A stretch of 64,000 bases of DNA, from positions 1,504,001 to 1,568,000 of the forward strand of contig OY970320.1 in NCBI GenBank assembly GCA_963716745.1, given 5' to 3'. A program made the position numbers and the translations under genes. Position 1 is the stretch's first letter; the number at the start of each line of letters is the position of its first letter. Shown in pieces: positions 1 through 64,000 of this stretch. This stretch comes from an uncultured Gemmatimonadaceae bacterium. GTDB lineage: Bacteria > Gemmatimonadota > Gemmatimonadetes > Gemmatimonadales > Gemmatimonadaceae. The notes beneath the pieces are model-generated. The model worked only from the letters and a program-made list of their open reading frames with translations. It did no database searches and was not told the DNA's origin.

Positions 1-1058
1 AGCCTCTGATCGCGCGCCACGCGCGCCACAGCGGCCTCGAGTTCGCGGCGCGCGCGCGCGATGGCCGCCTGGCTCTCGCGCTGCGCGCGCGCGAATTCCG
101 CCTGGGCGCGGAACACGCCCGCCTGCGCGACCGCGATCTCGCCCGAGCGCCGGCTCCAGAGCGGCAGCGGCACGGTGATGCCGACGGTCGGGAGGAAGCC
201 CGGCTCGGCGCCCGTGGGGTCGTGCGTGTCGAAACCAAGTGAGAGCGACGGCGTGCTGAAGATGCTCTTGTTCTCCACCGCGAGCGCGCTCGCGGCGCCA
301 CGCATCGATGCCTCGGCGGCGGCCACCGCGAGCGGAGCCGGCGCGGCGGCGGTGGTGTCGGGAGGACCGCCCGCTCGCGGCATAGTGACGGCCGTGAGCG
401 AATCCGTGAGCGCGATGAGTTCGCGGCCGGCGGGCAATCCCATCACGCGTTGGAGCTCGAGCAGCGCGCTCAGCGCGGCAAGGGAATCGTTCGCGCTCGC
501 ATTGGCCGCCTGGCCCGCGTTCACGGCCGCCAACTCCACATCGAGATCGCTGGCGTCGCCGGCATCGCGCCGGAGACGGGCGAGCACGAGCAGGCTGTCG
601 GCCTCGATGGCGGTGCGCGACGAGAGGCGCGCGTGCGCCGCGGTGGCGAGCGCGGCCGTGTACGACGTGTCGGCCTCCACGCGCGCCGCCGCGCGCTCGA
701 GCACGAACCGGTAGTGCGCTGCGCGCTGCAGTTGGTGCGCCGCTTCCGAACGGGCGTCGCGCAGCCCGGGGTATTCGATCGGCTGGTCGAGCGAGACGTG
801 ATATTGCGGCACCGACTTCGAGTAGCCGGCGGCGAGCGCAGGATTCGGATACGCCTCGGCCGCCACGAGCGCCGCGCGCGCCGCGGCGGTGTCGGTGAGC
901 GCGAAGGCGACGCGCGACCCGTTCGTGAGCGCCTCGGACACGGCCTGCGTGCGCGAGACCGGACGGAGCGTGTCAGCGCCCTGCTGCGCGCCGGCGGCGG
1001 GCACTGCCGCGCCGAGCAGCACACCGAGCCATAGCGGGGCCCCGCAGATCAGGCGCAT
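1..1058 (-). CDS. TolC/CzcC-family outer membrane efflux protein (3' end runs off the window)
   Basis: My translation from the ATG at 1058 (not in the ORF track) gives MRLICGAPLWLGVLLGAAVPAAGAQQ (signal peptide), then AYPNPAL and RRDAGDASDLDVELA, an Ala-rich helical outer membrane factor pattern. Confidence 0.75.
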   Translation of the reverse strand, partial: MRLICGAPLWLGVLLGAAVPAAGAQQGADTLRPVSRTQAVSEALTNGSRVAFALTDTAAARAALVAAEAYPNPALAAGYSKSVPQYHVSLDQPIEYPGLRDARSEAAHQLQRAAHYRFVLERAAARVEADTSYTAALATAAHARLSSRTAIEADSLLVLARLRRDAGDASDLDVELAAVNAGQAANASANDSLAALSALLELQRVMGLPAGRELIALTDSLTAVTMPRAGGPPDTTAAAPAPLAVAAAEASMRGAASALAVENKSIFSTPSLSLGFDTHDPTGAEPGFLPTVGITVPLPLWSRRSGEIAVAQAGVFRAQAEFARAQRESQAAIARARRELEAAVARVARDQR

Positions 1059-1127
1059 AGAACGAGAAAGATGCCCCCCTCGCGGCGGCCACGCCAACAT
1101 CCAGGGGATTACATCTCCGCAATGCAC

Positions 1128-1159
1128 GAAGCGCGCGAGGCTTTTGCCCCGCGCGCTTC
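1128..1159. terminator. GC-rich hairpin downstream of pilC
   Basis: GAAGCGCGCGAGGC-TTTT-GCCCCGCGCGCTTC, about 35 nt past the pilC stop. Confidence 0.5.
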
Positions 1160-1165
1160 AGTACG

Positions 1166-1179
1166 CACGACTCACGACT
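1166..1179. repeat. Heptamer tandem (CACGACT)x2
   Basis: Same unit as at 7303-7330. Confidence 0.5.
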
Positions 1180-1192
1180 CCCGCCGCTAGCG

Positions 1193-2383
1193 TTACTGCA
1201 CGGCGTTGATCATGTCGAAGATCGGCAGGTACATGGCGACCACCATGCCGCCGACGATCACGCCGAGGAACACGATCATGACCGGTTCCATCAGCGACAG
1301 CAAGCCGCCGACGGCCGTGTCGACTTCCGTGTCGTAGAAGTCGGCGATCTTCGTGAGCATTTCGTCCAGACCGCCCGTCTGTTCACCGACCGCGATCATC
1401 GAGATCACCATCGGCGGGAAGACGTTCGACTTCTGGAGGGGCGCGGAGATCGTATCACCGCCGGCGATCGACGCGCGGCTCGACATGATCGCGTCGTGGA
1501 TCACGCGGTTGCCCGCGGTCTTGGCGGTGATCTCGAGACCGTCCAGGATGCTCACGCCGGAGCTGATCAGCGTACCGAGCGTGCGCGTGAAGCGCGAGAC
1601 GGCCGACTTGCGCAGCATGTCGCCCAGCACCGGCATATGGAGCAGCGCGGTGTCGAGCTTGAGCTGGCCGCTGGGTGTCTTGTACCAGCGCCGGGTGGCC
1701 CACACGAGGCCGTAGCCGCCGATCAGGAACGCCCACCAGTACCCTTTCACGATCACCGACAGCTCGATCACGACGCGCGTGGGGAGCGGCAGCGCCAGGT
1801 TCACGCTGGCGAACATGTTCTCGAACACCGGGATCACGAAGATCAGCAGCACGACGATCGCGATGAAGGCCACGCTCATGATCACGAGCGGGTACACCAT
1901 CGCGCTCTTCACCTTGCCGATCAGGGCGTCGTTCTTCTCGAGGAACGTCGCGAGACGCATCAAGATGGTGTCCAGGATACCGCCCGCCTCGCCGGCCGCG
2001 ACCATGTTCACGTACAGGTCGCTGAAGGCCTTGGGGTGCCGCCGCAGCGCGTCGGCCACGGTGTGGCCCGATTCCACGTCGTACACCACCTGCCTCGTGA
2101 CTTCCTGCAGCGCCGGGTTCTCGCTCTGCTTGCTCAGGATGTCCAGCGCCTGGACGAGCGGAAGACCCGAATTGATCATCGTCGAGAACTGCCGCGTGAA
2201 GATCACGACGTCCTTCGTCTTGATCCTCCCGCCGCGTTTCTTCTTCTGCTCCTCGTCCACCTTGACGACGATGAGCTTCTGGCGGCGGAGCTGGGCGACG
2301 ACATCATCGCGCGACGTCCCCTCCATCGTCGCGTTCTTGAGTTCGCCGCTGAGCGTGCGCGCGGTGTAGGCGAAAGTCGGCAT
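1193..2383 (-). CDS. pilC: Type IV pilus platform protein PilC (T2SS F family)
   Basis: FTRQFSTMINSGLPL, AGEAGGILD, GEQTGGLD and EPVMIVFLG...AMYLPIF motifs. Confidence 0.95.
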   Translation of the reverse strand: MPTFAYTARTLSGELKNATMEGTSRDDVVAQLRRQKLIVVKVDEEQKKKRGGRIKTKDVVIFTRQFSTMINSGLPLVQALDILSKQSENPALQEVTRQVVYDVESGHTVADALRRHPKAFSDLYVNMVAAGEAGGILDTILMRLATFLEKNDALIGKVKSAMVYPLVIMSVAFIAIVVLLIFVIPVFENMFASVNLALPLPTRVVIELSVIVKGYWWAFLIGGYGLVWATRRWYKTPSGQLKLDTALLHMPVLGDMLRKSAVSRFTRTLGTLISSGVSILDGLEITAKTAGNRVIHDAIMSSRASIAGGDTISAPLQKSNVFPPMVISMIAVGEQTGGLDEMLTKIADFYDTEVDTAVGGLLSLMEPVMIVFLGVIVGGMVVAMYLPIFDMINAVQ

Positions 2384-2404
2384 TCGTGCTCCTGAGTCGC
2401 GGAG

Positions 2405-3580
2405 TTAGCGCTTGCCGCCGGCGCCGGCCATCCGCTGTTCGCGGCTGGGCACCTGCAGCGGGTCCGTGCTGTCATCCATCGGGCCTTCACCGATCATCCG
2501 GAGGAACTCGTTGGGATCGGACGAAACGCGGAGGCATTCCTCGCGCACCACTTCGCGCGCCATGTACAGCTGGTAGAGCGCATCGTTGAGCGTCTGCATG
2601 CCGTACTTCTTGCCCGACTGCATCGACGAGTGCACCTGGTGGATCTTCGCGTCGCGAATGAGCGCGCGGATCGCCGGCGTGGCGATCAGGATCTCGGCCG
2701 CCATCACGCGGCCGCGTCCCTTCGCGCGCGGGAGCAGCGTTTGCGTCACGATGCCTTCGAGCACGAACGCGAGCTGCTGCCGCACCTGCTGCTGCTGGTG
2801 CGCCGGGAACACGTCCACCATGCGCGTGATCGCCTCGGCCGCCGAGTTGGTGTGCAGCGTGGCGAAGCAGAGGTGACCCGTCTCCGAGATCGTGAGCGCG
2901 GCCGCGATCGTCTCGAGGTCGCGCATTTCGCCGACGAGGATCACGTCGGGATCCTCGCGCAGCGCGTACTTGAGCGCGTTGGCGAAGCTCTTCGTGTCGG
3001 TACCCACCTCGCGCTGATTGACGATGCAGCTCTGGTGGCGGTGGATGAACTCGATCGGATCTTCCACTGTGATGATGTGGCCGCGGCGCTCGCGATTGAT
3101 CTTGTCGATCATCGCGGCGAGCGTGGTGCTCTTGCCCGAGCCCGTCGGACCGGTGACGAGCACGAGACCGCGCGGCTTCTCCGCCATCTTTGCGACCGCG
3201 GGCGAGAGCCCCAGTTCGTCGAAGGTGCGGATGTTGAACGGGATCTGCCGGATCACGAGGCTCACGCAGCCCCGCTGCTTGAAGCAGTTGCCGCGGAAGC
3301 GGGCCAGGTTCTGGATGCCGAAGGAGAAGTCGAGCTCGTCCTCGGTCTCGAAGCGCTTCTTCTGGTTCTCAGTGAGGATCGAGTACGCGAGTTGCAGCGT
3401 GTCCTTGGGCGAGAGCACCTGATCGGTGTTCGAATCGGTGATGTCGCCATCGATGCGGAGCTTCGGACGGTCGCCGGCCGTGATGTGCAGGTCGGAAGCG
3501 TCCCGTTCGATCATCTCCTCCAGAAGCTGGCGGAGATTGGCGCCCTGTGGTGGGGCGGCGGTTGAGGCTGGGGCGGTCAT
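2405..3580 (-). CDS. pilT: Type IV pilus retraction ATPase PilT
   Basis: Walker A GPTGSGKST, EDPIEF, LREDPDVILVGEMRD and the PilT-specific AIRALIR motif; start taken at MTAPAST. Confidence 0.95.
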   Translation of the reverse strand: MTAPASTAAPPQGANLRQLLEEMIERDASDLHITAGDRPKLRIDGDITDSNTDQVLSPKDTLQLAYSILTENQKKRFETEDELDFSFGIQNLARFRGNCFKQRGCVSLVIRQIPFNIRTFDELGLSPAVAKMAEKPRGLVLVTGPTGSGKSTTLAAMIDKINRERRGHIITVEDPIEFIHRHQSCIVNQREVGTDTKSFANALKYALREDPDVILVGEMRDLETIAAALTISETGHLCFATLHTNSAAEAITRMVDVFPAHQQQQVRQQLAFVLEGIVTQTLLPRAKGRGRVMAAEILIATPAIRALIRDAKIHQVHSSMQSGKKYGMQTLNDALYQLYMAREVVREECLRVSSDPNEFLRMIGEGPMDDSTDPLQVPSREQRMAGAGGKR

Positions 3581-3712
3581 TGGGCTCCGGGACGGTCGGT
3601 ACGGGTGGGGCCGGATACCGGCCACATCATAATAGTAGACGACGAAGCCGGCGGAACGATTCGTCCGCCGGCCGGATACCACCCTCCCAAGCCGGCCGGG
3701 CCGGGGCCCGGG

Positions 3713-5539
3713 CTAGGAGGCCGTTTCGCGGATCACCTGGTCCAGGGTGGTGATCCCCTTCATGACCTTCAGCAGGCCGTCCATGCGCAGAGTGAGCATG
3801 CCGTCCTGCACGGCGGCATCGCGGATCTCGGCCGCGCCGGCGCTCTGCATGATCAGCTTCCGCACGCGCGGGGTCATCATCATGACCTCGTACAAGCCCT
3901 GGCGCCCCTTGAGACCCGACTGGCCGCAGGCGTCGCAGCCGCGGCCCTTGAAGAAGGGCATCTCGCCGACCTTGGTCTTGAGCGAGAAGTCCTTCACGAT
4001 CGGCGCGGCTTCCTTGCTGGCCATGCGCTTCATGTTCGTGATCGCTTCCTCGGTGTACTGCATGTCGCCGAAGGTCGCGTCCTTGTTCAAATGCGCGGCC
4101 TTGAGTTCCACGTCGTCGGGCTCGTACTTGGCGCGGCACGTGCCGCAGATGCGGCGCACGAGCCGCTGCGCCAGCACGAGGTTGAGCGCGCTGGCCACGT
4201 TGAACGGCTCGAGCCCCATGTCCATGAGACGCGTCACCGTTTCCGGCGCCGAGTTCGTGTGCAGCGTGCTCATCACCAAGTGGCCCGTGAGGGCGGCCTT
4301 GATCGCGATGCCACCCGTTTCCAGGTCGCGGATCTCTCCGATCATGATGATGTTCGGGTCCTGCCGGAGGAACGCTTTCAGCGCCGCGGCGAACGACAGG
4401 CCGATATCGGTGCGCACGAGCACCTGATTGATCCCGAAGAGATTGTACTCGACGGGATCCTCGGCGGTCATGATGTTCACGTCGATGTTGTTCACCTTCG
4501 AGAGCGCCGAGTACAGCGTGGTGGTCTTGCCCGAGCCCGTGGGGCCGGTGACGAGCACCATGCCGTACGGGTTGGCGACCGCTTCCATGAGGTCGGCCTC
4601 GGCGCGCGGCTCGATGCCGAACTTCTCGAGGTCGAGCGTCAGGTTCCCCTTGTCGAGGATCCGGAGGACGACCTTCTCGCCGAACAGCGTGGGCAGCGTG
4701 GACACGCGGTAGTCGATGACCTTCTTGCCGATCTTCAGTTTGATGCGGCCGTCCTGCGGCACGCGGCGCTCGGCGATGTTCAAGTTCGCCATGATCTTGA
4801 AGCGCGAGATGAGCGCCGCCTTGAGCTTCATCGGCGGCTTCATGATCTCCATGAGCGCGCCGTCGATGCGGTAGCGCACGCGCATCTCGAACTCGAAGCA
4901 TTCGAAGTGGATGTCCGACGCGCCCTTCTTCACGGCGTCGGTGAGGATCCCGTTGATGAGCTTCACCACCGGGGCGTCGTCGATCGCGGCGGCGAGAACG
5001 GAGGCGTTGACCTCCTCCTCCTTCTCCTCGACGACTTCGACGTCGCTGTCATCCTCCATGTCGCTGAGGATGTTCGCCAGCGCGTCGCCGCCGGTGTCGC
5101 CATAGTGCTTGTCGACGGCGTTGCGCAGCGTGTACTCACCGGCGATGACCGGGAAGATGTCGTAGCGCGTGATGAACTTCAGGTCATCGATGACGCCGAG
5201 GTCGGACGGGTCGGCCATCGCGACCGTGAGCGTGCGCCCTTCGCGCTTGAGCGGCAGCACGAGGTGGCGCTGCGCGAGCTCGGCGGGAATGAGCTTCGCG
5301 ATGCGCTGGTCGACTTCGAAGTTGGTGAGGTCCACCGCCGGCATGCGGTATTGGCGGGCCAGCATGCGGGTGAGTTCCACCTCGTTCACGAAGCCGAGCT
5401 TCACGAGGTTGTAGCCGACGCGGTATCCGCCCTGCTTCTGTTCCTGGAGCGCCTTGTCGAGCGCCTGTTGATTGATGAGCCCCTCCTTCAGGAGGAGCTC
5501 ACCGATCTTCAGACCAGTGGCGACTGCTTGAGCGGCCAT
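3713..5539 (-). CDS. pilB: Type IV pilus assembly ATPase PilB
   Basis: MshEN-like N-terminus (KIGELLLKEGLI), GPTGSGKTT, RQDPNIIMIGEIRD, and CxxC...CxxC zinc motif. Confidence 0.95.
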   Translation of the reverse strand: MAAQAVATGLKIGELLLKEGLINQQALDKALQEQKQGGYRVGYNLVKLGFVNEVELTRMLARQYRMPAVDLTNFEVDQRIAKLIPAELAQRHLVLPLKREGRTLTVAMADPSDLGVIDDLKFITRYDIFPVIAGEYTLRNAVDKHYGDTGGDALANILSDMEDDSDVEVVEEKEEEVNASVLAAAIDDAPVVKLINGILTDAVKKGASDIHFECFEFEMRVRYRIDGALMEIMKPPMKLKAALISRFKIMANLNIAERRVPQDGRIKLKIGKKVIDYRVSTLPTLFGEKVVLRILDKGNLTLDLEKFGIEPRAEADLMEAVANPYGMVLVTGPTGSGKTTTLYSALSKVNNIDVNIMTAEDPVEYNLFGINQVLVRTDIGLSFAAALKAFLRQDPNIIMIGEIRDLETGGIAIKAALTGHLVMSTLHTNSAPETVTRLMDMGLEPFNVASALNLVLAQRLVRRICGTCRAKYEPDDVELKAAHLNKDATFGDMQYTEEAITNMKRMASKEAAPIVKDFSLKTKVGEMPFFKGRGCDACGQSGLKGRQGLYEVMMMTPRVRKLIMQSAGAAEIRDAAVQDGMLTLRMDGLLKVMKGITTLDQVIRETAS

Positions 5540-5617
5540 CGGGGCTCGAAAGAGTGGAACGGCATATCGCCGGTCGCCCCCGGCCAAGGACCGGGCTGCG
5601 TGCAGGTCGATATTCTG

Positions 5618-6265
5618 TCATGGAGAGCGCGGCTTCCGCAAGCGCCGGCCGCGGCCGCCGGCGTCGCCGGAGGCCCCGTCTCCATCGTTGGATGGACGCG
5701 GTGTCAGGGTGAAGGTCACGTACGAAGCTATGGTACGCGCGATGGTCGGACCGATGCCCTTCACTCGCGTGAGTTCCTCGAGACTCCCGAACGGTCCGTT
5801 CGCGTCGCGGTCCGCCACGATCCGGCGTGCGAGCGTGGGTCCGATGCGCGGAAGGCGCTCGATCTCGGCCGCGGATGCGACGTCCACGTCTACCTTGACT
5901 GGCGGTTCGACCGCGGAAGGCGTGAGACCGGAGCCTGGACTCTCCGCGTCAGAGCGGCCGCTGCTCCGGCTCGGCCTCACGCGCGCATAGTACACCCGCG
6001 GCGGCGTGCTCTCCTCGGTCCAGACGCTGCCACCTGTCACCGGGCGCGGACCGGCAGCGGTATCGGGCTTGGAACGTTTTCGGCCCTTCCCGCCCCCGGC
6101 GCGCCTCGCACTGTCGACGGCCTCGATCTGCCGGTGGAGTTCCAGCCGCGAATTCGCGCTCGGCGGCGGCGCATTGCCGGAGGCGCCGAGCACTCGCGCG
6201 GCGGCGCCCAGGAGGATCACTCCGGCGAAGAAGGTGAGGGCCCGTTTCTCGGTGGGTGTTGGCAT
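5618..6265 (-). CDS. comEA: ComEA-family helix-hairpin-helix DNA-binding protein
   Basis: N-terminal TM helix; two HhH motifs LPRIGPTLARRIV and VKGIGP with GPFGSLEEL between them. Confidence 0.85.
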   Translation of the reverse strand: MPTPTEKRALTFFAGVILLGAAARVLGASGNAPPPSANSRLELHRQIEAVDSARRAGGGKGRKRSKPDTAAGPRPVTGGSVWTEESTPPRVYYARVRPSRSSGRSDAESPGSGLTPSAVEPPVKVDVDVASAAEIERLPRIGPTLARRIVADRDANGPFGSLEELTRVKGIGPTIARTIASYVTFTLTPRPSNDGDGASGDAGGRGRRLRKPRSP

Positions 6266-6336
6266 GGGCGAACATGTGGTGCGCGCTGCCGCGGACCATC
6301 ACCCGAACATCACTCAGCGCATCGAACCACTGCGCG

Positions 6337-7230
6337 CTATTCGTGCACCAGGGCGTACGCGACGTCGCCCGATATTTGCAGGCTCTTCTGCGACACTTTG
6401 TCGTATGTGTCCTGCGGCGTGTGGTGCTGCGGGTAGTCGGCATCGATGACGTCGATGACGTGCAGCCCGCCGTCGAGCAGAGGGAGATGGTCGTCGATCA
6501 TGGCGCCCGCGCCCATGGGGACGAAGGTACCCTTGTACCCGAGGTCGGCGGCCTTCTTCCACACGAGGGCGACGACTTCCGGCGCGCGTTGCACTGAGAA
6601 TGCCTCTTCGGGAAAACGCGTGTTCTGCTTCCCGATCATGTCCCACAGCACGCCGTACAGCGGCGCATAGCCCGAATCGGGCAGATGCTTGGCGAAGTAT
6701 TTCGCGCCGAGCAGGACGTCCTTGCCATTGTCGAAGGAGCCGTAGTCCTCGCCGTCCACGAACAGCAGGTCGACTCCGACATTCGGCGGCGTCTTCTTGA
6801 GCGCCTCGGCGAGCGCGATGAACATGGCGACGCCGGACGCGCCGTCGTTCGCGCCGGGCATTGGGAGCGCGCGCTGCACGGGGTCCGGCGTACCGTCGGA
6901 GATGGGCCGCGTGTCCCAATGCGTGATGAAGAGCACGCGCTGCGTTTCCTTGGGTCGGAAGCGCGCGATGATGTTCCGGAGCGGCAGTGTGTCGCCCTTG
7001 GTGGTCACGTGGGTCCACTTCTGCTCGATCACCGTGTCGGCCGTCAACCTCACCTGCTCAACGATCCAGTCGCCCGTCTTGCGATGCGCGGCCGTGCCGG
7101 GGATGCGCGGTCCGTTGTCCACCTGCGTCTTCACATAGCCGAGCGCCACCGCGCCATTGAAGGGAGTGCGTGGAGCGTCGTTCCTGCACGCCAAGGCCAA
7201 GCTCAGGAGGAGGATCGCGTAACGCCGCAC
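6337..7230 (-). CDS. M28-family metallopeptidase / glutaminyl cyclase-like lipoprotein
   Basis: Lipobox LALAC; HWDTR, GANDGASG, DGED, DMIG, DDH and HHT motifs. Confidence 0.85.
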   Translation of the reverse strand: MRRYAILLLSLALACRNDAPRTPFNGAVALGYVKTQVDNGPRIPGTAAHRKTGDWIVEQVRLTADTVIEQKWTHVTTKGDTLPLRNIIARFRPKETQRVLFITHWDTRPISDGTPDPVQRALPMPGANDGASGVAMFIALAEALKKTPPNVGVDLLFVDGEDYGSFDNGKDVLLGAKYFAKHLPDSGYAPLYGVLWDMIGKQNTRFPEEAFSVQRAPEVVALVWKKAADLGYKGTFVPMGAGAMIDDHLPLLDGGLHVIDVIDADYPQHHTPQDTYDKVSQKSLQISGDVAYALVHE

Positions 7231-7302
7231 CGATTGGAACTCCGTGGAGGTTCGAGGGAATGTAATCGTTCAGCGGCCGCCGTTCATTGTTCCTATGCAA
7301 TT

Positions 7303-7330
7303 CACGACGCACGACTCACGACTCACGCCG
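7303..7330. repeat. Heptamer tandem CACGACG-CACGACT-CACGACT-CACGCCG
   Basis: Read directly in the divergent intergenic region; preceded by GCAATT and ending in GCCGTT. Confidence 0.7.
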
Positions 7331-7378
7331 TTTATTAGCCCCCTGGCGCCGTAAGCCATAGATTCCCTTCCGATCTCC

Positions 7379-9148
7379 ATGCGCATCCTTACCCGCTACG
7401 TCCTCAAAGAGCACTTCGGGCCGCTCGTGTTCGCGCTGTCGGCGCTCACGACACTGCTCTTGCTCAACCAGGTGGCCAAGCAGTTCGGCAATCTGGTGGG
7501 CAAGGGGTTGTCGTGGGGCGTGATCGGCGAATTCTTCCTGCTCACGCTGCCGTTCATCGTCGCGATGACGCTGCCGATGGCCGTGCTGGTGGCGGTGTTG
7601 TACGCGTTCAGCCGGCTCTCGGGGGAGAACGAGGTGACGGCGATGCGCGCGAGCGGCGTGTCGATGATCAGCTTCGTGCGGCCGGTGCTATTCGCGGGCA
7701 TCATCCTCGCGCTCGCGAACCTGCTGTTCAACGATCAGGTGCTGCCGCGCGCGAACCATCGGCTGCGGTCGCTGCAAACGGACATCGCGCGCAAGAAGCC
7801 GACCTTCGCGCTGCGCCCGCAGGTGATCAACGAGGTGATGCCCGGGCGGCTCTTCCTGCGCGCCGGCCGCCTGGACGAGGCCTCGAACGGGATGAACGAG
7901 GTCACGATCTTCAATTTCGACGACCCCACGCGCCGCAAGACGATCTACGCCGACAGTGGCTCCATGGGGCTCACGCCCGATCAGCGCGATCTCGTGCTCA
8001 CGCTGCACGACGGCTACATGCAGCAGATCCCGCAGCTCAACATGGGCGAATTGCAGCGCCTCTATTTCAAGACCGATCTCGTGCGCGTGCGGAATGTCGG
8101 CAACAAGTTCGAGGAGACATCCAAGGACACGTACAAGTCCGAGCGCGAGATGTCGGTGTGCGAGATGGATTCGATGTACCAGCGGGCGCGCAACGAAGAG
8201 GCCGTCGCGCGGTCCGAGGTCGCGGGCACGATGCTCTCTGCCGTGCATTTCGCGTCCACCGGTGAGAATGCACCGACGGTCGCGACACCTCCGCCGTTCA
8301 CTCTGCACACGCTCGGCTCGCTGTATTGCCGGCTGGTGAAGCGCATCTCGCCGGCTCCGGACACGAGCGAAGCATCGGAGCCGCCGCCCCCAACGCCACC
8401 GCCGGTGGCGCCCGCCATCGCCGGCGCGCCCCCGCCCGCGCCGCCGCCGAGTCTCGCGGCGACGCCGATACCTCCAGGCTCGCGGCGCGCGGCGGATGTT
8501 CTCAGGTCGCCGACAGGTCCGCACCCGCCGGCACCGGCGGTGCGGCGAATGCCGCCGTCCGCGAACGGACCGATCCGCCCGTTCGATCAGCCCGCGACCA
8601 TGACGGCGCGCGCGGGCGCGCGCCCGCAGCCGGGGCAGATCGTCGTGCTGGATCCGCAGGGGCCCTCGGCGATGGGAGCCTTCGGATCGCAGCACTTCGT
8701 GCAGACGCTCGCGCGGTTGCAGATCGCGAAGGCACGCGTGAGCGATGCGCAGACCACGGGCAGCCGCTACGCCGTGGAGATCCAAAAGAAGTTCGCGCTC
8801 GCGGCCGCGTGCGCCGTGTTCGTGTTGTTCGGGGCGCCGGTGGGACTGCGTTTCCCGCGCGGCGGCATCGGCATGGTGCTCGGCATCAGCATCGTGGTGT
8901 TCGCGATGTACTACATCGGACTCGTGGCCGGCGAGGCCACCGCGAATCGACTCAAGCTGACGCCGTTCTGGGGGATGTGGATGGCCAACGTCGTATTCAC
9001 CGCCGCAGGCGTGTACTTCATGTACAAGGTGCAGCGCTCCGGTTCAACAGCGCGCGGCGGCGACTTCAGCGAGCTGCTCGAGACCGCGCGCAACTGGCTC
9101 GCCGCCCGGCGGCCAGGCGCCCGCGCCGCCGCCGCGCCCGCGCCGTGA
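7379..9148 (+). CDS. lptF: LptF/LptG-family permease (LptF-like) with a Pro-rich insertion
   Basis: ILTRYVLKE, ENEVTAMRASGVS, EIQKKFALAAAC and GMWMAN motifs; paired with lptG. Confidence 0.85.
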   Translation: MRILTRYVLKEHFGPLVFALSALTTLLLLNQVAKQFGNLVGKGLSWGVIGEFFLLTLPFIVAMTLPMAVLVAVLYAFSRLSGENEVTAMRASGVSMISFVRPVLFAGIILALANLLFNDQVLPRANHRLRSLQTDIARKKPTFALRPQVINEVMPGRLFLRAGRLDEASNGMNEVTIFNFDDPTRRKTIYADSGSMGLTPDQRDLVLTLHDGYMQQIPQLNMGELQRLYFKTDLVRVRNVGNKFEETSKDTYKSEREMSVCEMDSMYQRARNEEAVARSEVAGTMLSAVHFASTGENAPTVATPPPFTLHTLGSLYCRLVKRISPAPDTSEASEPPPPTPPPVAPAIAGAPPPAPPPSLAATPIPPGSRRAADVLRSPTGPHPPAPAVRRMPPSANGPIRPFDQPATMTARAGARPQPGQIVVLDPQGPSAMGAFGSQHFVQTLARLQIAKARVSDAQTTGSRYAVEIQKKFALAAACAVFVLFGAPVGLRFPRGGIGMVLGISIVVFAMYYIGLVAGEATANRLKLTPFWGMWMANVVFTAAGVYFMYKVQRSGSTARGGDFSELLETARNWLAARRPGARAAAAPAP

Positions 9149-10239
9149 AGCTCCTTTCGCGCATCCGCCCGCTCGATCGCTACGTCATGAGCGAGTTCTG
9201 GAAGATCTTCATCCGGCTCGCGCTCGGCTTCCCGCTCCTCGTGATCATCATCGATCTCGTGGACCACATGGAGAAGTACCTGAACCGCCATCTAACGCTC
9301 AAACAGATCGCGCTCAGCTACATCTATTGGATCCCCGATTCGATGTTCCTCGTGCTGCCGGTGGCGGTGCTGTTCGGCACCGTGTTCTCGATCGGCGGCT
9401 TCACGCGGCATTGGGAGATCTCCGCCGCCAAGGCGAACGGGATCAGCTTCCATCGGATGGTGGCGCCCATCTTCGTCGCGGCCCTGGGCGTGATGGCGCT
9501 CGCGTTCGGCCTCGGCGAGCTCGTGCCGGTCACCAACGCCAAGCGCGATGAGATCCTGGAGGAGCACAAGTACCGGCCCGGCCAGAACCGGTTCAACTTC
9601 GCGTACGCCGCCACCGAAGGCCGCGTGTACAAGATCGGCAATCTCACCATCGAGCAGAATCAGATCGACGTGCTGGAGATCGAACGGAAAGGCGTGAGCA
9701 TGGACTATCCCACCATTCTGATCGCCGCGCAGGCCGCGAAATGGGATACCACGGCGAAGCGCTGGACGATGATCAACGGTACGATGCACATCGTGCCCGA
9801 CTCGTCGCGCGACCTCGCGCTCGCGTTCGACAGCCTCCGCGACGCGAAGTTCAAGGAGCCGCCGGTGGAGCTCACGTCGCTTCCGCGCAGCCCCGACGAA
9901 ATGCGGTTCGGCGAACTGAACCGCTTCATACATTCGCTCGAACGTTCCGGCGCGAACGTGAACGAACTGAAGGTGGAGTTGTCGCTCAAGCTCGCGCTGC
10001 CGGTCACGTGCCTCATCATCGCGCTCTTCGGCGCGCCGCTCGCCACGAGCACACAGCGCGGCGGCTTCGCGATGGGCATCGGCATCAGTCTCGCGACCAC
10101 CATCGTGTTCCTGATCCTCATCCAGATCATGAAAGCGGTGGGCGAAGGCGGTGTCGTGCCGCCGTATCTCGCGGCGTGGCTGCCGAGCTTGCTCTTCGGC
10201 GTCGTGGGCGTGGTGCTGCTCACCAAGGTGCGCACGTGA
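9145..10239 (+). CDS. lptG: LptF/LptG-family permease (LptG-like)
   Basis: GTG start overlaps the lptF stop; LDRYVMSEF, EISAAKANGIS and AAWLP motifs. Confidence 0.85.
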   Translation: MKLLSRIRPLDRYVMSEFWKIFIRLALGFPLLVIIIDLVDHMEKYLNRHLTLKQIALSYIYWIPDSMFLVLPVAVLFGTVFSIGGFTRHWEISAAKANGISFHRMVAPIFVAALGVMALAFGLGELVPVTNAKRDEILEEHKYRPGQNRFNFAYAATEGRVYKIGNLTIEQNQIDVLEIERKGVSMDYPTILIAAQAAKWDTTAKRWTMINGTMHIVPDSSRDLALAFDSLRDAKFKEPPVELTSLPRSPDEMRFGELNRFIHSLERSGANVNELKVELSLKLALPVTCLIIALFGAPLATSTQRGGFAMGIGISLATTIVFLILIQIMKAVGEGGVVPPYLAAWLPSLLFGVVGVVLLTKVRT

Positions 10240-11081
10240 CGGGCCGCACGATGCAGCGCCCCACCGCCAGCTTCCCGATGCACCAGCGCGCCGCGATCGT
10301 GTTCTTCCGCCAGATGTCGCACTGGGCGGCGGGGCTGTTCGGCGAGATCGGCAGCCGCGTGCTGTTCGCCGTGGAGATGATGCGCGGACTGGTCACGGAG
10401 CCCGGCACGTGGCTCCCGCTCACCGCCAAGCAGATGCGCAACGTGGGCGTGGACTCCATGCCGCTCGCGGGCACAGTGGCGGCGTTCATCGGCGCGGTGA
10501 CCGGATATCAGACCGTGTACCAGCTCTTCCCCGGCGCGCAGCTCTCGGCGGTGGGGTGGATCCTGCGGCAATCGATCGTGCTCGAACTGGGGCCGCTGAT
10601 CACGGCGCTCGTGCTCGCGGGCCGCGTGGGCGCGCGCATGACCGCCGAGATCGGCACCATGCGCGTGACCGAGCAGATCAATGCGCTCGAGACGCTCGCG
10701 TACGATCCGGTGGCGTACCTCGTGGTGCCACGGTTCATCGCCGGGGTCACGATGGTGCCGCTCGTGACCATTCTCGCCATCAGTACGGGCATCGCGGCGG
10801 GCGGCGCGATGGTGATCGCGTTCACGAACGTCACGCTGCATGATTTCACCACCGGGCTGCATCTCACGTTCATCCCGTTCCAGGTATACTATGCGCTCAT
10901 CAAGGCGACGCTCTTCGGCGGTGCGATCGCGCTGATCGGATCGTACGAGGGTTACACGGCCGAGGCGGGCGCCGAGGGCGTGGGAAGCTCCACGGCCCGC
11001 ACCGTGGTCATCAGTTCCGTGATCATCCTGTTCCTCGACGCGCTCACCGCCCTCTACCTCGCGCCACTCTTGAAGCCATGA
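10236..11081 (+). CDS. mlaE: MlaE-family ABC permease
   Basis: ELGPLITALVLAGRVGARMTAEIGTMRVTEQINAL; GAEGVGSSTARTVV. Confidence 0.92.
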   Translation: MTGRTMQRPTASFPMHQRAAIVFFRQMSHWAAGLFGEIGSRVLFAVEMMRGLVTEPGTWLPLTAKQMRNVGVDSMPLAGTVAAFIGAVTGYQTVYQLFPGAQLSAVGWILRQSIVLELGPLITALVLAGRVGARMTAEIGTMRVTEQINALETLAYDPVAYLVVPRFIAGVTMVPLVTILAISTGIAAGGAMVIAFTNVTLHDFTTGLHLTFIPFQVYYALIKATLFGGAIALIGSYEGYTAEAGAEGVGSSTARTVVISSVIILFLDALTALYLAPLLKP

Positions 11082-12052
11082 AACGCAAGGATGAAGTCAT
11101 CGTCGGCATCTTCGTCACCATCGCGGTGGTGGTGGGGATCGTCGGCACGCTCTACCTCGCGCGGCGCGGCTGGACGAAGTCGTATGCGATGTTCGCGCGC
11201 TTCGACTGGGGTCAGCAGCTCAAGGTGGGGCAGCCGGTGTATCTCGCCGGCGTGCAGATCGGCTTCGTGAAGGACGTGGACCTCGATCCGGCGGGCTATC
11301 TGGACGTGCAGATGGCGATCGACCGCGGCCGGAGAGTGCCCGAGGGGAGCACCGTGGCCGTGATCTCCGAGGGGATCTTCGGCGACAAGTCGGTCGCGAT
11401 CACGCCGTGCCGCCGCGCGGAGGCGCCGGTGGGTGGCGCGGAGCCTCAGCCGGGCGCGAAGCCGGCGCCGCCGCCGGCGGGGCCTGCGGCGGGGAATCAG
11501 CTGTGCCGGCCGGGCGCCTTCCTCGCGGCGAACGACACGATCCCCTCGGGGCGTGGTGCGCCGTCGATGGACGAGATCCTTTCCAAGATGGACACGGTCG
11601 CGGGGTCGCTGAGCGATGTCGCGCGTACCGCGCGCATCGAACTCGTCACGAACGGCGGAATCGCAGAGCTGCGGAAGACGATCGAATCCACCAATGCGCT
11701 CGTGACCAATCTCAACGAGGTGGCATCGACTCAGTCGAAAGCGCTCACGGCCACGATGGCTTCGTTGCGCCGCACGCTCAATGCCATCGACTCGGCAGAG
11801 GTGGACTCGACGATGCGCAGCCTGTCGGTGGCGTCGAAGAATCTCGTCTCGCTCACGCGGAATCTGGACTCTTCCAGCGCTCGCGTGAATTCCCTGCTCG
11901 CGAAGGCCGACAGCGGGAAGGGCACGCTCGGCTTGATGCTGAACGATCCCGGCGTGTACAACAACCTGCGCGCCTTGTTGGCGCGGATCGATTCGCTCAC
12001 CGCGGATATCAAAGCGAATCCGAAGAAATATCTCAACGTGAAGGTGTTCTAG
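11078..12052 (+). CDS. mlaD: MCE/MlaD-family protein
   Basis: N-terminal TM, LKVGQPVYLAGVQIGFV MCE core, helical tail ending DIKANPKKYLNVKVF. Confidence 0.88.
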   Translation: MKRKDEVIVGIFVTIAVVVGIVGTLYLARRGWTKSYAMFARFDWGQQLKVGQPVYLAGVQIGFVKDVDLDPAGYLDVQMAIDRGRRVPEGSTVAVISEGIFGDKSVAITPCRRAEAPVGGAEPQPGAKPAPPPAGPAAGNQLCRPGAFLAANDTIPSGRGAPSMDEILSKMDTVAGSLSDVARTARIELVTNGGIAELRKTIESTNALVTNLNEVASTQSKALTATMASLRRTLNAIDSAEVDSTMRSLSVASKNLVSLTRNLDSSSARVNSLLAKADSGKGTLGLMLNDPGVYNNLRALLARIDSLTADIKANPKKYLNVKVF

Positions 12053-12090
12053 AAACAGCTTGAACGTGACGCGTATGGCGTATGGATACT

Positions 12091-12130
12091 GCTGAACGGG
12101 GGCGCCGCATTCGCGGCGCCCCCGTTCAGC
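12091..12130. terminator. 18-bp perfect hairpin between convergent mlaD and TonB receptor genes
   Basis: GCTGAACGGGGGCGCCGC-ATTC-GCGGCGCCCCCGTTCAGC; extended by inverted GCGTATG heptamers at 12071-12085 and 12138-12158. Confidence 0.75.
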
Positions 12131-12169
12131 GTTAGTACCATACGCCAACGCCATACGCGCCCCTGCATG

Positions 12170-15100
12170 TTACCAGTCGAACCTCGCCGAGAACTGCAGC
12201 TGGTAGTACGAGTACACCGCATTCACGGTGGGGAACTGGATCATCGTCGGCTGGTACTGCACGATCGGGATCCCCGACTGCGGGTTCGCGCGGTTGATCG
12301 CCGCCGACTGGCCCGTCACGTTCAGGAGGGAGACGTCGGTGAAGGAGCTGCCGCCCGCCTGACGTACGAGGCCCCACGAGCCGTTGAGCATGTTCGGCAG
12401 ATTGAAGATGTCCAGGCGGAGCTGCACGTTGTGGCCGGCTGATGCGCGGGAGGTTCTGGATGATCGTTGCGTCCATTTGGTTGACCCAGGGATTCCGGCA
12501 CGCATCGCGCGGCAGGATCTCGCCCTGGTGGTCGCGCAAGCAGGGCGTGCTCTGGATCAGGTTATTCAGCGCGAGTTGCTGCGTGTTCACTGGCACCGCG
12601 GCGTGACTGCCGCTCGCCGGGATCGGTGAGAATTGCACCTGCGTGGGATCGAACACGTTCGTCGGCACGTAGATCAGGTCGTTCTGGTTGCCGTCGCCGT
12701 TCACGTCGCCGCGGCTTCCCGATCCGCCGTAGACGTAGTCGAACGTGGAGCCGGAGTAGCCCGAGTAGATGAGCGAGAAGTCCGTCCTCCAATTCTTCCA
12801 CGGGAATGTGTACGTGCCGGAGATCAGCAGCTTGTTCGGCTGGTCATACGCCGACGGCGTCAGGTTCTGCGCCAGAATATTGCCGCCTTCCTCGCGGCCG
12901 AACTGCCAGTTGGAGATCGCGCGGCTGGAATTGAGTGACGCCACGTCGTACGAGTGCGAGAACGTGTACGCCGCGCGCATGTCGAGCGAGCTGAACACGC
13001 GCTTGTGCAGCTCGACTGTCAGGTCGTACGCGTAATCCTTCGACTGGTTCACGATGTCGATCACTTCCGAGTACCGGTGCGAAGCATCGTACACGAACGT
13101 GGTGGGCACGCCCGAGGCGGCGATGTTGCCGTACATGTAGCGGCCGTTCCGGCCGATGTATGTCGAGTCGTAGTTGATGTTGCGGTTGACGTAGAAGAAG
13201 TTGTTCAGCCCGCGCGTATACAGTCCCTCGAGCGTCAGGAAGAAATCGCCCGGCAGACGCGTGTCGTACGCGAGATTCGCGCGGAAGACCTCGGGATACT
13301 TGAGGTTGTTGTCCATGATGTCCACCGGACCCACGACGCCGCCCGCAATGCCGGCGCCGTTCGGACACGTCTGCGGCGGCGACGCCACGGATCCCGCGTT
13401 GAATACCGGCGTGATCGGACCCGGATCGGTCGCTGCGGCCGCACATCAGGAACCCCAGGCCGCTGCCCGAGTTCTGCCAGGAATTCGCCACCCACACCAT
13501 TGCCGGCCGGCCGACGAACACACCGGCGCCGCCGCGGATCTGGTTCTTCTTCTCGCCATCGAGGTCCCAGTTGAAGCCGACGCGCGGCTCCCACTGGATG
13601 TTGCCGCTCGGCACCTGCGATGTGTTCGCCTGGCGGCCCATCGATTGGAAGAGGCCGCCGAAGATGGAATCGAAAGACGCCGTATACGGCGGCGAATTCG
13701 TGATCACCGGCACGTCAATGCGGAGGCCGAAGACCATGTTGAAATTCGGATTCGGCGTCCAGTTATTCTCGACATACGCGCCGTATGTGACGCCTTGCGG
13801 CTGGGCGACGATCGCGGGCGGATTGGTGAGCGGGAGAGAGACACGATAACGATTGGCGTTCCCCGCCTCGAGCGAATCGAGCGAGTTGAACGTCCACACG
13901 CCGTACGAACTCTCGGTGAACAGATTGGTGAACTGCCACAACTCCGCCGACACGCCGGCCGTCACGCGATTGTTGTCGCCGACGAAGAAGGAGTAGTTGT
14001 CCTTCAACTGCAGCATCTTCTGCTGCAGCGAATTGCCCTGTGAGAATTGCTCTGCGCCGCCGAGTTCACTGATCGTGGCGCTCTGGAGTCCGGGCACCGT
14101 CACATTGATCGTGGGGAACTGGCCGGCAATGGGCAGCCGCAGGTCCGAGATCGTCTGATAGGCGGCGATGAACTCGTTGCTCGATCCGCTCTGCATGGTG
14201 GAGTTGAGCTGCAACACCAAGCTGTTGTTGTTGTTGTTGATCGTGTAGAGTTGCGACGTCAGCGGGAACGTGGACGTGCGGCTGAATACGTCGATGCTGC
14301 CCCCGGCATAGTTGTCCCGCAGCGTGAGCGTGCTGTTGATCTCCGGGAGTGCGAGGTCCAAGCGTCCGAACGCGTTCGTGAGAGGATTCGCGTTGTTCGT
14401 CGCGCCGCCGGTGCCGGCCGGGATCCCCAGCGCCGTGAGATCGTTGATGAACCGCTGCGTGGTTGCCGAGTCCACCGTGAGCGGAGATGCGGCGCCCGGT
14501 GCCTGCCCGATATACGGGCCCGTGCTCGGCTGCGCGCGGAGCTGCCACTCGCCGTTCGCGAAGAACTGCAGCCGGTCCTTGATGATCGGGCCGGACACCG
14601 ACGCACCGTACTGCTCGACGTACAGGCCCGAATTCTGGATGAACGGCACATTCGCCGCGTAGTTCTGGTTACGGAAATAATAGAAGATGTCGCCGTCGAA
14701 TTCGTTCGTGCCGCTCTTGGTCACGGCATTCACGAGCGCGCCGTTGAAGCCCGAGAAATTCAGGTCGTACGGCGACAGCAGCACCTGATACTCCTTCACC
14801 GCGTCCAGCGAGATCGATTTCCCATTGGACTGGCCGCCCGGCTGACCGGTGCTGCCGAGGCCGAACATGTCGTTGCTGTTCGCGCCGTCGATCTGGATGT
14901 TGTTATAGCGGTTGTTCACGCCGCCCGCCGACGTCGAGCCGTTCGGCTGCGTGGCCACCTGCGGCACCGTGCTCATGAAGTCGGTGAAGTTGCGGTTCAG
15001 CGTCGGCGCACGCTTGAGGATGCTGTCATCCACGAGCGAGCCGGTGCCCTTCCGGTTCGGGTTGATCACCGGCGAGAGCTGGTTCCCCGCCTCGACCGTG

Positions 15101-15477
15101 ATCGCCGCGAGCGTGGCGGCCTGCGGAATGAGCTGGAAGTCCAGCACGGCGCGCTGGCTCAGCGAGAGACGCGCGATCTTATCCGACTTCGGCCGGAACC
15201 CGATGCGCCGCACCGTGACGGTGTACGGTTCGCCCACCTGGAGGCCGGACACGAAGTAGAGACCCGACGGCCGCGTCTGCACGGTCACCGACGCGCCGCT
15301 CGCGCCGCTCACGATCTGCACCTGCGCCGCTTCGACCGGCTCCTTCGTCGTGGAATCGGTCACGGTCCCTGAGATCGCCGCGGTCGTCGTCCCCTGGGCC
15401 GCGATGCGCGAAGGAACTGCGACAGCCGCCGTCACCGCCACTACGGCGAGAGCGCGCAGCCAACGAATTGTGATCAT
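12170..15477 (-). CDS. Oar-like TonB-dependent receptor with N-terminal carboxypeptidase-regulatory domain; frameshifts near 13440 and 12440
   Basis: Signal peptide, ISGTVTDS, NNIQIDGA, VNAVTKSGTNEF and EPRVGFNWD; continues through ORFs 12132-13388 and 12170-12505 and ends QFSARFDW (beta-barrel C-terminal signature). Confidence 0.88.
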
Positions 15478-15599
15478 GAGAGGACCTCTCCCTGGGTGAT
15501 GACAGGTGGGGCGAACGAGCGGGCCGGCGGTATACGCCGCCGCCGGGGGCGACGGGGCAAAACTATCTCGCCCACGGCTCGGGCGTCAAGAAACCAATA

Positions 15600-16955
15600 T
15601 CACCCTTCGGTAACGCTGTGCCCCTTCCCCACGGTAGCGTGATAGACCGGGATGCCTGCGACCACGGCGGCGAGCACACCGACAGTCGCCCAGCGGCTGC
15701 TCGCGTCGATGATCGCGTTCGCGAGCAGCGCGATGGTGCTCGCGATGAACAGCAGCGGCACCACCGGATAGCCCGGCACGCGGAAGGGCGGATCGTAGTC
15801 CGCGCGCTTGCGCAGGCGGAAGATCGCGGCGACGCCGAGCGCGAGGAACGGCACGATCGCGATCACGAATGCGTCGGCCAACTGCTCGAACGTGCGCATC
15901 AGCACGAACGCGATGCCGAGGCATGCGGAAAGGATGATAGCCCGGCTCGGCGTGTGGAACCTCGGATGCACGCGCGCGATCGCGCCGAAGAGCAGGCCAT
16001 CGTCGGCCATCGCGAAGAAGATGCGCGGCGCCGTCATGATCGACCCGTTGAGCGTGCCGAAGGTGGAGAGCATCACGGTGACGGACACGAGGATCACTCC
16101 GGCGGGCCCGACGAGCCGCTCCGCGACATCGGCGGCCACGAGCTTCGAGCGCGCGATCTGTCCAACATCGAGCACCGCGAGATAGGCGAGGTTCGCGAGG
16201 AGATAGATGGCGACCACCGCCACCGTGCCGATGATGATCGCGCGCGGCATCACGCGGCGCGGCTCGCGCACTTCGCCTGCGACGAACGTCACGTCCTCCC
16301 AGCCATCGTACGCCCAAAGTACCGAAACGAGCGCGAGGCCGAACAGTCCGATGCTGAAGCTGCCGGGTGGCGTGAGCGGCGTGTAGTGTCCGCCGCCGTT
16401 CGGCAATCCCACCGCGAACGCGAGCATGACGATGAAGAGCAGGCCGCCGTACTTCGCGAGCGTGGTGAGGTTCTGCACGAGCGAACCCCAGCGCAGACCG
16501 ACGTAGTTGAACGTTGCCGTGAGCGCGATCGCGACGGCGGCCACCCAATGGACGTACGTGGAATACGGCGCGACCGACGTGTCGTGCCCCAGCACGCGGA
16601 GGAAATACTCGGCGAACGTCGTGGAGATCGCGCCGTAGCTCGCGGCGCGGATGATCACGAGTTCGGACCAGCCGAACAGGAACGCGGTGCGCCGGCCCCA
16701 CGCCTCGCGCAGGAACACGTAGATGCCGCCCGTCTGCGGGAACGCGCCGGCGATCTCCGCGAGCGTGAGCGCGCCGCAGAGCGCGAACGCGCCGCCGGCG
16801 AACCATACGGCGAGCAGGGGGAGCGGACCGGGCAGTTTGGTCGCAATGCCCGCCGGCGAACGGAAGATCCCGGAGCCGATCGTGGAGCCGATGAGCACCG
16901 CCGTGGCGCTCCACAGACCGAGTTGCCGAGGGAGTTTTCCGGGTGTGTCGCTCAT
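15600..16955 (-). CDS. APC-family amino acid permease
   Basis: IGSGIFRSP, AEIAGAFPQTGGIYVFL, WAYDGW and VHPRFHTP; about 12 TM segments. Confidence 0.9.
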   Translation of the reverse strand: MSDTPGKLPRQLGLWSATAVLIGSTIGSGIFRSPAGIATKLPGPLPLLAVWFAGGAFALCGALTLAEIAGAFPQTGGIYVFLREAWGRRTAFLFGWSELVIIRAASYGAISTTFAEYFLRVLGHDTSVAPYSTYVHWVAAVAIALTATFNYVGLRWGSLVQNLTTLAKYGGLLFIVMLAFAVGLPNGGGHYTPLTPPGSFSIGLFGLALVSVLWAYDGWEDVTFVAGEVREPRRVMPRAIIIGTVAVVAIYLLANLAYLAVLDVGQIARSKLVAADVAERLVGPAGVILVSVTVMLSTFGTLNGSIMTAPRIFFAMADDGLLFGAIARVHPRFHTPSRAIILSACLGIAFVLMRTFEQLADAFVIAIVPFLALGVAAIFRLRKRADYDPPFRVPGYPVVPLLFIASTIALLANAIIDASSRWATVGVLAAVVAGIPVYHATVGKGHSVTEG

Positions 16956-17012
16956 GCGCGGGAACATACGCGGCGCCGCGCGATGGGGCGAGAGCATCGC
17001 CGTTGACCCACT

Positions 17013-17258
17013 ATGAGCGCCGTGGCACCTTTCGTGCCTATGCGTGATGCCTTTTTCTGGTGCGCGGTCGCGAGCTGTGTCGCGGGTCAGGCGCTCATCC
17101 TGCGCTCGGCGGTGCGCGCGCGCGCCCGCACCGCGAGCGGCGCGACGCCCGTTGGCGTGCCCGCGCCGCGCGCAGTCCCGGAGTTCGCGTGGACCGTGCT
17201 GCCGGCCGTCGGCCTCGCCGCGGTGCTGGTGTTCACGTGGCGCGCGATGCATCCGTGA
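17013..17258 (+). CDS. Small two-TM membrane protein with a CoxB-like EFAWTVLP helix (alternative start 17040)
   Basis: Stop overlaps the ctaA GTG start (GTGA); two hydrophobic segments. Confidence 0.55.
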   Translation: MSAVAPFVPMRDAFFWCAVASCVAGQALILRSAVRARARTASGATPVGVPAPRAVPEFAWTVLPAVGLAAVLVFTWRAMHP

Positions 17259-18224
17259 GCATTCCCACGTCGTTGCGCGCGTTCCTGCGCGCCTCGCTCG
17301 CCCTCGCGGTGGTGCACATCATGTTCGGCGGCTTCGTGCGGATCTCCGGATCCGGCATGGGCTGCGGCGAGCACTGGCCCATGTGCCAGGGCGCGTGGTT
17401 CCCGCCGATGAGCAACTCGACGCTCGTGGTCGAGTGGACGCACCGGTTGATCGGGCTCATCCTCACGGTGACCATCGCGGCCACGGCGTTCGCGGCATAT
17501 CGCGCTCGTGGTGAAGCCGGTGTCGGTGGCAAAGGCGGCGTGCTTCGCCCGGCCGTCGCGGCGCTCGCGATCGTGATCGCCACCGCGCTCTTCGGCGCGG
17601 TCACGGTGTTCTTCCAGAATGCGCCGCTGGCCACGATGGTGCACTGGGTGCTCGCCGCCTCGCTACTCGCGACGCTCGCCGAGGCGCTCGTTCGCGCCGG
17701 CGACCTCGGCGGCGGCGCCCCCGCGAGCGCGCCGGCGAAATTGTTTCGCGGCACGGCGGCGGCCGCTGCGCTCGCACTGCTGGTGCTCATCTTCGGCGGT
17801 CTCACCGCGAAGGTGCCGGGCGCGAACGTCGTCTGCGGATCGTTCCCGCTGTGCGGAACATCGGCGGGCTCGCCGATCATCGAGCATCTCGTGCGGATCC
17901 AGAATGACGCACCGCGTGCTCGCGCTCCTCCTGTTCCTGCACGTCCTCGGGTTGGTGATCACCACGCGGAGGATCACCGGCGCACCCGCCGCCGTGCGCG
18001 GCGTGCGCGTGATGTTCGCGCTGGTGCTGGTGCAGCTGCTCATCGCCGGCGCGATGATCGGCATGCATCTGCCGCCGGCACTGCGGTCGCTGCACCAGAT
18101 GGATGGCGTGCTGATCTGGCTCACGTCGGTGGTGACGGCATCGCTCGCGTATCGCGCATCGCCGGCAATGGCGCCGCTGCCGCCGAGCATCGCGGTGATC
18201 ATCGCGCGCGGAGGTGGCATGTGA
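17255..18224 (+). CDS. ctaA: Heme A synthase (COX15/CtaA); frameshift near 17895
   Basis: GGFVRISGSGMGCGEHWPMC, EWTHRL, second half continuing in ORF 17619-18224 (MTHRVLA, LHQ); adjacent to ctaB. Confidence 0.85.
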
Positions 18225-19126
18225 GCGGCGGCGCGATGGCGACCGAAGTGGCCGCGTCCGACACGCGCACGCTCGTGCGCGATCTCGTGATGCTCACCAA
18301 GCCGCGCATCATCTCACTGCTGCTCGTCACGACGATCGCGCCAATGTTCGTGGCCGGCACGCCGTCGCTCTCGCTGGTGTTGCTCGTCGCGATCGGCGGA
18401 TATCTGATGGCGGGCGGCGCGAACGCGGTGAACATGTACATCGACCGCGACATCGACGACCGCATGGCGCGCACGCGTCTGCGGCCGCTGCCGTCCGGAC
18501 GCATGACGCCGCGCGCGGTGCTGGCGTATGGCGTCGCGCTCGCGACCGGCGCCACGGCGCTCTTCGCCTACAGCGTGAACGTGCTCAGCGCGGCGCTCGC
18601 GCTCGCCGGATTCTATTTCTATGTGTTCGTGTACACACGCTGGCTCAAGCGCACGACGCCGCAGAACATCGTGATCGGCGGCGCGGCGGGGGCCTTCCCG
18701 CCGCTCGTGGGTTGGGCTGCCGCGACCGGCGGCATCGATCTCACCGCCATCTATCTTTTCCTCATCATTTTCTACTGGACACCGCCGCATTTCTGGGCGC
18801 TCGCGCTGCTGAAGCAGGTGGACTACGGCCGCGCGGGCGTGCCGATGGCCCCGCTCATCTGGGGCGAGCGCGAGACGATGATGAACATGATCTGGTACAC
18901 GCTCATTCTCGTACCCATCACGCTGCTGCCGGTGGCGTTCGGCGCGTTCGGCTGGGTGTACGGCGTGAGCGCGCTCGCGCTCGGCGGCATCCTGCTCGCG
19001 GGTACGATCGCGATCGCGCGCCGCACGGAGTGGGTGCCGCTCGCGTGGCGCGTGTACAAGTACTCCCTGCTGTACCTGTTCCTCTTGTTCATCGCCATGG
19101 TGGTCGATCGCGGGCTGGCGCGCTGA
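18221..19126 (+). CDS. ctaB: Protoheme IX farnesyltransferase (heme O synthase)
   Basis: LTKPRII, NMYIDRDIDDRMARTRLRPLPSG, LKRTTPQNIVIGG and WTPPHFWAL. Confidence 0.95.
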   Translation: MSGGAMATEVAASDTRTLVRDLVMLTKPRIISLLLVTTIAPMFVAGTPSLSLVLLVAIGGYLMAGGANAVNMYIDRDIDDRMARTRLRPLPSGRMTPRAVLAYGVALATGATALFAYSVNVLSAALALAGFYFYVFVYTRWLKRTTPQNIVIGGAAGAFPPLVGWAAATGGIDLTAIYLFLIIFYWTPPHFWALALLKQVDYGRAGVPMAPLIWGERETMMNMIWYTLILVPITLLPVAFGAFGWVYGVSALALGGILLAGTIAIARRTEWVPLAWRVYKYSLLYLFLLFIAMVVDRGLAR

Positions 19127-20943
19127 TGGCGCCGACCGCACCGGACGCGCCGGCCGCTGTGCTGCTCGACACGTCGAAAAAACGGAGGATCCCGTCGCCC
19201 GGACCGCTTCGGCCGCTGTTCCTGCGCATGCGCGGGCACCCCGCGCTGCTCTGGACCGGTGGGCTCACCCTCGTGCTCAGCGTGGCGGCGGGTCTCGTCT
19301 TCGCGCTCGTGGTGCGCGGATTGCTCGACGCCGCGTTCATCCAGAGGGATCCGGGATTGCTGGCCCGCTATTTCGCCGGCCTGATCGCGCTCTTCCTGGT
19401 GCAGGGCGCGTTTAATTTCGTGCAGGTGTGGGCGTTCGCGGTGGTCGCCGAGCGCGTGATCGCGCAGCTCCGGGTGGACGTATTCGCCAACCTCGTTCGG
19501 CTGAGCCCGGGATTCTTCGCGGAGCGATTGTCGGGTGAACTGACGAGCCGGCTCTCGTCGGACATCACGATGCTGCAGAGCGTGATGAACTACCAGGTGA
19601 CCGAACTACTGCGGCAAGTCCTGTACCTCGTGGGTGGCATCACGCTGCTCACGATCATGCAACCGCAACTGACCGCGACGACACTGGCGGTGGTGCCGAT
19701 CGTCATCGCGGCCGCGTTGATCTTCGGCCGGTTGCTGCGGAAGTCCACGACCGGCGTGCAAGATCGCATCGCCGACGCCATGGGCATGGCCGACGAGGCG
19801 TTCGGCCACATCCGCGTCGTGCAGAGCTTCACGCGTGAGGCCTTCGAGACGAAGCGATACACCGACCTGTTGCGCGATGTCGTACGCGTCGCGCTCAGGC
19901 GTGCGTGGTTCCGCGGCATCTTCTTCGGTGTGATCACCTTCGTCGGCTTCAGCGGCGTGGCCGTGGTGCTGTGGCAGGGCGGCCGGCTCGCGCTGCTCGG
20001 CACTCTGACGGAAGGCTCGCTCACGCAATTCCTGATCCTCGCGTTCACGGTGGCGGCGGCGGTCGGAGCGCTCGCATCGTTGTTCGGGCAATTCCAGGAG
20101 ACACTCGGCGCGGCCGAGCGTGTCTTCGAACTGCTGCATATGAAGCCATCCATCGCCGAGCCCGCCGAGCCGCTGCTGCTCGCCAAGCCCGTGCGCGGCG
20201 ACGTGCGATTCGACCGCGTCACCTTCCGCTACGCCGCCGAGCTCCCCGACGTGCTGCACGAGGTCTCGTTCCGCATCGTGCCCGGCGAAGTCGTGGCGCT
20301 CGTAGGCCCGTCGGGCGCCGGAAAGACCACCATCGCATCGCTCGTGCCGCGCTTCTGGGACGCGACCTCGGGCGCGATCACGCTCGACCGGATCGATGTG
20401 CGGCGACTCTCGCTGCACGATCTCCGCAATTCCGTGGGCATCGTGCCGCAGGAGCCCGCGCTGTTCAGTGGCACGGTGCGCGAGAACATCGCGTTCGGCC
20501 GGCCGGATGCCTCGGATGTGGACGTCGCGCGCGCGGCGCGCGCCGCGCACGCGATGGAATTCATCGAGCAGTTCACCGAAGGGATGAACACGCGCGTCGG
20601 CGAGCGCGGCGTGAAGCTTTCGGGCGGACAGCGCCAGCGCATCGCGATCGCCCGCGTGTTCCTCAAGGATCCGGCGGTCGTGATCCTCGACGAGGCCACG
20701 TCGAGCCTCGACAGCGAGAGCGAACGTCTCGTAGAGCGCGCGATGGAAGAACTGCTCCGCGGCCGCTCGACGCTCATCATCGCGCACCGCCTGAGCACCG
20801 TGCGCCGCGCCGACCGCGTGGTGGTGCTCGACGCCGGACGCGTCATCGAAGAAGGCTCGCATACGCAGCTGCTCGCCGACAACGGACTCTACGCGCGACT
20901 CTATCGCGTGCAGTTCCCCGACGCGCGCGAGGTCCGCCGCTAG
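19126..20943 (+). CDS. MsbA-like ABC exporter (fused TM and ATPase domains)
   Basis: GPSGAGKT, LSGGQRQR, ILDEATSSLD and AHRLST. Confidence 0.92.
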   Translation: MAPTAPDAPAAVLLDTSKKRRIPSPGPLRPLFLRMRGHPALLWTGGLTLVLSVAAGLVFALVVRGLLDAAFIQRDPGLLARYFAGLIALFLVQGAFNFVQVWAFAVVAERVIAQLRVDVFANLVRLSPGFFAERLSGELTSRLSSDITMLQSVMNYQVTELLRQVLYLVGGITLLTIMQPQLTATTLAVVPIVIAAALIFGRLLRKSTTGVQDRIADAMGMADEAFGHIRVVQSFTREAFETKRYTDLLRDVVRVALRRAWFRGIFFGVITFVGFSGVAVVLWQGGRLALLGTLTEGSLTQFLILAFTVAAAVGALASLFGQFQETLGAAERVFELLHMKPSIAEPAEPLLLAKPVRGDVRFDRVTFRYAAELPDVLHEVSFRIVPGEVVALVGPSGAGKTTIASLVPRFWDATSGAITLDRIDVRRLSLHDLRNSVGIVPQEPALFSGTVRENIAFGRPDASDVDVARAARAAHAMEFIEQFTEGMNTRVGERGVKLSGGQRQRIAIARVFLKDPAVVILDEATSSLDSESERLVERAMEELLRGRSTLIIAHRLSTVRRADRVVVLDAGRVIEEGSHTQLLADNGLYARLYRVQFPDAREVRR

Positions 20944-20944
20944 A

Positions 20945-21604
20945 TCACCGCGGGATCCTGAGGTCGGCGAAGGCGAGCGCGCCGGAATCCACCACCACTT
21001 CGCGGTCGATCTCGCCAAGCGACGGGTGCCACACGCGGATCCGCCACCGGCCCGGCGGCACGGAGTCCATCGCGAAGCGGCCGTTCGAGTCCGGCTGCGC
21101 GAAGTACGGCTGGTCGAACACGAGGATCCAGCCGTGAGTGGCCGGATGCACGTCGCACGTGACCGCCACGAGCCCCACCCGTTGCAGCGGACGATGCGTG
21201 GGCACCACCTGCCCCGCCCCGGTCTCGTTCACCACGGCGAGCACGGAATCCGGGTCCGCTCCGCTCAGTGTGAAGCGCGCGCGATGCGCGGTGTCGTCCA
21301 CGTTGCGGACATTGAGCGTGCCGCCCACGATCGCCGCCTGCGTGAACGGCACGAGTGCGTTCGCCCGGTTCTCGATCTCGTAGCGCCGCGAGAGCGGCAG
21401 CGGCTTGCCGGAATCCACATCGGTGAGCCATACGATCGCGTCGCCCGCGCGGAGCGGCGGCGCCAGCGTGACCTGGCCGTTGATCCGCCCCGCCGCGCGG
21501 ACATCCGCGACGCGATACCGTGCCCGCGATGCATGCTCGGCGGCCGATCGCTCGTGCGCGCAGCCGGCGAGCAGCGCGATCGCCAGCGCCGCCGGCGGCC
21601 TCAC
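20945..21604 (-). CDS. Lipoprotein with cupredoxin / carboxypeptidase-regulatory-like domain
   Basis: GTG start coupled to the upstream stop; lipobox LLAGC; CDVHP...GWILVFDQPYFA and VPPGRWRIRVWHP motifs. Confidence 0.7.
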   Translation of the reverse strand: MRPPAALAIALLAGCAHERSAAEHASRARYRVADVRAAGRINGQVTLAPPLRAGDAIVWLTDVDSGKPLPLSRRYEIENRANALVPFTQAAIVGGTLNVRNVDDTAHRARFTLSGADPDSVLAVVNETGAGQVVPTHRPLQRVGLVAVTCDVHPATHGWILVFDQPYFAQPDSNGRFAMDSVPPGRWRIRVWHPSLGEIDREVVVDSGALAFADLRIPR

Positions 21605-22932
21605 ACGGCGCCGCGACGGAAGTAGAGGAACACCGCGACGCCCACCGCGAGCTGCGCCACGCCGAACAGCGACATGCGCAGCGACGAGACGAACGAACTC
21701 GCGACGCCGATCACCGCCGCGATGACGAAGAACGCGGGCAGCCATGGATAGCCGGGTACGCGGTACGGCCGCACCGCGTCGGGCCGCGAACGCCGGAGCG
21801 CGAATACGCTCGCCGCTCCGAGTCCGAAGAAGATCCAGTCCGCGAACACGACGCCCGAGAGCAGCGCGCCGAGATCGCCGCGCGTCAGCGCGAGCAGCAC
21901 GAGCGACCACACGGCGATCAGCACGATGGCCACGTGCGGCGAACCGAACTTCGGATGCACGCGCCCCGCGGCAGCCAGGAAATTCCCGTCAGCCGCCATC
22001 GCGTACACCACGCGCGCGTTCGCGAGGATCGCGACGCTGATGAATCCGAAGATCGAGACCATCGCCGACACGGCGATGAAGGTGCCGCCGCCCGCGCCGA
22101 AGTAGCGCTCGGCCGCGTCGGCCGCCGCCGCATTCGACGCCGCGAGTCCGTCGCGCCCCAGCGCGTGCAGATACACGATGTTCGCGCCCAGATAGATGGC
22201 GATCACGATGCCGATCCCGATGCCGAGCGCGCGCGGGATGCTGCGCTCGGGATCGCGCACTTCACCCGCGGCCATGTTCATCTGCTGCCAGCCGCCGATG
22301 GTGAACAGCACCGGCACGAACGCCGCGCCGAGCGCGACGATGAGCGGTGTACGCGCGGCGGGCGCGTCCGACACCGGGAGCGGCGCACCCACATGCGACC
22401 ACAACGCGAACCCGCCCACGATAAGGGCCGCGAGCGCCGCGACCTTCGCCACGGTGAGCACGTTCTGCACGAGTGCGCCCGGCTTCACGCCCAGATAGTT
22501 CACGGTCGCGAGGAGCACGATCGCCGCCGCCGCGACCGTGAGCGTCTGCCCCGCGGGTACGATGCCGAGCCGCGCGAGATAGCCGGCGAATCCGACGGCC
22601 ACCGCCGCGATCGCGCCGGTGGCGATCGACGCGAGGATCATCCAACCATAAAGGAATGCGGGAAGATTCCCGAAGGCTTCCCGAATGTACGCGTACGCTC
22701 CGCCGGCACTCGGGATCATCGCGCCGAGCTCCGCGTACGTGAGCGCGCCGGCGAACGCGACGACGCCGCCCAGCGCCCACACCGCGAGTACCCAGTCCGC
22801 GGTGGGCAGCGCACGCGCCGACACGGACGGTGTGAAGAAGATCCCGCTGCCGATGATCCCGCCGACCACCATCATCGCGGCGGAGAAGACGCCCAACTCG
22901 CGGCGAAGCTGGCCGCCGCCGCGCTCGCTCAA
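21601..22932 (-). CDS. APC-family amino acid permease
   Basis: IIGSGIFFTP, YAELGAMIPSAGGAYAY and VHPKFGSP. Confidence 0.9.
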   Translation of the reverse strand: MSERGGGQLRRELGVFSAAMMVVGGIIGSGIFFTPSVSARALPTADWVLAVWALGGVVAFAGALTYAELGAMIPSAGGAYAYIREAFGNLPAFLYGWMILASIATGAIAAVAVGFAGYLARLGIVPAGQTLTVAAAAIVLLATVNYLGVKPGALVQNVLTVAKVAALAALIVGGFALWSHVGAPLPVSDAPAARTPLIVALGAAFVPVLFTIGGWQQMNMAAGEVRDPERSIPRALGIGIGIVIAIYLGANIVYLHALGRDGLAASNAAAADAAERYFGAGGGTFIAVSAMVSIFGFISVAILANARVVYAMAADGNFLAAAGRVHPKFGSPHVAIVLIAVWSLVLLALTRGDLGALLSGVVFADWIFFGLGAASVFALRRSRPDAVRPYRVPGYPWLPAFFVIAAVIGVASSFVSSLRMSLFGVAQLAVGVAVFLYFRRGAV

Positions 22933-24110
22933 TAGACGGGCAGTTCGCGCTGATATTCGCGCGGTGTCACTACGAGACGGCCCTTGAGGTCGAGGAAGGC
23001 GTTCACTTCGCTGCGCGCGCCGATCTCGCCGCCAATGTACACGCCGGGCTCGATCGAGAAGCCCGCGCCAGGCACGAGCAGCCGCTCCTCGCGCGTCTCG
23101 AAGTTGTCGATGTGCGGGCCGGCGCCGTGCAATTGCCGCATGTCGATGCTGTGGCCCGTGCGGTGCGTGAAGTACTTCCCGAACCCGCGCTGGGTGATGA
23201 CACCACGCGCCGCGTCATCGATCTCGCCGCCCCGCACCGGCTTCCCCGCGGCCACGAGCTCGGTGAGCCGCGCGATCGCGGCGTCGCGCGCATCGCGCAC
23301 CGCCGTCCATACCTCCACCGCCCGCGCGCTCGGCGCACCCAGCGCCGCCATGAACGTCTGGTCGGCGTAGATACCGCCCGGCTCACGCGCCCAGAGATCG
23401 ATCAGGAGCAACTCGCCGCGTGCGAGCGCGCGCGGCCGCTTCTCGCTCGGGCTGTAATGCGCGTCGGCGGCGTTCGCGCCGGCCGCGACGATCGGATCGT
23501 GATCGAACTCCATTCCTTTCTTCACGAACGAATCCATGATGAAGCGCTGCACCTCGTGCTCGTGCACCGGCGTGCCCTTGGCGAGCGCGGCACCGGCGAA
23601 GGCGAACGCCTCGAGGGCGGTGGCGCGCACCTGCTCGGCGGCCCGCACGTGCGACGCCATCTGCGGCTCGGTCCACACCGCGTAGAATTTCGTCACGATC
23701 TCGCCGGAGCAGACCACCGTCGCGCCGGCGGTGCGCACCATCTCGAGCACGCCGGCCGGCACGTAGTCCACGTACGGCACCGCGTCGCCGGGCGAGTACT
23801 CCATCGCGATCTTCTTCCCGCGCACGAGGCCGGCGATATAGCCCTCCAATTCCTGCCACGTGCTGTAGCGCTCGCGGCGCCACGCGGCCGGCCAGTCGCG
23901 CCACGGGCCCTGTTCGATGTTGTGCGTGATGGCGGTGGGCACGCCGCTCTTCGGCACGTACACGAAGATGCGGCGCGACACCATGCCTTTGAGTTCGAGC
24001 ACGCCGGCGGTCACCGGATTCACGCCGCGGAAATCGTACAGGAGCCAGCCGTCCACGCCGCTGTCGGCGATCGCGCGCTGGAGCGCGGGAAGGTTGTCGG
24101 TCGTGAGCAT
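22929..24110 (-). CDS. M24-family Xaa-Pro aminopeptidase
   Basis: LLIDLWA, YADQT, HRTGHSI and SIEPGVY metal-binding motifs. Confidence 0.9.
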   Translation of the reverse strand: MLTTDNLPALQRAIADSGVDGWLLYDFRGVNPVTAGVLELKGMVSRRIFVYVPKSGVPTAITHNIEQGPWRDWPAAWRRERYSTWQELEGYIAGLVRGKKIAMEYSPGDAVPYVDYVPAGVLEMVRTAGATVVCSGEIVTKFYAVWTEPQMASHVRAAEQVRATALEAFAFAGAALAKGTPVHEHEVQRFIMDSFVKKGMEFDHDPIVAAGANAADAHYSPSEKRPRALARGELLLIDLWAREPGGIYADQTFMAALGAPSARAVEVWTAVRDARDAAIARLTELVAAGKPVRGGEIDDAARGVITQRGFGKYFTHRTGHSIDMRQLHGAGPHIDNFETREERLLVPGAGFSIEPGVYIGGEIGARSEVNAFLDLKGRLVVTPREYQRELPVY

Positions 24111-24150
24111 CGTGGAAATAGAACGCCCGCCCCGCGCGGCGGGAAGTGCG

Positions 24151-24777
24151 TCAGGCCGCGCTGAGATTCCGCCAGTCGACCCGCCATTCGCAGCGCCCTT
24201 CGTTGCGCGCGGCGCAGCGCACGTGGTCCACGCGGCCGCTGGTGGCGCCGAGCAGCCGCAGCAATTCGTGCAGCGATTCCTCGTAGTACGTGCAGCCGAG
24301 GGAGTTCGGCGCGCTGTCCACCGTCACCGAGCTCTCCACCTCCAGGATGAGGTGCGCGCCGGAGCGGCGCACGACGCCGCCCCAGTATCGCTCCGCGATC
24401 TTGCGGGTCTGCGCGAGCGCCATGGGACGTGAGAGGAGCGATGGCAGTACGGCGATCGCCTGGCGCGTGATGACCGGGATGCGGGCATAGGTCTCGCGCG
24501 CCACATAGCGGCCGGCGGCGCGGAAGGCGGCCTCGGCGTCGGGGCGGCGGCCGATGAGCGTCGCGAGCGCGACCGCTTCCTCCTGCGCGGGTCGAATGCC
24601 GCGCTTCACCATGTCGCCGTAGCGGCGGATCTGCGCGTACACCGTGTCGCTGAGCCCGAAGCGCTTGGTGCGAAGTTCGGCGACGAACTCGGCCTCGAGA
24701 TCGCCATCGGGACTGTCGACGCTGCGAACGGCTTCGAGGAAGGAGAGCGGGATGAGGGCGTCGACCGTGGCGTTCAT
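24151..24777 (-). CDS. Hypothetical protein with V4R/BchJ-like C-terminal domain
   Basis: CTYYEESL...HVRCAARNEGRCEW Cys pattern; start at MNATVDAL. Confidence 0.6.
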   Translation of the reverse strand: MNATVDALIPLSFLEAVRSVDSPDGDLEAEFVAELRTKRFGLSDTVYAQIRRYGDMVKRGIRPAQEEAVALATLIGRRPDAEAAFRAAGRYVARETYARIPVITRQAIAVLPSLLSRPMALAQTRKIAERYWGGVVRRSGAHLILEVESSVTVDSAPNSLGCTYYEESLHELLRLLGATSGRVDHVRCAARNEGRCEWRVDWRNLSAA

Positions 24778-24877
24778 TGCGTGGCAAAGGTAATCGCGCG
24801 GGGTGACGCAAACAACGCCGCCGCGGCGCGGGCGTTCGCTTGCGGGGCGGCGGCCGCGCGCGGCACTATACAGCACC

Positions 24878-25740
24878 ATGAACATCTTCTTGATAACGGA
24901 CGACGGATTCGCGCTGCGCATGCTCGTGGGCGCCGCGATCGCTGATCGTCATCGCCGTGATCGCGCTGCGGCGCGGCTCGCTCACCAAGTCGGGCGCCAT
25001 CACCGCGGCGGCCGTGGGCACCGTGAGCGTGAGTGCGGGGTATGGATGGGGAGCGATGCTCATCGCGTTCTTCGTGAGCGCTACCGCGCTCACGCACTAT
25101 CGCGAAGCGGAGCGGGCGCAGCGCACGGCGGGCGTGCTGGAGAAGGAGGGCGCGCGCGATGCGCTGCAGGTGCTGGCGAACGGGGCGTTGTTCGCCATCG
25201 CGGCGGCGGCGATCAAGGCACGATGGGGACTCAAGTACGGGACGATGGACACGCTGCCGGCGTGGACATGGCTCTGGACGGCGATCGGCGGCGGAGCGAT
25301 CGCGACGGCGTGCGCGGACACGTGGAGCACCGAGATCGGCACGCTGTCCGATGCGCCGCCGCGGTCGATCGCGACGTTCAAGATCGTGCCGGCGGGAACG
25401 TCGGGGGGCGTAACAGCGCGAGGATCGGCGGCGGCGGTGGCGGGCGCGTGCTTCATGGGCGCTGTCGCGTGGGCGGTGCGCTGGCCGGCGATGCTCGCGG
25501 CGGCGACGGCGGCGGGGGGAATAATCGGCGCGTTCGCGGATTCTCTCATTGGGGCGACGCTGCAGGGACGGCGTCAGTGCCCCAAGTGCGGCGTCGCAAC
25601 CGGAGCAGCTGGTGCACGATTGCGGCACGGAAACGGTGGCGGCGGGAGGTCTCGAGTGGCTCGACAACGATCTGGTGAATCTGCTCAGCACCGGCTTGGG
25701 CGCCCTGGCGGCGGCCGCGATCGCTTCCGCGTTCGTCTGA
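24878..25740 (+). CDS. DUF92 (TMEM19/VTE6-like) membrane protein; frameshifts near 24940 and 25600
   Basis: RGSLTKSGA, RDALQVLANG, ADTWSTEIG, GTSGGVT, DSLIGATLQ and, after the shift, LDNDLVNLLST. Confidence 0.85.
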
Positions 25741-25747
25741 GCGCGGC

Positions 25748-27196
25748 ATGACCGCGCTCGCCGCCGGTTCTGCGCCGCGCGTGCTCCTCGTGAGCACGAA
25801 CCGCGAACGCCAGCCGATGCCGGTGGTACCGAACGGCATCGCCTGTGTCGCGGGCGCGCTCAAGGCAGCGGGGCACCAGACGCGCGTGCTCGATCTCGCG
25901 TTCTCGCGCGACCCGCACGCCGCGGCCGGCGCCGCCGCGCGCGAGTTCGCGCCCGACGTCATCGGTGTCTCGATGCGGAACATCGACAACAGCGATCTCA
26001 TCGCGCTCCGGCATTACACGCCCGAGGCCACCGCGCTCCTCGCGACGCTGCGGGCCGCCGCGCCGCGCGCCCGCGTGATCGCGGGCGGTGCCGCGTTCGG
26101 GGTCGCGCCCGAGGCGCTCTTCGACACGCTTGGCGTCGACTACGCGGTGGCCGGCGATGGCGAGCGCGCCACGGTCGCGCTGCTCGACTCGCTCGCCGCC
26201 GGCCGCGCGCCCGGCGCGATCCCCGGCGTCGTACAGCGCGGCGACAGCGGGACGAAGCTCACGCCGCCCGGCGGCGACGCCGATCTCGATTCGCTGCCCG
26301 CGGCACACATGCACAAGTGGCTCGACCTCGCCGCGTACGAGCGCCGCGGCGGCACGGTGCCCATCCAGACGAAGCGCGGCTGCGTGTTCAAGTGCATCTA
26401 CTGCACATATCTCAACGTGGAAGGTTGGGGCTACCGCCTGCGCGACCCCGATCTCGTCGCGCTCGAGATGGAAGAGCTGCATCGCGAGGCCGGCGTCACG
26501 CACTTCGAGTTCGTGGATTCCACCTTCAATGCACCACCGCGCCACGCGATGGATGTGTGCGATGCGATCCTGCGCCGGCGCCTGCGCGTGCATCTCGACA
26601 CCACGAACTTCACGCCCGCCACCGCGCCCGCGGAGCTGCTCGCGCTCATGCGTCGCGCCGGCTTCCGCTGGCTCGGCATCACCGCCGAGAGCGCGAGCGA
26701 CTCGGTGCTCGAGCGGCTGCAGAAGGGTTTCGACGCCGCGCAGGTGCGCGCCGTCGCGGAGCGCGTGGAACAGGCGGGCATCGGCGTGTTGTGGATCTTC
26801 CTCGTGGGTGGGCCGGGCGAGACGCGCGAGACACTCGAAGAGACGCTACGCTTCGCCGCCTGGCGACTGGGCCGCGGCGACGCCGTGTACCTCACCGTCG
26901 GCCTGCGCATCTACCCGGGCACCACGCTCCACAATATCGCGCGGGACGAGGGCGTGGTCGCCACCGGCGATCCACTCCTCGTGCCGCGATTCTACTTCAC
27001 GAGTTCTCTCGATTTCGAGAGCACGGTCGCGCGCCTGCGCGCCTTCGCGTCCGCACATCCGCGCTTCATGTTCTCCGCCGACTCGCGTTCGCCGCTGCTG
27101 CCGCACCTCACGCGGCTCGCCGGCGTACTGCGGCTGCCCCGTCCGCATTGGCGCTACATGGGCTTGTTCCAGCGCATCGCGCGCGCCGTGTCATGA
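25748..27196 (+). CDS. B12-binding radical SAM protein
   Basis: N-terminal cobalamin-binding domain (PDVIGVSMRNIDN, GGAAF, GDGE); RGCVFKCIYC CxxxCxxC; LRIYPGT. Confidence 0.9.
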   Translation: MTALAAGSAPRVLLVSTNRERQPMPVVPNGIACVAGALKAAGHQTRVLDLAFSRDPHAAAGAAAREFAPDVIGVSMRNIDNSDLIALRHYTPEATALLATLRAAAPRARVIAGGAAFGVAPEALFDTLGVDYAVAGDGERATVALLDSLAAGRAPGAIPGVVQRGDSGTKLTPPGGDADLDSLPAAHMHKWLDLAAYERRGGTVPIQTKRGCVFKCIYCTYLNVEGWGYRLRDPDLVALEMEELHREAGVTHFEFVDSTFNAPPRHAMDVCDAILRRRLRVHLDTTNFTPATAPAELLALMRRAGFRWLGITAESASDSVLERLQKGFDAAQVRAVAERVEQAGIGVLWIFLVGGPGETRETLEETLRFAAWRLGRGDAVYLTVGLRIYPGTTLHNIARDEGVVATGDPLLVPRFYFTSSLDFESTVARLRAFASAHPRFMFSADSRSPLLPHLTRLAGVLRLPRPHWRYMGLFQRIARAVS

Positions 27197-28468
27197 CCGA
27201 ACGCATCGATGTGATCGTCGTAGGCGGCGGACCGGCGGGCAGCTCCGCCGCCTGGCATCTCGCGCGCGGCGGCGCGCGCGTCGTGCTGCTCGATCGTGCC
27301 CGCTTCCCGCGCGACAAGCCGTGCGCCGAATACCTGAGCCCCGAAGCCTCGCGGATCCTCGAATCGATGGGCGTGCTCGGCGCGTGCGAGCGCGCGGGCG
27401 CGGCGGCGCTGGCGGGCATGATCGTGCGCTCGCCCGCCGGCACGGTCGCGCAGGGCGCGTTCACGGCGGCGCACGGATTCCGTCCGTTCCGCGACCGCGG
27501 ACTCGGCCTGCGTCGCACCGCGCTCGACGCGCTCGTGCTCGGAGCAGCGCGGGATGCGGGCGTGAACGTGATCGAGGGGGAGCAGGTGACTGATGTGATC
27601 CGCGACGAGCGCGGCGTGGCGACCGGCGTGCGCACGCTCGAGAACGGCGCGGCGCGCGAGCGGCGCGCGGCGCTTGTCGTGGGCGCCGACGGCCTGCGTT
27701 CCGTGGTCGGGCGCCGGCTCGGCCTCACACGCTTCGCACGCGTGCCGCGCCGGCTCGCATTCGTGACGCACTACCGGGGCATACGCGGCATGTCAGGCTT
27801 CGGCGAGATGCACGTCGAGCGTGACGGCTACTTCGGCCTCGCCCCGGTGGAAGACGGATTGACCAACGTCGCGATCGTCGCGCCGGTGAGCGTCGCGCGC
27901 GCCGCGCGCGGACGCGCCGGACCGTTCTTCGATGCGTGGATCGCGTCGCGGCCGCAACTCGCCCCGCGGTTCGCCGGCGCGGAGCGCGTGGGCGCGGTGA
28001 GCGCCACCGGTCCGTTCGCGCAACGCGCGCGCCGCGCGTGGTCGCCGGGAGCGGCGCTAGTCGGGGATGCCGCCGATTTCTTCGACCCGTTCACCGGCGA
28101 GGGCATCTATGCCGCGTTGCTGGGCGGGGAGCTGTTGGCGCCGTTCGCGCTCGCGGCGCTCGGTGCATCCACCGCGAAGATCGCCGCGGAGTCGCTCGCC
28201 GGCTACGATCGCGCGCGGCGCCGCGCGTTCGGAGGGAAATGGGTGGTCGAGCGGTTCGTCGGACTCGCGGTGGCGAGTCCCATCGCTCATGGACCGCATC
28301 ACGCGATCGTTGGCGGCCTCACCCGACATGGCGGATCTCGTGGTGGGCGTCGGCGGCGACTTCGTACCGACGAGTGCCGTGCTTACGCCGCGGTTCCTCG
28401 CACGCTTGCTGTTCGGCATGCCTCGCGTCAGGCCGGCGGCCGTCCAGCCGCTCACCCGGGCGCGGTGA
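27193..28468 (+). CDS. FAD-dependent oxidoreductase (geranylgeranyl reductase/FixC family); frameshift near 28285
   Basis: DVIVVGGGPAG, FPRDKPCAE, VGADG and LVGDAADFFDPFTGEGI. Confidence 0.88.
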
Positions 28469-28470
28469 CC

Positions 28471-28944
28471 ATGATCGATCCCGATCTCTTCCGCAGCGTG
28501 CTCGGCCGCTTCACGAGCGGCGTGACCGTCGCCACGGCGCGCGATGCGTCCGGAGAGGACCACGGCATGACCGTGAGCTCGTTCTGCTCGCTGAGCCTCT
28601 CGCCGCCGCTCGTGCTCATCTGCGTGGAGCAGAGCACCGAATTACACCGCGTGCTCGCGACTGCGCGCGCGTTCGCGGTGAACGTGCTGGCCGACGACCA
28701 GGAGATGATCTCGCGGCGGTTCGCCGAGCCCGACGCGGGGCGTTTCGAGGGGCTCGCCTTCACGCGCGGCGTGAGCGGCTGCGCACTGCTCGCCGGCACG
28801 CTGGCGTCCATCGAGTGCACGGTGCGCGCCCGGCACCCGGAGGGCGACCATACGATCGTCGTCGGCGAGGTCACGGCCGCGGCAGCGCGCGATGGCCGGC
28901 CGCTGCTCTACTACCGCGGCGGCTATACCGTGATGGAGCGCTAG
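28471..28944 (+). CDS. Flavin reductase (HpaC/DIM6/NTAB family)
   Basis: FRSVLGRFTSGVTV, SLSLSPPLV, GDHTIVVGEV and PLLYYRGGY. Confidence 0.92.
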   Translation: MIDPDLFRSVLGRFTSGVTVATARDASGEDHGMTVSSFCSLSLSPPLVLICVEQSTELHRVLATARAFAVNVLADDQEMISRRFAEPDAGRFEGLAFTRGVSGCALLAGTLASIECTVRARHPEGDHTIVVGEVTAAAARDGRPLLYYRGGYTVMER

Positions 28945-28945
28945 C

Positions 28946-29654
28946 GTGGCGTCGCCCCTCACCCCGCGGCGCCGGCGCGGTATCGAGATCCTCGACGATC
29001 CGACGCTTGCCCCCGAGTTGCGATTGCGCTCGCTCGCGGATGTCGAGCCGCGCCAACGCGCTCTTCGGCGGCACGCGCGCGGTGCTGGCCGAGCTGGAGA
29101 TCGCGCTCGACGCATCGCCGGCGCGCGAGGCGACGCTGCTCGATGTCGGTACCGGGCTGGGCGATATCCCGCGGCGCGCCGTCGCGATGGCGCGCGCGCG
29201 TGGACGCACCCTGCACGCGGCCGGCGTCGAACTCGCCGAGCCGCTCGCGCGCGGCGCGCGTGGCGACGAGTTCCCGGTGGCCTGTGCCGACGCGCGCGCG
29301 CTCCCCTTCGCCGACCGGAGCTTCGATTTCGTCACCTGTTCGCAACTGCTGCATCACTTCGACGGCGACGCGGCGCTCGCGCTGCTGCGCGAGCTGCACC
29401 GCGTGGCGCGGCGTCTCGTGATCGTGAGCGAACTACGCCGCAGCTGGTTGGCGGCCGCAGGGATATGGCTCGTGTCGTACCCGCTGCGCTTCCATCCGGT
29501 GAGCCGGCACGACGGAGTCGTGTCGGTGTTCCGCGGTTTCCGCCGCGGCGAACTGCGCGAACTCGTGCGCGAAGCGGTGTCGCGCGATGCCGACGTCCGC
29601 GACCGGCTCGGCTTCCGCACCACGGCCGCCTGGATCCCGGTGGAGGTCGCGTGA
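28946..29654 (+). CDS. Class I SAM-dependent methyltransferase; frameshift near 29048
   Basis: RRRGIEILDDP N-terminus; LLDVGTGLGD, LPFADRSFDFV, LLHHF and HDGVVSV. Confidence 0.88.
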
Positions 29655-30196
29655 CCGAGCTCGAGCTGGCGCCTCCGTACGAATTGGGCGCGATGCCCGG
29701 CGGCCGTCTCATGGAGACCGTCGATGAACGCCTCGTACGCGCTCCCGTCGGCGCCATGTTCGAGCTCGCGCGCGACGTGGAGCGCTGGCCCGACCACCTC
29801 GCCCACTACCGCTGGGTGCGGTTCCACGAGCGCGCCGCCGACGGCGGTGGCATCGTCGAGATGGCGGCGTGGCGCCCGTTCGGCATTTTCGGCATCCGCA
29901 CCTGGTGGATGTCGGAGATGCAGGTGGACGACGCGCGGCCGGCGATACGGTTCCGTCACATCATGGGTGTCACCAAGCGGATGGACGTGGAATGGAGCTT
30001 CACGCCGGCCGACGGCGGGACGCACGTGCGCATCGTGCACGTATGGGACGGCCCGCGCTGGCCGCTGATCGGCGGCTTCGCCGCCACACGCGTGATCGGC
30101 CCCGTATTCGTGCACGGGATCGCCTCGCGCACGCTCGCCGGACTCGCGGCCGCGGCGGAACGCGGCTCGAATGGCACTCTCACGGGTAGTGACTGA
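29651..30196 (+). CDS. SRPBCC/START-family polyketide cyclase-dehydrase
   Basis: FELARDVERWPDHL, IRFRHIMGVTKRMDVEWSF; GTG start overlaps the methyltransferase stop. Confidence 0.8.
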   Translation: MTELELAPPYELGAMPGGRLMETVDERLVRAPVGAMFELARDVERWPDHLAHYRWVRFHERAADGGGIVEMAAWRPFGIFGIRTWWMSEMQVDDARPAIRFRHIMGVTKRMDVEWSFTPADGGTHVRIVHVWDGPRWPLIGGFAATRVIGPVFVHGIASRTLAGLAAAAERGSNGTLTGSD

Positions 30197-30197
30197 G

Positions 30198-31441
30198 ATG
30201 AAACGACGCGTCGCGATCACCGGCATCGGCGCCATCACGCCGATCGGCACCAGTTCCTCGGGATTGTGGGACGGGCTTCGCGCGCAGCGCAGCGCCGTGC
30301 GGGAGCTCACGCGCTTCGATCCGTCGATCTTCCGCAGCCACATCGCGGCCGAGGTGAACGACTTCGTCCCCACGGATCATCTGGAAGCAGAAGCGCGCCA
30401 AGCGTCTCGACCGATTCGGGCAATTCAGCGTCGCCACCGCGCGCCTCGCGATCGAGGACTCCGGCATCGATCTCGCCGTCGAGGACAAGGAGCGCGATCG
30501 GCGCGATGATGGGCACGGCACTCGGCGGCGTGGGCTACGCCGAGGAACAGTGCGGCGTGTTCTACCGCGGGAGCGTGAAGCGATGTGGATCCGATGCTCG
30601 CGCTCACGGTGTTCGGCGGCGCCTCGAGCTGCAACATGGCCATCGAGTTCGGCGTGCAAGGTCCGAACAGCACTAACGCGATGAGCTGCGCGAGCGGCAC
30701 CATCGCGATCGGCGATGCTTTCCGGCAGATCCGCGATGGCTACGCCGACGTGATGATCGCGGGCGGCGCCGAAGCGCCGCTCTGGCCGCTCTGTTACGGC
30801 GCGTTCGCGCTCATCCGCGCCATGAGCACGCGCAACGACGATCCGTCGGCGCGCGTCGCGTCCGTTCGACAAGGATCGCGACGGGTTCGTGATGGGCGAG
30901 GGCGCGGCGGTGCTCATGCTCGAGGAGATGAGCGCGGGCGAAGGCGCGCGGCGCGCGCATCTACGGCGAGGTGTGCGGCTACGGGATGAGCAACGACGCG
31001 TATCACATGACCGCACCGCGCCCCGATGGTTCGCAGGCGGCGCGCAGCATGCAGCGCGCGCTCGACGACGCGGGCCTCGCCCCCACCGAGATCGGCTATG
31101 TGAACGCCCACGGCAGCTCCACACCGCTCAACGATTCCACCGAGACCCTCGCGATCCGCCGCGTGTTCGGCGACCACGCCGCCGCGCTGCCGGTGAGCGG
31201 CACCAAGGGCTATTACGGTCACGCGCTGGGTGCGAGCGGCGCGATCGAGGCCGCGATCTGCGCCCTCGCGATGGAGCAGGCGTGGCTGCCGCCCACGGTG
31301 AATCTCGATTCGCCGGATGCGGCATGCGCGCTGGATCACGTGCCGCGCGCGGGGCTGCAGGGCAGGCCCGAACACATCCTGTCGAACAGTTTCGGATTCG
31401 GCGGCATCAATGCCGCCCTGGTGCTCCGCCGCGCCGACTGA
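30198..31441 (+). CDS. Beta-ketoacyl-ACP synthase II / type II PKS KS-like; five +1 frameshifts (about 30388, 30496, 30581, 30853, 30934)
   Basis: RRVAITGIGAITPIG, AMSCASG (Cys), PFDKDRDGFVMGEG, NAHGSST and GHALGASG (His/His), SNSFGFGGINA. Confidence 0.88.
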
Positions 31442-31472
31442 CTTGTCCGGTTCGCGCGCTATCTTACTGGGC

Positions 31473-31982
31473 ATGCTGAATCGTTCGTTGGGCTGCGCCG
31501 CACTCGTGCTGGTCGCGCTCGCCGCGTGCAACGGGCCGGAACGCGGCCCCGACGCCGAGAAGATCGTCTCGCATTTCGTGCGCGCCGATACGCTCGGCAG
31601 CTGGGACGAGGCGATCTCGCTCGTTGCGCCGTGCGACACGAGCGCAACCGCACCGCCGATCCGCGTCACGCGATCCGTGTCCGTGGGCGGCGCGCAACAA
31701 GGCAAAGGCAAGGACAGCATCCTCGTCGCCGCGTACTATCAGGTCGCGGGCACGGCGGTATCGGGCGAGACGCTGGGGAACGGCGTCACGGTGTGGCACT
31801 TTACCCCGGCCGCCGCCACCGACACTGTCACCTTCCGCCTCGGCCCCGACAGCTTCGGCCGCCTCATGATCGCCTGCGGCCCGCTTCCGGTTCATCGTGC
31901 GCCCATGGAGATGCCCGATCAAGTCACGCAGATGGACTCGGCATCGCGCGCCGCGTTCGACGCGGCGGTCGCAAGACGCTAG
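31473..31982 (+). CDS. Hypothetical lipoprotein
   Basis: MLNRSLGCAALVLVALAAC lipobox; typical codon usage. Confidence 0.65.
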   Translation: MLNRSLGCAALVLVALAACNGPERGPDAEKIVSHFVRADTLGSWDEAISLVAPCDTSATAPPIRVTRSVSVGGAQQGKGKDSILVAAYYQVAGTAVSGETLGNGVTVWHFTPAAATDTVTFRLGPDSFGRLMIACGPLPVHRAPMEMPDQVTQMDSASRAAFDAAVARR

Positions 31983-31988
31983 ACGCAT

Positions 31989-32033
31989 GCAGTTGCCGTC
32001 TAACGTCTAAGTCTAGAGTCCAAGTCTGTAGTT
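31989..32033. repeat. Degenerate 6-7-nt tandem (GTCTAAC/GTCTAA/GTCTAGA/GTCCAA) bounded by GCAGTT and GTAGTT
   Basis: Between convergent genes; fused to the ppa stop codon (minus strand TAACTAC). Confidence 0.6.
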
Positions 32034-32598
32034 ACGGCGTCGCCGTCATGAACTTCGCCGCGTACCGGTCGATGCCTTCGCGAATGACCGTCATCGCGAC
32101 ATCGCTCTTCCCCCACCCCACGGTCTGCACCCGCTTCCCCTCGAGATCCTTGTAGATGTGGAAGAAGTGCTCGACCTCTTTCAGCACGTGCTGCGGGATG
32201 TCCGCGATGTCGAAATACTCGCCGAAGAAGGGGTCGTTGATCGGCACCGCGAGGATCTTGTCGTCGGGCTCGCCGCGGTCGGTCATCTTCAGCACGCCAA
32301 TGGGGCGCGCGTCGATCTGGCATCCCGGGAACGTCGGCTCGTTCACCATCACGAGGATGTCGCACGGATCGTGATCCTCCGCCAGCGTGCGCGGGATGAA
32401 CCCGTAGTCGCCCGGATAGTGCACGGCCGAGTACAGCACGCGATCGAGACGCAGGAGCCCCGACTCCTTGTCGAGCTCGTACTTGTTGCGGCTCCCGGTG
32501 GGGATCTCCACGAGCGCGGTCACCTCTTCCGGCGGGTGCCGCCCTGGGGGCAGGTGGTGCCACGGGTGGAGCAAGCGCGCCTCACGCGAAGTGTGCAC
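32032..32598 (-). CDS. ppa: Soluble inorganic pyrophosphatase (family I)
   Basis: EIPTGSRNKYE, YPGDYGFIPRT, EDHDPCD, DDKILAV and YKDLE. Confidence 0.95.
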   Translation of the reverse strand: MHTSREARLLHPWHHLPPGRHPPEEVTALVEIPTGSRNKYELDKESGLLRLDRVLYSAVHYPGDYGFIPRTLAEDHDPCDILVMVNEPTFPGCQIDARPIGVLKMTDRGEPDDKILAVPINDPFFGEYFDIADIPQHVLKEVEHFFHIYKDLEGKRVQTVGWGKSDVAMTVIREGIDRYAAKFMTATP

Positions 32599-32648
32599 CG
32601 GAATTGTAGCGCGCCCGGCGCTCGACTGACAGCCGCGGCGGGCGTATC

Positions 32649-33830
32649 ATGTTCACGACCCCAACCGCCGGACTCTCGCTGACCCCTTCACGCTCGGCCG
32701 CGCGCCCGCGCATCGTGCTCCTCGGCTGCTCTTTCGCCGGGCTCGAATTCCTGTTGCGGTACGCGCGGCGCACTCGTGCCTTCCGGCCGGGCGAAGTGAC
32801 AGTGGTGGATCCGCGCACGAGTCATTCGTACGTTCCGCTCGCGCACGAGGTGGCGAGCGGCGCGCGCGAGGCCGCGGAGCTCGTCTTCGAGACGCCGGCG
32901 TTCGTCACCGCGCTCGGCGCTGAGTGGGTGACGAGCGGCGCGCGCTCGGTGGATCCCGCGGCGAAGACCGTACTGCTCGAGAACGGCCGCGTCCTCGCCT
33001 ACGATCGCTGCATCGTGGCGGTGGGATCGGTGCCGGCGGTGCCGGCGGAACTCGACGGCAAGGCGGGCGTCATCGCCGCGAAGTGGATACCGGATGCCGC
33101 CGCGCTCAACGCGCGCCTGCACGTGCTGCGCGCGACGGGCGCGCGCATGATGCGCGTGGTGGTCGCCGGCGGCGGACTCACCGCCGTGGAGTGGAGCGCG
33201 GAGCTGGCGAGCGCGCGCGTGGAGGGCACGCGGATCGCGGTGACGCTCATCGGTTCGGAGCCCCGGCTGCTGCCGGCGTTCGCGCCGCATATCGCGCGCC
33301 GCGCGAGCCGCGCGCTGGAGTCGGTGGGCGTCGGAATGGTGTTCGGCCGCCGCGTGGCCGGCTTCGCGGGCGACCGCGCGCTGCTCGCGGACGGCGCGGC
33401 CTTCCCTGGCGACGTGCTGCTGTGGGCGGGCGGCGTACGCGCGAACCCGGTGCTCGCCGAGTTCGGCGCACCGCTCGGCGAGGACGGCCGCATCGTGGTG
33501 ACGCCGCGCCTCGAGGTGAACGGGTGCGACGGACTGCACGTGATCGGCGATGCCGCGCAGATCGTGGAGGACGGGAACCCGTGGCCCACGATGCGGCGCG
33601 CGATCGAGGCGATCTGGCAGGGCGCGCTGCTCGCGCGGCGGATCGCCGGACACTATGCCGTTGGCTCCGGACCATCGCACCGCCTGCGCACCGATTTCTG
33701 GTACGGCCTCTCGCTCGGCGCGAAGAAGAGCGCCATTGTGCGTGGCGGGCGACTGGATGAACGATCGGTGTATGTCGCGGCGCGCCGCGGGCTGCAATGG
33801 GCGTACTACCGCCGGTTCCCGGTTCGATAA
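32649..33830 (+). CDS. NDH-2/AIF-like FAD-dependent oxidoreductase
   Basis: IVLLGCSFAG, YDRCIVAVGS, VVAGGGLTAVE, WAGGVRAN and IGDAA. Confidence 0.8.
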   Translation: MFTTPTAGLSLTPSRSAARPRIVLLGCSFAGLEFLLRYARRTRAFRPGEVTVVDPRTSHSYVPLAHEVASGAREAAELVFETPAFVTALGAEWVTSGARSVDPAAKTVLLENGRVLAYDRCIVAVGSVPAVPAELDGKAGVIAAKWIPDAAALNARLHVLRATGARMMRVVVAGGGLTAVEWSAELASARVEGTRIAVTLIGSEPRLLPAFAPHIARRASRALESVGVGMVFGRRVAGFAGDRALLADGAAFPGDVLLWAGGVRANPVLAEFGAPLGEDGRIVVTPRLEVNGCDGLHVIGDAAQIVEDGNPWPTMRRAIEAIWQGALLARRIAGHYAVGSGPSHRLRTDFWYGLSLGAKKSAIVRGGRLDERSVYVAARRGLQWAYYRRFPVR

Positions 33831-33831
33831 G

Positions 33832-33925
33832 AACTACTTTGACAGGATTAACATGATCGACATCATGATGGACAACGGGCGTCGTTCATCATGATGTCGA
33901 TCATGTTAATCCTGTCAAAGCAGTT
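33832..33925. repeat. 94-bp palindromic element, 45-bp arms (42/45), 9-nt periodic
   Basis: AACTACTTTGACAGGATTAACATGATCGACATCATGATGGACAAC-GGGC-inverted copy. Confidence 0.9.
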
Positions 33926-33971
33926 GTCATGAATCTGGCGACGGCCCCGTCGCGCATCTAGAATGTGTCCC

Positions 33972-35935
33972 ATGTCTGACGATATCGACGTCCTCCTCCA
34001 CGAGCACCGGAAATTCCCGCCGCCCGCGAATTTCGCGAAAGGGGCGCACGTCAATTCCACCGCAATGCACGAGCGCGCCGCGAAGGACTACGAAGCGTTC
34101 TGGGCGGAGATGGCGCATGAGCTCGAGTGGTCGAAGCCCTGGAGCAGAGTGCTCGAGTGGGATCCGCCGTGGGCGAAGTGGTTCACCGGCGGCACGCTGA
34201 ACGCGAGCGTGAATTGTCTCGACCGCCATGTGCGCGGCGCGCGTCGCAACAAGGCGGCGCTCGTGTGGGAGGGCGAGCCGGGCGATACGCGGACGCTCAC
34301 ATACTGGGACCTGTACCGCGAGGTGAACAAGTTCGCGAACGTGCTCGACTCGCTGGGCGTGAAGCGCGGCGATCGCGTGGCGATCTACCTGCCGCTCATC
34401 CCCGAGGTCGTGATCGCGATGCTCGCGTGCGCGCGCATCGGCGCGCCGCACTCGGTGGTGTTCGGCGGCTTCTCGAGCGACAGTCTGCGCGACCGGATCA
34501 ACGATGCGCAGTGCAAAGTGCTCGTCACCGCCGACGGCGGCTACCGGCGCGGCACGATGCTGCCGCTCAAGCGCAACGCCGATAAGGCGCTCGAGGAGAC
34601 GCCGTCGATCAAGCACGTGGTAGTGGTGAAGCGCACCGGCGATGGCAGCGAGAGCCACGCCGAGATGACGGAGGGGCGCGACCACTGGTGGCACCGCCTC
34701 ATGAAGAACGCGGCGGCGTACCGCGAACCGGAGCAGATGGGCGCCGAAGATGTGCTCTACATCCTGTATACGAGCGGCACCACCGGGATCGCCCAAGGGC
34801 ATCGTGCACACCACCGGCGGCTACATGACCGTTGCGCACGCCACCACGAAACTGGTGTTCGACCTGAAGGAGGACGACGTCTACTGGTGCACCGCCGATG
34901 TCGGCTGGGTCACCGGACACACATATCTCGTGTACGGGCCGCTCTCCAACGGCGCGACGTGTGTGATGTACGAAGGCGCCCCCGACTGGCCCGAGAAGGA
35001 TCGCTTCTGGGAGATCTGCGAGAAGTTCGGCGTCACGATCTTCTACACCGCGCCCACCGCGATCCGCGCGTTCATGAAGTGGGGGAAGGAGCACGTGCTC
35101 AAGCACGATCTCTCCCGCCTCCGTCTGCTCGGCTCCGTGGGCGAGCCGATCAATCCGGAAGCGTGGATCTGGTACCACGAGAACGTCGGCAAGGAGCGCT
35201 GCCCCATCGTGGACACGTGGTGGCAGACGGAGACCGGCAGCATCCTGATATCGCCGCTCCCGGGCGTGACGCAGGACCAAACCCGGCAGCGCGACCATGC
35301 CGTTCCCGGGGATCTTCGCCGATCTGCTCGACGCGAACGCGAGACCCATCGCGGTGGGCGGCGGCTTGCTCGCGATCACCAAGCCGTGGCCTTCGATGCT
35401 TCGCACGATCTGGGGCGACCCCGACCGCTACGTGCAGACGTACTTCTCGAAGTGGAAGGACCGCCCCGATCTGTACTTCCCTGGCGACGGCGCGAAGCGC
35501 GACGACGAGGGCTATTTCTGGATCCTGGGCCGCGTGGATGATGTGCTCAACGTCGCAGGCCATCGCATCGGCACCATGGAGGTGGAGAGCGCGCTCGTCT
35601 CGCATCCCGCGGTGGCCGAGGCGGCGGTGGTGGGCAAAGCGCATGAGCTGAAGGGACAGGCGATCGCGGCGTTCGTGACGCTGCGCGAAGGGCAGAGAGC
35701 CTCGCCCGCCCTGCGCGACGACCTGCGCGAGCACGTCGCGCAGAAGATCGGCGCGCTCGCCCGCCCCGACGACATCCTCTTCTCGGCCGACCTGCCGAAG
35801 ACGCGCTCCGGAAAGATCATGCGCCGGCTGCTGCGCGACATCGCCGAAGGACGCGCGCTGGGCGACGTGACGACCCTCGCCGATCCCGCGGTCGTCGCGA
35901 AGCTGAAGGATCAGTACGAGGCGACGGAGTCCTGA
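33972..35935 (+). CDS. acs: Acetyl-CoA synthetase; frameshifts near 34790 and 35275
   Basis: [47 protein letters not shown] and [12 protein letters not shown]. Confidence 0.95.
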
Positions 35936-36028
35936 ACGAACTGCTTGACAGGATTAACAAGATGGACAGGATGAACAACAAGCGTTGTTCATCCTGTCCA
36001 TCTTGTTAATCCTGTCAAGCAGTTCGTT
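35935..36028. repeat. 94-bp perfect palindromic element, 45-bp arms, 9-nt periodic
   Basis: AACGAACTGCTTGACAGGATTAACAAGATGGACAGGATGAACAAC-AAGC-exact inverted copy; overlaps the acs and VKOR stop codons. Confidence 0.92.
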
Positions 36029-36440
36029 GAGATCGCAGATCCGCGATGGACGTCATGAGAATCCCGAGCATGATGCACGCCGACGTCACGCACCAGATGC
36101 AGATCGCGTGGATCACGAAGAGTTCGAGGTACGTGAGCCACATCGAGAACAGCACGCTCCAACCCGAGATCGCGACCATCATGTAGGAGATCGCGCGCGA
36201 CTCGGAGCCGCGCTCGGAGAGTCCCGCGATCGCGAGCACGAAGAGCACGACGTATGTCGCGAGCCCCCATGCCGCCACCGGCAAGCCGAGGAAGGTGGCC
36301 CAGCGGCTCGTGTTCACCGTCTCGCACTCGCCCACCGAGCAGGCGAGCTCGCCGATCACCCCCACCTTGTAGAGCGTGAGGTAGAGCGCGACGAACGCGC
36401 CCGCCAGCGCGAGGACGGCGATGACCTGCCGCGTCCTCAC
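36015..36440 (-). CDS. Vitamin K epoxide reductase family protein
   Basis: CSVGECETVNTSRWA loop cysteines and AICIWC redox motif; four TM segments. Confidence 0.9.
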   Translation of the reverse strand: MRTRQVIAVLALAGAFVALYLTLYKVGVIGELACSVGECETVNTSRWATFLGLPVAAWGLATYVVLFVLAIAGLSERGSESRAISYMMVAISGWSVLFSMWLTYLELFVIHAICIWCVTSACIMLGILMTSIADLRSQRTA

Positions 36441-37201
36441 GGCTTCTTGGCGGTCTTCGGTCCTGCGGGTGCCGCGGCGGGCGGCTGGGTCGCGGCGCTG
36501 TCCACGTACGATTTGAACTCATCGTAGCCGATCGCGCCCGCCACCTTCCTCCGCCCGATCACGAACGTGGGCGTCTGCGAGACGCCAATGCGGTCGCCTT
36601 CCTTGCGGTTGCCGTAGATGCGCGTGAGGTGCTGCTGTTCCTCGAAGCACTTCTTCCAGTCGGCCACGTTCAGACCGATCTGCTTGGCGTACTCGGCGAA
36701 GAACTTGCCCGGGTTGTTCGTCGCCTCGGTGGACCACTCGGGCTGATTGAAGAAGAGCGCGTCATGCATCTCCCAGAATTTCTTCTGGTCGTCGGCGCAC
36801 GCCGCCGCGATGGATGCGCGCAGCGAGTTCTGGTGCTGCGGCAGCGGGAAATCGTAGTAGTGGTAGCTCACGAGACCGGCCTGCACGAGGCGGCGGCGCA
36901 CGTCGGGCTCGGTGACGAGCGAGAACTGCCCGCACGCCGGACACTCGTAGTCCGCGAACTCCAGCACTTGCACGGGCGCGTTGGGATTGCCGAGCAGATA
37001 GCCCTGCGCCGCAGCCGCGGTGACGTCCACTTCCTGTACGGGCGCCGATTTGGGGCGGGAAGCGACCGAGAGCAGCCATGCGCCGCCGGCGATGATGACG
37101 ATCGCGATCAGGATCCAGAAGCCGCGCGAATTCTTCGCCGGCTTCTTCTTCTTCACCACTCCCGGTCGCTGTCCCTTTCCCTCTTTTCGTCCGGCTGCCA
37201 T
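36437..37201 (-). CDS. dsbA: DsbA/BdbD-like thioredoxin-fold disulfide oxidoreductase
   Basis: EFADYECPAC, FWEMHDALF and QTPTF cis-Pro; coupled to VKOR. Confidence 0.88.
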   Translation of the reverse strand: MAAGRKEGKGQRPGVVKKKKPAKNSRGFWILIAIVIIAGGAWLLSVASRPKSAPVQEVDVTAAAAQGYLLGNPNAPVQVLEFADYECPACGQFSLVTEPDVRRRLVQAGLVSYHYYDFPLPQHQNSLRASIAAACADDQKKFWEMHDALFFNQPEWSTEATNNPGKFFAEYAKQIGLNVADWKKCFEEQQHLTRIYGNRKEGDRIGVSQTPTFVIGRRKVAGAIGYDEFKSYVDSAATQPPAAAPAGPKTAKKP

Positions 37202-37467
37202 GTGGTCGGCTCCCAGTGTGGTTCGTTGGCTTGGCTTTCGCTCACGATACGCCGGCTCTCCGCGATCTCGGGCGTGTCGTACGTCGCGCGCACTTCGTAA
37301 TGGAAGAGCTCGCTGCGGATGTCGCCGATGAGTTTCATGAGTTCGCCGGCATGCGCCAGCAGCTCGCCGCGCTCATCGAGAGCGACGATCCGTGCCGCCA
37401 ACGACCTGAGCAGGGCCTGGAGCGCCCGCGCGCGGCCGTCGCCGTAGGTCTCTTCCGGCTCCGTCAT
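37153..37467 (-). CDS. Hypothetical helical protein
   Basis: MTEPEETY...LFHYEVRATYDTPE; normal codon bias; upstream of dsbA. Confidence 0.55.
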   Translation of the reverse strand: MTEPEETYGDGRARALQALLRSLAARIVALDERGELLAHAGELMKLIGDIRSELFHYEVRATYDTPEIAESRRIVSESQANEPHWEPTTWQPDEKRERDSDREW

Positions 37468-37573
37468 TCGAGGAAAGCTAGGGCCTGCGACAGACCCCGG
37501 CAATTCGCCGGACGCACTACACCGGGAGGCGATCTTCGATTAGATTCATGGGTCCTCATACCGTGCAGGGAGA

Positions 37574-37855
37574 ATGGCCAAGGATAGGAATCGCCAGCGC
37601 GAGAAGAGCGTGAGTACGCCCTTCGAGCAGGCGCGCGACGAGATGTTCCAACAGATCATCCAGTGCGGCGTGCTTCAGTCGTCGCCCGAGCACCAGATAG
37701 AGTGGCTCGACGATACGATGTCGTACCTCGCGGACCGATACCACGAACTCCAGCCCCGCGACGTCACCGAACTCAAGACCCTCGGCGTTCGTTTCTGCCA
37801 GCCGCCCAAGGCGCGCGTGGCGGATGAGCCGGCGGACGAGAATGTCGCGGCGTAA
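37574..37855 (+). CDS. Hypothetical protein
   Basis: GGGAGA RBS before the ATG; MAKDRNRQREK...FCQPP; followed by a terminator. Confidence 0.7.
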   Translation: MAKDRNRQREKSVSTPFEQARDEMFQQIIQCGVLQSSPEHQIEWLDDTMSYLADRYHELQPRDVTELKTLGVRFCQPPKARVADEPADENVAA

Positions 37856-37896
37856 ACAGCAACGGCGTGTGTGGCGTCTGGCGTATGGTACGACTG

Positions 37897-37925
37897 AAAA
37901 GCCCCTGCGTTCGCGCGGGGGCTTT
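37897..37925 (+). terminator. Intrinsic terminator
   Basis: AAAAGCCCCTGCG-TTCG-CGCGGGGGCTTT; preceded by AACAGC-AACGGC and GGCGT(G/C/A)T heptamers. Confidence 0.7.
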
Positions 37926-37987
37926 GTGCATCCCGTGGTCGGCGCGCTATACTCAGCAGCGTGCACTCCAACAGGAACCGGTATCGA

Positions 37988-38806
37988 ATGACGGGACATG
38001 CCTCGGCTCGCGCGCACCGCTCGGCGGCGGCGCTAATTGCGGCGTTCGCCACGTTGGGGGCCGTCGGCGCCTGTGGCGGGCATGTCGCCGCCACCGATGA
38101 GACCCCGTCGCCCCATGAGGCGCACGCCGCGTGGAGCTACAGCGGAGCGAAGGGCCCCAAGCACTGGGCCTCGCTCGACACGGCGTACAAGCTCTGTTCC
38201 GACAGCAATAACCAATCGCCGATCAATATCGACAGCGCCAAGCTGGTGGACGCCGAGAACATCGAGTTCCACTATGAGCCGAGCAAGATCAACATCGTGA
38301 ACAACGGGCACACGATCGAGGTCGAGTACGAGCCGGGGAGCTACGTCACGCTCGTGGGCGTGCGCTACGATCTGGTGCAGTTCCACTTCCACATGCCAGG
38401 CGAGCACAAGACGAAGGGCAAGCTGCGCGACGGCGAGCTGCATCTCGTGCACAAGAGCGCCGATGGCCATATCCTCGTCATCGGGGTGATCCTCTACCAC
38501 ACGCAGACCGACAATGCCGCGTTCGCGTCGGTGTGGGAGAACATCCCGAAGAAGCCGGGCGAGATGCAGCATCTCAATGCGCAGACCAACGCGAGTCTGT
38601 TCCTGCCGGCCAGCCGCGCGACGTACCGCTACGACGGATCGCTCACGACCCCGCCGTGCACCGAGGGCGTGCTCTGGAACGTCATGGTCGACTCGGTGGC
38701 CATGTCGCAGGGCCAGATGCTCGACTTCATGCACATCGTTGGCGACAACTACCGGCCAGTGCAGCCGCTGGGCGGGCGGCCGCTGCTCAAGGACGCGACG
38801 CCCTAG
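37988..38806 (+). CDS. Alpha-class carbonic anhydrase (probable lipoprotein)
   Basis: WSYSG, QSPINI, NNGHT, QFHFH, ELHLVH, YDGSLTTPPCTEGV and NYRPVQP. Confidence 0.93.
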   Translation: MTGHASARAHRSAAALIAAFATLGAVGACGGHVAATDETPSPHEAHAAWSYSGAKGPKHWASLDTAYKLCSDSNNQSPINIDSAKLVDAENIEFHYEPSKINIVNNGHTIEVEYEPGSYVTLVGVRYDLVQFHFHMPGEHKTKGKLRDGELHLVHKSADGHILVIGVILYHTQTDNAAFASVWENIPKKPGEMQHLNAQTNASLFLPASRATYRYDGSLTTPPCTEGVLWNVMVDSVAMSQGQMLDFMHIVGDNYRPVQPLGGRPLLKDATP

Positions 38807-38819
38807 TGGGCCTCTGCCA

Positions 38820-39725
38820 TCAGTGCGCGCCGCAGGACGAGACCGGCAGGGTGGAGTAGGCCATTCCTTCCGGCGCGATCTCCACGCGCACAGCGAATCG
38901 CTGCGCGCCCGGCGGCTGATCCTTCACGTTCGAGCCCACGATCATCGCGAGCCGGCGCACCGCGGAATCGGGAATGGTCGACCGGGTGATCGCGAGCGGA
39001 TACATGCCGCCGGTGGAGTCGAAGGCGAGCTCGAAGATCGCGTTGCCGGCCGGCAGCGGCGGCGTCGCGCCGGTCACCATCATGCTGACCACGCCGGTGT
39101 CGAGCACCTCGGCGATCTTGGGCGGCGCCGCGGGCGCTTTCGCACAATTCGGATCGATGACCTTATTGCCCACGGATCCGGGGAACTGGACCGTCCAGAA
39201 CAACTGGCGAAGCGGCAGCAGATCGGACTGGTACTGCGCGACGATCGCGACGTCCACGACGCCGATCCCGTCGCTGGCGAGCCACTCCGCGAACAGCGTG
39301 ACGCTCGCGGTGCTCGTGGGGATGGCAGAGATGTCGTGTCGGGCCATCGACTCGGCGTTCAGCGACGAGACCGCGCTGAGGCTCGCGGGAATGGTATAGA
39401 GCGTGATCGTGGCGGGGCGTCCCCCGAGCATGACATGGCACGTTTTCAGGCTCTGCATGTTCGGCTGCCGAGGCATCCTGTGGCCAACCCACAGATGAAC
39501 CGTCACCTTGCCCGTCGAGTACGTCTGATAGTAGCTGGTCGACGCGGAGACCGCGAAGCTCGACGGGACTTGCATCGTGACTCCGCTGACAGTCACCTGC
39601 ATCGAACCCGCGGCGGCCGGCGGTGGCGCGCCACACAAGTCGTCGGCTGAACCGTTCGCGGCCGGTGGGGCGATCGGCGTGCGAGCCAAGATGCCCGAGA
39701 TGACGAGCGCGATTGCGATGCTCAT
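38820..39725 (-). CDS. Hypothetical exported protein
   Basis: Hydrophobic N-terminus, four Cys, no recognisable catalytic motif. Confidence 0.55.
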   Translation of the reverse strand: MSIAIALVISGILARTPIAPPAANGSADDLCGAPPPAAAGSMQVTVSGVTMQVPSSFAVSASTSYYQTYSTGKVTVHLWVGHRMPRQPNMQSLKTCHVMLGGRPATITLYTIPASLSAVSSLNAESMARHDISAIPTSTASVTLFAEWLASDGIGVVDVAIVAQYQSDLLPLRQLFWTVQFPGSVGNKVIDPNCAKAPAAPPKIAEVLDTGVVSMMVTGATPPLPAGNAIFELAFDSTGGMYPLAITRSTIPDSAVRRLAMIVGSNVKDQPPGAQRFAVRVEIAPEGMAYSTLPVSSCGAH

Positions 39726-39846
39726 TGCTAGGTCCTCCGGCGTGACTGGAGGCGCAGGGATCAACGCCCCCTGTCGACACTACGCGCCACTCGGCGCCAT
39801 CGCTAGGCTCGATTCGACGTGACGATTGGAATGCTCCAATCCGGCG

Positions 39847-40338
39847 CTACCGCCCGCGCACCGTCGCGCGCCGGAGTCCGAGTCCGATCTGTACGCCACC
39901 GCCGTATCCGGCCTCCACGAACGGAGTCCACGATCCCCACTTCGGGCCCTCGAGTCCGACGAGCGCCACGAGCGCGCCGCGCCACGATGGCGCCGCTTCA
40001 TAGCGGAGACTCAGGCCGCCGGTGCCGTAGAGCGCCCACTGCTCTTTGCGATCCGGATCGAGCACGTAGCGCCCCAGCAGGTCGAAGCGCGCGCTGAATT
40101 CACCCACGCCGCTCGCGAGAGTGCTGCCCGCGCCGCCGAGCGCAACGAGCCGGAAGCTCGGGTCGAGGAAGAACGCCACCGCCGCCGCGCCCTGCACCGT
40201 GGTCGTGCTCGCGAGGAACACATCGGCGCGCCCCTCCCACTGCGGGCCTGGCACACTCTGCGCCGCGCTCGACGTCGCCGCGAACGCGACCGCCGCGATG
40301 ACCGAGCGGTAGCGCCACGCACAACTCTTGTTCCTCAC
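39847..40338 (-). CDS. Hypothetical secreted beta-strand-rich (outer-membrane-like) protein
   Basis: Signal peptide ending SSAAQ; alternating strands such as PFVEAGYGGGVQIGLGLR. Confidence 0.55.
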   Translation of the reverse strand: MRNKSCAWRYRSVIAAVAFAATSSAAQSVPGPQWEGRADVFLASTTTVQGAAAVAFFLDPSFRLVALGGAGSTLASGVGEFSARFDLLGRYVLDPDRKEQWALYGTGGLSLRYEAAPSWRGALVALVGLEGPKWGSWTPFVEAGYGGGVQIGLGLRRATVRGR

Positions 40339-40859
40339 GCTTTTCGCCGTGTGCGTGAGAGGTACATCGTATAATCAATGATCGCCCACGCCGAGCACCC
40401 CGCCACGACCCAGATGTACCACGCGAGCCACGCGGGCTCGAGCAGGATCACGAACAGCGCGGCGATCTGGAGCGTGGTGAGCACTTTGCCGGAGAGCCGC
40501 GCCTTGAAATCGCTGACCTCGAGACCCGGCAGATAGTGCGCGACGAGGAGCCCCACCGCCGTCGCGAGGTCGCGGGAGATGATGATGAAATAGTCGCGGG
40601 TGGTGAGCGAGCCGTCGAACAGGAATGCCGAGAGCGCGAGGAGCACGAATGTCTTGTCGGCGATCGGGTCGAGCAGCGCGCCCACGCGCGTGCTGGCGCC
40701 CTGACGCGCGAGCCAGCCGTCCAACAGATCGGTAAGCGCGGCTGCACTGATGAGCGCGAGACGCGCGGTAGTGCCGTGCACCGCCACGAACGCCGCGGCC
40801 AGCGGGATGCGCGCGAAGGACAGCAGGTTCGGAACGGTGAACACGCGGTTCTGCTGCAC
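40335..40859 (-). CDS. CDP-alcohol phosphatidyltransferase (PgsA-like)
   Basis: PNLLSFARI and DLLDGWLAR...GALLDPIADK signature. Confidence 0.9.
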   Translation of the reverse strand: MQQNRVFTVPNLLSFARIPLAAAFVAVHGTTARLALISAAALTDLLDGWLARQGASTRVGALLDPIADKTFVLLALSAFLFDGSLTTRDYFIIISRDLATAVGLLVAHYLPGLEVSDFKARLSGKVLTTLQIAALFVILLEPAWLAWYIWVVAGCSAWAIIDYTMYLSRTRRKA

Positions 40860-40917
40860 GCCGCAAGCTAGATGGACCGCTCCGCGCTTGCCAGCGCGGG
40901 GCGTTGGACGCTATTTC

Positions 40918-41388
40918 ATGGATATGTCCGCCACCATCGAGATCCTCAAGACGATCAACATCTTCAAGGACCTCACGCCCGAGGAACTCGGCCGCGTCTC
41001 GGAACTCTGCGAGGAGCGGAAATACGAGTCGGGGGTGTACGTGTTCCATGAAGGCGAGCCGGGCAACCGGCTGTTCATCATCGTCGAGGGCGCGGTGCGG
41101 ATCTCGCGCCAGATCCCGGGCGCCGGTGAAGAGGCGCTCGCCGTGCTCAAGAAGGGCGCGCTCTTCGGAGAGATGGCGGTATTCGACAAGAGCGAGCGCT
41201 CCACCGACGCGATCGCCGACGGCGGTGTGACCGTGCTCACGATCTCGCGCCCCGAATTCGAGATGCTCCTCGAATTCAACAAGGAGCTGGGCACGAAGAT
41301 GCTCTGGGCCGTGATCCGGATGCTCTCCATGCGACTCCGCAGCACGAACGACTCGCTCAAATCGTTCCTGGCGATGAGTATGTTCTAA
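40918..41388 (+). CDS. Stand-alone cyclic nucleotide-binding domain protein
   Basis: FHEGEPG, FIIVEGAV, FGEMA and RSTDA; no HTH. Confidence 0.85.
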   Translation: MDMSATIEILKTINIFKDLTPEELGRVSELCEERKYESGVYVFHEGEPGNRLFIIVEGAVRISRQIPGAGEEALAVLKKGALFGEMAVFDKSERSTDAIADGGVTVLTISRPEFEMLLEFNKELGTKMLWAVIRMLSMRLRSTNDSLKSFLAMSMF

Positions 41389-41439
41389 CTGCGGACGACG
41401 GGCTGTTACGCTTCTACCGCTCCAGGCATCTAGTACTAA

Positions 41440-41805
41440 ATGCCCGCGACCATCCCGCCTCCCGCCTTGTCCGCGTTCACGCACGTCGCCGCCGATCTCA
41501 TCGGGGTGACGGGCGACGCGCTGCGCGATGTCTCGGCGCTCGGCGGGCTGCTTATCGCGGCGGCGGGCGCGGCGGGCTACGGCACGATCGGGGCGCCGGT
41601 GGTGAAGCAGTTGCCGGGCGGCGACGTCGCCGGGGTGCTGCTGCTCGACGGCTGCCACATCGCGCTGCATTCGTTCCCCGAGCGCGAATTGCTCCTCCTC
41701 GACATCCTCGCCCCCGCCTCGCGCGACGCGCGGAAGGCGCTGGACGTATTCGCGAAGCGTCTGGTTCCGCGGCAGATCAGGAGCGAGGCCCGGCCGAGGG
41801 GTTAG
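41440..41805 (+). CDS. S-adenosylmethionine decarboxylase (SpeD/SpeH)-like protein with altered cleavage site
   Basis: HVAADL, GDVAGVLLLDGCHIALHSFPE and LLDI align with the class 1B AdoMetDC fold. Confidence 0.7.
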   Translation: MPATIPPPALSAFTHVAADLIGVTGDALRDVSALGGLLIAAAGAAGYGTIGAPVVKQLPGGDVAGVLLLDGCHIALHSFPERELLLLDILAPASRDARKALDVFAKRLVPRQIRSEARPRG

Positions 41806-44442
41806 TCGCTCCCTTGGCGTTCCCTCGCACGACGGCCTGTACGAGTCGCGATTCGTCGAAGTACTTCCTCGCGAGTTCTCGCATTGCGCCCGCCGTCACC
41901 GCCGCGCACGCGCGCATCGTGCTCGTCGAGCTCGCGAGTCCGCGTCCCATCATCCATGCGTCGACGATCTCCCCGAGCACGCTGCCGCCGCTCTGCTGGC
42001 GGATCGCGTGCGTGCCGATCGCGTATTCCTGCGCCAGCTCCAGTTCGCGCGCGGTGACCTCGCCCTCGCGCAGCCGCGCGAACTCGCGCAGGAGTCCGCG
42101 GCGCGCCGTCTCCTCCTGCGCTGGCGACGTCGCGATGTAACTCACGAACATGCCCGCGCGACGGCGCTCGCTCGAGTGCGCGTGCACGGTGTAGGCGAGC
42201 GACTTCTTGTCGCGCAGCTCCTCGAAGAACCGGCCGCCGAGTCCGCTCGCGACACCGGCGATCATCTCGGCCGCCCAGCGATCGTCGTCCCACCGGTCGG
42301 GCGCGGGGAACGCGAGCGCGAGTGCCGTCTGCGCCTTGTCGCGGTCCTCGCTCACCGACACCGGCCGCGCGCCGGCCACGCCGGTGCGTCCAACGCACCC
42401 GGCCGGCCCGCGCCGAGGCCTGCGAAGAGCACCGCGGCGCGCGCGGCCGCGTCGTCGGCGTCCACGTCGCCCACGATCGCGATCGCCGTCGCACCGCTGA
42501 TCACGCGCACGCGGTGCCAGGCACGCAGCCGCCCTGCATCCAGCGCGGCGAGTGTGTGCTCATAGCCGCTCGAAGGAATGCCGTATGGGTGCCCCGCGAA
42601 CGCCGCCGAGACGAGCAGGCGCATCGGCCAGCGGTACATGTCATCGCGCATCAGCGCGAGGTCGGCGATCGCCACGGCGCGCTCGGTCTCCAGCGCGCCC
42701 GCCGGGAAATTCGCGTTCAGCACGACATCGGCGAGCAGCGCCATCGCCGCCGCGCCATGCTGCGATGGCACGGAGATCGACCAGCCCAGTTGCTCGGCGC
42801 CGGCATGCGCGCTCACGCTCCCGCCGAGCGATTCCGCCTCTTCCGCGATCTGCTCGGCGCGGCGCTTGGCCGTGCCCTTCACCGCCGTGCGCGTCATGAG
42901 CGACGTGAGCCCCGCGCTCTCTTCGTTCTCATCGCTGGCGCCGCCCGCCGCGAATACGCCCACGTGCATGAGCGGCGATCCCGCGCGCCGCTTCACGAGC
43001 ACTGGCACGCCCGCCGCCGTGCGATAGATGCGCACACCCGCCTCCTCGCGGTCGAGCGCGACCGGCGAGAGCACGAGCGCGGGCGACTCCGGCGCCGGCG
43101 ACGGCGCGACGAAGGGCTGGGCGCGCCCTCCTTCCAGGATCGCGCGCAGCGCACCGGTGTCCGCGGCGACGGGCGGCGAATTCCGCGGCCGGTAGAACAG
43201 CACGCCCGCGCGCTCCGCCGTGAGGTGCCGGCGCATCGCCGCGGTCACTTGCTCGCCGTCGGCGCCAAGCAGTCCCGCGAGGTATGCACCGCCAAGCGTC
43301 CAGGCGCCGAGCGCTTCCCACCCGGCGAGATAGGTCGCCTGGCCCTCCATGGTCTCCAGCCGGCGCAGCCACTGCGATTCGATCACGCGGCGCGCGCGCT
43401 CAAGCTCGGCCGGGTGCACGCCCACATCGCGCATTGCCGCGAGCTGCGCCCACGCTTCGGCGGTCGCATCCGCGGCCGATGAGGGTGGCCCCTCCGCGTG
43501 GATGGTGAACACGCCGAGCTGGGTCGGCGTGTAGTTCGACGCTCCGATGGAGGCGACGAGCCGGCGCTCGCGCACCGCGCGATAGAGTCGCGACGCGCGG
43601 CCCGCGCCGAGCATCGTCGCGGCGAGATCGAGCAGCACCGTGTCGGCGTCGAGCGTGCCCGGCGTTCGCCAGCCGATCGCGATCTGCGTCTGCGCGATGT
43701 CGCCTGCCAGTTCGTGGAAACGGAGTCCGTCGTGCTCCGGCTCCGCCGGTCCGGCCGCATGCTCCACCGGAGCATCTTTGAGCGTGCCGTACAGGCGCTC
43801 CACTTCGCGCACCGCGATCTTCAGGTCAATGTCGCCCACGATCGAAAGGATCGTATTGCCGGGGCGGTAGTGATTGCGGTAGAAGCGCGTGACATCCGCG
43901 CGCGTGAACCGCCGCAGCATGTCCTCGCGGCCGATGCGCCAGCGTCGCATCCGATGCCGGTCGTGCAGCAACGCGTACAGCGACTCGACCGCCACGGCGG
44001 AGGGATTGTCCTCCTTCCGTTTGGCTTCCTGGATGATGACCGCGAGCTCGCGCGCGAGCTCATCCGCATCGATGAGCGAATTCGCGAACGCATCGAATTG
44101 GATCTCGAGTCCGCGCACGAACGCCGCGGACGGGAGTACGGTGTAATAGCTGGTCTGGTCGTAGATCGTGCCGGCGTTCAGGTAGCCGCCGGCGGCCTTC
44201 GTCGCACGCGGGATCTCGCCCACGCCGCGCGTGGGCGTCCCCTTGAAGTACATGTGCTCGAGCACGTGGGAGATGCCCTGCACGTCGTCCGTCTCATCGA
44301 AGTAGCCGGCTCTCACGTGCGTGACGATCGCGACGACCGGCGCACTGGCGTCGCGGCGGAGGAGAACGGTGAGCCCGTTCTCCAACCGCACGCGCCTGAC
44401 GGAATCGACTGGAAGGAGCGGCGAAGCGCCGCCGCCGCTCAC
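41777..44442 (-). CDS. M16 (pitrilysin-family) zinc protease; frameshifts near 42370 and 41910-41940
   Basis: LENGLTV, HVLEH (HxxEH), NAGT, FYRNHYRPGN and ELRDKKSLAY; GTG start overlaps the TPR gene stop. Confidence 0.88.
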
Positions 44443-45557
44443 TGCACGATGCGCAGCAGTCCCGCGTCGGCGCTGCCGCGGATGAAACTCTCCGCGTCGT
44501 GCGTCGGGATCTTCACGCCGGTGAGGGAATAGCCGCGGCGCGCCTCGGTGGCCATGAATTCCTGCACCGAGCGTCCGGTCATCATGGTGTTCGCCTCTTT
44601 CATCGCGCGCACGATGCGGTCCCACGAGCCGCGGAACTCGGTGCCGTCATCGATCAGCACGCTGTGCTCCGAACTCTCCTCATCGCGGCGGCGCTCGGCG
44701 AGATCGGCGAGCAGCGTGGAGAACAGCTCGAGCTGCGCGCGGTCGCGCGATTCCGCTTCCTCGGCCGCCCGCGTCTCGATCTCGGAGAGCATGTCGTCGA
44801 TCGGGTCGCTCTCCCCGGCGAGTTCGCCCAGCCGGTTGCGCCATTCCACGAATTCGGGATCGGCATCGCTCGCGCGCTTGAGCTTCTTCGTGAGATCGAT
44901 GTAGCGCCAGATGCCGAGTTCATCCCAGTGGTCCTCGGCGGACGTGCGCTCGAGATGCCGGAGCGAGCGCTCGTATTCGCCGCGATCGTACAGGATGTTC
45001 GCGAGGTAGATGCGCGCCTCGGTGTGCTCGTCATCCAGTTCGAGCGCGCGCTCGAGATGTGCGATCGCTTCGTCGTCCTTGCCGAGCCGGTGCTGCGCGT
45101 AGCCGAGGCACGCCTGGGCCTCGGCGAGCTCCGGGCTCTCGCGCACCGCGGTCTCGAAGAATTCGCGCGACTCCTCGAGCATCTCCTCGCGGAAGAGCGC
45201 GCGCCCTACCTGCAGCACGAGATCGAGGTCGTCCTCGTAGCCGAGCTCGAGGATGCGGCGGAAGCTGGTGAGCGCGGCGTCGCGCTGGCCGAGTTTCAGC
45301 AGCGTCTCGCCGAGCCCGGCGAGACCGTCCTCGTGATTCCCGTCGAGCACGAGCCCCATCTCGAAGCTCTGGCGCGCCCACGCGTACTCTTCACGCGCGA
45401 GCCGGGCGTAGCCCACGCCCACGTGCAGTTCCACCGAGCCCGGGTAGAGCGCGAGTCCTTCGCGCAGCACTTCGAGCGCCTCCTCGTACTGGCCTTCGTT
45501 GTAGAGTTGGTGGGCGCGTTCGTCGTACTCTTCGGAACTCAGGAATGGGTTCGACAT
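44439..45557 (-). CDS. Tetratricopeptide repeat protein
   Basis: About six TPR units followed by an unrecognised C-terminal domain. Confidence 0.85.
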   Translation of the reverse strand: MSNPFLSSEEYDERAHQLYNEGQYEEALEVLREGLALYPGSVELHVGVGYARLAREEYAWARQSFEMGLVLDGNHEDGLAGLGETLLKLGQRDAALTSFRRILELGYEDDLDLVLQVGRALFREEMLEESREFFETAVRESPELAEAQACLGYAQHRLGKDDEAIAHLERALELDDEHTEARIYLANILYDRGEYERSLRHLERTSAEDHWDELGIWRYIDLTKKLKRASDADPEFVEWRNRLGELAGESDPIDDMLSEIETRAAEEAESRDRAQLELFSTLLADLAERRRDEESSEHSVLIDDGTEFRGSWDRIVRAMKEANTMMTGRSVQEFMATEARRGYSLTGVKIPTHDAESFIRGSADAGLLRIVQ

Positions 45558-45617
45558 CGGCTCCGGCGCCTCCGGCACTGAGGGACATCGTAACGTAGCA
45601 TACCGTGACCGCGAAGT

Positions 45618-46547
45618 TCAACCGCCTGCCGTGCCCTGCATCGCACTCAGACTCCTGGCGATCGCCGCCGCGAGCGCGGCGTTCGCTTCCAGCAGGGCGA
45701 GGTTCGCCGCGCGCGCGCGGCCTTTCGTCGCCTTGTCCACCGCGGCCAGCAGGAAAGGTGTGAGGGCTGCGCCTCCCACCTTCTTGAGAGACGCCGACCG
45801 CTGCGCCCCCTGCACAGCCCGCTTCACCGTGGCGGCGCTCAGCGCGTGCTCCTCCGCCACCGGTTGCATCACGACCATGCCCTCATTCCGTGCGAGCGCG
45901 CGGTGCAATCGCCACATACTCGCGACATCCAGCGGCGCATCGGCGCGCGCCGCGAGCGGGATCCCGCTCGAGCGCGAGTAGAACGCCGGCATCTCATCCG
46001 TGCCGTAACCGATCACCGGCACGCCCAACGATTCCAGCCGTTCGTTCGTGGCGGCGAGGTCGAGGATCGACTTCGCCCCCGCGCACACCACCAGCACCGG
46101 CGTTCGCGAGAGCTCCATCAGGTCCGCACTCTCGTCGAACTTGGGACTCTTGTGCACGCCGCCAATGCCACCGGTGGCGAATACCTCGACTCCCGCCGCA
46201 CGCGCCAGCATGATCGCCGCCGCCACGGTCGTCGCGCCGTCCACGCCTTTCGCCATCGCGAGCGGCACGTCGCGCGCCGAGATCTTCCGAATGCCTTCAC
46301 GCCGGAGGAACCGCTCCAGCTCATCCCGTTCGAGTCCCACCGCGGCGACCCCGCGCACGACCGCGGTGATCGCCGGCACCGCGCCGGCCGCGCGCACCGC
46401 GGCGATCATGCGCGCCGCCGCTTCGCGATTCGCCGGTTCGGGCAAACCCTGCGCGAACACACTGCTTTCTAGGGCGACGACAGGCGCGCGCGACCGCAAC
46501 GCGGCCGCGATCTCCGGCAGCACGCGCACCGGAACGGGCGCGTTCAT
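45618..46547 (-). CDS. psuG: Pseudouridine-5'-phosphate glycosidase
   Basis: VVALESS, GATTVA, FATGGIGGVH, DESADL, GAKSILD and TPFLL. Confidence 0.92.
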   Translation of the reverse strand: MNAPVPVRVLPEIAAALRSRAPVVALESSVFAQGLPEPANREAAARMIAAVRAAGAVPAITAVVRGVAAVGLERDELERFLRREGIRKISARDVPLAMAKGVDGATTVAAAIMLARAAGVEVFATGGIGGVHKSPKFDESADLMELSRTPVLVVCAGAKSILDLAATNERLESLGVPVIGYGTDEMPAFYSRSSGIPLAARADAPLDVASMWRLHRALARNEGMVVMQPVAEEHALSAATVKRAVQGAQRSASLKKVGGAALTPFLLAAVDKATKGRARAANLALLEANAALAAAIARSLSAMQGTAGG

Positions 46548-46572
46548 GCCATCACGCGCCGGCGGACTACCG

Positions 46573-48228
46573 TCATTTCTTCGGACCGCCGGTGGAATCG
46601 CGCATCGCCTTGAACTCCGCGCCCGCGCTCCATTCCGGCACCACGGGCGAGTTCCCGAGCGCGCGGCCGAATATGAGCACGATGTCGGCGAGCTGCGTCG
46701 CGCCGGAAAGATCGAAGTCCGGCCGATACTCATCGGATGGCTGGTGATAGCGGTGCGCCGTATAGTCCGCCTGCTGCGCTTCGCCCCAACCCTTCGGCCG
46801 TCCGACGTACGTGAGTCCCGCGCCGATCGAGATCGCGGGGACGCCCGCCTTGGCGAACGAGAAGTGGTCGCTGCGATAGAAGTGACCCGCCTCCGGATGC
46901 GGGTCGGGCACGAGCGACATCCCCTTGGTCTGCAGGAGATGCGCGAACATCGTGCCGAGCGAGCTCTTGTTGGAGCCGATCACCACGTAGTCCTTCATCT
47001 TCCCGTCGAGCGGCACGACGTCGAGGTTCAGATCGGCGACGATCTGGTTCACAGGCACGGTGGGGTGCGTCGCGAACCAGGCGGAGCCGAGGAGTCCCGA
47101 TTCTTCCGCCGTGACGAACACGAACAGCTGCGTGCGCCGCGTGGGCGCGAGCTTCGCGGCCGCGCGCGCGATGCCGAGCACCGCCGCGGTGCCCGACGCG
47201 TTGTCGGCCGCGCCGTTGTAGATGGAGTCGCCGTTCACCGCGGGGCCGATGCCGAGATGGTCCCAGTGCGCGCTGTACACGACGTACTGCTCCTTGTAGC
47301 CGGCCGCGTTGCCGTTCACGACGCCCACCACGTTCTCGCTCTCCATGTGCGACATGTGGTTCTTCATCGTCATGTCCATCATGATGCCGGTGTGCACCGG
47401 CTTGAACGCGCGCGTTGCCGCCTGCGCGCGCAGGTCGCCCATGTTAAGTCCAGCCTGCGCGAGCAGCGCGCTCGCCGCGCTGTCGGTGATCCATCCGTTC
47501 ACGCCGTTGGGCGACGGGCCGTTGGGATCGCGCGGCAGCATGCGGATCTCCTTCGCCCACGATCCCACCACCGTGTGCCACGGATAGCTCGCCGCCTCGG
47601 TGGTGTGCACGATGAGCACGCCCGCGGCGCCGAGGCGTTCGCCTTCCTCGTACTTGTAGGTCCAGCGGCCGTAGTAGGTCATCGCTTTGCCGCCGAAGAA
47701 TCCCGGCTCGCTCGCCGTGGCCGGCGGATCGTTCACGAGCACCAAGAGGATCTTCCCCTTCATGCTCTCGCCCTTGAAGTCGTCCCACTTGTACTCGGGC
47801 GCCTGCGCGCCGTAGCCGACGAACACGAGCTCGCCGCGCGCGACGCTCGAGTCCGTCGCGCTGCCCGGCGCGACCACGACATCGTTCGGGTAGTTGAGCG
47901 TCGCCTTCGCCTTGCCGCTCGCCGTGACGCGGATGGTGGACGCGATGGCGCCCACGACGTCGATCGGCACCTTCTGGAAGTACGATCCCTTCACGCCCGG
48001 CAGCACTCCCGCGATCTGCAGCTGCGACGCGATGTACGCCGCCGTGAGCTGCCCGCCGCGCGTCGCCGGCGCGCGTCCCTCGAGCAGGTCGCTCGAGAGG
48101 AACTTGAGGTCGGCGTCATACGCCGACGCCGTGATCTTCGCCGCGCAGGAACATGGCGTGGCGCTCTGAGCGTTGATCGACGCCGGCGCGGCCACGGCAA
48201 GAGACAGGATGACAAGAGTTCGCTTCAT
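46573..48228 (-). CDS. Secreted M28-family peptidase with PA domain
   Basis: SAHWDHLG, NGAADNASG, TAEESGL, RSDHFSF and YHQPSDE. Confidence 0.9.
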   Translation of the reverse strand: MKRTLVILSLAVAAPASINAQSATPCSCAAKITASAYDADLKFLSSDLLEGRAPATRGGQLTAAYIASQLQIAGVLPGVKGSYFQKVPIDVVGAIASTIRVTASGKAKATLNYPNDVVVAPGSATDSSVARGELVFVGYGAQAPEYKWDDFKGESMKGKILLVLVNDPPATASEPGFFGGKAMTYYGRWTYKYEEGERLGAAGVLIVHTTEAASYPWHTVVGSWAKEIRMLPRDPNGPSPNGVNGWITDSAASALLAQAGLNMGDLRAQAATRAFKPVHTGIMMDMTMKNHMSHMESENVVGVVNGNAAGYKEQYVVYSAHWDHLGIGPAVNGDSIYNGAADNASGTAAVLGIARAAAKLAPTRRTQLFVFVTAEESGLLGSAWFATHPTVPVNQIVADLNLDVVPLDGKMKDYVVIGSNKSSLGTMFAHLLQTKGMSLVPDPHPEAGHFYRSDHFSFAKAGVPAISIGAGLTYVGRPKGWGEAQQADYTAHRYHQPSDEYRPDFDLSGATQLADIVLIFGRALGNSPVVPEWSAGAEFKAMRDSTGGPKK

Positions 48229-48272
48229 CAGATTGACTTGAGAAAAGTGAGAGGTGGTGTTGCAGTTCAAAG

Positions 48273-48354
48273 CATGTGAATCATGTTAATCCTGTCCAAT
48301 GCTCTTCCTAGAATCCGCGATAACTGCTTTGACAGGATTAACATGATTTACATG
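48273..48354. repeat. Third copy of the 9-nt-period element, arms in outward orientation (23/24)
   Basis: CATGTGAATCATGTTAATCCTGTC (48273-48296) and AACTGCTTTGACAGGATTAACATGATTTACATG (48322-48354). Confidence 0.85.
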
Positions 48355-48383
48355 ATTGGGCACGGAACGCTAAGTTTGCAGTC

Positions 48384-48545
48384 ATGACCGACACGCCCGC
48401 ACCGGAAACGCCCGCCGCCGAGAATCCCGTCGTCGATACGTCGCCCGCCGCGCCCGAGCGCACCGCCGTCACCTACGGGATCCTGTTCATGGTGCTCGCC
48501 GCGCTCGTCGTGTACTTCGTGCTGCACGCGGTGCGCCGCCACTAG
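48384..48545 (+). CDS. 53-aa single-TM small protein (below the ORF-track cutoff)
   Basis: MTDTPAPETPAAENPVVDTSPAAPERTAVTYGILFMVLAALVVYFVLHAVRRH; GC3-rich; fills the gap; stop overlaps the convergent gene stop. Confidence 0.55.
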   Translation: MTDTPAPETPAAENPVVDTSPAAPERTAVTYGILFMVLAALVVYFVLHAVRRH

Positions 48546-49474
48546 TCCTGTTCGACGGCCGCCTTCGGTGGCACGCCGACGGCTCGCGCGATCTCGGCGC
48601 CCATGCGGCCCATCAATCGCTCCGGCTCATTGTCGATGATCCAGCGCTGGTCCACGTTCGCGCGCGTGAGCACGCACACCACCACTCGCGTCCGCAGATA
48701 GTACAGCCCGCATTCGGTGCGGATGTCGTCATCCTTGCCGGACTTGTGCGCCGCCCGCACGCCCACGAGCATGCGCGTGAGCAACTCCGTCTCGTCGTTG
48801 GTCTCGAGCATCGCGAGCATCGCGGAGTCGGCCTTGGCACCCACGGCCTTCCCCTGCGCCAGCAATACGAAGAGCTGCGCCATCTCGTTGGGCGTGGTCT
48901 TCCCGAGGCCGTACTTCTCGGAACTGTCCCGCGCGATGGTCGTGATCGCGCGCTGCATCACGAGATGGTGCACGCGCGTGTTCGCGAGATGCAGCGAGTC
49001 GAGCCGCGCGTTGACGCGCGCGAGCGTGATCTTCTGCAGCAGCAGGTTGGTCGCGGTGTTGTCGCTGGTCTCGATCATCAGCTGCGCCGCGTCGCGAACG
49101 GTGATCGTGAGTCCGGAGTGCAGGTACTGTAGCACGCCGCTGCCGCCCGCCTTGTCCAGCTCGAGCAGCACCAGCGGATCGTTCAGGGAGATCTGCCCGT
49201 GCTCAACGAGGTCGTAGAGCGTCACCAGCACGCCAACCTTGATCAGGCTCGCGGTGGGGAAGGTCGAATCGCCGCGCAGCGAGAGACGCCATCCCGCATC
49301 CACGTCGCGCACCGCGTAGCCGACCACCCCATGATGCGCCGCCGCGAGCGAATCGAGCGTGCGGTGCAGCTTGGCGGTGTCGACTCTCTGAGCTGCGGCG
49401 ACACCGGCCGCCGCCGCGAGGATCGCTCCCGCGATGCCGAGCGCCGAGAGCCGAGCGCCGAGGCCTGCCGTCAC
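48542..49474 (-). CDS. Serine hydrolase, class A beta-lactamase-like fold
   Basis: ASLIK (SxxK), SDN and HKSG motifs; signal peptide. Confidence 0.85.
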   Translation of the reverse strand: MTAGLGARLSALGIAGAILAAAAGVAAAQRVDTAKLHRTLDSLAAAHHGVVGYAVRDVDAGWRLSLRGDSTFPTASLIKVGVLVTLYDLVEHGQISLNDPLVLLELDKAGGSGVLQYLHSGLTITVRDAAQLMIETSDNTATNLLLQKITLARVNARLDSLHLANTRVHHLVMQRAITTIARDSSEKYGLGKTTPNEMAQLFVLLAQGKAVGAKADSAMLAMLETNDETELLTRMLVGVRAAHKSGKDDDIRTECGLYYLRTRVVVCVLTRANVDQRWIIDNEPERLMGRMGAEIARAVGVPPKAAVEQD

Positions 49475-49478
49475 GTTG

Positions 49479-49706
49479 CTACGCGTCCGTGAACGTCCCC
49501 GCGTTCCGCGTCTCGACGAGCTCGCGCTCCTTGGACGTCGGATCGTACATCGCCAGCACCTTCACGTGCTCGCCCGAGTAGCAGTCGAACACCTTGCCCT
49601 GCCCCTTCCTGATCTCGATCTCGTGGCCGTCCTCGAACCGGAGCACGACGGCCGGATACTTGGTGTTCTCGTATTTCTTGCGGAGCTTTTTCGGAGGAGT
49701 CGGCAT
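49479..49706 (-). CDS. Small hypothetical protein
   Basis: MPTPPKKLRKKYENTKYP...; strong codon bias; upstream of the serine hydrolase. Confidence 0.65.
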   Translation of the reverse strand: MPTPPKKLRKKYENTKYPAVVLRFEDGHEIEIRKGQGKVFDCYSGEHVKVLAMYDPTSKERELVETRNAGTFTDA

Positions 49707-49764
49707 AGCCCTGGGGATGAGAGTCTCCCGAACTTACGGCGCGCGCACGGGGGCTACAAGGCGC

Positions 49765-50955
49765 TCACGTCACGACGGCGCGCGCGCCTTCGAACCGCTT
49801 CCAATCGCCGTTCGCGAGGATCGCGTCGATCGCCGCCACCACCGCCTCCACTTCATCGTCGTGCGTGTAGAAATGCGGCGCTACGCGAATGCCCGCATCG
49901 GGGCGGAAGTCCACGATGATGTCGCGCGCGAGCAGCGCCTGGCTCACTTCGTACGCGTGCGGCACACGGAACGCCACGGTGCCACCGCGGCGCTCCGCAT
50001 CGCGCGGCGCGTGCACTTCGTAGCCCCGCTCGTCGGCGAGCGCGATGAGCCGCGCCGTTTGCCGCATGCTCTTCGCGCGCACCCGCTCGATCCCCGCGCG
50101 CCGCACGATCTTCGGACCCTCGGCCGCCGCGTAGAGCGCGGGGATCACCGGCGTCCCGTTCAGCCAGCGCCAGGCTCCGTGCGCGGGCTGGAGCTCCGGC
50201 TCGAACGCGAACGGACGCGCGTGCGCTTGCCAGCCCGTGAGCGCCGGCGTGAGGGTGTCGCGGATGTTCGGCGCACAGTAGAGGAACGCGCCGCCCGGTC
50301 CGCCGCATAGCCACTTGAGCACGCCGCCGGTGAGGAAATCGGCGCCGATCTTCTTCACGTCCACCGGGATCACGCCCACGGAATGGAACGCGTCGAGCAT
50401 CACGAGCGCGCCCACTTCGTGTGCGCGCGCGACGATCGCATGCGCGTCCATGATGTACGCCGACCGGAAGAGCACGTGCGACACCGCCACCAGCCGTGTG
50501 CGCTCGTCGATCGCCGCCAGTAGCCGCTCGAGATCGATCCCGATCCCGTCGTCGCTCGGCACGTTCACTACTCGCGCGCCGAAGCGCCCGGCGAGACCCT
50601 CCACGGCGTAGCGCACGCTCGGGAAATCGAGCGCCGTCATCACGATCGCGTTCCGCTCCGGCGGGAAGTCCAGCGCCGACAGCACCGCCGCGTGCGCGAG
50701 GCTCACGTTCGCGAGCATCGCGATCTCGCCGGCGCTCGCGCCGATGAGCGGCGCGATCTCATCGCCGACCGTCACCGGCATGTTCCACCACCCGTCGGCC
50801 CACGCGCGCACGCCGCGCTCGCTCCACGTGCGCGCGTACTCCGCGAGGCGGTCGCCCGCCGCGCGCGGCATAGCACCCAGCGAGTTCGAGACGAGATAGT
50901 TCGTGCGCGCGAGGATCGGGAACTCGGGGCGGAACGCCAGGAGCGGGTCGATCAT
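49765..50955 (-). CDS. Kynureninase-like PLP enzyme (class V aminotransferase fold)
   Basis: YLVSNSLG, DFPS, LDAFHSVG, LKWLCGGPG and IRVAPHFY. Confidence 0.8.
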   Translation of the reverse strand: MIDPLLAFRPEFPILARTNYLVSNSLGAMPRAAGDRLAEYARTWSERGVRAWADGWWNMPVTVGDEIAPLIGASAGEIAMLANVSLAHAAVLSALDFPPERNAIVMTALDFPSVRYAVEGLAGRFGARVVNVPSDDGIGIDLERLLAAIDERTRLVAVSHVLFRSAYIMDAHAIVARAHEVGALVMLDAFHSVGVIPVDVKKIGADFLTGGVLKWLCGGPGGAFLYCAPNIRDTLTPALTGWQAHARPFAFEPELQPAHGAWRWLNGTPVIPALYAAAEGPKIVRRAGIERVRAKSMRQTARLIALADERGYEVHAPRDAERRGGTVAFRVPHAYEVSQALLARDIIVDFRPDAGIRVAPHFYTHDDEVEAVVAAIDAILANGDWKRFEGARAVVT

Positions 50956-52280
50956 CCGCCGGCCGGCACCCTCGGGCGCCAGAGATAGGAGAGGAAGTGG
51001 AGCGCGGCCGCGGCAGCGAGCGTGATGCCCGTCGCGATGAATTCCTGCGTGGTCGCGGAGAACAGCAGAACGCCGATCACGCCGACCGCGAGCAGCGGCA
51101 CGAACGGTCCGCCCGGCACGACGAACGGCTCACCGTCGCCGCGCACATTCTTGCGTCGCAGTTGCAGCACGCCGAACGCGACGATGGCGTACATGAGCAA
51201 TACTGCAACGTTTGCCACCACGATCAACGATACGAAACTCCCGGTCGCCGCAAGCGTGAGCAGCAACACCGCGTGCACGACGATCGCGCGGTACGGCGTG
51301 CGCAACCTGGGATGGATCTTTGAGAGCCACGGTGGAAGCTCGCCTCGCTCGGAGAGCGCGAACAGCGCGCGCGGCGATGTGAGCGCGTCACCCGTGAGAT
51401 AACCGAGCGTCGAGATGAGCGTGCCGAGAAGGATGATGTTGCTGCCCACGCTCCCGAACACGACGCCGGCGACGGCCGCAAGCGGCGCAGCCGTCTCGGT
51501 CGCGAGCCGCGGGCCGAGCACGCCAGCGGCCACCATCTGGATGGTCAGATACAACACCGTCACGATCGCGAGCGCGAACAGGACCCCGCGCGGCACGGTG
51601 CGGTGCGGATCCTTCACCTCTCCGCTCGGGTTGAGCGAATTCTCGAATCCCAAGAAGGCGAAGATCAACACGACACACGCGCGCGTCATCGTGCTCGCGG
51701 GCGGCATCGCGGGGATCGCGAGGTTCGCCGGGTGCATGAAGAAGATCCCGACCCCGGCAAGCGCGAACAGCGGCAGCAGTTTGCCGAGCGAGAAGATCTC
51801 CATCGTGCGCACACCCGGCCGCGCGCCGCGGATGTTCACCGTCGCGAGGACCCCATACGTAAGGATCATGAGCGCCACACGCGGCACGGTGCCGCCGAGC
51901 GCGGGGAAGATCACCGCGAGCGTGCCGACGAACGCGTTCATCACCGCCGCGCCGGCGAGCACGCCCGCGCCCACATAGAGCAGAGCGCCGGTCATGATGC
52001 CCACCAGGGGACCGAACGCCGCCGTCGCGTACGCGTAGCCGCCGCCCGTGCTGTGCACGCGGCTCCCCGCTTCCGCGAAGCAGAGCACGACGAGCGCCAT
52101 GGCGAATGCGCAGATCACATAGGCCATCGGCGCCGCACCGCCGATCGCCGCATACACCGCGGCCGGCAGGAGGAAGATCCCCGAGCCCACGGTCATGTTC
52201 ACAGACGACGCGGTGAGCGCGCGGACGCCCATCACGCGCTCGAGCTGCGCGTCGGGCGGTGTACCGGCGGGAGTGGGCAT
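50952..52280 (-). CDS. APC-family amino acid permease
   Basis: VGSGIFLLP, FAEAGS, FAFLGFE and IHPRLRTP. Confidence 0.9.
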   Translation of the reverse strand: MPTPAGTPPDAQLERVMGVRALTASSVNMTVGSGIFLLPAAVYAAIGGAAPMAYVICAFAMALVVLCFAEAGSRVHSTGGGYAYATAAFGPLVGIMTGALLYVGAGVLAGAAVMNAFVGTLAVIFPALGGTVPRVALMILTYGVLATVNIRGARPGVRTMEIFSLGKLLPLFALAGVGIFFMHPANLAIPAMPPASTMTRACVVLIFAFLGFENSLNPSGEVKDPHRTVPRGVLFALAIVTVLYLTIQMVAAGVLGPRLATETAAPLAAVAGVVFGSVGSNIILLGTLISTLGYLTGDALTSPRALFALSERGELPPWLSKIHPRLRTPYRAIVVHAVLLLTLAATGSFVSLIVVANVAVLLMYAIVAFGVLQLRRKNVRGDGEPFVVPGGPFVPLLAVGVIGVLLFSATTQEFIATGITLAAAAALHFLSYLWRPRVPAGG

Positions 52281-52311
52281 CAATCCATTTACCCCGCAGG
52301 CCGCCGCTCCG

Positions 52312-54063
<1,752 letters not shown>

Positions 54064-54190
54064 TCCGAAGGAGGACAGGTGGGGGTCCGCGGCCGCAACG
54101 AAGCGCGCGCGCCGCTCGCATCGGCGGGCGCGGCGCATAAGTTAACCGCGGTGGCATTCGGGCCACGCGCAAGTTACCCAATCCGTGATC

Positions 54191-55306
54191 ATGGCCTCGT
54201 CAGCATTTCCCTCACGCGTGGCCGTCGTGCTCGGCGGCGGCGGACTCAAGGGATTCTCGCATATCGGCGTGCTGCGCGCGCTCAAGCAGCGCGGCATCCG
54301 GCCGTCACTCTACGCGGGCACCAGCATCGGCGCGCTCATCGCCGCCGCGCGCGCCGCCGGCATCAGCCTCGACGAGATGGAAGCGCGCGCGCGCGCGCTG
54401 CAGAAGACGGATCTCTTCCGGATCAATCATCTCGCGATGCTGCTCGAGCGCATGAAGAGCCCATCGCTCTATCACGAAGAGCCGCTGCGCGAACTCTGCC
54501 GGCTCAACGCGCCGGCCGGCACCTTCGAAGACCTCAAAGTGCCGCTCCTCGTGAACACGGTGGACGTCGAGCGCGGCACGCGCGTGGTCTGGGGGCTGCC
54601 CGGACTCCGCAATGTGTCGGTCGCGGATGCCATCTACGCGTCGTGCGCACTACCCGGTTTCTTCCCGCCCGGCATCATCGGTGGCCGCCCGTGCATCGAC
54701 GGCGGCACGGTGGACAACCTTCCTGCCGCCATCGCCGGACTCGGCGCCGAGATGGTGATCGCCGTGGACGTCGGGACGACGAGCCTCGGCCTCGCGCGGC
54801 TCATCCGCCGCCAGGGATTCGCCGCGATCTACATGCGCGCCGCGTCGATCATGATGCACGCGCTGCAGTTGCAGCCGCTGGCCGAGTGGTCGGGGCCGCC
54901 GATGCTGCTCATCCGGCCGGACGTCGCGCATCGCGACATGTTCAGCTTCGTGCACACCGAGGAGCTGATCGAGGCGGGGTACAGCGCCACGATCGCGGCG
55001 CTCGACCAGGTGGCCGACCAGGAGCTGAAGCACGGCGTGATCTATCCGCGCCGCCGCGTGAACGTGCTCGTGGACCGCGAGAAATGCACCGGCTGCGGGA
55101 TCTGCGTGTCGCTCGCGCCCGACCGGATCGTGCTCGACATGGAGAACAAGGCCGTGATCGCGAACCCGGTGATGGAATGGAGCCCGGCGGACGGTGACTT
55201 CGTGCAGCAATGTCCGTTCGAGGCGATATCCGTGCACTCGCTGGACGGCACGCGGCGGACGACGAAGCCGATCACGCAGCCGATGGCGGTGGCAGCGGAG
55301 GACTAG
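54191..55306 (+). CDS. Patatin-like phospholipase fused to a C-terminal 4Fe-4S ferredoxin
   Basis: GGGGLKG, GTSIG and DGG; then DREKCTGCGICVSLAP...QQCPFEAI. Confidence 0.88.
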   Translation: MASSAFPSRVAVVLGGGGLKGFSHIGVLRALKQRGIRPSLYAGTSIGALIAAARAAGISLDEMEARARALQKTDLFRINHLAMLLERMKSPSLYHEEPLRELCRLNAPAGTFEDLKVPLLVNTVDVERGTRVVWGLPGLRNVSVADAIYASCALPGFFPPGIIGGRPCIDGGTVDNLPAAIAGLGAEMVIAVDVGTTSLGLARLIRRQGFAAIYMRAASIMMHALQLQPLAEWSGPPMLLIRPDVAHRDMFSFVHTEELIEAGYSATIAALDQVADQELKHGVIYPRRRVNVLVDREKCTGCGICVSLAPDRIVLDMENKAVIANPVMEWSPADGDFVQQCPFEAISVHSLDGTRRTTKPITQPMAVAAED

Positions 55307-55436
55307 AACTGCGCGTTGGAACCGCTGACGGCGGGACTGGTACCGCTAGGGGCGGGATTGGCGTTGGATGAAGCCGTTGTGGTATCCAACGCCAATCCCG
55401 CCGTCAGCGGTGCCAGTTCCGCCGTCAGCGGTTCCA
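55307..55436. repeat. Palindromic element with 53-bp arms (48/53), 21-nt periodic
   Basis: Arms at 55317-55369 and 55384-55436; AACTGC directly follows the patatin TAG. Confidence 0.88.
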
Positions 55437-55475
55437 GTCCCTAATTAGCTTTCAGTCATACCCACCGGACATGAC

Positions 55476-58145
<2,670 letters not shown>

Positions 58146-58151
58146 AGTCTT

Positions 58152-58267
58152 AACTGCAAGCCGGGAACCGATTGCCGGGAACCGATGAGGAACAAAAAAT
58201 GATTCCCTTACGACAGGGAATAGGTGGTCATGCCTCACCGGTTCCCGGCAACCGGTTCCCGGTAGTT
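58152..58267. repeat. Palindromic element, 30-bp arms (28/30), 14-nt periodic, AACTGC...GTAGTT termini
   Basis: CCGGGAACCGATTGCCGGGAACCGATGAGG (58161-58190) inverted at 58233-58262; inner hairpin ATTCCCT/AGGGAAT. Confidence 0.85.
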
Positions 58268-59025
58268 CAGCTCTTGGACTTCCCGTTCCTCGCGCGTAGC
58301 TCCGCCGCGATTACCCAGCTGCGCCACACGGCCGTTCCCACGCTCGCGGCGCCGATCACGGTCACGGCGGCGATGAGGACCGACGACTCCGGCCAGCCGA
58401 AGTACTCGCACACCGGGTTGTCCAGCATCGACGCGATCGCGAGCAGCACGAGGCGCTCCGCGCGCTGCATCACGCCGCCCTTGCAATCCACGCCCACGGC
58501 CGCGCCCTTCGCGCGCGAGTAGCTCACCATCATCGCGCCGCCGAGCGCCACGACGGTGCTCAGCATCGCCCAGCGGGAGGGCTCGAAGTAGAGCGCGAGT
58601 CCCATGAACACGAACATCTCCGAGAACCGGTCGATGATCGAGTCGAGGAATTCGCCGTAATCGCTCCCCACGCCACGGGCGCGCGCGACGCGGCCGTCGA
58701 GCACGTCGGCGAGTCCGCCGAGCAGCACGAAGGTGCCGCCGAGCGCGATCGCGCCCTGCGAATACGCAACGCCGGCGGCGAGGCCCAGCGCGCCGCCGCC
58801 GAAGTTCAGCAGGTCGGGCGACACGTTCACGCGCACGAGCGCGCGTTCGACCGGGGTGATCACCCACATCAGCCAGTCGCGCACCCGAATGCCCAGCAGG
58901 AGAGTCGAGGGACGCCTCGCCACGTCGGCGTCCACCGGACGTCCGCGCGCGACGACGGCGTACACCGGCATCGTGAGCAGGAAGGCGAACGCGAGAGAAA
59001 CGGCAATGTAGGTGCTCGGCGTCAT
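58267..59025 (-). CDS. CDP-alcohol phosphatidyltransferase (PIP/PGP synthase-like)
   Basis: VSPDLL, DVLDGRVAR...GEFLDSIIDR, VSYSRAKG and GVMQRAER. Confidence 0.9.
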   Translation of the reverse strand: MTPSTYIAVSLAFAFLLTMPVYAVVARGRPVDADVARRPSTLLLGIRVRDWLMWVITPVERALVRVNVSPDLLNFGGGALGLAAGVAYSQGAIALGGTFVLLGGLADVLDGRVARARGVGSDYGEFLDSIIDRFSEMFVFMGLALYFEPSRWAMLSTVVALGGAMMVSYSRAKGAAVGVDCKGGVMQRAERLVLLAIASMLDNPVCEYFGWPESSVLIAAVTVIGAASVGTAVWRSWVIAAELRARNGKSKS

Positions 59026-60029
59026 GTAGAGCGACGGCGTTGAGGTCTCGTGCGAAGATAGCGGAATACGCGCGGCCAGAGGAATATGAGCGGCCAGCGA
59101 CGCTCGCGCAATGTGAGTTGCACCATGGTTCCGGACCGGCGCTCTACCTTCTGGACGACGTACTCGAGCCAGTCGTCATAGAGCAGTACGTACTTCACCC
59201 AGCGGAGCGTTGCCCGGCGCTTGCTGCGCGCGAAATAGCGGACCCATGCGCGCCGTTCGCGCGCTGGAACGGGCGTCAAAAGACGGTAGACTTTTCCCTC
59301 TTTTTTGATTATCTTTAAATGCTCAAGCCGTTGCAGCAGTTCGCGATAGACCGGCGCCAGCGACTCCCGTTGTGCGCCGGTCAGCGTTTCGATCCGGTCG
59401 GCGGTCTCGGGCCGGATCTCGGCGGCGAACGAACGCGCGAGCGACGCACGAATGTAGTCGGCGCTGTCGAAGGCGGCGGGCAGGAAGGAGAGGCTCCAAT
59501 CGCTCGTGCGCGCACGGGCGGCGGCCAGCGAAGCGATCACGGCGTCCCGGTCTTCGGGCGCGGCGGTCCATGCGAGCTGGACGTGCTGGAAGAGGCGCCC
59601 CTGCGCGAAGTGGTCCTGCGCGCCCGCCGAAGTGGCGAGGGCGAGGGCCTCCCGGGAGAGCACGGCGCACTTGGCGAGAGCCGGCGGCGTGAGTTCCGGG
59701 AAGGCAATGGCGATGACGTTGGGCGCGAGCACGCGATTGAGGCGTGCGGCGCTGGAAGGTTTGAGTTTGGTGCCGCGCGAGGCGGCGAGCGCGGTGTACG
59801 CCGCATCGTAGTCTCGCACGATGATGAAGAAGTCGAACGCGCTTTCCGCTTTCGCGCCGGATCGTTGGGCGTGCGAGCCGTAGTGGATGATGGCCGAACA
59901 GGCGGTGCCGAACGACTCGGCGAGCGCTCGCGCGATGCGCGCGGCGGCGGGGTCGGGCGGTTCGAAGATGTCGGATGTGAACGCGGCGGTCGCGCCGGGC
60001 TCGGCGAGCATGGTGTCGGCGAGCGTCAC
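59022..60029 (-). CDS. Pol-beta-fold nucleotidyltransferase, Tam41-like (putative cytidylyltransferase)
   Basis: IIHYGSH...AFDFFIIVRDY motif, plus GRLFQ and SFAAEIRPE; coupled to both neighbours. Confidence 0.6.
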   Translation of the reverse strand: MTLADTMLAEPGATAAFTSDIFEPPDPAAARIARALAESFGTACSAIIHYGSHAQRSGAKAESAFDFFIIVRDYDAAYTALAASRGTKLKPSSAARLNRVLAPNVIAIAFPELTPPALAKCAVLSREALALATSAGAQDHFAQGRLFQHVQLAWTAAPEDRDAVIASLAAARARTSDWSLSFLPAAFDSADYIRASLARSFAAEIRPETADRIETLTGAQRESLAPVYRELLQRLEHLKIIKKEGKVYRLLTPVPARERRAWVRYFARSKRRATLRWVKYVLLYDDWLEYVVQKVERRSGTMVQLTLRERRWPLIFLWPRVFRYLRTRPQRRRST

Positions 60030-60856
60030 GCGGCAGCGCCGGAACGGATGCGCTCGAGCGTCGTCACCATGTTCGAGCGCAGCATGTCGAGGAATGCGTC
60101 GGCATCTTCGGGAGCGGGCGGTTGGAACGGGCCCGAGACGACGACGTGGATGTGGCAGTTGGCGATGGATTCGAGGGCATCGGTGAATGTTCGGGCCCCC
60201 CAGAGTCCGTCGGCAACTATGGTATATACTGGCTGTTGTGCGTGTGTCACGATGAGGCGGGGACCTTGCCGCATGAAGCGGCCGATCTGGCCGTCGCGTG
60301 TGCGATGACCCTCGGCGTAAATGAGCAGCGAGTTCCAGCCTTTCGCGACGCGTGAGGCGGCTTCACTCAGTGAATCGAGATCCTGCTGGATCGCCGATGG
60401 TTTCTGCGTGATGAAGGGGAAGCGCCCCATGCGCAACGTCGGCGAGATGAACGGGATCTTCCATTTGTAGCGGTCGCGGGTAGGAAAGAGCGGCGAGTGA
60501 TCGCCGAAGAGCACCACCGCGACGGGGATGTCGAAGATGGACTGGTGGTTCATGATCGCGACGACGGGCGCATCGGGGAGTTTCCCCTCGACCGTGATGC
60601 GAACGCCGGCCGCGTAGCGGGCGACGAAGAGCAGAGGCACGCATTGCAGGCGCAGCCAGCGCCCGTACCATCTGGCTCGGCGCTCGGGTGACGGAGCGAG
60701 CGTGAGCAGCGGCCAGACGATGAGACGCTGCACGATCGCACAGAGGCCGCAGAGGTAGGGCAGGAATATGATGAAGAAGAGCGAGCCGCGGACCGCGCGG
60801 ATCGCCCGCTCCAGGCGGCTCTTCGCCCGGGGTGATGCTATCGGTACTGAAGTCAT
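60026..60856 (-). CDS. PlsC-type lysophospholipid acyltransferase
   Basis: NHQSIFD (HxxxxD) and YAEGHRT blocks. Confidence 0.88.
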   Translation of the reverse strand: MTSVPIASPRAKSRLERAIRAVRGSLFFIIFLPYLCGLCAIVQRLIVWPLLTLAPSPERRARWYGRWLRLQCVPLLFVARYAAGVRITVEGKLPDAPVVAIMNHQSIFDIPVAVVLFGDHSPLFPTRDRYKWKIPFISPTLRMGRFPFITQKPSAIQQDLDSLSEAASRVAKGWNSLLIYAEGHRTRDGQIGRFMRQGPRLIVTHAQQPVYTIVADGLWGARTFTDALESIANCHIHVVVSGPFQPPAPEDADAFLDMLRSNMVTTLERIRSGAAA

Positions 60857-60884
60857 GCCGCAGTGAATAATTGGAGGTCACATC

Positions 60885-62165
60885 ATGGCGATCCGCATGG
60901 AACCGCAAACGGCGATGAACCCGCTCGACTACGACTATAGCAGTTTCTTCTATTCGTCGAGCGACGATCCGTTCGCGATCCTCGAACCGTATAACGAATG
61001 GTACAACCGCGCCGTGCCGGAGGGCTACTACCTCTTCGGCCAGCCGATCTCGACGCCGCCCGGCGGGCACGTGATGCTCACCGAGATGCGCGACCAGAAG
61101 ACGCTGCAGCTGCTCAACCTCAGCTCGTACAACTACCTCGGCCTGTCGTCGCGCGCGGAAGTGATCGCGGCCGCGAAGGCCGCGCTCGACCAGTACGGCC
61201 TCGGCGCCGCCGGCTCGCCCATCCTCAGCGGCACGATGGATGTGCACATGCAGCTCGAGGAAGCGCTGGCCAAGTTCAAGCGGAAGGAAGCCGTCATGGT
61301 CTTCCCCACCGGTTACAGCACGAACATCGGATTGATCTCGGGCCTCATGCGCCCGGGCGATTGGGTGATCGCCGACCAGAACTCGCACGCGAGCATCGTG
61401 GACGGAGCCATCCTCTCGAAGGCGGACGTGCGCTTCTTTAGGCACAACAATCCGGTGGACCTCGAGAAGAAGCTGCAGAAGGTGAAGGGAAAGAAGGTGC
61501 TCGTCGCCATCGAAGGCGTGTACTCAATGGACGGCGATGTCTGTCCGCTCCCCGAGCTCGTGGCCGTCGCCAAGAAGTACGGCGCGCGCATCCTGCTCGA
61601 CGAAGCGCACTCCGCGTTCGTGTACGGTGAGAACGGCCGCGGTGTGGCCGAGCAGTACGGGCTGGAGGACGAGGTCGACATGCACGTCGGCACGTTCTCG
61701 AAGGCGCTCGGCGGACAGGGCGGCTACGTCGCCGGTTCGAAGAATCTCTACAACTACCTGAAGGGCTTCGCGCGTTCGCGCGTGTTCTCCTGTGCGCTGT
61801 CGCCGGTGGTCGCGGCGGGCGTGCTCAAGAGTCTCGAGATCGCGCAGGCCGAGCCGCAGCTGAGAGCGCAGCTCTGGAAGAACGTGGCACATATCCGCGG
61901 CCGTCTCGAAGAGGCGGGCGTGGACATCGGCGACTCCACGTCGCAGGTGATCCCGATCATGGTGAAGAACGACCGCCGCGTGTTCGAGCTGGGGCACAAG
62001 CTCCTCCGCGCCGGCCTGTACCTGCAGCCGATCATCTATCCCGCAGTGGCAAAGCACCGGTCGCGGTTCCGGGTCTCCATCTCGGCCTCGCATACCACCG
62101 ACCAGCTCGACGAGGGCGTCGCGATCCTCGTCAAGGTTCTCCGCGAAGAGGGCATTCTCGTATGA
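60885..62165 (+). CDS. Alpha-oxoamine synthase, serine palmitoyltransferase-like
   Basis: GGAGGT RBS; SYNYLGL, PTGYSTN, SHASIVDG, EGVYSMDGD, DEAHS and GTFSKALG; long N-terminal extension. Confidence 0.85.
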   Translation: MAIRMEPQTAMNPLDYDYSSFFYSSSDDPFAILEPYNEWYNRAVPEGYYLFGQPISTPPGGHVMLTEMRDQKTLQLLNLSSYNYLGLSSRAEVIAAAKAALDQYGLGAAGSPILSGTMDVHMQLEEALAKFKRKEAVMVFPTGYSTNIGLISGLMRPGDWVIADQNSHASIVDGAILSKADVRFFRHNNPVDLEKKLQKVKGKKVLVAIEGVYSMDGDVCPLPELVAVAKKYGARILLDEAHSAFVYGENGRGVAEQYGLEDEVDMHVGTFSKALGGQGGYVAGSKNLYNYLKGFARSRVFSCALSPVVAAGVLKSLEIAQAEPQLRAQLWKNVAHIRGRLEEAGVDIGDSTSQVIPIMVKNDRRVFELGHKLLRAGLYLQPIIYPAVAKHRSRFRVSISASHTTDQLDEGVAILVKVLREEGILV

Positions 62166-62857
62166 GCACGAGCAAAGAGGGTTACGTCCAGTATCACTAC
62201 CGCAATGCCATCGGCGGTTTCTTCGAATTCCCCACGGAGAACGCGAGGGCCATCCTGCCGCCCGAGCTGCAGCCGATCGAGCCGCACCACGGCTCGAGCG
62301 TGCTCTCGGTCATGGCGTTCGACTTCACCAACAGCCCGGTGGGCGACTACGGCGAGCTGATCCTGTCGATCCTCGTCGCGCCGCGCATCGAGCCGGGGCA
62401 ACCAATGCCGCGGAGCGCGTTCTACCCGTTCCGCCTCGGCACCACGACGCGTGAGTCGCGCGAGCACGCCATCGAGCGCTGGCACCTGCCGCACTACATG
62501 CAGGACATCGGCATCCGCTGGGTGCGCGGCAATGGGCACATCACCATCCATGCTACGGATCGCGGCCAGCCGATCGTCGACATGACGATCACCGAGCATG
62601 AGTGGTCGAACGTGGAGCATCGCTATCAGGCGTTCATGAACGACGAGGAGGGCGCGTACACCTCCACGATCATCATGGCGAGCCAGTTCAGCGAGAACGA
62701 GGAGGAGCGTGGCGGCATCACGATCCACTCGCAGGCGATGACCGACCTGCTCGCCGACTGGGATGTGGACTTCAAGCCGTTCCGTGAGCTCTGGATGAAG
62801 AACGGCCTGCAGACCTTCCACCCGCTCCAGACGCTGGCGAGTTACGCGAAGCGATGA
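62162..62857 (+). CDS. Acetoacetate decarboxylase-fold protein
   Basis: ARAILPPELQP, DFTNSPVGDYGEL and AIERWHLPH (the position of the family Lys appears to be His). Confidence 0.65.
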   Translation: MSTSKEGYVQYHYRNAIGGFFEFPTENARAILPPELQPIEPHHGSSVLSVMAFDFTNSPVGDYGELILSILVAPRIEPGQPMPRSAFYPFRLGTTTRESREHAIERWHLPHYMQDIGIRWVRGNGHITIHATDRGQPIVDMTITEHEWSNVEHRYQAFMNDEEGAYTSTIIMASQFSENEEERGGITIHSQAMTDLLADWDVDFKPFRELWMKNGLQTFHPLQTLASYAKR

Positions 62858-63750
62858 GCGGCCGCGTCGCCGTCATCGTCAACCCCGCCTCCGGTAGGGG
62901 GCGGGGGGCGAGGACGGCGGAGCGGATCCACCGCGCATTCGCGGATGTGGGCGTCACCGACATCCGGTTCACCACGGCGCCTGGGCAGGAGCGAGAGCTC
63001 GCGGCCCAGGCGCTTCGCGATGGGGCCACGACCATCGTGGCCTGCGGCGGCGACGGCACGTGGAGCAATGCGGCGAACGCCATCGTGGCGGCGAAGAGCT
63101 CGTGCCGCCTCGCGATCGTGGCGGCCGGCACCGGCAACGATTTCGCGAAATCGCTCAAGATACCGGCCACCGACATCGAGCAGATGGCGCGACTCGCGGT
63201 GGATGGTCCCGACACGCCGATCGACGTGGGCCGCATCGAGGACCGCTACTTCCTGAACATCACGGGCTTCGGATTCGACATCGCCGTGCTCGAGGACATC
63301 GAGAGCATCTGGTGGCTGCGCGGCTACCTGCTCTACAAGTACTCCGCACTCAAGCAGCTGCTCAGCTACAAGGGGCTGATGGTGGACATCGCGAGTCCCG
63401 CCAAGCCGCGCGGCATGAAGCAGCATCTCATGGTGATCGTGGCGAACGCGCGGTATTTCGGCGGAACCTTCGTGATCGCGCCGAACGCCGATCTCGCCGA
63501 CGGGAAGCTCGATCTCATCGCCATCCACGACGCGTCGCCGATCCAGCGCGCCAACTTGTTCGGCGCCGTGGGCAAGGGCACGCACATGACGCACCCCAGC
63601 GTGGATGCGGAACAGTCGTCATCGTTCACGATGCGTTTCGCCGAACCGCCGGCGTACGAGACCGACGGCGAGTACAACCGCGCGAAGAGCGCCGTGCTCG
63701 AGATCACGACCGTGCCCCGCGCGCTGCGGCTCGTGGTGCCGGCGAAATGA
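62854..63750 (+). CDS. Diacylglycerol/sphingosine kinase family (YegS/DAGKc)
   Basis: IVNPASG, GGDGT, GTGNDFA, NARYFGG and ETDGE. Confidence 0.92.
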   Translation: MSGRVAVIVNPASGRGRGARTAERIHRAFADVGVTDIRFTTAPGQERELAAQALRDGATTIVACGGDGTWSNAANAIVAAKSSCRLAIVAAGTGNDFAKSLKIPATDIEQMARLAVDGPDTPIDVGRIEDRYFLNITGFGFDIAVLEDIESIWWLRGYLLYKYSALKQLLSYKGLMVDIASPAKPRGMKQHLMVIVANARYFGGTFVIAPNADLADGKLDLIAIHDASPIQRANLFGAVGKGTHMTHPSVDAEQSSSFTMRFAEPPAYETDGEYNRAKSAVLEITTVPRALRLVVPAK

Positions 63751-64000
63751 AGGCGATCTCCTTCGCGGCGCCGATCCCGACGTACCTCGCGACGCTCGCC
63801 GCCGGCAAGATCTCCGACCGGTTCTATGTGGGCCCGTACGCCTGCACCACCTATGGCGACCGCGAAGCGCCCGCGCTGCCAAGCGACCGCTGGGTGCGGC
63901 TCCGTACGCGCATGGGCGGCATCTGCGGCAGCGACATCAACGTCGTCACGCTCGGCGCGAGTCCATCCAATTCGCCCTTCTCGAGCTTCCCCTTCGTGCT
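63747..64000 (+). CDS. Zinc-binding (MDR) dehydrogenase, 5' part only
   Basis: ATG overlaps the kinase stop; my translation gives MKAISFAAP...WVRLRTRMGGICGSD...FSSFPFV, running off the window. Confidence 0.8.
   Translation, partial: MKAISFAAPIPTYLATLAAGKISDRFYVGPYACTTYGDREAPALPSDRWVRLRTRMGGICGSDINVVTLGASPSNSPFSSFPFV

Follow-up and report, generated by a model that had tools for sequence, protein, structure and literature searches.

In operons of the hid type, the gene order hidA>hidB>hidC corresponds to a methyltransferase (MT), an FAD enzyme and a polyketide synthase (PKS), according to the parts of two reports that deal with gene order (PMC8086630, PMC6836626). Kuste2803-type radical SAM (rSAM) enzymes (TIGR04072) are placed by the relevant part of another report with unusual FabF paralogues and a methyltransferase in FabF-rich 'ladderane' clusters (PMC2649909); a review from 2026 on radical SAM enzymes in lipid metabolism contains, by term search, no mention of resorcinol, 'type III' or Gemmatimon (PMC13459092). 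A literature search found no paper describing the operon considered here. To our knowledge, no product is known from any Gemmatimonadota.

The window analysed, a stretch of 64,000 nucleotides from the genome of an uncultured Gemmatimonadaceae bacterium (G000; single contig, completeness score 89.8%), carries seven co-oriented genes at 24878..31441 (Table 1), identified via Pfam and NCBIfam, with 4-nt overlaps or gaps of 1-7 nt at their junctions. The preliminary description had read this tightly packed set from the letters, and the family matches and junctions bear out every member of it.

Table 1. Genes of the operon and the gene adjoining it, with positions in the window
Feature	Position	Strand	Matches and remarks
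Divergent 208-aa protein, family unassigned by Pfam/NCBIfam	24151..24777	-	adjoins operon
DUF92 integral membrane protein	24878..25740	+	PF01940, 2.8e-52, 178 bits
Cobalamin-binding radical SAM enzyme, 482 aa, intact	25748..27196	+	PF02310 + PF04055
FAD enzyme, geranylgeranyl-reductase (GGR)/QhpG-like family	27193..28468	+	PF01494; TIGR02032, QhpG
HpaC/HsaB-type flavin reductase, intact	28465..28944	+	PF01613, 3.6e-44, 151 bits
SAM-dependent methyltransferase (MT), PRK06202 type	28946..29654	+	PF08241; NF004851
SRPBCC protein, intact	29651..30196	+	PF03364, 8.1e-14
Ketosynthase (KS), stand-alone	30198..31441	+	PF00109, PF02801 pieces in four frames

Relative to two genomes of the same genus, the operon contains nine +1 insertions: two in the DUF92 gene (24943, 25600), one each in the genes of the FAD enzyme (28284) and the MT (29044), and five in the KS gene (30387, 30495, 30581, 30850, 30932). 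Uncompensated, packed into 6.5 kb (with five in a 550-bp part of the KS gene) and denser than the indels of the 5.6 kb upstream (4), they could be taken for the marks of a locus that is decaying and non-functional in this strain, the outcome that the preliminary description had set against its own reading. Near-identical contigs from four independent soil runs speak otherwise: in the range compared, 28000-31500, which holds seven of the sites, they have one base fewer at six (28284, 29044, 30387, 30581, 30850, 30932), the seventh, 30495, being unbridged by them. The insertion at 28284 is missing in contigs of runs X1 and X2, that at 29044 in contigs of X1, X2 and X4, and four of the five KS insertions in independent contigs; the depth with the omission is 0 of 16 at 30850 in one run, and 3.8 of 7.77 at 30932. 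Unrelated genes of the window and genome, housekeeping genes included, show splits of this kind (acs, an outer-membrane protein, plsX, mqnC), in a single-contig genome that is only 89.8% complete. All seven operon genes are open in the same-genus genome G003; against G004, the protein pieces are 91-99% identical at a DNA identity of 92.7%, and there are no in-frame stops beyond those produced by the shifts. The nine frameshifts are assembly insertions and the operon is intact; real decay is hardly credible.

The Cys-His-His triad of the KS, seen as intact when the locus was first described, is readable in the window's pieces, and its residues (C163, H303, H340) are the same in all 26 orthologues that were aligned; G003 encodes an intact orthologue of 412 aa (P0001). 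This protein scores 519.9 bits on the FabF model TIGR03150 (cut-off 493.75), compared to 635 for the FabF of the genome's own fab cluster (plsX-fabH-fabD-fabG-acpP-fabF, G000 300-311 kb) and 430.9, below the cut-off, for a Streptomyces KS-alpha; it matches B. subtilis FabF in the PDB with 418 bits, and the public annotation of the operon KS is KAS II. The operon KS and the fab-cluster FabF are 47% identical, and in a KS tree the operon KSs form one clade (100/99), apart from the fab-cluster FabFs of the same genomes. This clade is sister to Streptomyces KS-alpha and CLF (97/99), in a thin sampling that comprises just four type II references (two KS-alpha, two CLF) and three named FabFs from plasmids and E. 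coli; forcing the operon KSs together with the FabFs, a hypothesis named after the tree had been seen, is 14.6 lnL worse (p-AU 0.037). The KS is a second FabF-like paralogue and not the fab-cluster FabF; a grouping with housekeeping FabF, coupled with a lack of synteny elsewhere, had been named at the outset as fatal to a biosynthetic reading.

Neither a CLF nor an ACP lies in or beside the operon, just as the preliminary description had it. A second KS-like gene that might represent a CLF was not found in 61 related loci that reach the KS, in 12 further loci, or in the flanks; PP-binding domains (PF00550) number three in the whole of G000, namely acpP and two in an aryl-polyene-like cluster, and a dedicated ACP was not found there, which makes borrowing of the housekeeping AcpP plausible. 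The operon also contains no thioesterase or other release enzyme.

The gene of the SRPBCC protein always lies immediately 5' of the KS gene, often overlapping its start. In a profile search against PDB sequences, only polyketide aromatases/cyclases (ARO/CYCs) appear at E <1e-6 (BexL 2.1e-9, WhiE 3.4e-8, TcmN about 1e-7), the next family following at 5e-3. The AF2 model (pLDDT 92.5) agrees, its best Foldseek matches being WhiE-ORFVI, TcmN and ZhuI, with WhiE and TcmN in ranks 1-4; non-cyclase SRPBCC proteins match nearly as well (TTHA0849 5.8e-9, PYR1 4.8e-8), and the protein's Atlas clusters carry the automatic name 'COQ10 START domain'. The protein is aromatase/cyclase-like, as had been proposed. 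Arg69 of TcmN is an essential residue; its position, aligned to 2RES (labelled as the R69A mutant), is occupied by an invariant Met in the SRPBCC proteins, so that any cyclase chemistry would differ from that of the studied ARO/CYCs.

The operon is vertically conserved in the Gemmatimonadota. Gene order, whose conservation in other genomes the preliminary description had named as a check, is kept in all 80 related loci as far as their contigs extend: 61 reach the KS, every one with rSAM, FAD enzyme, flavin reductase, MT, SRPBCC and KS in that order, and the other 19 end at a contig edge before it. The six-gene version also occurs in complete genomes of the same family, for example G096. Class-level relatives have MT>FAD>SRPBCC>KS alone (L132, L133, L134, L137, L139) or retain just SRPBCC-KS (L135), within flanks that are variable and unrelated and in which ACP, CLF and ligase are all lacking. 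MT>FAD>SRPBCC>KS is the oldest core; natural fusions among relatives join MT to SRPBCC (P0125) and FAD to SRPBCC (P0241). Of the 151 Gemmatimonadota genomes sampled, 100 contain an SRPBCC orthologue and 11 a member of the B12 radical SAM subfamily. Of the two methylation systems first ascribed to the operon, the MT thus belongs to the core, whereas the B12 radical SAM enzyme does not.

The preliminary description had likened the operon to type III PKS loci whose partners are a methyltransferase and an FAD oxidoreductase, and homologous MT and FAD genes do adjoin type III PKSs in members of the phylum that lack the operon. G173 and G153 have the order DUF2071>MT>FAD>type III PKS, and the operon MT and FAD enzyme are 33% and 29% identical to their counterparts there (the MT over 201 aa in G173). 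PRK06202 (NF004851) is the best model for the operon MT and the type-III-PKS-linked MT of G173 alike, and the FAD enzymes of both settings score best on GG-red-SF (TIGR02032), followed by QhpG; the reciprocal best match of the FAD enzyme is marginal (65.5 bits vs 61.6 for the flavoenzyme of the aryl-polyene cluster). Judged by sequence, the likeness of both to the type-III-PKS-linked genes is modest. The rSAM enzyme has a counterpart in G057, 41% identical over the full length, whose gene runs into the start of one for a type III PKS; the two rSAM proteins are reciprocal best matches (317 bits vs 60.8 for the next). The CxxxCxxC cysteines of the operon enzyme (C212, C216, C219) are invariant in seven of seven sequences, and the enzyme's best NCBIfam model is TIGR04072 (310.4 bits, E 1.6e-92, below the cut-off of 360), on which the type-III-PKS-linked homologue scores 316.1 bits. 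Across the six type III PKS loci examined, MT and FAD neighbours occur in two and an rSAM neighbour in one.

A type III PKS (PF02797) was not found in G000. In the sampled genomes, type III PKSs and the SRPBCC gene are distributed in a complementary way: the SRPBCC gene is missing in 7 of 9 genomes with a type III PKS over the cut-off, vs 44 of 142 others, and within families f1 and f2 a type III PKS occurs in 3 of 12 SRPBCC-less vs 2 of 91 SRPBCC-bearing genomes, counts that ignore relatedness in both cases. Two genomes have both a type III PKS and the operon; a single genus, g69, includes the type III PKS operon in G153 and G173 and the KS operon in G174.

Further genes surround this core. 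The flavin reductase, which also matches the HsaB, HpaC and StyB models of NCBIfam, is missing from the four-gene core of L132, L133, L137 and L139; it is an accessory that likely supplies reduced flavin to the FAD enzyme. DUF92, intact in G003, is confined to the Gemmatimonadales versions, and no copy was seen next to the MT-FAD-SRPBCC-KS core of class-level relatives; we take it to be the family of the plant phytyl-phosphate kinase VTE6, and a literature search returned no paper naming both. The divergent gene is found upstream, transcribed from the opposite strand, wherever the contig of a locus extends that far. The AF2 model of its product (pLDDT 85.9) gives weak Foldseek matches to TRAPPC3/Bet3, H-NOX and the phenol sensor domains of PoxR/MopR/DmpR (E 3e-4 to 1e-2, TM 0.35-0.44), and in the Atlas a V4R-bearing cluster stands at rank 14; on the basis of this weakly V4R/Bet3/H-NOX-like fold, the protein may bind a hydrophobic or phenolic ligand. 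Like DUF92, it is a lineage-specific accessory.

The KS and the cyclase-like protein occupy the place that a type III PKS holds in related bacteria, and by this analogy the product is probably a methylated ring-headed membrane lipid. At a probability of roughly one half, we read the operon as a phenolic-lipid pathway in which KS and cyclase replace the type III PKS to yield a lipid with a resorcinol-, hydroquinone- or quinone-type ring. We infer its substrate, an iterative non-reducing condensation, the aromatisation, the order of tailoring and the product. The stand-alone KS would accept a fatty acyl thioester from primary metabolism and add a few malonyl units without reduction, on the housekeeping ACP (or CoA); the SRPBCC protein would then fold and aromatise the poly-beta-keto end, and the PRK06202-type MT would methylate the ring. 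The GGR/QhpG-like flavoenzyme, probably a ring hydroxylase, would be fed by the neighbouring flavin reductase, and the cobalamin radical SAM enzyme, probably an accessory C-methylase, would add a further modification in this genus, most likely a C-methyl group.

The same genes could instead modify fatty acids with no aromatic ring being formed: a second FabF would extend a particular acyl chain bound to AcpP, with the SRPBCC protein binding or shielding the lipid, and methyl branches would be introduced, or double bonds saturated, in the chain of an acyl or ether lipid by the MT, the GGR-like reductase with its flavin reductase and the B12 radical SAM enzyme. A KS that scores above the FabF cut-off, has an elongating Cys-His-His triad and lacks a CLF/ACP partner would suit this, as would the best model of the FAD enzyme, that of the C=C-reducing geranylgeranyl reductases, the 'lipid biosynthesis' designation of TIGR04072, and the lipid and ligand binders among the matches to the SRPBCC fold. 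Yet the SRPBCC profile finds only polyketide ARO/CYCs at E <1e-6, the KS falls outside the FabF clade in the tree, and the MT, FAD and rSAM families recur beside type III PKSs of the phylum, which make rings and not branched chains; by Pfam, moreover, the MT is not of the cyclopropane-synthase type, for which the known 10-methyl fatty-acid systems are the point of comparison. We consider such an operon unlikely.

The operon could also tailor isoprenoid quinones or prenyl lipids. DUF92 would then resemble a prenyl-phosphate kinase, the GGR-like FAD enzyme would reduce prenyl chains or hydroxylate quinones, the MT would be UbiE-like, the SRPBCC protein would bind quinones in the manner of COQ10, and the KS would be a passenger. 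This would account for weak NCBIfam matches (MenJ and Ubi hydroxylases for the FAD enzyme, UbiE/MenG for the MT), for the automatic name of the SRPBCC clusters, and for the presumed relation of DUF92 to VTE6. However, the supposed passenger shows the strongest conservation of all the genes and invariably accompanies the SRPBCC gene, the minimal units (SRPBCC-KS and MT-FAD-SRPBCC-KS) are both without DUF92, the scores on quinone models are all far under their cut-offs, and no prenyltransferase was found in the operon or its flanks; quinone or prenyl-lipid tailoring seems quite improbable.

Beyond the phenolic-lipid reading of this one operon lies a wider proposal, which we advance tentatively: that in most Gemmatimonadota the ring of phenolic lipids is formed by a one-KS-one-cyclase machine, free of CLF and ACP, which has taken over from the type III PKS, and that these lipids are modified by the cobalamin radical SAM subfamily seen next to either condensing system. 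If true, alkylresorcinol- or quinone-type lipids would have a third, minimal route in addition to type III PKSs and DarAB-type condensation, and a lone FabF-like KS paired with an ARO/CYC would be able to work as a polyketide synthase with the ACP that the cell already has. A product class would be given to genes that two thirds of the genomes sampled from an abundant, poorly understood soil phylum contain, and the radical SAM enzyme would be the first to act on phenolic lipids. The B12 radical SAM subfamily, tied to both condensing systems, is an uncharacterised enzyme family.

Among alkylresorcinol operons of the hidABC/srsABC type, hidA>hidB>hidC as described equals the ancestral order MT>FAD>condensing enzyme, and the operon MT and FAD enzyme belong to the NCBIfam families of type III PKS flankers, as compared with same-phylum loci (G173, G153) only; here, a FabF-like KS and an SRPBCC protein stand in place of the type III PKS, and the flavin reductase, DUF92, the V4R-like protein and the B12 radical SAM enzyme are extra. 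With minimal type II PKSs the operon shares a Cys-His-His KS, which the thinly sampled tree places as sister to Streptomyces KS-alpha and CLF, and an ARO/CYC-like SRPBCC protein; it differs in having no CLF and no dedicated ACP, in a KS that scores as FabF, in the Met at the Arg69 position of TcmN, and in its setting, a cluster of four to eight genes in a Gram-negative soil phylum. The housekeeping FabF (KAS II) has the same fold and triad and likewise scores over the TIGR03150 cut-off, but the operon KS lies outside the fab cluster and, in the tree, in a clade of its own outside the FabFs. The radical SAM enzyme has the N-terminal B12-binding domain and the radical SAM domain with CxxxCxxC of class B (cobalamin-binding) enzymes. 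The Kuste2803 type is its best-scoring named family and, as far as the published clusters are described, also sits with unusual FabF paralogues and a methyltransferase; the operon subfamily, in contrast, lies under the cut-off of that family and keeps company with genes for KS and cyclase or for a type III PKS.

The operon lies in a genome assembled as one contig (3.29 Mb, 67% G+C), within a single plus-strand coding run (24.9-31.4 kb) that is visible in third-position G+C and stop-to-stop frames and that changes frame several times. Pfam and NCBIfam bear out the seven genes listed in the preliminary description; the packing is as tight as described there, neighbouring genes either overlapping by 4 nt or lying 1-7 nt apart, and the Cys, His and His motifs of the β-ketoacyl synthase (KS) are seen in its pieces. 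Neither CLF nor ACP occurs near the operon, again as described; the whole genome has three phosphopantetheine-site matches, of which one is acpP and the other two lie 1.6 Mb off in an aryl-polyene-like cluster. This cluster carries an ApeI-like dehydratase fused to an AMP-binding domain, Ketoacyl-synt_2, DUF3261, a Trp-halogenase-like flavoenzyme, KS pieces, a KR, an O-methyltransferase and two ACPs. An Rfam scan of the window gave zero matches, and a literature search gave no confirmation of a link between VTE6 and DUF92.

Genes of the operon, its flanks and the aryl-polyene-like cluster (window coordinates unless stated)
Feature	Location	Strand	Basis or remarks
Divergent 208-aa protein	24151-24777	opposite to operon	no family match
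DUF92	24878-25740	+	Pfam/NCBIfam
B12-binding radical SAM protein	25748-27196	+	Pfam/NCBIfam
Geranylgeranyl-reductase/QhpG-like FAD enzyme	27193-28468	+	Pfam/NCBIfam
HpaC-type flavin reductase	28465-28944	+	Pfam/NCBIfam
PRK06202-type SAM methyltransferase	28946-29654	+	Pfam/NCBIfam
SRPBCC 'polyketide cyclase' protein	29651-30196	+	Pfam/NCBIfam
β-Ketoacyl synthase (KS)	30198-31441	+	Pfam/NCBIfam
Small lipoprotein-like gene	31473-31982		between KS and pyrophosphatase gene; signal peptide with Cys lipobox, no Pfam match
Aryl-polyene-like cluster (L022)	G000:C1:3160000-3179000		separate from operon, same genome

The lipoprotein-like gene is found in the same-genus genomes G004 and G005 and is missing in a third, G003, where the pyrophosphatase gene directly follows the KS. 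The divergent protein is modelled with a pLDDT of 85.9; the model gives weak matches (E 3e-4 to 1e-2) to Bet3/TRAPPC3, H-NOX and the domains with which PoxR, MopR and DmpR sense phenols. A V4R-bearing cluster stands at Atlas rank 14, and we take these likenesses as a lead only. The FAD enzyme was considered as a halogenase and rejected: Trp_halogenase and CmlS match weakly only, and the position resembling the halogenase motif WxWxIP reads GYFGLAP by eye.

Compared with G004 and G005, the window carries uncompensated +1 insertions at 24943, 25600, 28284, 29044, 30387, 30495, 30581, 30850 and 30932. Four soil metagenome runs, each from a different study, supplied contigs for alignment over 28000-31500; those matching the window omit exactly one base at 28284 (two runs), at 29044 (three runs) and at 30387, 30581, 30850 and 30932 (one run each), while 30495 is unbridged; at 30850 a second run, of 16-fold depth, is without the omission, and at 30932 the omission is present in about half of the depth. 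The preliminary description had allowed for real frameshifts in the KS, which the base missing from independent contigs at four of its five insertion sites contradicts. The same kind of breakage occurs elsewhere in this genome, with acs spread over three frames and an outer-membrane β-barrel gene cut in two (33963-35932 and 12135-15585), and with plsX and a mqnC/E-like gene likewise split in the fab region (L021); the completeness score is only 89.8% for a single contig. Against G004 the DNA is 92.7% identical and the protein pieces 91-99%, and in G003, a short-read genome, all seven genes are open, the KS being 412 aa long. Because bases are missing in independent runs, housekeeping genes are split alike, completeness is low, protein identity is kept and G003 is intact, we regard the frameshifts as consensus errors and the locus as functional; real decay is highly improbable. 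Several of the operon's insertion sites adjoin GATC- or GATG-like words, a context that could reflect systematic base-calling error.

The preliminary description had made much depend on synteny in other genomes, and this is found. Relatives of the radical SAM protein, sought in one genome per species, number 527; the best 80 loci all come from records named Gemmatimonad- bar one labelled Burkholderiales. The KS is reached in 61 of these 80, and in 61 of 61 the radical SAM, FAD, flavin reductase, methyltransferase, SRPBCC and KS genes follow in that order; the other 19 stop earlier at a contig edge, and DUF92 and a divergent 206-aa gene are found wherever the contig extends upstream. Across an even sample of the phylum (151 genomes, including the unpublished G086 and G125), 100 genomes carry the SRPBCC orthologue, with 25/31 in family f1 (the window's own genome, also positive, is not counted), 65/71 in f2 and 0/13 in f10. 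The radical SAM subfamily occurs in only 11 of the 151, nine times in the KS operon, once beside a type III PKS and once (G022, L017) beside a methyltransferase on one contig, with the SRPBCC gene on another; the six-gene form without it is carried by many genomes, some of them complete and from the same family (L140-L142). In class-level relatives the loci shrink to methyltransferase, FAD enzyme, SRPBCC and KS, in that order (L132, L133, L134, L137, L139), or to SRPBCC and KS only (L135), and their flanks, which are unrelated and variable, contain no ACP, CLF or acyl ligase. One 2.0-Mb genome (G141, L136) has a lone SRPBCC gene, without KS, methyltransferase or FAD enzyme, which is flanked, as at L132, by genes for cation efflux and for a DUF4126 protein; it looks like a remnant. 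Since these minimal forms exist and the SRPBCC stop overlaps the KS start in many loci, the core is the SRPBCC-KS pair, usually with the methyltransferase and the FAD enzyme; DUF92, the radical SAM gene, the flavin reductase and the V4R-like gene were added later.

The genome has a separate fab cluster (plsX-fabH-fabD-fabG-acpP-fabF), whose FabF shares 47% identity with the operon KS, and both copies are also present in five other genomes. The references for the KS trees are a thin sampling: FabF and FabB of E. coli, plasmid-borne FabFs, a NodE-like KS and, from Streptomyces, two KS-alpha/CLF pairs. With housekeeping rows taken from tblastn coordinates, a quick tree has 45 rows and a careful LG+G4 tree 31, the latter omitting 12 of the 24 operon KSs and two rows with long branches, KS3_G168b and Sgosh_KS. 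All operon KSs fall into a single clade (SH-aLRT 99 in the quick tree, 100/99 in the careful one), and the housekeeping copies from these genomes group with the FabFs of E. coli and Clostridium (90/85). With four type II references, the operon clade is sister to KS-alpha plus CLF (94 and 97/99, respectively); a tree constrained to unite it with the FabFs is worse by 14.6 log-likelihood units (p-AU 0.037, for a hypothesis named after the tree was seen). Against this placement, an intact KS orthologue scores 519.9 bits on the NCBI FabF equivalog model, above the cut-off of 493.75 (housekeeping copy 635, Streptomyces KS-alpha 431), and the best solved relatives of the operon KS are FabFs (418 bits vs 309 for the actinorhodin KS). 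With the tree set against these scores, the operon KS is a distinct FabF-like paralogue leaning to type II PKS KSs, its PKS role being putative. A predicted complex of KS and SRPBCC protein scored 0.00 with two alignments, which is uninformative either way.

When all PDB sequences are searched with a profile built from 28 orthologues of the SRPBCC protein, the only matches at E <1e-6 are type II PKS aromatase/cyclases (BexL 2.1e-9, WhiE-ORFVI 3.4e-8, TcmN ~1e-7), the next family following at 5e-3. Foldseek ranks WhiE-ORFVI, TcmN and ZhuI highest against the AF2 model of the protein (pLDDT 92.5), with TTHA0849 and the plant PYR/PYL receptors close behind. Position 69 of TcmN (R69A mutant in the reference structure) aligns to an invariant Met, and the invariant polar residues lie at other sites: a His-Tyr-Arg motif, R75, H103, H130 and R160. 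A search of cluster representatives finds relatives in 456 clusters with E no higher than 1e-10, and the clusters found in the Atlas are mostly from Gemmatimonadota. Apparent fusions among database relatives join the SRPBCC domain to a methyltransferase (P0125, 403 aa), a FAD enzyme (P0241, 520 aa) or a P450 (P0157, 306 aa); all three may be genuine or may stem from gene calling across overlapping stops.

Type III PKSs exceed the Pfam cut-off in 9 of the 151 genomes, the window's own genome having none, and six of their loci were examined. In two, from one genus (L115:4800-8606 in G173, and L116 in G153), the order is DUF2071, methyltransferase, FAD enzyme, type III PKS, and neither genome has an SRPBCC-KS operon; the methyltransferase is 33% and the FAD enzyme 29% identical to those of the KS operon, so that the likeness to type III PKS loci with such partners, suggested earlier, is realised within the phylum in 2/6 loci. 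A third locus is an operon of two genes on a contig of 53% GC (L118:5241-7843 in G057, from a distant family of Gemmatimonadota); in it a B12 radical SAM gene, whose product is 41% identical to the window's over its full length, overlaps the type III PKS start with its stop. The remaining three are without methyltransferase, FAD or radical SAM neighbours. In both settings the methyltransferases score best on PRK06202, the FAD enzymes on GG-red-SF and then QhpG, and the radical SAM proteins on TIGR04072, just below the cut-off. Searched back against the window's genome, the radical SAM protein finds its operon counterpart at 317 bits (next 60.8) and the methyltransferase as its sole match; for the FAD enzyme the operon copy leads by a small margin (65.5 vs 61.6 bits). 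The SRPBCC gene is missing in 7 of the 9 type III PKS genomes, and within f1 and f2 a type III PKS occurs in 3/12 SRPBCC-less vs 2/91 SRPBCC-bearing genomes (Fisher p 0.011, relatedness ignored); two genomes hold both, and the one type III PKS locus examined there has no methyltransferase or FAD neighbours. In genus g69 the type III PKS operon occurs in G153 and G173, and the KS operon instead in a third species (G174, L131); a shared genomic position of the G173 and G174 operons was not found, the flanking genes being unmatched.

The simplest account of the conservation, KS, SRPBCC and type III PKS patterns is that the SRPBCC-KS pair stands in for the type III PKS of a phenolic-lipid pathway, a reading of its likely chemistry to which we give a probability of about 0.5. 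A few malonyl units would be added to a fatty acyl starter on the housekeeping ACP, and the chain end would be aromatised by the cyclase-like SRPBCC protein; the ring would then be methylated and hydroxylated, the flavin reductase feeding the flavoenzyme, and in this genus the cobalamin radical SAM enzyme would modify it further, probably by C-methylation. A non-aromatic pathway of fatty-acid tailoring, to be weighed with the FabF-model score of the KS on one side and the aromatase/cyclase matches of the SRPBCC protein on the other, is possible, if rather unlikely. Tailoring of a quinone or prenyl lipid is more doubtful still.

Within the literature searched, which was mostly outside subscription journals, there is no account of the operon or of a pairing of radical SAM enzyme and type III PKS, in keeping with the preliminary view that this is not a described pathway; neither came up among the terms searched in a 2026 review of lipid radical SAM enzymes (PMC13459092). 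The closest named radical SAM family, the Kuste2803 type, comes from anammox bacteria, where it belongs to FabF-rich clusters and has a likewise unproven function (PMC2649909). For the putative SRPBCC-KS phenolic-lipid pathway, the nearest parallel is hidABC: by published gene order, the methyltransferase, FAD enzyme and condensing enzyme of the operon core correspond to hidA, hidB and hidC; HidC makes an alkylresorcinol, which is methylated by HidA and, as is believed, hydroxylated by HidB (PMC8086630, PMC6836626).

Follow-up and report, generated by a model that had tools for sequence, protein, structure and literature searches.

A candidate pathway for a sphingolipid-like membrane lipid in a divergent seven-gene cluster of Gemmatimonadota

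What is made by seven densely packed, putative lipid genes of an uncultured soil bacterium (Gemmatimonadota)? The genes lie at the end of a 64,000-nucleotide stretch of DNA, called the window below. They had been read, in an initial annotation, as a variant route to a headgroup-modified sphingolipid. The cluster itself was recovered and this interpretation is partly supported, while profiles and tree do not support an SPT identity for its alpha-oxoamine synthase (AOS).

Organisation of the cluster

The seven open reading frames form two divergent, coupled arms as had been described. The features are, in window positions:

58202..58221, minus strand: terminator-like stem-loop and T run just 3′ of the CDP-alcohol transferase stop (consensus match only)
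58267..59025, minus strand: CDP-alcohol phosphotransferase of PIP/AIP-synthase type, 252 aa (PF01066, 47.8 bits)
59022..60029, minus strand: predicted Tam41-fold nucleotidyltransferase, 335 aa, GTG start, invariant YGS...D motif
60026..60856, minus strand: PlsC/LPLAT-type acyltransferase, 276 aa (PF01553, 48.3 bits), HQSIFD (HX4D) motif, hydrophobic N-terminus
60857..60884, no strand: divergent intergenic spacer, 28 bp, with GGAGG 8 nt upstream of the AOS ATG
60885..62165, plus strand: AOS, 426 aa (PF00155, 203.8 bits), PLP lysine in GTFSK, YNYLG motif, N-terminal extension of about 70 aa
62162..62857, plus strand: ADC-fold protein, 231 aa (PF06314, 29.8 bits, exactly at the Pfam cut-off; supported by the fold)
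62854..63750, plus strand: YegS/DgkB/BmrU-family lipid kinase, soluble, 298 aa (PF00781, 107.5 bits; PF19279, 89.4 bits)
63747..64000, on to window-equivalent 64819, plus strand: Zn-dependent medium-chain dehydrogenase of polyol/threonine-dehydrogenase type, 357 aa (ADH_N, 75.1 bits; ADH_zinc_N, 50.7 bits)

The left arm thus carries the acyltransferase, the 335-aa protein and the transferase, and the right arm the AOS, the ADC-fold protein, the kinase and the dehydrogenase, which ends 819 bp beyond the window, past which the initial annotation already had it continue. At each of the five gene junctions, start and stop overlap by 4 bp (ATGA four times, GTGA once), and 28 bp separate the starts of the two arms. 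Coding status of all seven frames is backed by high third-position GC, and five of the seven family assignments by Pfam and NCBIfam profile searches. The stem-loop, read from 58221 to 58202, probably marks the end of the left operon; terminator-like sites were not enriched relative to shuffled sequences. The flanks are unrelated: an aconitase gene upstream, and peroxiredoxin-like, MOFRL and CN-hydrolase genes downstream. As noted initially, no bio, hem or kbl gene was seen around the cluster. Genes for an ACP, an acyl-ACP synthetase, bCerS and CerR are missing from it, and neither known type of ceramide synthase (bCerS or Lag1) is encoded there.

The alpha-oxoamine synthase and its neighbours

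The AOS reaches no cut-off among the NCBIfam equivalogs. Its nominally top profile is bioF (366 bits, below the cut-off of 426), with SPT-CFB (361) and Kbl (352) nearly equal, and its scores against the SPT equivalogs are 361, 350 and 295 for cut-offs of 640, 500 and 670. Among solved structures (PDB), bacterial SPTs lead with 304 and 253-260 bits, followed by the best Kbl (240) and by E. coli BioF (181). In a tree drawn up without alpha-proteobacterial or eukaryotic SPT, ALAS or CqsA sequences, the cluster clade is separated from BioF and Kbl at 98, and the cluster AOS falls outside the group with the Bacteroidota-type SPT-like clade (split at 98). Its sister clade (99) consists of fusions of AMP-binding, PP-binding and AOS domains (fatty-acyl-AMP ligase/ACP/AOS), which implies a fatty-acyl substrate. 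The one other AOS of the genome clusters with E. coli Kbl at 99, adjoins a Zn-ADH (the pair lies at C1:2576027-2578184) and is 33% identical to the cluster AOS, in a different clade; neither bioB nor bioA was found above cut-off in the genome, which is 89.8% complete. The sequence evidence, the tree included, supports an AOS that is neither BioF nor Kbl.

Likeness to SPT is a different matter. The motifs YNYLG, SHASIVDG and GTFSK, quoted earlier as SPT-like, are all three present. Only YNY[LM]G is specifically common to the AOS and Sphingomonas SPTs; SHASIVDG is found in BioF and Kbl as well; GTFSK is not conserved in the nearest relatives.

The gene of the ADC-fold protein always lies downstream of the AOS gene. 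Its AF2 model (pLDDT 91.6) matches 3bh2 with Z 22.4, and 3cmb, MppR, Swit_4259 and the S. bingchenggensis enzyme with Z 19.8-20.7. The protein shares the beta-cone fold of the acetoacetate decarboxylase family (3bh2; MppR 4jm3; Swit_4259 5upb; Sbi_00515 4zbo) over 200-206 residues (Z 19.8-22.4), but is only 10-15% identical to it. Characterised members of that family commonly use a Schiff-base mechanism; the alignment of 23 sequences of the ADC-fold family holds no invariant lysine, which rules this mechanism out. Structure prediction weakly supports binding of the protein to the AOS: the median complex score was 0.52 against 0.00 for the best control, in a range (at most 0.60) that held the passes of only 18 of 157 solved complexes but of both passing mismatches (2/2). 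At least 64% of contacts agreed between runs, with a partner pLDDT of at least 85.

The kinase exceeds the cut-off of TIGR00147 (144.6 bits for 118.65) and its top solved match is DgkB (2qv7, 79 bits). The dehydrogenase passes no NCBIfam cut-off (IolM 100 bits, TDH 91) and is closest in the PDB to RspB, xylitol DH and sorbitol DH. Threonine dehydrogenase is the classic partner of Kbl, and both the kbl-tdh pair of E. coli (b3617-b3616) and that of this genome join an AOS to a Zn medium-chain dehydrogenase working at the 3-position, beside the 2-amino carbon. In the present cluster, by contrast, the AOS belongs to another clade and the dehydrogenase stays below the TDH cut-off; we propose that it could be a 3-ketoreductase. 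The PlsC-type protein scores 29.5 bits with TIGR00530, under cut-off; enzymes of this type are mostly O-acyltransferases.

Lipid activation and head-group transfer

The 335-aa protein had been called Tam41-like. Sequence families do not bear the label out, as neither Pfam nor NCBIfam gave a match even at E 10 and PF09139 stayed silent, whereas the fold does. The top five Foldseek rows for its AF2 model (pLDDT 87.5) are chains of the Tam41 structures 7ecd, 6ig4 and 6ig2 (E about 1e-6). Via structure comparison, Tam41 was again retrieved with Z 20.8 (7ecd of Firmicutes, 243 residues aligned, rmsd 2.9) and, for the mitochondrial enzyme (6ig2, 6ig4), Z 17.5-18.0, the next family reaching 7.5. The two-domain fold and the YGS...D nucleotidyltransferase motif, invariant across the family of the protein, are those of Tam41/Mmp37, but identity to these is 13-14%. 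We propose that the protein may be a CTP:lipid-phosphate cytidylyltransferase. Since the genome already holds two canonical CdsA genes, it would not be the housekeeping CDP-DAG synthase, and a special lipid-phosphate substrate is suggested.

The CDP-alcohol transferase finds its best family and solved matches among the mycobacterial and archaeal PIP/AIP synthases (6h53, 6wm5, 5d91; NF045883, NF040950), with M. tuberculosis PIP synthase 6h53 first (74 bits). Its catalytic motif DxxDGxxAR...GxxxDxxxD is intact, but both equivalog cut-offs are missed (AIP synthase 131 bits for 180, PIP synthase 112 for 170). In this family the inositol-phosphate acceptor is constant and the CDP-lipid donors vary (DAG or archaeol). 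A paralogue in the genome, 33% identical, scores 158 of 170 for PIP synthase and adjoins the gene of myo-inositol-phosphate synthase (MIPS). The type of the transferase makes inositol phosphate, rather than phosphoglycerate, the probable head group, and myo-inositol 1-phosphate is the most likely acceptor, a guess from family likeness.

Distribution, a proposed pathway and its rivals

The cluster was found again in two Gemmatimonadota families; one genome from a second phylum (G266) has it as a single co-directional operon (AOS, ADC-fold, kinase, Tam41-like, transferase). Of 201 sampled Gemmatimonadota genomes, 19 carry an AOS orthologue (at least 55% identity) and 20 the Tam41-like gene; 17 of the 22 genomes with either marker have both. 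The transferase gene follows the Tam41-like gene in 73/73 loci. Of the 57 related loci whose flank spans at least 3900 nt, 46 contain plsC, 47 the AOS gene, 47 the ADC-fold gene and 49 the kinase, and 10 are reduced to Tam41-like gene and transferase. Where the flank spans at least 5000 nt, 39 of 54 loci from relatives have the dehydrogenase, which is absent from the f7 loci and from the other-phylum operon. In two relatives (G117, G113) the AOS is present though unlinked.

We put at about even the chance that the seven genes form one pathway, from a long-chain amino alcohol to its phosphate, a CDP-lipid and a phospho-(inositol) head group. The substrates and the order of steps are our proposal; what was observed is the order and joint inheritance of the genes, the folds and motifs of their products, and an AOS that is neither BioF nor Kbl. 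The AOS would join an amino acid, with serine as leading candidate, to a long-chain acyl thioester, and the resulting alpha-amino ketone would be reduced at its 3-keto group by the Zn-dehydrogenase, in a chemistry comparable to that of threonine dehydrogenase. The PlsC-type enzyme could then attach a second acyl chain and the kinase phosphorylate the free hydroxyl. From this lipid phosphate and CTP the Tam41-fold enzyme would form a CDP-lipid, whose phospho-lipid moiety the transferase would pass to an alcohol, most likely myo-inositol 1-phosphate supplied by MIPS. The ADC-fold protein may be a partner bound to the AOS that receives and passes on its hydrophobic product, or an enzyme that needs no lysine and has the beta-keto intermediate as its substrate.

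This single pathway draws support from the operon structure and co-inheritance, from the Tam41 fold in a genome with two CdsA genes of its own, from the transferase with its intact motif and MIPS-linked paralogue, from the AOS (outside BioF and Kbl, SPTs as best solved relatives, YNY[LM]G, fused sister clade) and from the weakly predicted AOS/ADC-fold complex. Against it speak the AOS scores below all SPT cut-offs and nearly equal for three profiles, together with its position outside the Bacteroidota-type clade; the separability of the modules; the lack of bCerS and Lag1 beside a PlsC family of mostly O-acyltransferases; the loci that lack the dehydrogenase; and an acceptor deduced from a family whose cut-offs are missed.

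A precedent adds to the support. In Caulobacter crescentus, according to the published account, the cpgABC genes for ceramide phosphoglycerate adjoin spt: CC_1160 is a DAGK-type ceramide kinase by assay, CC_1161 carries a CDP-DAG-synthase domain and, in the authors' proposal, forms an NDP-ceramide, and CC_1159 is a CDP-alcohol transferase (PMC11324152). The triad of lipid kinase, putative CDP-lipid-forming protein and CDP-alcohol transferase beside an AOS is matched, judged by the published description. The initial annotation had drawn this parallel for kinase and transferase, but overlooked CC_1161, the counterpart of the Tam41 step (PMC11324152). Set against this account, the Gemmatimonadota cluster differs by its phylum and AOS clade, its PIP/AIP-synthase-type transferase with probably inositol phosphate in place of phosphoglycerate, its lack of ACP, acyl-ACP synthetase, bCerS and CerR, and its ADC-fold protein, PlsC-type acyltransferase and Zn-dehydrogenase. 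Bacteroides thetaiotaomicron (BT_1522-BT_1526) shares MIPS and a PIP-synthase-type transferase with identical catalytic motif, and its end product is an inositol phosphosphingolipid; as published, however, PI-DAG donates inositol phosphate to ceramide via the AUR1-like BT_1522, with no lipid kinase or Tam41-like step, whereas our cluster has no AUR1-like gene and would use a CDP-activated sphingoid lipid (PMC9246714). If the proposed pathway is right, the cluster makes a sphingolipid-like membrane lipid whose head group is attached via a CDP-activated lipid, so far merely hinted at in Caulobacter. A literature search found no paper linking Gemmatimonadota and sphingolipids, in line with the initial annotation, which was not aware of any described for the lineage.

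One rather unlikely alternative is that the genes make a glycerolipid with an unusual head group. The kinase would turn DAG, and PlsC lyso-PA, into PA, the Tam41-like protein would make CDP-DAG, and the transferase would join this either with inositol phosphate or with a soluble amino alcohol that AOS, ADC-fold protein and dehydrogenase supply. The closest characterised relatives of the left arm and the kinase are indeed glycerolipid enzymes (DgkB, Tam41, PIP synthase, PlsC family), the Tam41-like/transferase pair also occurs without an AOS, and a small amino alcohol could be the joint product of an AOS, a protein with beta-keto-acid-decarboxylase fold and a TDH-like dehydrogenase. However, the two CdsA and the MIPS-adjacent PIP-synthase-like gene would make a second plain CDP-DAG/PI route redundant, the fused sister clade favours a long acyl chain and the ADC-fold protein has no catalytic lysine.

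It is improbable, too, that two separate modules share only a promoter region, with the phosphate of a long-chain base or of ceramide as end product of the right arm, and the left being an auxiliary PA, CDP-DAG and PIP pathway. Each arm does occur by itself: G055 and G085 have AOS, ADC-fold, kinase and in part ADH genes beside glycosyltransferase/PAP2 or sugar-nucleotide genes, with no Tam41-like gene detected, and 10 of the 57 loci are reduced to the Tam41-like/transferase pair, five genomes of this kind having no AOS orthologue. But the arms go together in most genomes with either marker, stand in one row in G266, and in two variants (L089, L093) ADH and kinase are joined directly to Tam41-like gene and transferase.

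A housekeeping role of the AOS as BioF or Kbl, in a coincidental neighbourhood, is very improbable and largely refuted already: the nominal bioF rank and the JGI automatic names of relatives ('glycine C-acetyltransferase' or '8-amino-7-oxononanoate synthase') favour it, but the tree split at 98, the sub-cut-off bioF score, the separate Kbl beside a Zn-ADH and the lack of bioB and bioA above cut-off speak against it, and the lipid-gene synteny is preserved over two families and a second phylum.

Layout of the cluster

The seven genes, their positions and their arrangement in two divergent, translationally coupled arms, as described in the initial annotation, were all confirmed. They lie in a host genome of 3.29 Mb, a single contig that is 89.8% complete, and the named relatives of the window's proteins are all from Gemmatimonadota or Gemmatimonadaceae MAGs.

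Genes of the cluster (window coordinates, strand, product)
58267-59025, minus: CDP-alcohol transferase, 252 aa
59022-60029, minus: Tam41-fold protein, 335 aa, GTG start
60026-60856, minus: PlsC-type acyltransferase, 276 aa
60885-62165, plus: alpha-oxoamine synthase (AOS), 426 aa
62162-62857, plus: ADC-family protein, 231 aa
62854-63750, plus: YegS/DgkB-type lipid kinase, 298 aa
63747 to window-equivalent 64819, plus: Zn-dependent dehydrogenase, 357 aa, its end read from the genome beyond the window

All five junctions (5/5) are 4-bp start/stop overlaps. The starts of the two arms are 28 bp apart, with a GGAGG ahead of the AOS ATG; a promoter scan of this spacer gave no sigma-70-like site. A terminator-like hairpin lies 3′ of the transferase gene. 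Since the flanks are unrelated on both sides (aconitase, patatin and transporters upstream; peroxiredoxin-like, MOFRL, CN-hydrolase and agmatine-deiminase-like genes downstream), the seven genes were taken as the unit.

Two genes upstream of the cluster, at window positions 54185-55306 (+), a 373-aa fusion protein joins a patatin-like phospholipase to a C-terminal 4Fe-4S ferredoxin domain. On the other side, three ORFs (9345-9665, 10209-11294 and 12684-13289 of locus L001, window-equivalent 65345-69289) match only the later parts of Pfam profiles (AhpC 46-123, DUF4147 108-233 and PAD_porph 157-321) and may be genes broken by frameshifts. The seven cluster genes of the window are intact. Two MAG loci that are 94-95% identical, L024 and L025, show cluster genes as split hits: the kinase and plsC in the former; AOS, plsC and the CDP-alcohol transferase in the latter. 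Among the sequencing runs listed for the stretch, only DNA runs from soil and rhizosphere contain small shares of it, 0.31 at most, and none is an RNA run.

The oxoamine synthase and its ADC-fold partner

The AOS has the fold of its family (PF00155, 203.8 bits). K273, in the GTFSK motif, and R396, which we take to be the PLP-binding lysine and the carboxylate-binding arginine, are invariant in 20 orthologues. Its scores are under every NCBIfam equivalog cut-off: 366.4 against 426.45 bits for bioF (TIGR00858), 351.6 against 460 for Kbl and, for the SPT equivalogs NF047600, NF047599 and NF047603, 361 against 640 (SPT-CFB), 350 against 500 (SPT-beta) and 295 against 670 (SPT-alpha). SPTs head the ranking of solved structures, with those of S. 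multivorum (304 bits) and of S. wittichii and S. paucimobilis (253-260 bits), followed by Kbl (240), Thermus BioF/Kbl (237), ALAS (231), human SPTLC2 (223), E. coli BioF (181) and CqsA (121).

A quick IQ-TREE phylogeny was computed on 82 rows: the window AOS, the genome's other AOS, 20 Gemmatimonadota orthologues, two AOSs of the type found in Gemmatimonadota family f2, 52 stand-alone proteins of 383-465 aa and 2 fusion domains (both from 150 listed representatives, other multi-domain ones being excluded), E. coli BioF and Kbl, and two Bacteroidota records. The window AOS falls in a 22-row clade (support 96) made up of the Gemmatimonadota orthologues and protein P0243. Sister to this clade (support 99) are P0244, with the Pfam architecture PP-binding + AOS, and P0246, with AMP-binding + PP-binding + AOS. 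In this tree, drawn without alpha-/beta-proteobacterial or eukaryotic SPT, ALAS and CqsA, a branch with support 98 separates the AOS side from a 22-row group that contains the NCBIfam-labelled BioFs, the two E. coli enzymes and an SPT-like clade of the Bacteroidota type.

As for motifs, YNYLG is common to the AOS and the fusions, reads YNYMG in Sphingomonas SPTs, and has its first Y replaced by N in Kbl, BioF and CFB-type proteins. SHASIVDG occurs in BioF and Kbl too, and GTFSK is found in the AOS and in CFB-type proteins, the fusions having GTLSK; no substrate could be assigned from this comparison. Taken together, the cut-offs, the ranking of solved structures, the tree and the motifs argue for a long-chain-type AOS with SPT affinities, a putative SPT at most.

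The initial annotation had noted SPT-like motifs in the AOS and no bio, hem or kbl context. An identity as Kbl is ruled out by the score and by the sole other AOS of the genome, which groups with E. coli Kbl (support 99), adjoins a Zn-ADH and is 33% identical to the cluster AOS. BioF is ruled out by the sub-cut-off score, by the split from labelled BioFs in the tree and by the genome content, no bioB or bioA over cut-off being present in the 89.8%-complete genome (best bioB 38 against 225 bits, best bioA 322 against 405). For the SPT reading, none of the SPT cut-offs was reached and the branch that sets the AOS apart from BioF and Kbl also sets it apart from the Bacteroidota-type SPT-like clade; the ranking of solved structures favours SPTs.

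The ADC-family protein scores 29.8 bits on PF06314, exactly the Pfam cut-off. Its predicted model (pLDDT 91.6) aligns to 3bh2 with Z 22.4 (206 residues, rmsd 2.7) and to 3cmb, MppR, Swit_4259 and the S. bingchenggensis enzyme with Z 19.8-20.7, the next fold reaching 7.7. A phmmer search against PDB sequences gave chance matches only, and a protein-atlas search ADC-named clusters only. Across 23 members of the family, Y63, E65, R100, L109, P110, E178, E180-182, R208 and E209 are invariant, and no Lys is invariant or near-invariant. The Schiff-base lysine, presumably common to characterised ADC-family members and defining the family, is therefore missing.

The ADC-fold gene always comes after the AOS gene, even where the latter is relocated. 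Complex prediction for the two proteins gave weak support, with a median of 0.52 against 0.00 for the best control, at least 64% of contacts agreeing between runs and a partner pLDDT of at least 85; for passes at or below 0.60, a wrong prediction is likelier than a right one unless the pairing was probable to begin with. One candidate role is that of a partner that accepts the hydrophobic product and passes it on to the soluble kinase. Another candidate is a lysine-independent enzyme acting on a beta-keto intermediate. Two ADC-fold paralogues are found in each of two genomes, G117 and G113; the copies at L110 7806-8468(-) and L111 9701-10375(+) are 34-38% identical to that of the window. There the AOS gene lies elsewhere and is followed by the second paralogue, the first remaining before the kinase gene.

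Enzymes of the putative head-group module

The 335-aa protein has no Pfam or NCBIfam match, Pfam even to E 10, and PF09139 (Tam41_Mmp37) found no match in a whole-genome search to E 1. A profile search against PDB sequences returned only a minimal nucleotidyltransferase (0.048). An AlphaFold model was built from 32 relatives (pLDDT 87.5), and the top five Foldseek rows for it are chains of the Tam41 entries 7ecd, 6ig4 and 6ig2 (E ~1e-6). VIA-align gave Z 20.8 over 243 residues (rmsd 2.9) to 7ecd, a bacterial Tam41-CTP complex, and 17.5-18.0 to mitochondrial Tam41 (6ig4 18.0), the next family scoring 7.5. Because of this match to the two-domain Tam41 fold and of the YGS...D nucleotidyltransferase motif, invariant in the family, the name 'Tam41-like' used in the initial annotation is right at the level of the fold. 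As the host genome also encodes two canonical CdsA proteins, its housekeeping CDP-DAG synthase is not the Tam41-like enzyme.

The transferase matches PF01066 with 47.8 bits (cut-off 22). Its motif DxxDGxxAR...GxxxDxxxD is intact in an alignment to 6h53, and its best match is the PIP synthase of M. tuberculosis; it scores under the equivalog cut-offs for both PIP synthase (111.8 against 170) and AIP synthase (131.4 against 180). A MIPS gene directly adjoins a second CDP-alcohol transferase in the genome, and this paralogue reaches 158.1 against 170 on the PIP-synthase model. The kinase is closest to DgkB and scores above the TIGR00147 cut-off (144.6 against 118.65 bits), with 107.5 bits on DAGK_cat (PF00781) and 89.4 on YegS_C (PF19279). 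The dehydrogenase has its closest matches among polyol and threonine dehydrogenases, enzymes that act at the carbon beside a 2-amino or 2-hydroxy carbon, presumably the very position that a 3-ketosphinganine reductase must reduce.

Distribution and proposed lipid pathway

In a sample of 201 Gemmatimonadota genomes, the Tam41-like gene was detected in 20, among them the genome of the window. By family, and without that genome, it occurs in 6/38 genomes of f1, 12/23 of f7 and 1/96 of f2 (a weak match), and in none of the other nine families. In the same sample, 19 genomes have AOS orthologues of at least 55% identity; below these, the best match is at 45%. Both genes occur together in 17 genomes, the AOS only in G055 and G085, and the Tam41-like gene only in G098, G157 and G197 (weak); these tallies include genomes flagged unpublished, namely G157 and, for the AOS count, also G057, G097 and G182.

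GTDB species genomes were also searched with a pattern scan, which yielded 125 relatives; the best 80 of the 125 were analysed. All bear MAG titles and 78 are labelled Gemmatimonadota or taxa within it, the remaining two being one Longimicrobiaceae and one Vicinamibacterales (a 3.3-kb contig). Where the relevant side extends for at least 3900 nt (57 loci), plsC is present in 46, AOS and ADC in 47 each and the kinase in 49; where it extends for at least 5000 nt (54 loci), the dehydrogenase is present in 39, and plsC, AOS, ADC and kinase are all present in 43. The transferase follows the Tam41-like gene in all loci with enough room (73/73).

Beyond Gemmatimonadota, 3 of 201 genomes of the phylum of the 'Vicinamibacterales' genome match, that genome (G206) counted. 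G266, a genome from outside Gemmatimonadota, carries on a 61-kb contig one co-directional row of AOS (58% identity), ADC (49%), kinase (47%), Tam41-like gene (35%) and transferase (46%). This single-row layout is the best argument for the two arms forming one pathway. Among uncultured Gemmatimonadota the cluster is widespread, and at least one genome from a different phylum has it as well.

The modules also occur in other settings. Ten loci carry the pair of Tam41-like gene and transferase alone, and five such genomes are without an AOS orthologue. In L097 genes for an OleD-like SDR and for a PlsC-type acyltransferase come after the pair; an aminotransferase of this locus was considered as an AOS and rejected, being a methionine-aminotransferase-like enzyme. 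L089 and L093 have ADH and kinase genes, followed by one for a 555-aa protein that belongs to no family in Pfam or NCBIfam, opposite the Tam41-like and transferase genes; this protein (P0241, L089 5011-6678(-), same place in L093) replaces ADC-AOS-PlsC. The AOS-ADC-kinase(-ADH) arm lies beside GT4 glycosyltransferase and PAP2 genes in L107 (G055), and beside genes for a DegT aminotransferase, a UDP-sugar dehydrogenase, a GFO/IDH/MocA-type oxidoreductase and a hexapeptide transferase in L106 (G085). No Tam41-like gene was detected with either, and their arm may make a glycosylated version of the lipid. In an f7 locus, a fused B12-binding/MeaB/methylmalonyl-CoA-mutase protein, IcmF-like and of 1171 aa, comes directly after the kinase (L015 14342-17857 (+)); it could supply branched acyl-CoA or be unrelated.

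The most economical reading of the evidence is a six-step route. The AOS would join an amino acid and a long-chain acyl thioester into an alpha-amino ketone, which the dehydrogenase would reduce to an amino alcohol and the PlsC-type enzyme would provide with a second acyl chain. The kinase would then form a lipid phosphate, from which the Tam41-like enzyme would make a CDP-lipid with CTP, and the PIP-synthase-like transferase would join this to an alcohol, probably inositol 1-phosphate, to give the final phospholipid. Against this six-step reading stand the AOS scores under all SPT cut-offs, the ability of the modules to exist apart, the absence of any known type of ceramide synthase from the cluster, and the dehydrogenase being dispensable in f7 and in G266.

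The initial annotation had likened the cluster to the Caulobacter cpg genes, and in module content the likeness holds. In Caulobacter, according to PMC11324152, assays identify CC_1160 as a ceramide kinase, CC_1161 carries a CDP-DAG-synthase domain and is proposed by the authors to form an NDP-ceramide, and CC_1159 contains a domain of the CDP-alcohol transferase type; the order of steps there is unresolved. Judged by gene content and linkage, a lipid kinase, a CDP-DAG-synthase-like protein and a CDP-alcohol transferase linked to an AOS are shared with cpgABC (PMC11324152). In contrast to cpg-type logic, the cluster has its own AOS clade, a lysine-less ADC-fold partner, a PlsC-type acyltransferase and a PIP-synthase-type transferase. 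By analogy of gene content, it can be regarded as a variant of cpg-type sphingolipid head-group logic.

We go further only tentatively, with less than even confidence: an inositol phosphosphingolipid-like lipid would be produced in Gemmatimonadota, and in at least one genome from a further phylum, by running a CDP-DAG-style route on a sphingoid backbone. The kinase would act first, a divergent Tam41-type enzyme would form CDP-ceramide or a CDP-long-chain base, and a PIP-synthase paralogue would add inositol phosphate. The backbone would come from a separate AOS clade working only with its lysine-less ADC-fold partner, which would then be a novel subunit, accessory or catalytic, of oxoamine synthases.

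If true, sphingolipids could receive a phospho head group in a third way, via a CDP-activated lipid; the other two are transfer from a glycerophospholipid and the route of Caulobacter, which is still unresolved. It would offer a compact test operon of five to seven genes, with no transport genes, for the proposed NDP-ceramide step. A Tam41-type enzyme would have been recruited to a non-glycerolipid substrate, and a job would be defined for an ADC-fold protein unable to use the lysine chemistry of its family. Gemmatimonadota are among the commonest soil phyla and almost uncultured, and the proposal would bear on how long-chain bases, inositol lipids and other environmental lipid biomarkers are interpreted in soils.

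Literature searches gave, among the matches listed, no relevant paper linking Gemmatimonadota or Gemmatimonas to sphingolipids or serine palmitoyltransferase and none with bCerS together with Gemmatimon*. A full-text search returned no paper on CDP-ceramide; acetoacetate decarboxylase was found with oxoamine synthase in none and with serine palmitoyltransferase only in an unrelated review. A Gemmatimonadota review contains no lipid terms (PMC8779627). In B. thetaiotaomicron, inositol phosphoceramide is made from PI-DAG via the AUR1-like BT_1522, according to PMC9246714, and PMC11651109 lists PE, PG, DPG and an unidentified aminolipid as lipids of a marine Gemmatimonadota isolate.

A second type of AOS was observed in family f2 (L108 8368-9570(-), L109 8259-9593(-)). 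It scores 535-540 bits on the Bacteroidota-type SPT model (cut-off 640; next model 416-425) and groups with the Bacteroidota-type SPT-like clade in the tree. This locus appears to encode a more canonical route to ceramide within the phylum, one that the searched literature does not describe. The f2 AOS is followed by a protein of 406-475 aa (L108 7229-8656(-), L109 7141-8361(-)), with a weak GNAT match in the L109 copy only, and a PAP2 phosphatase lies alongside in L108 (9561-10376(+)). An AOS match was present in all 96 sampled f2 genomes (96/96), those listed being 38-45% identical.
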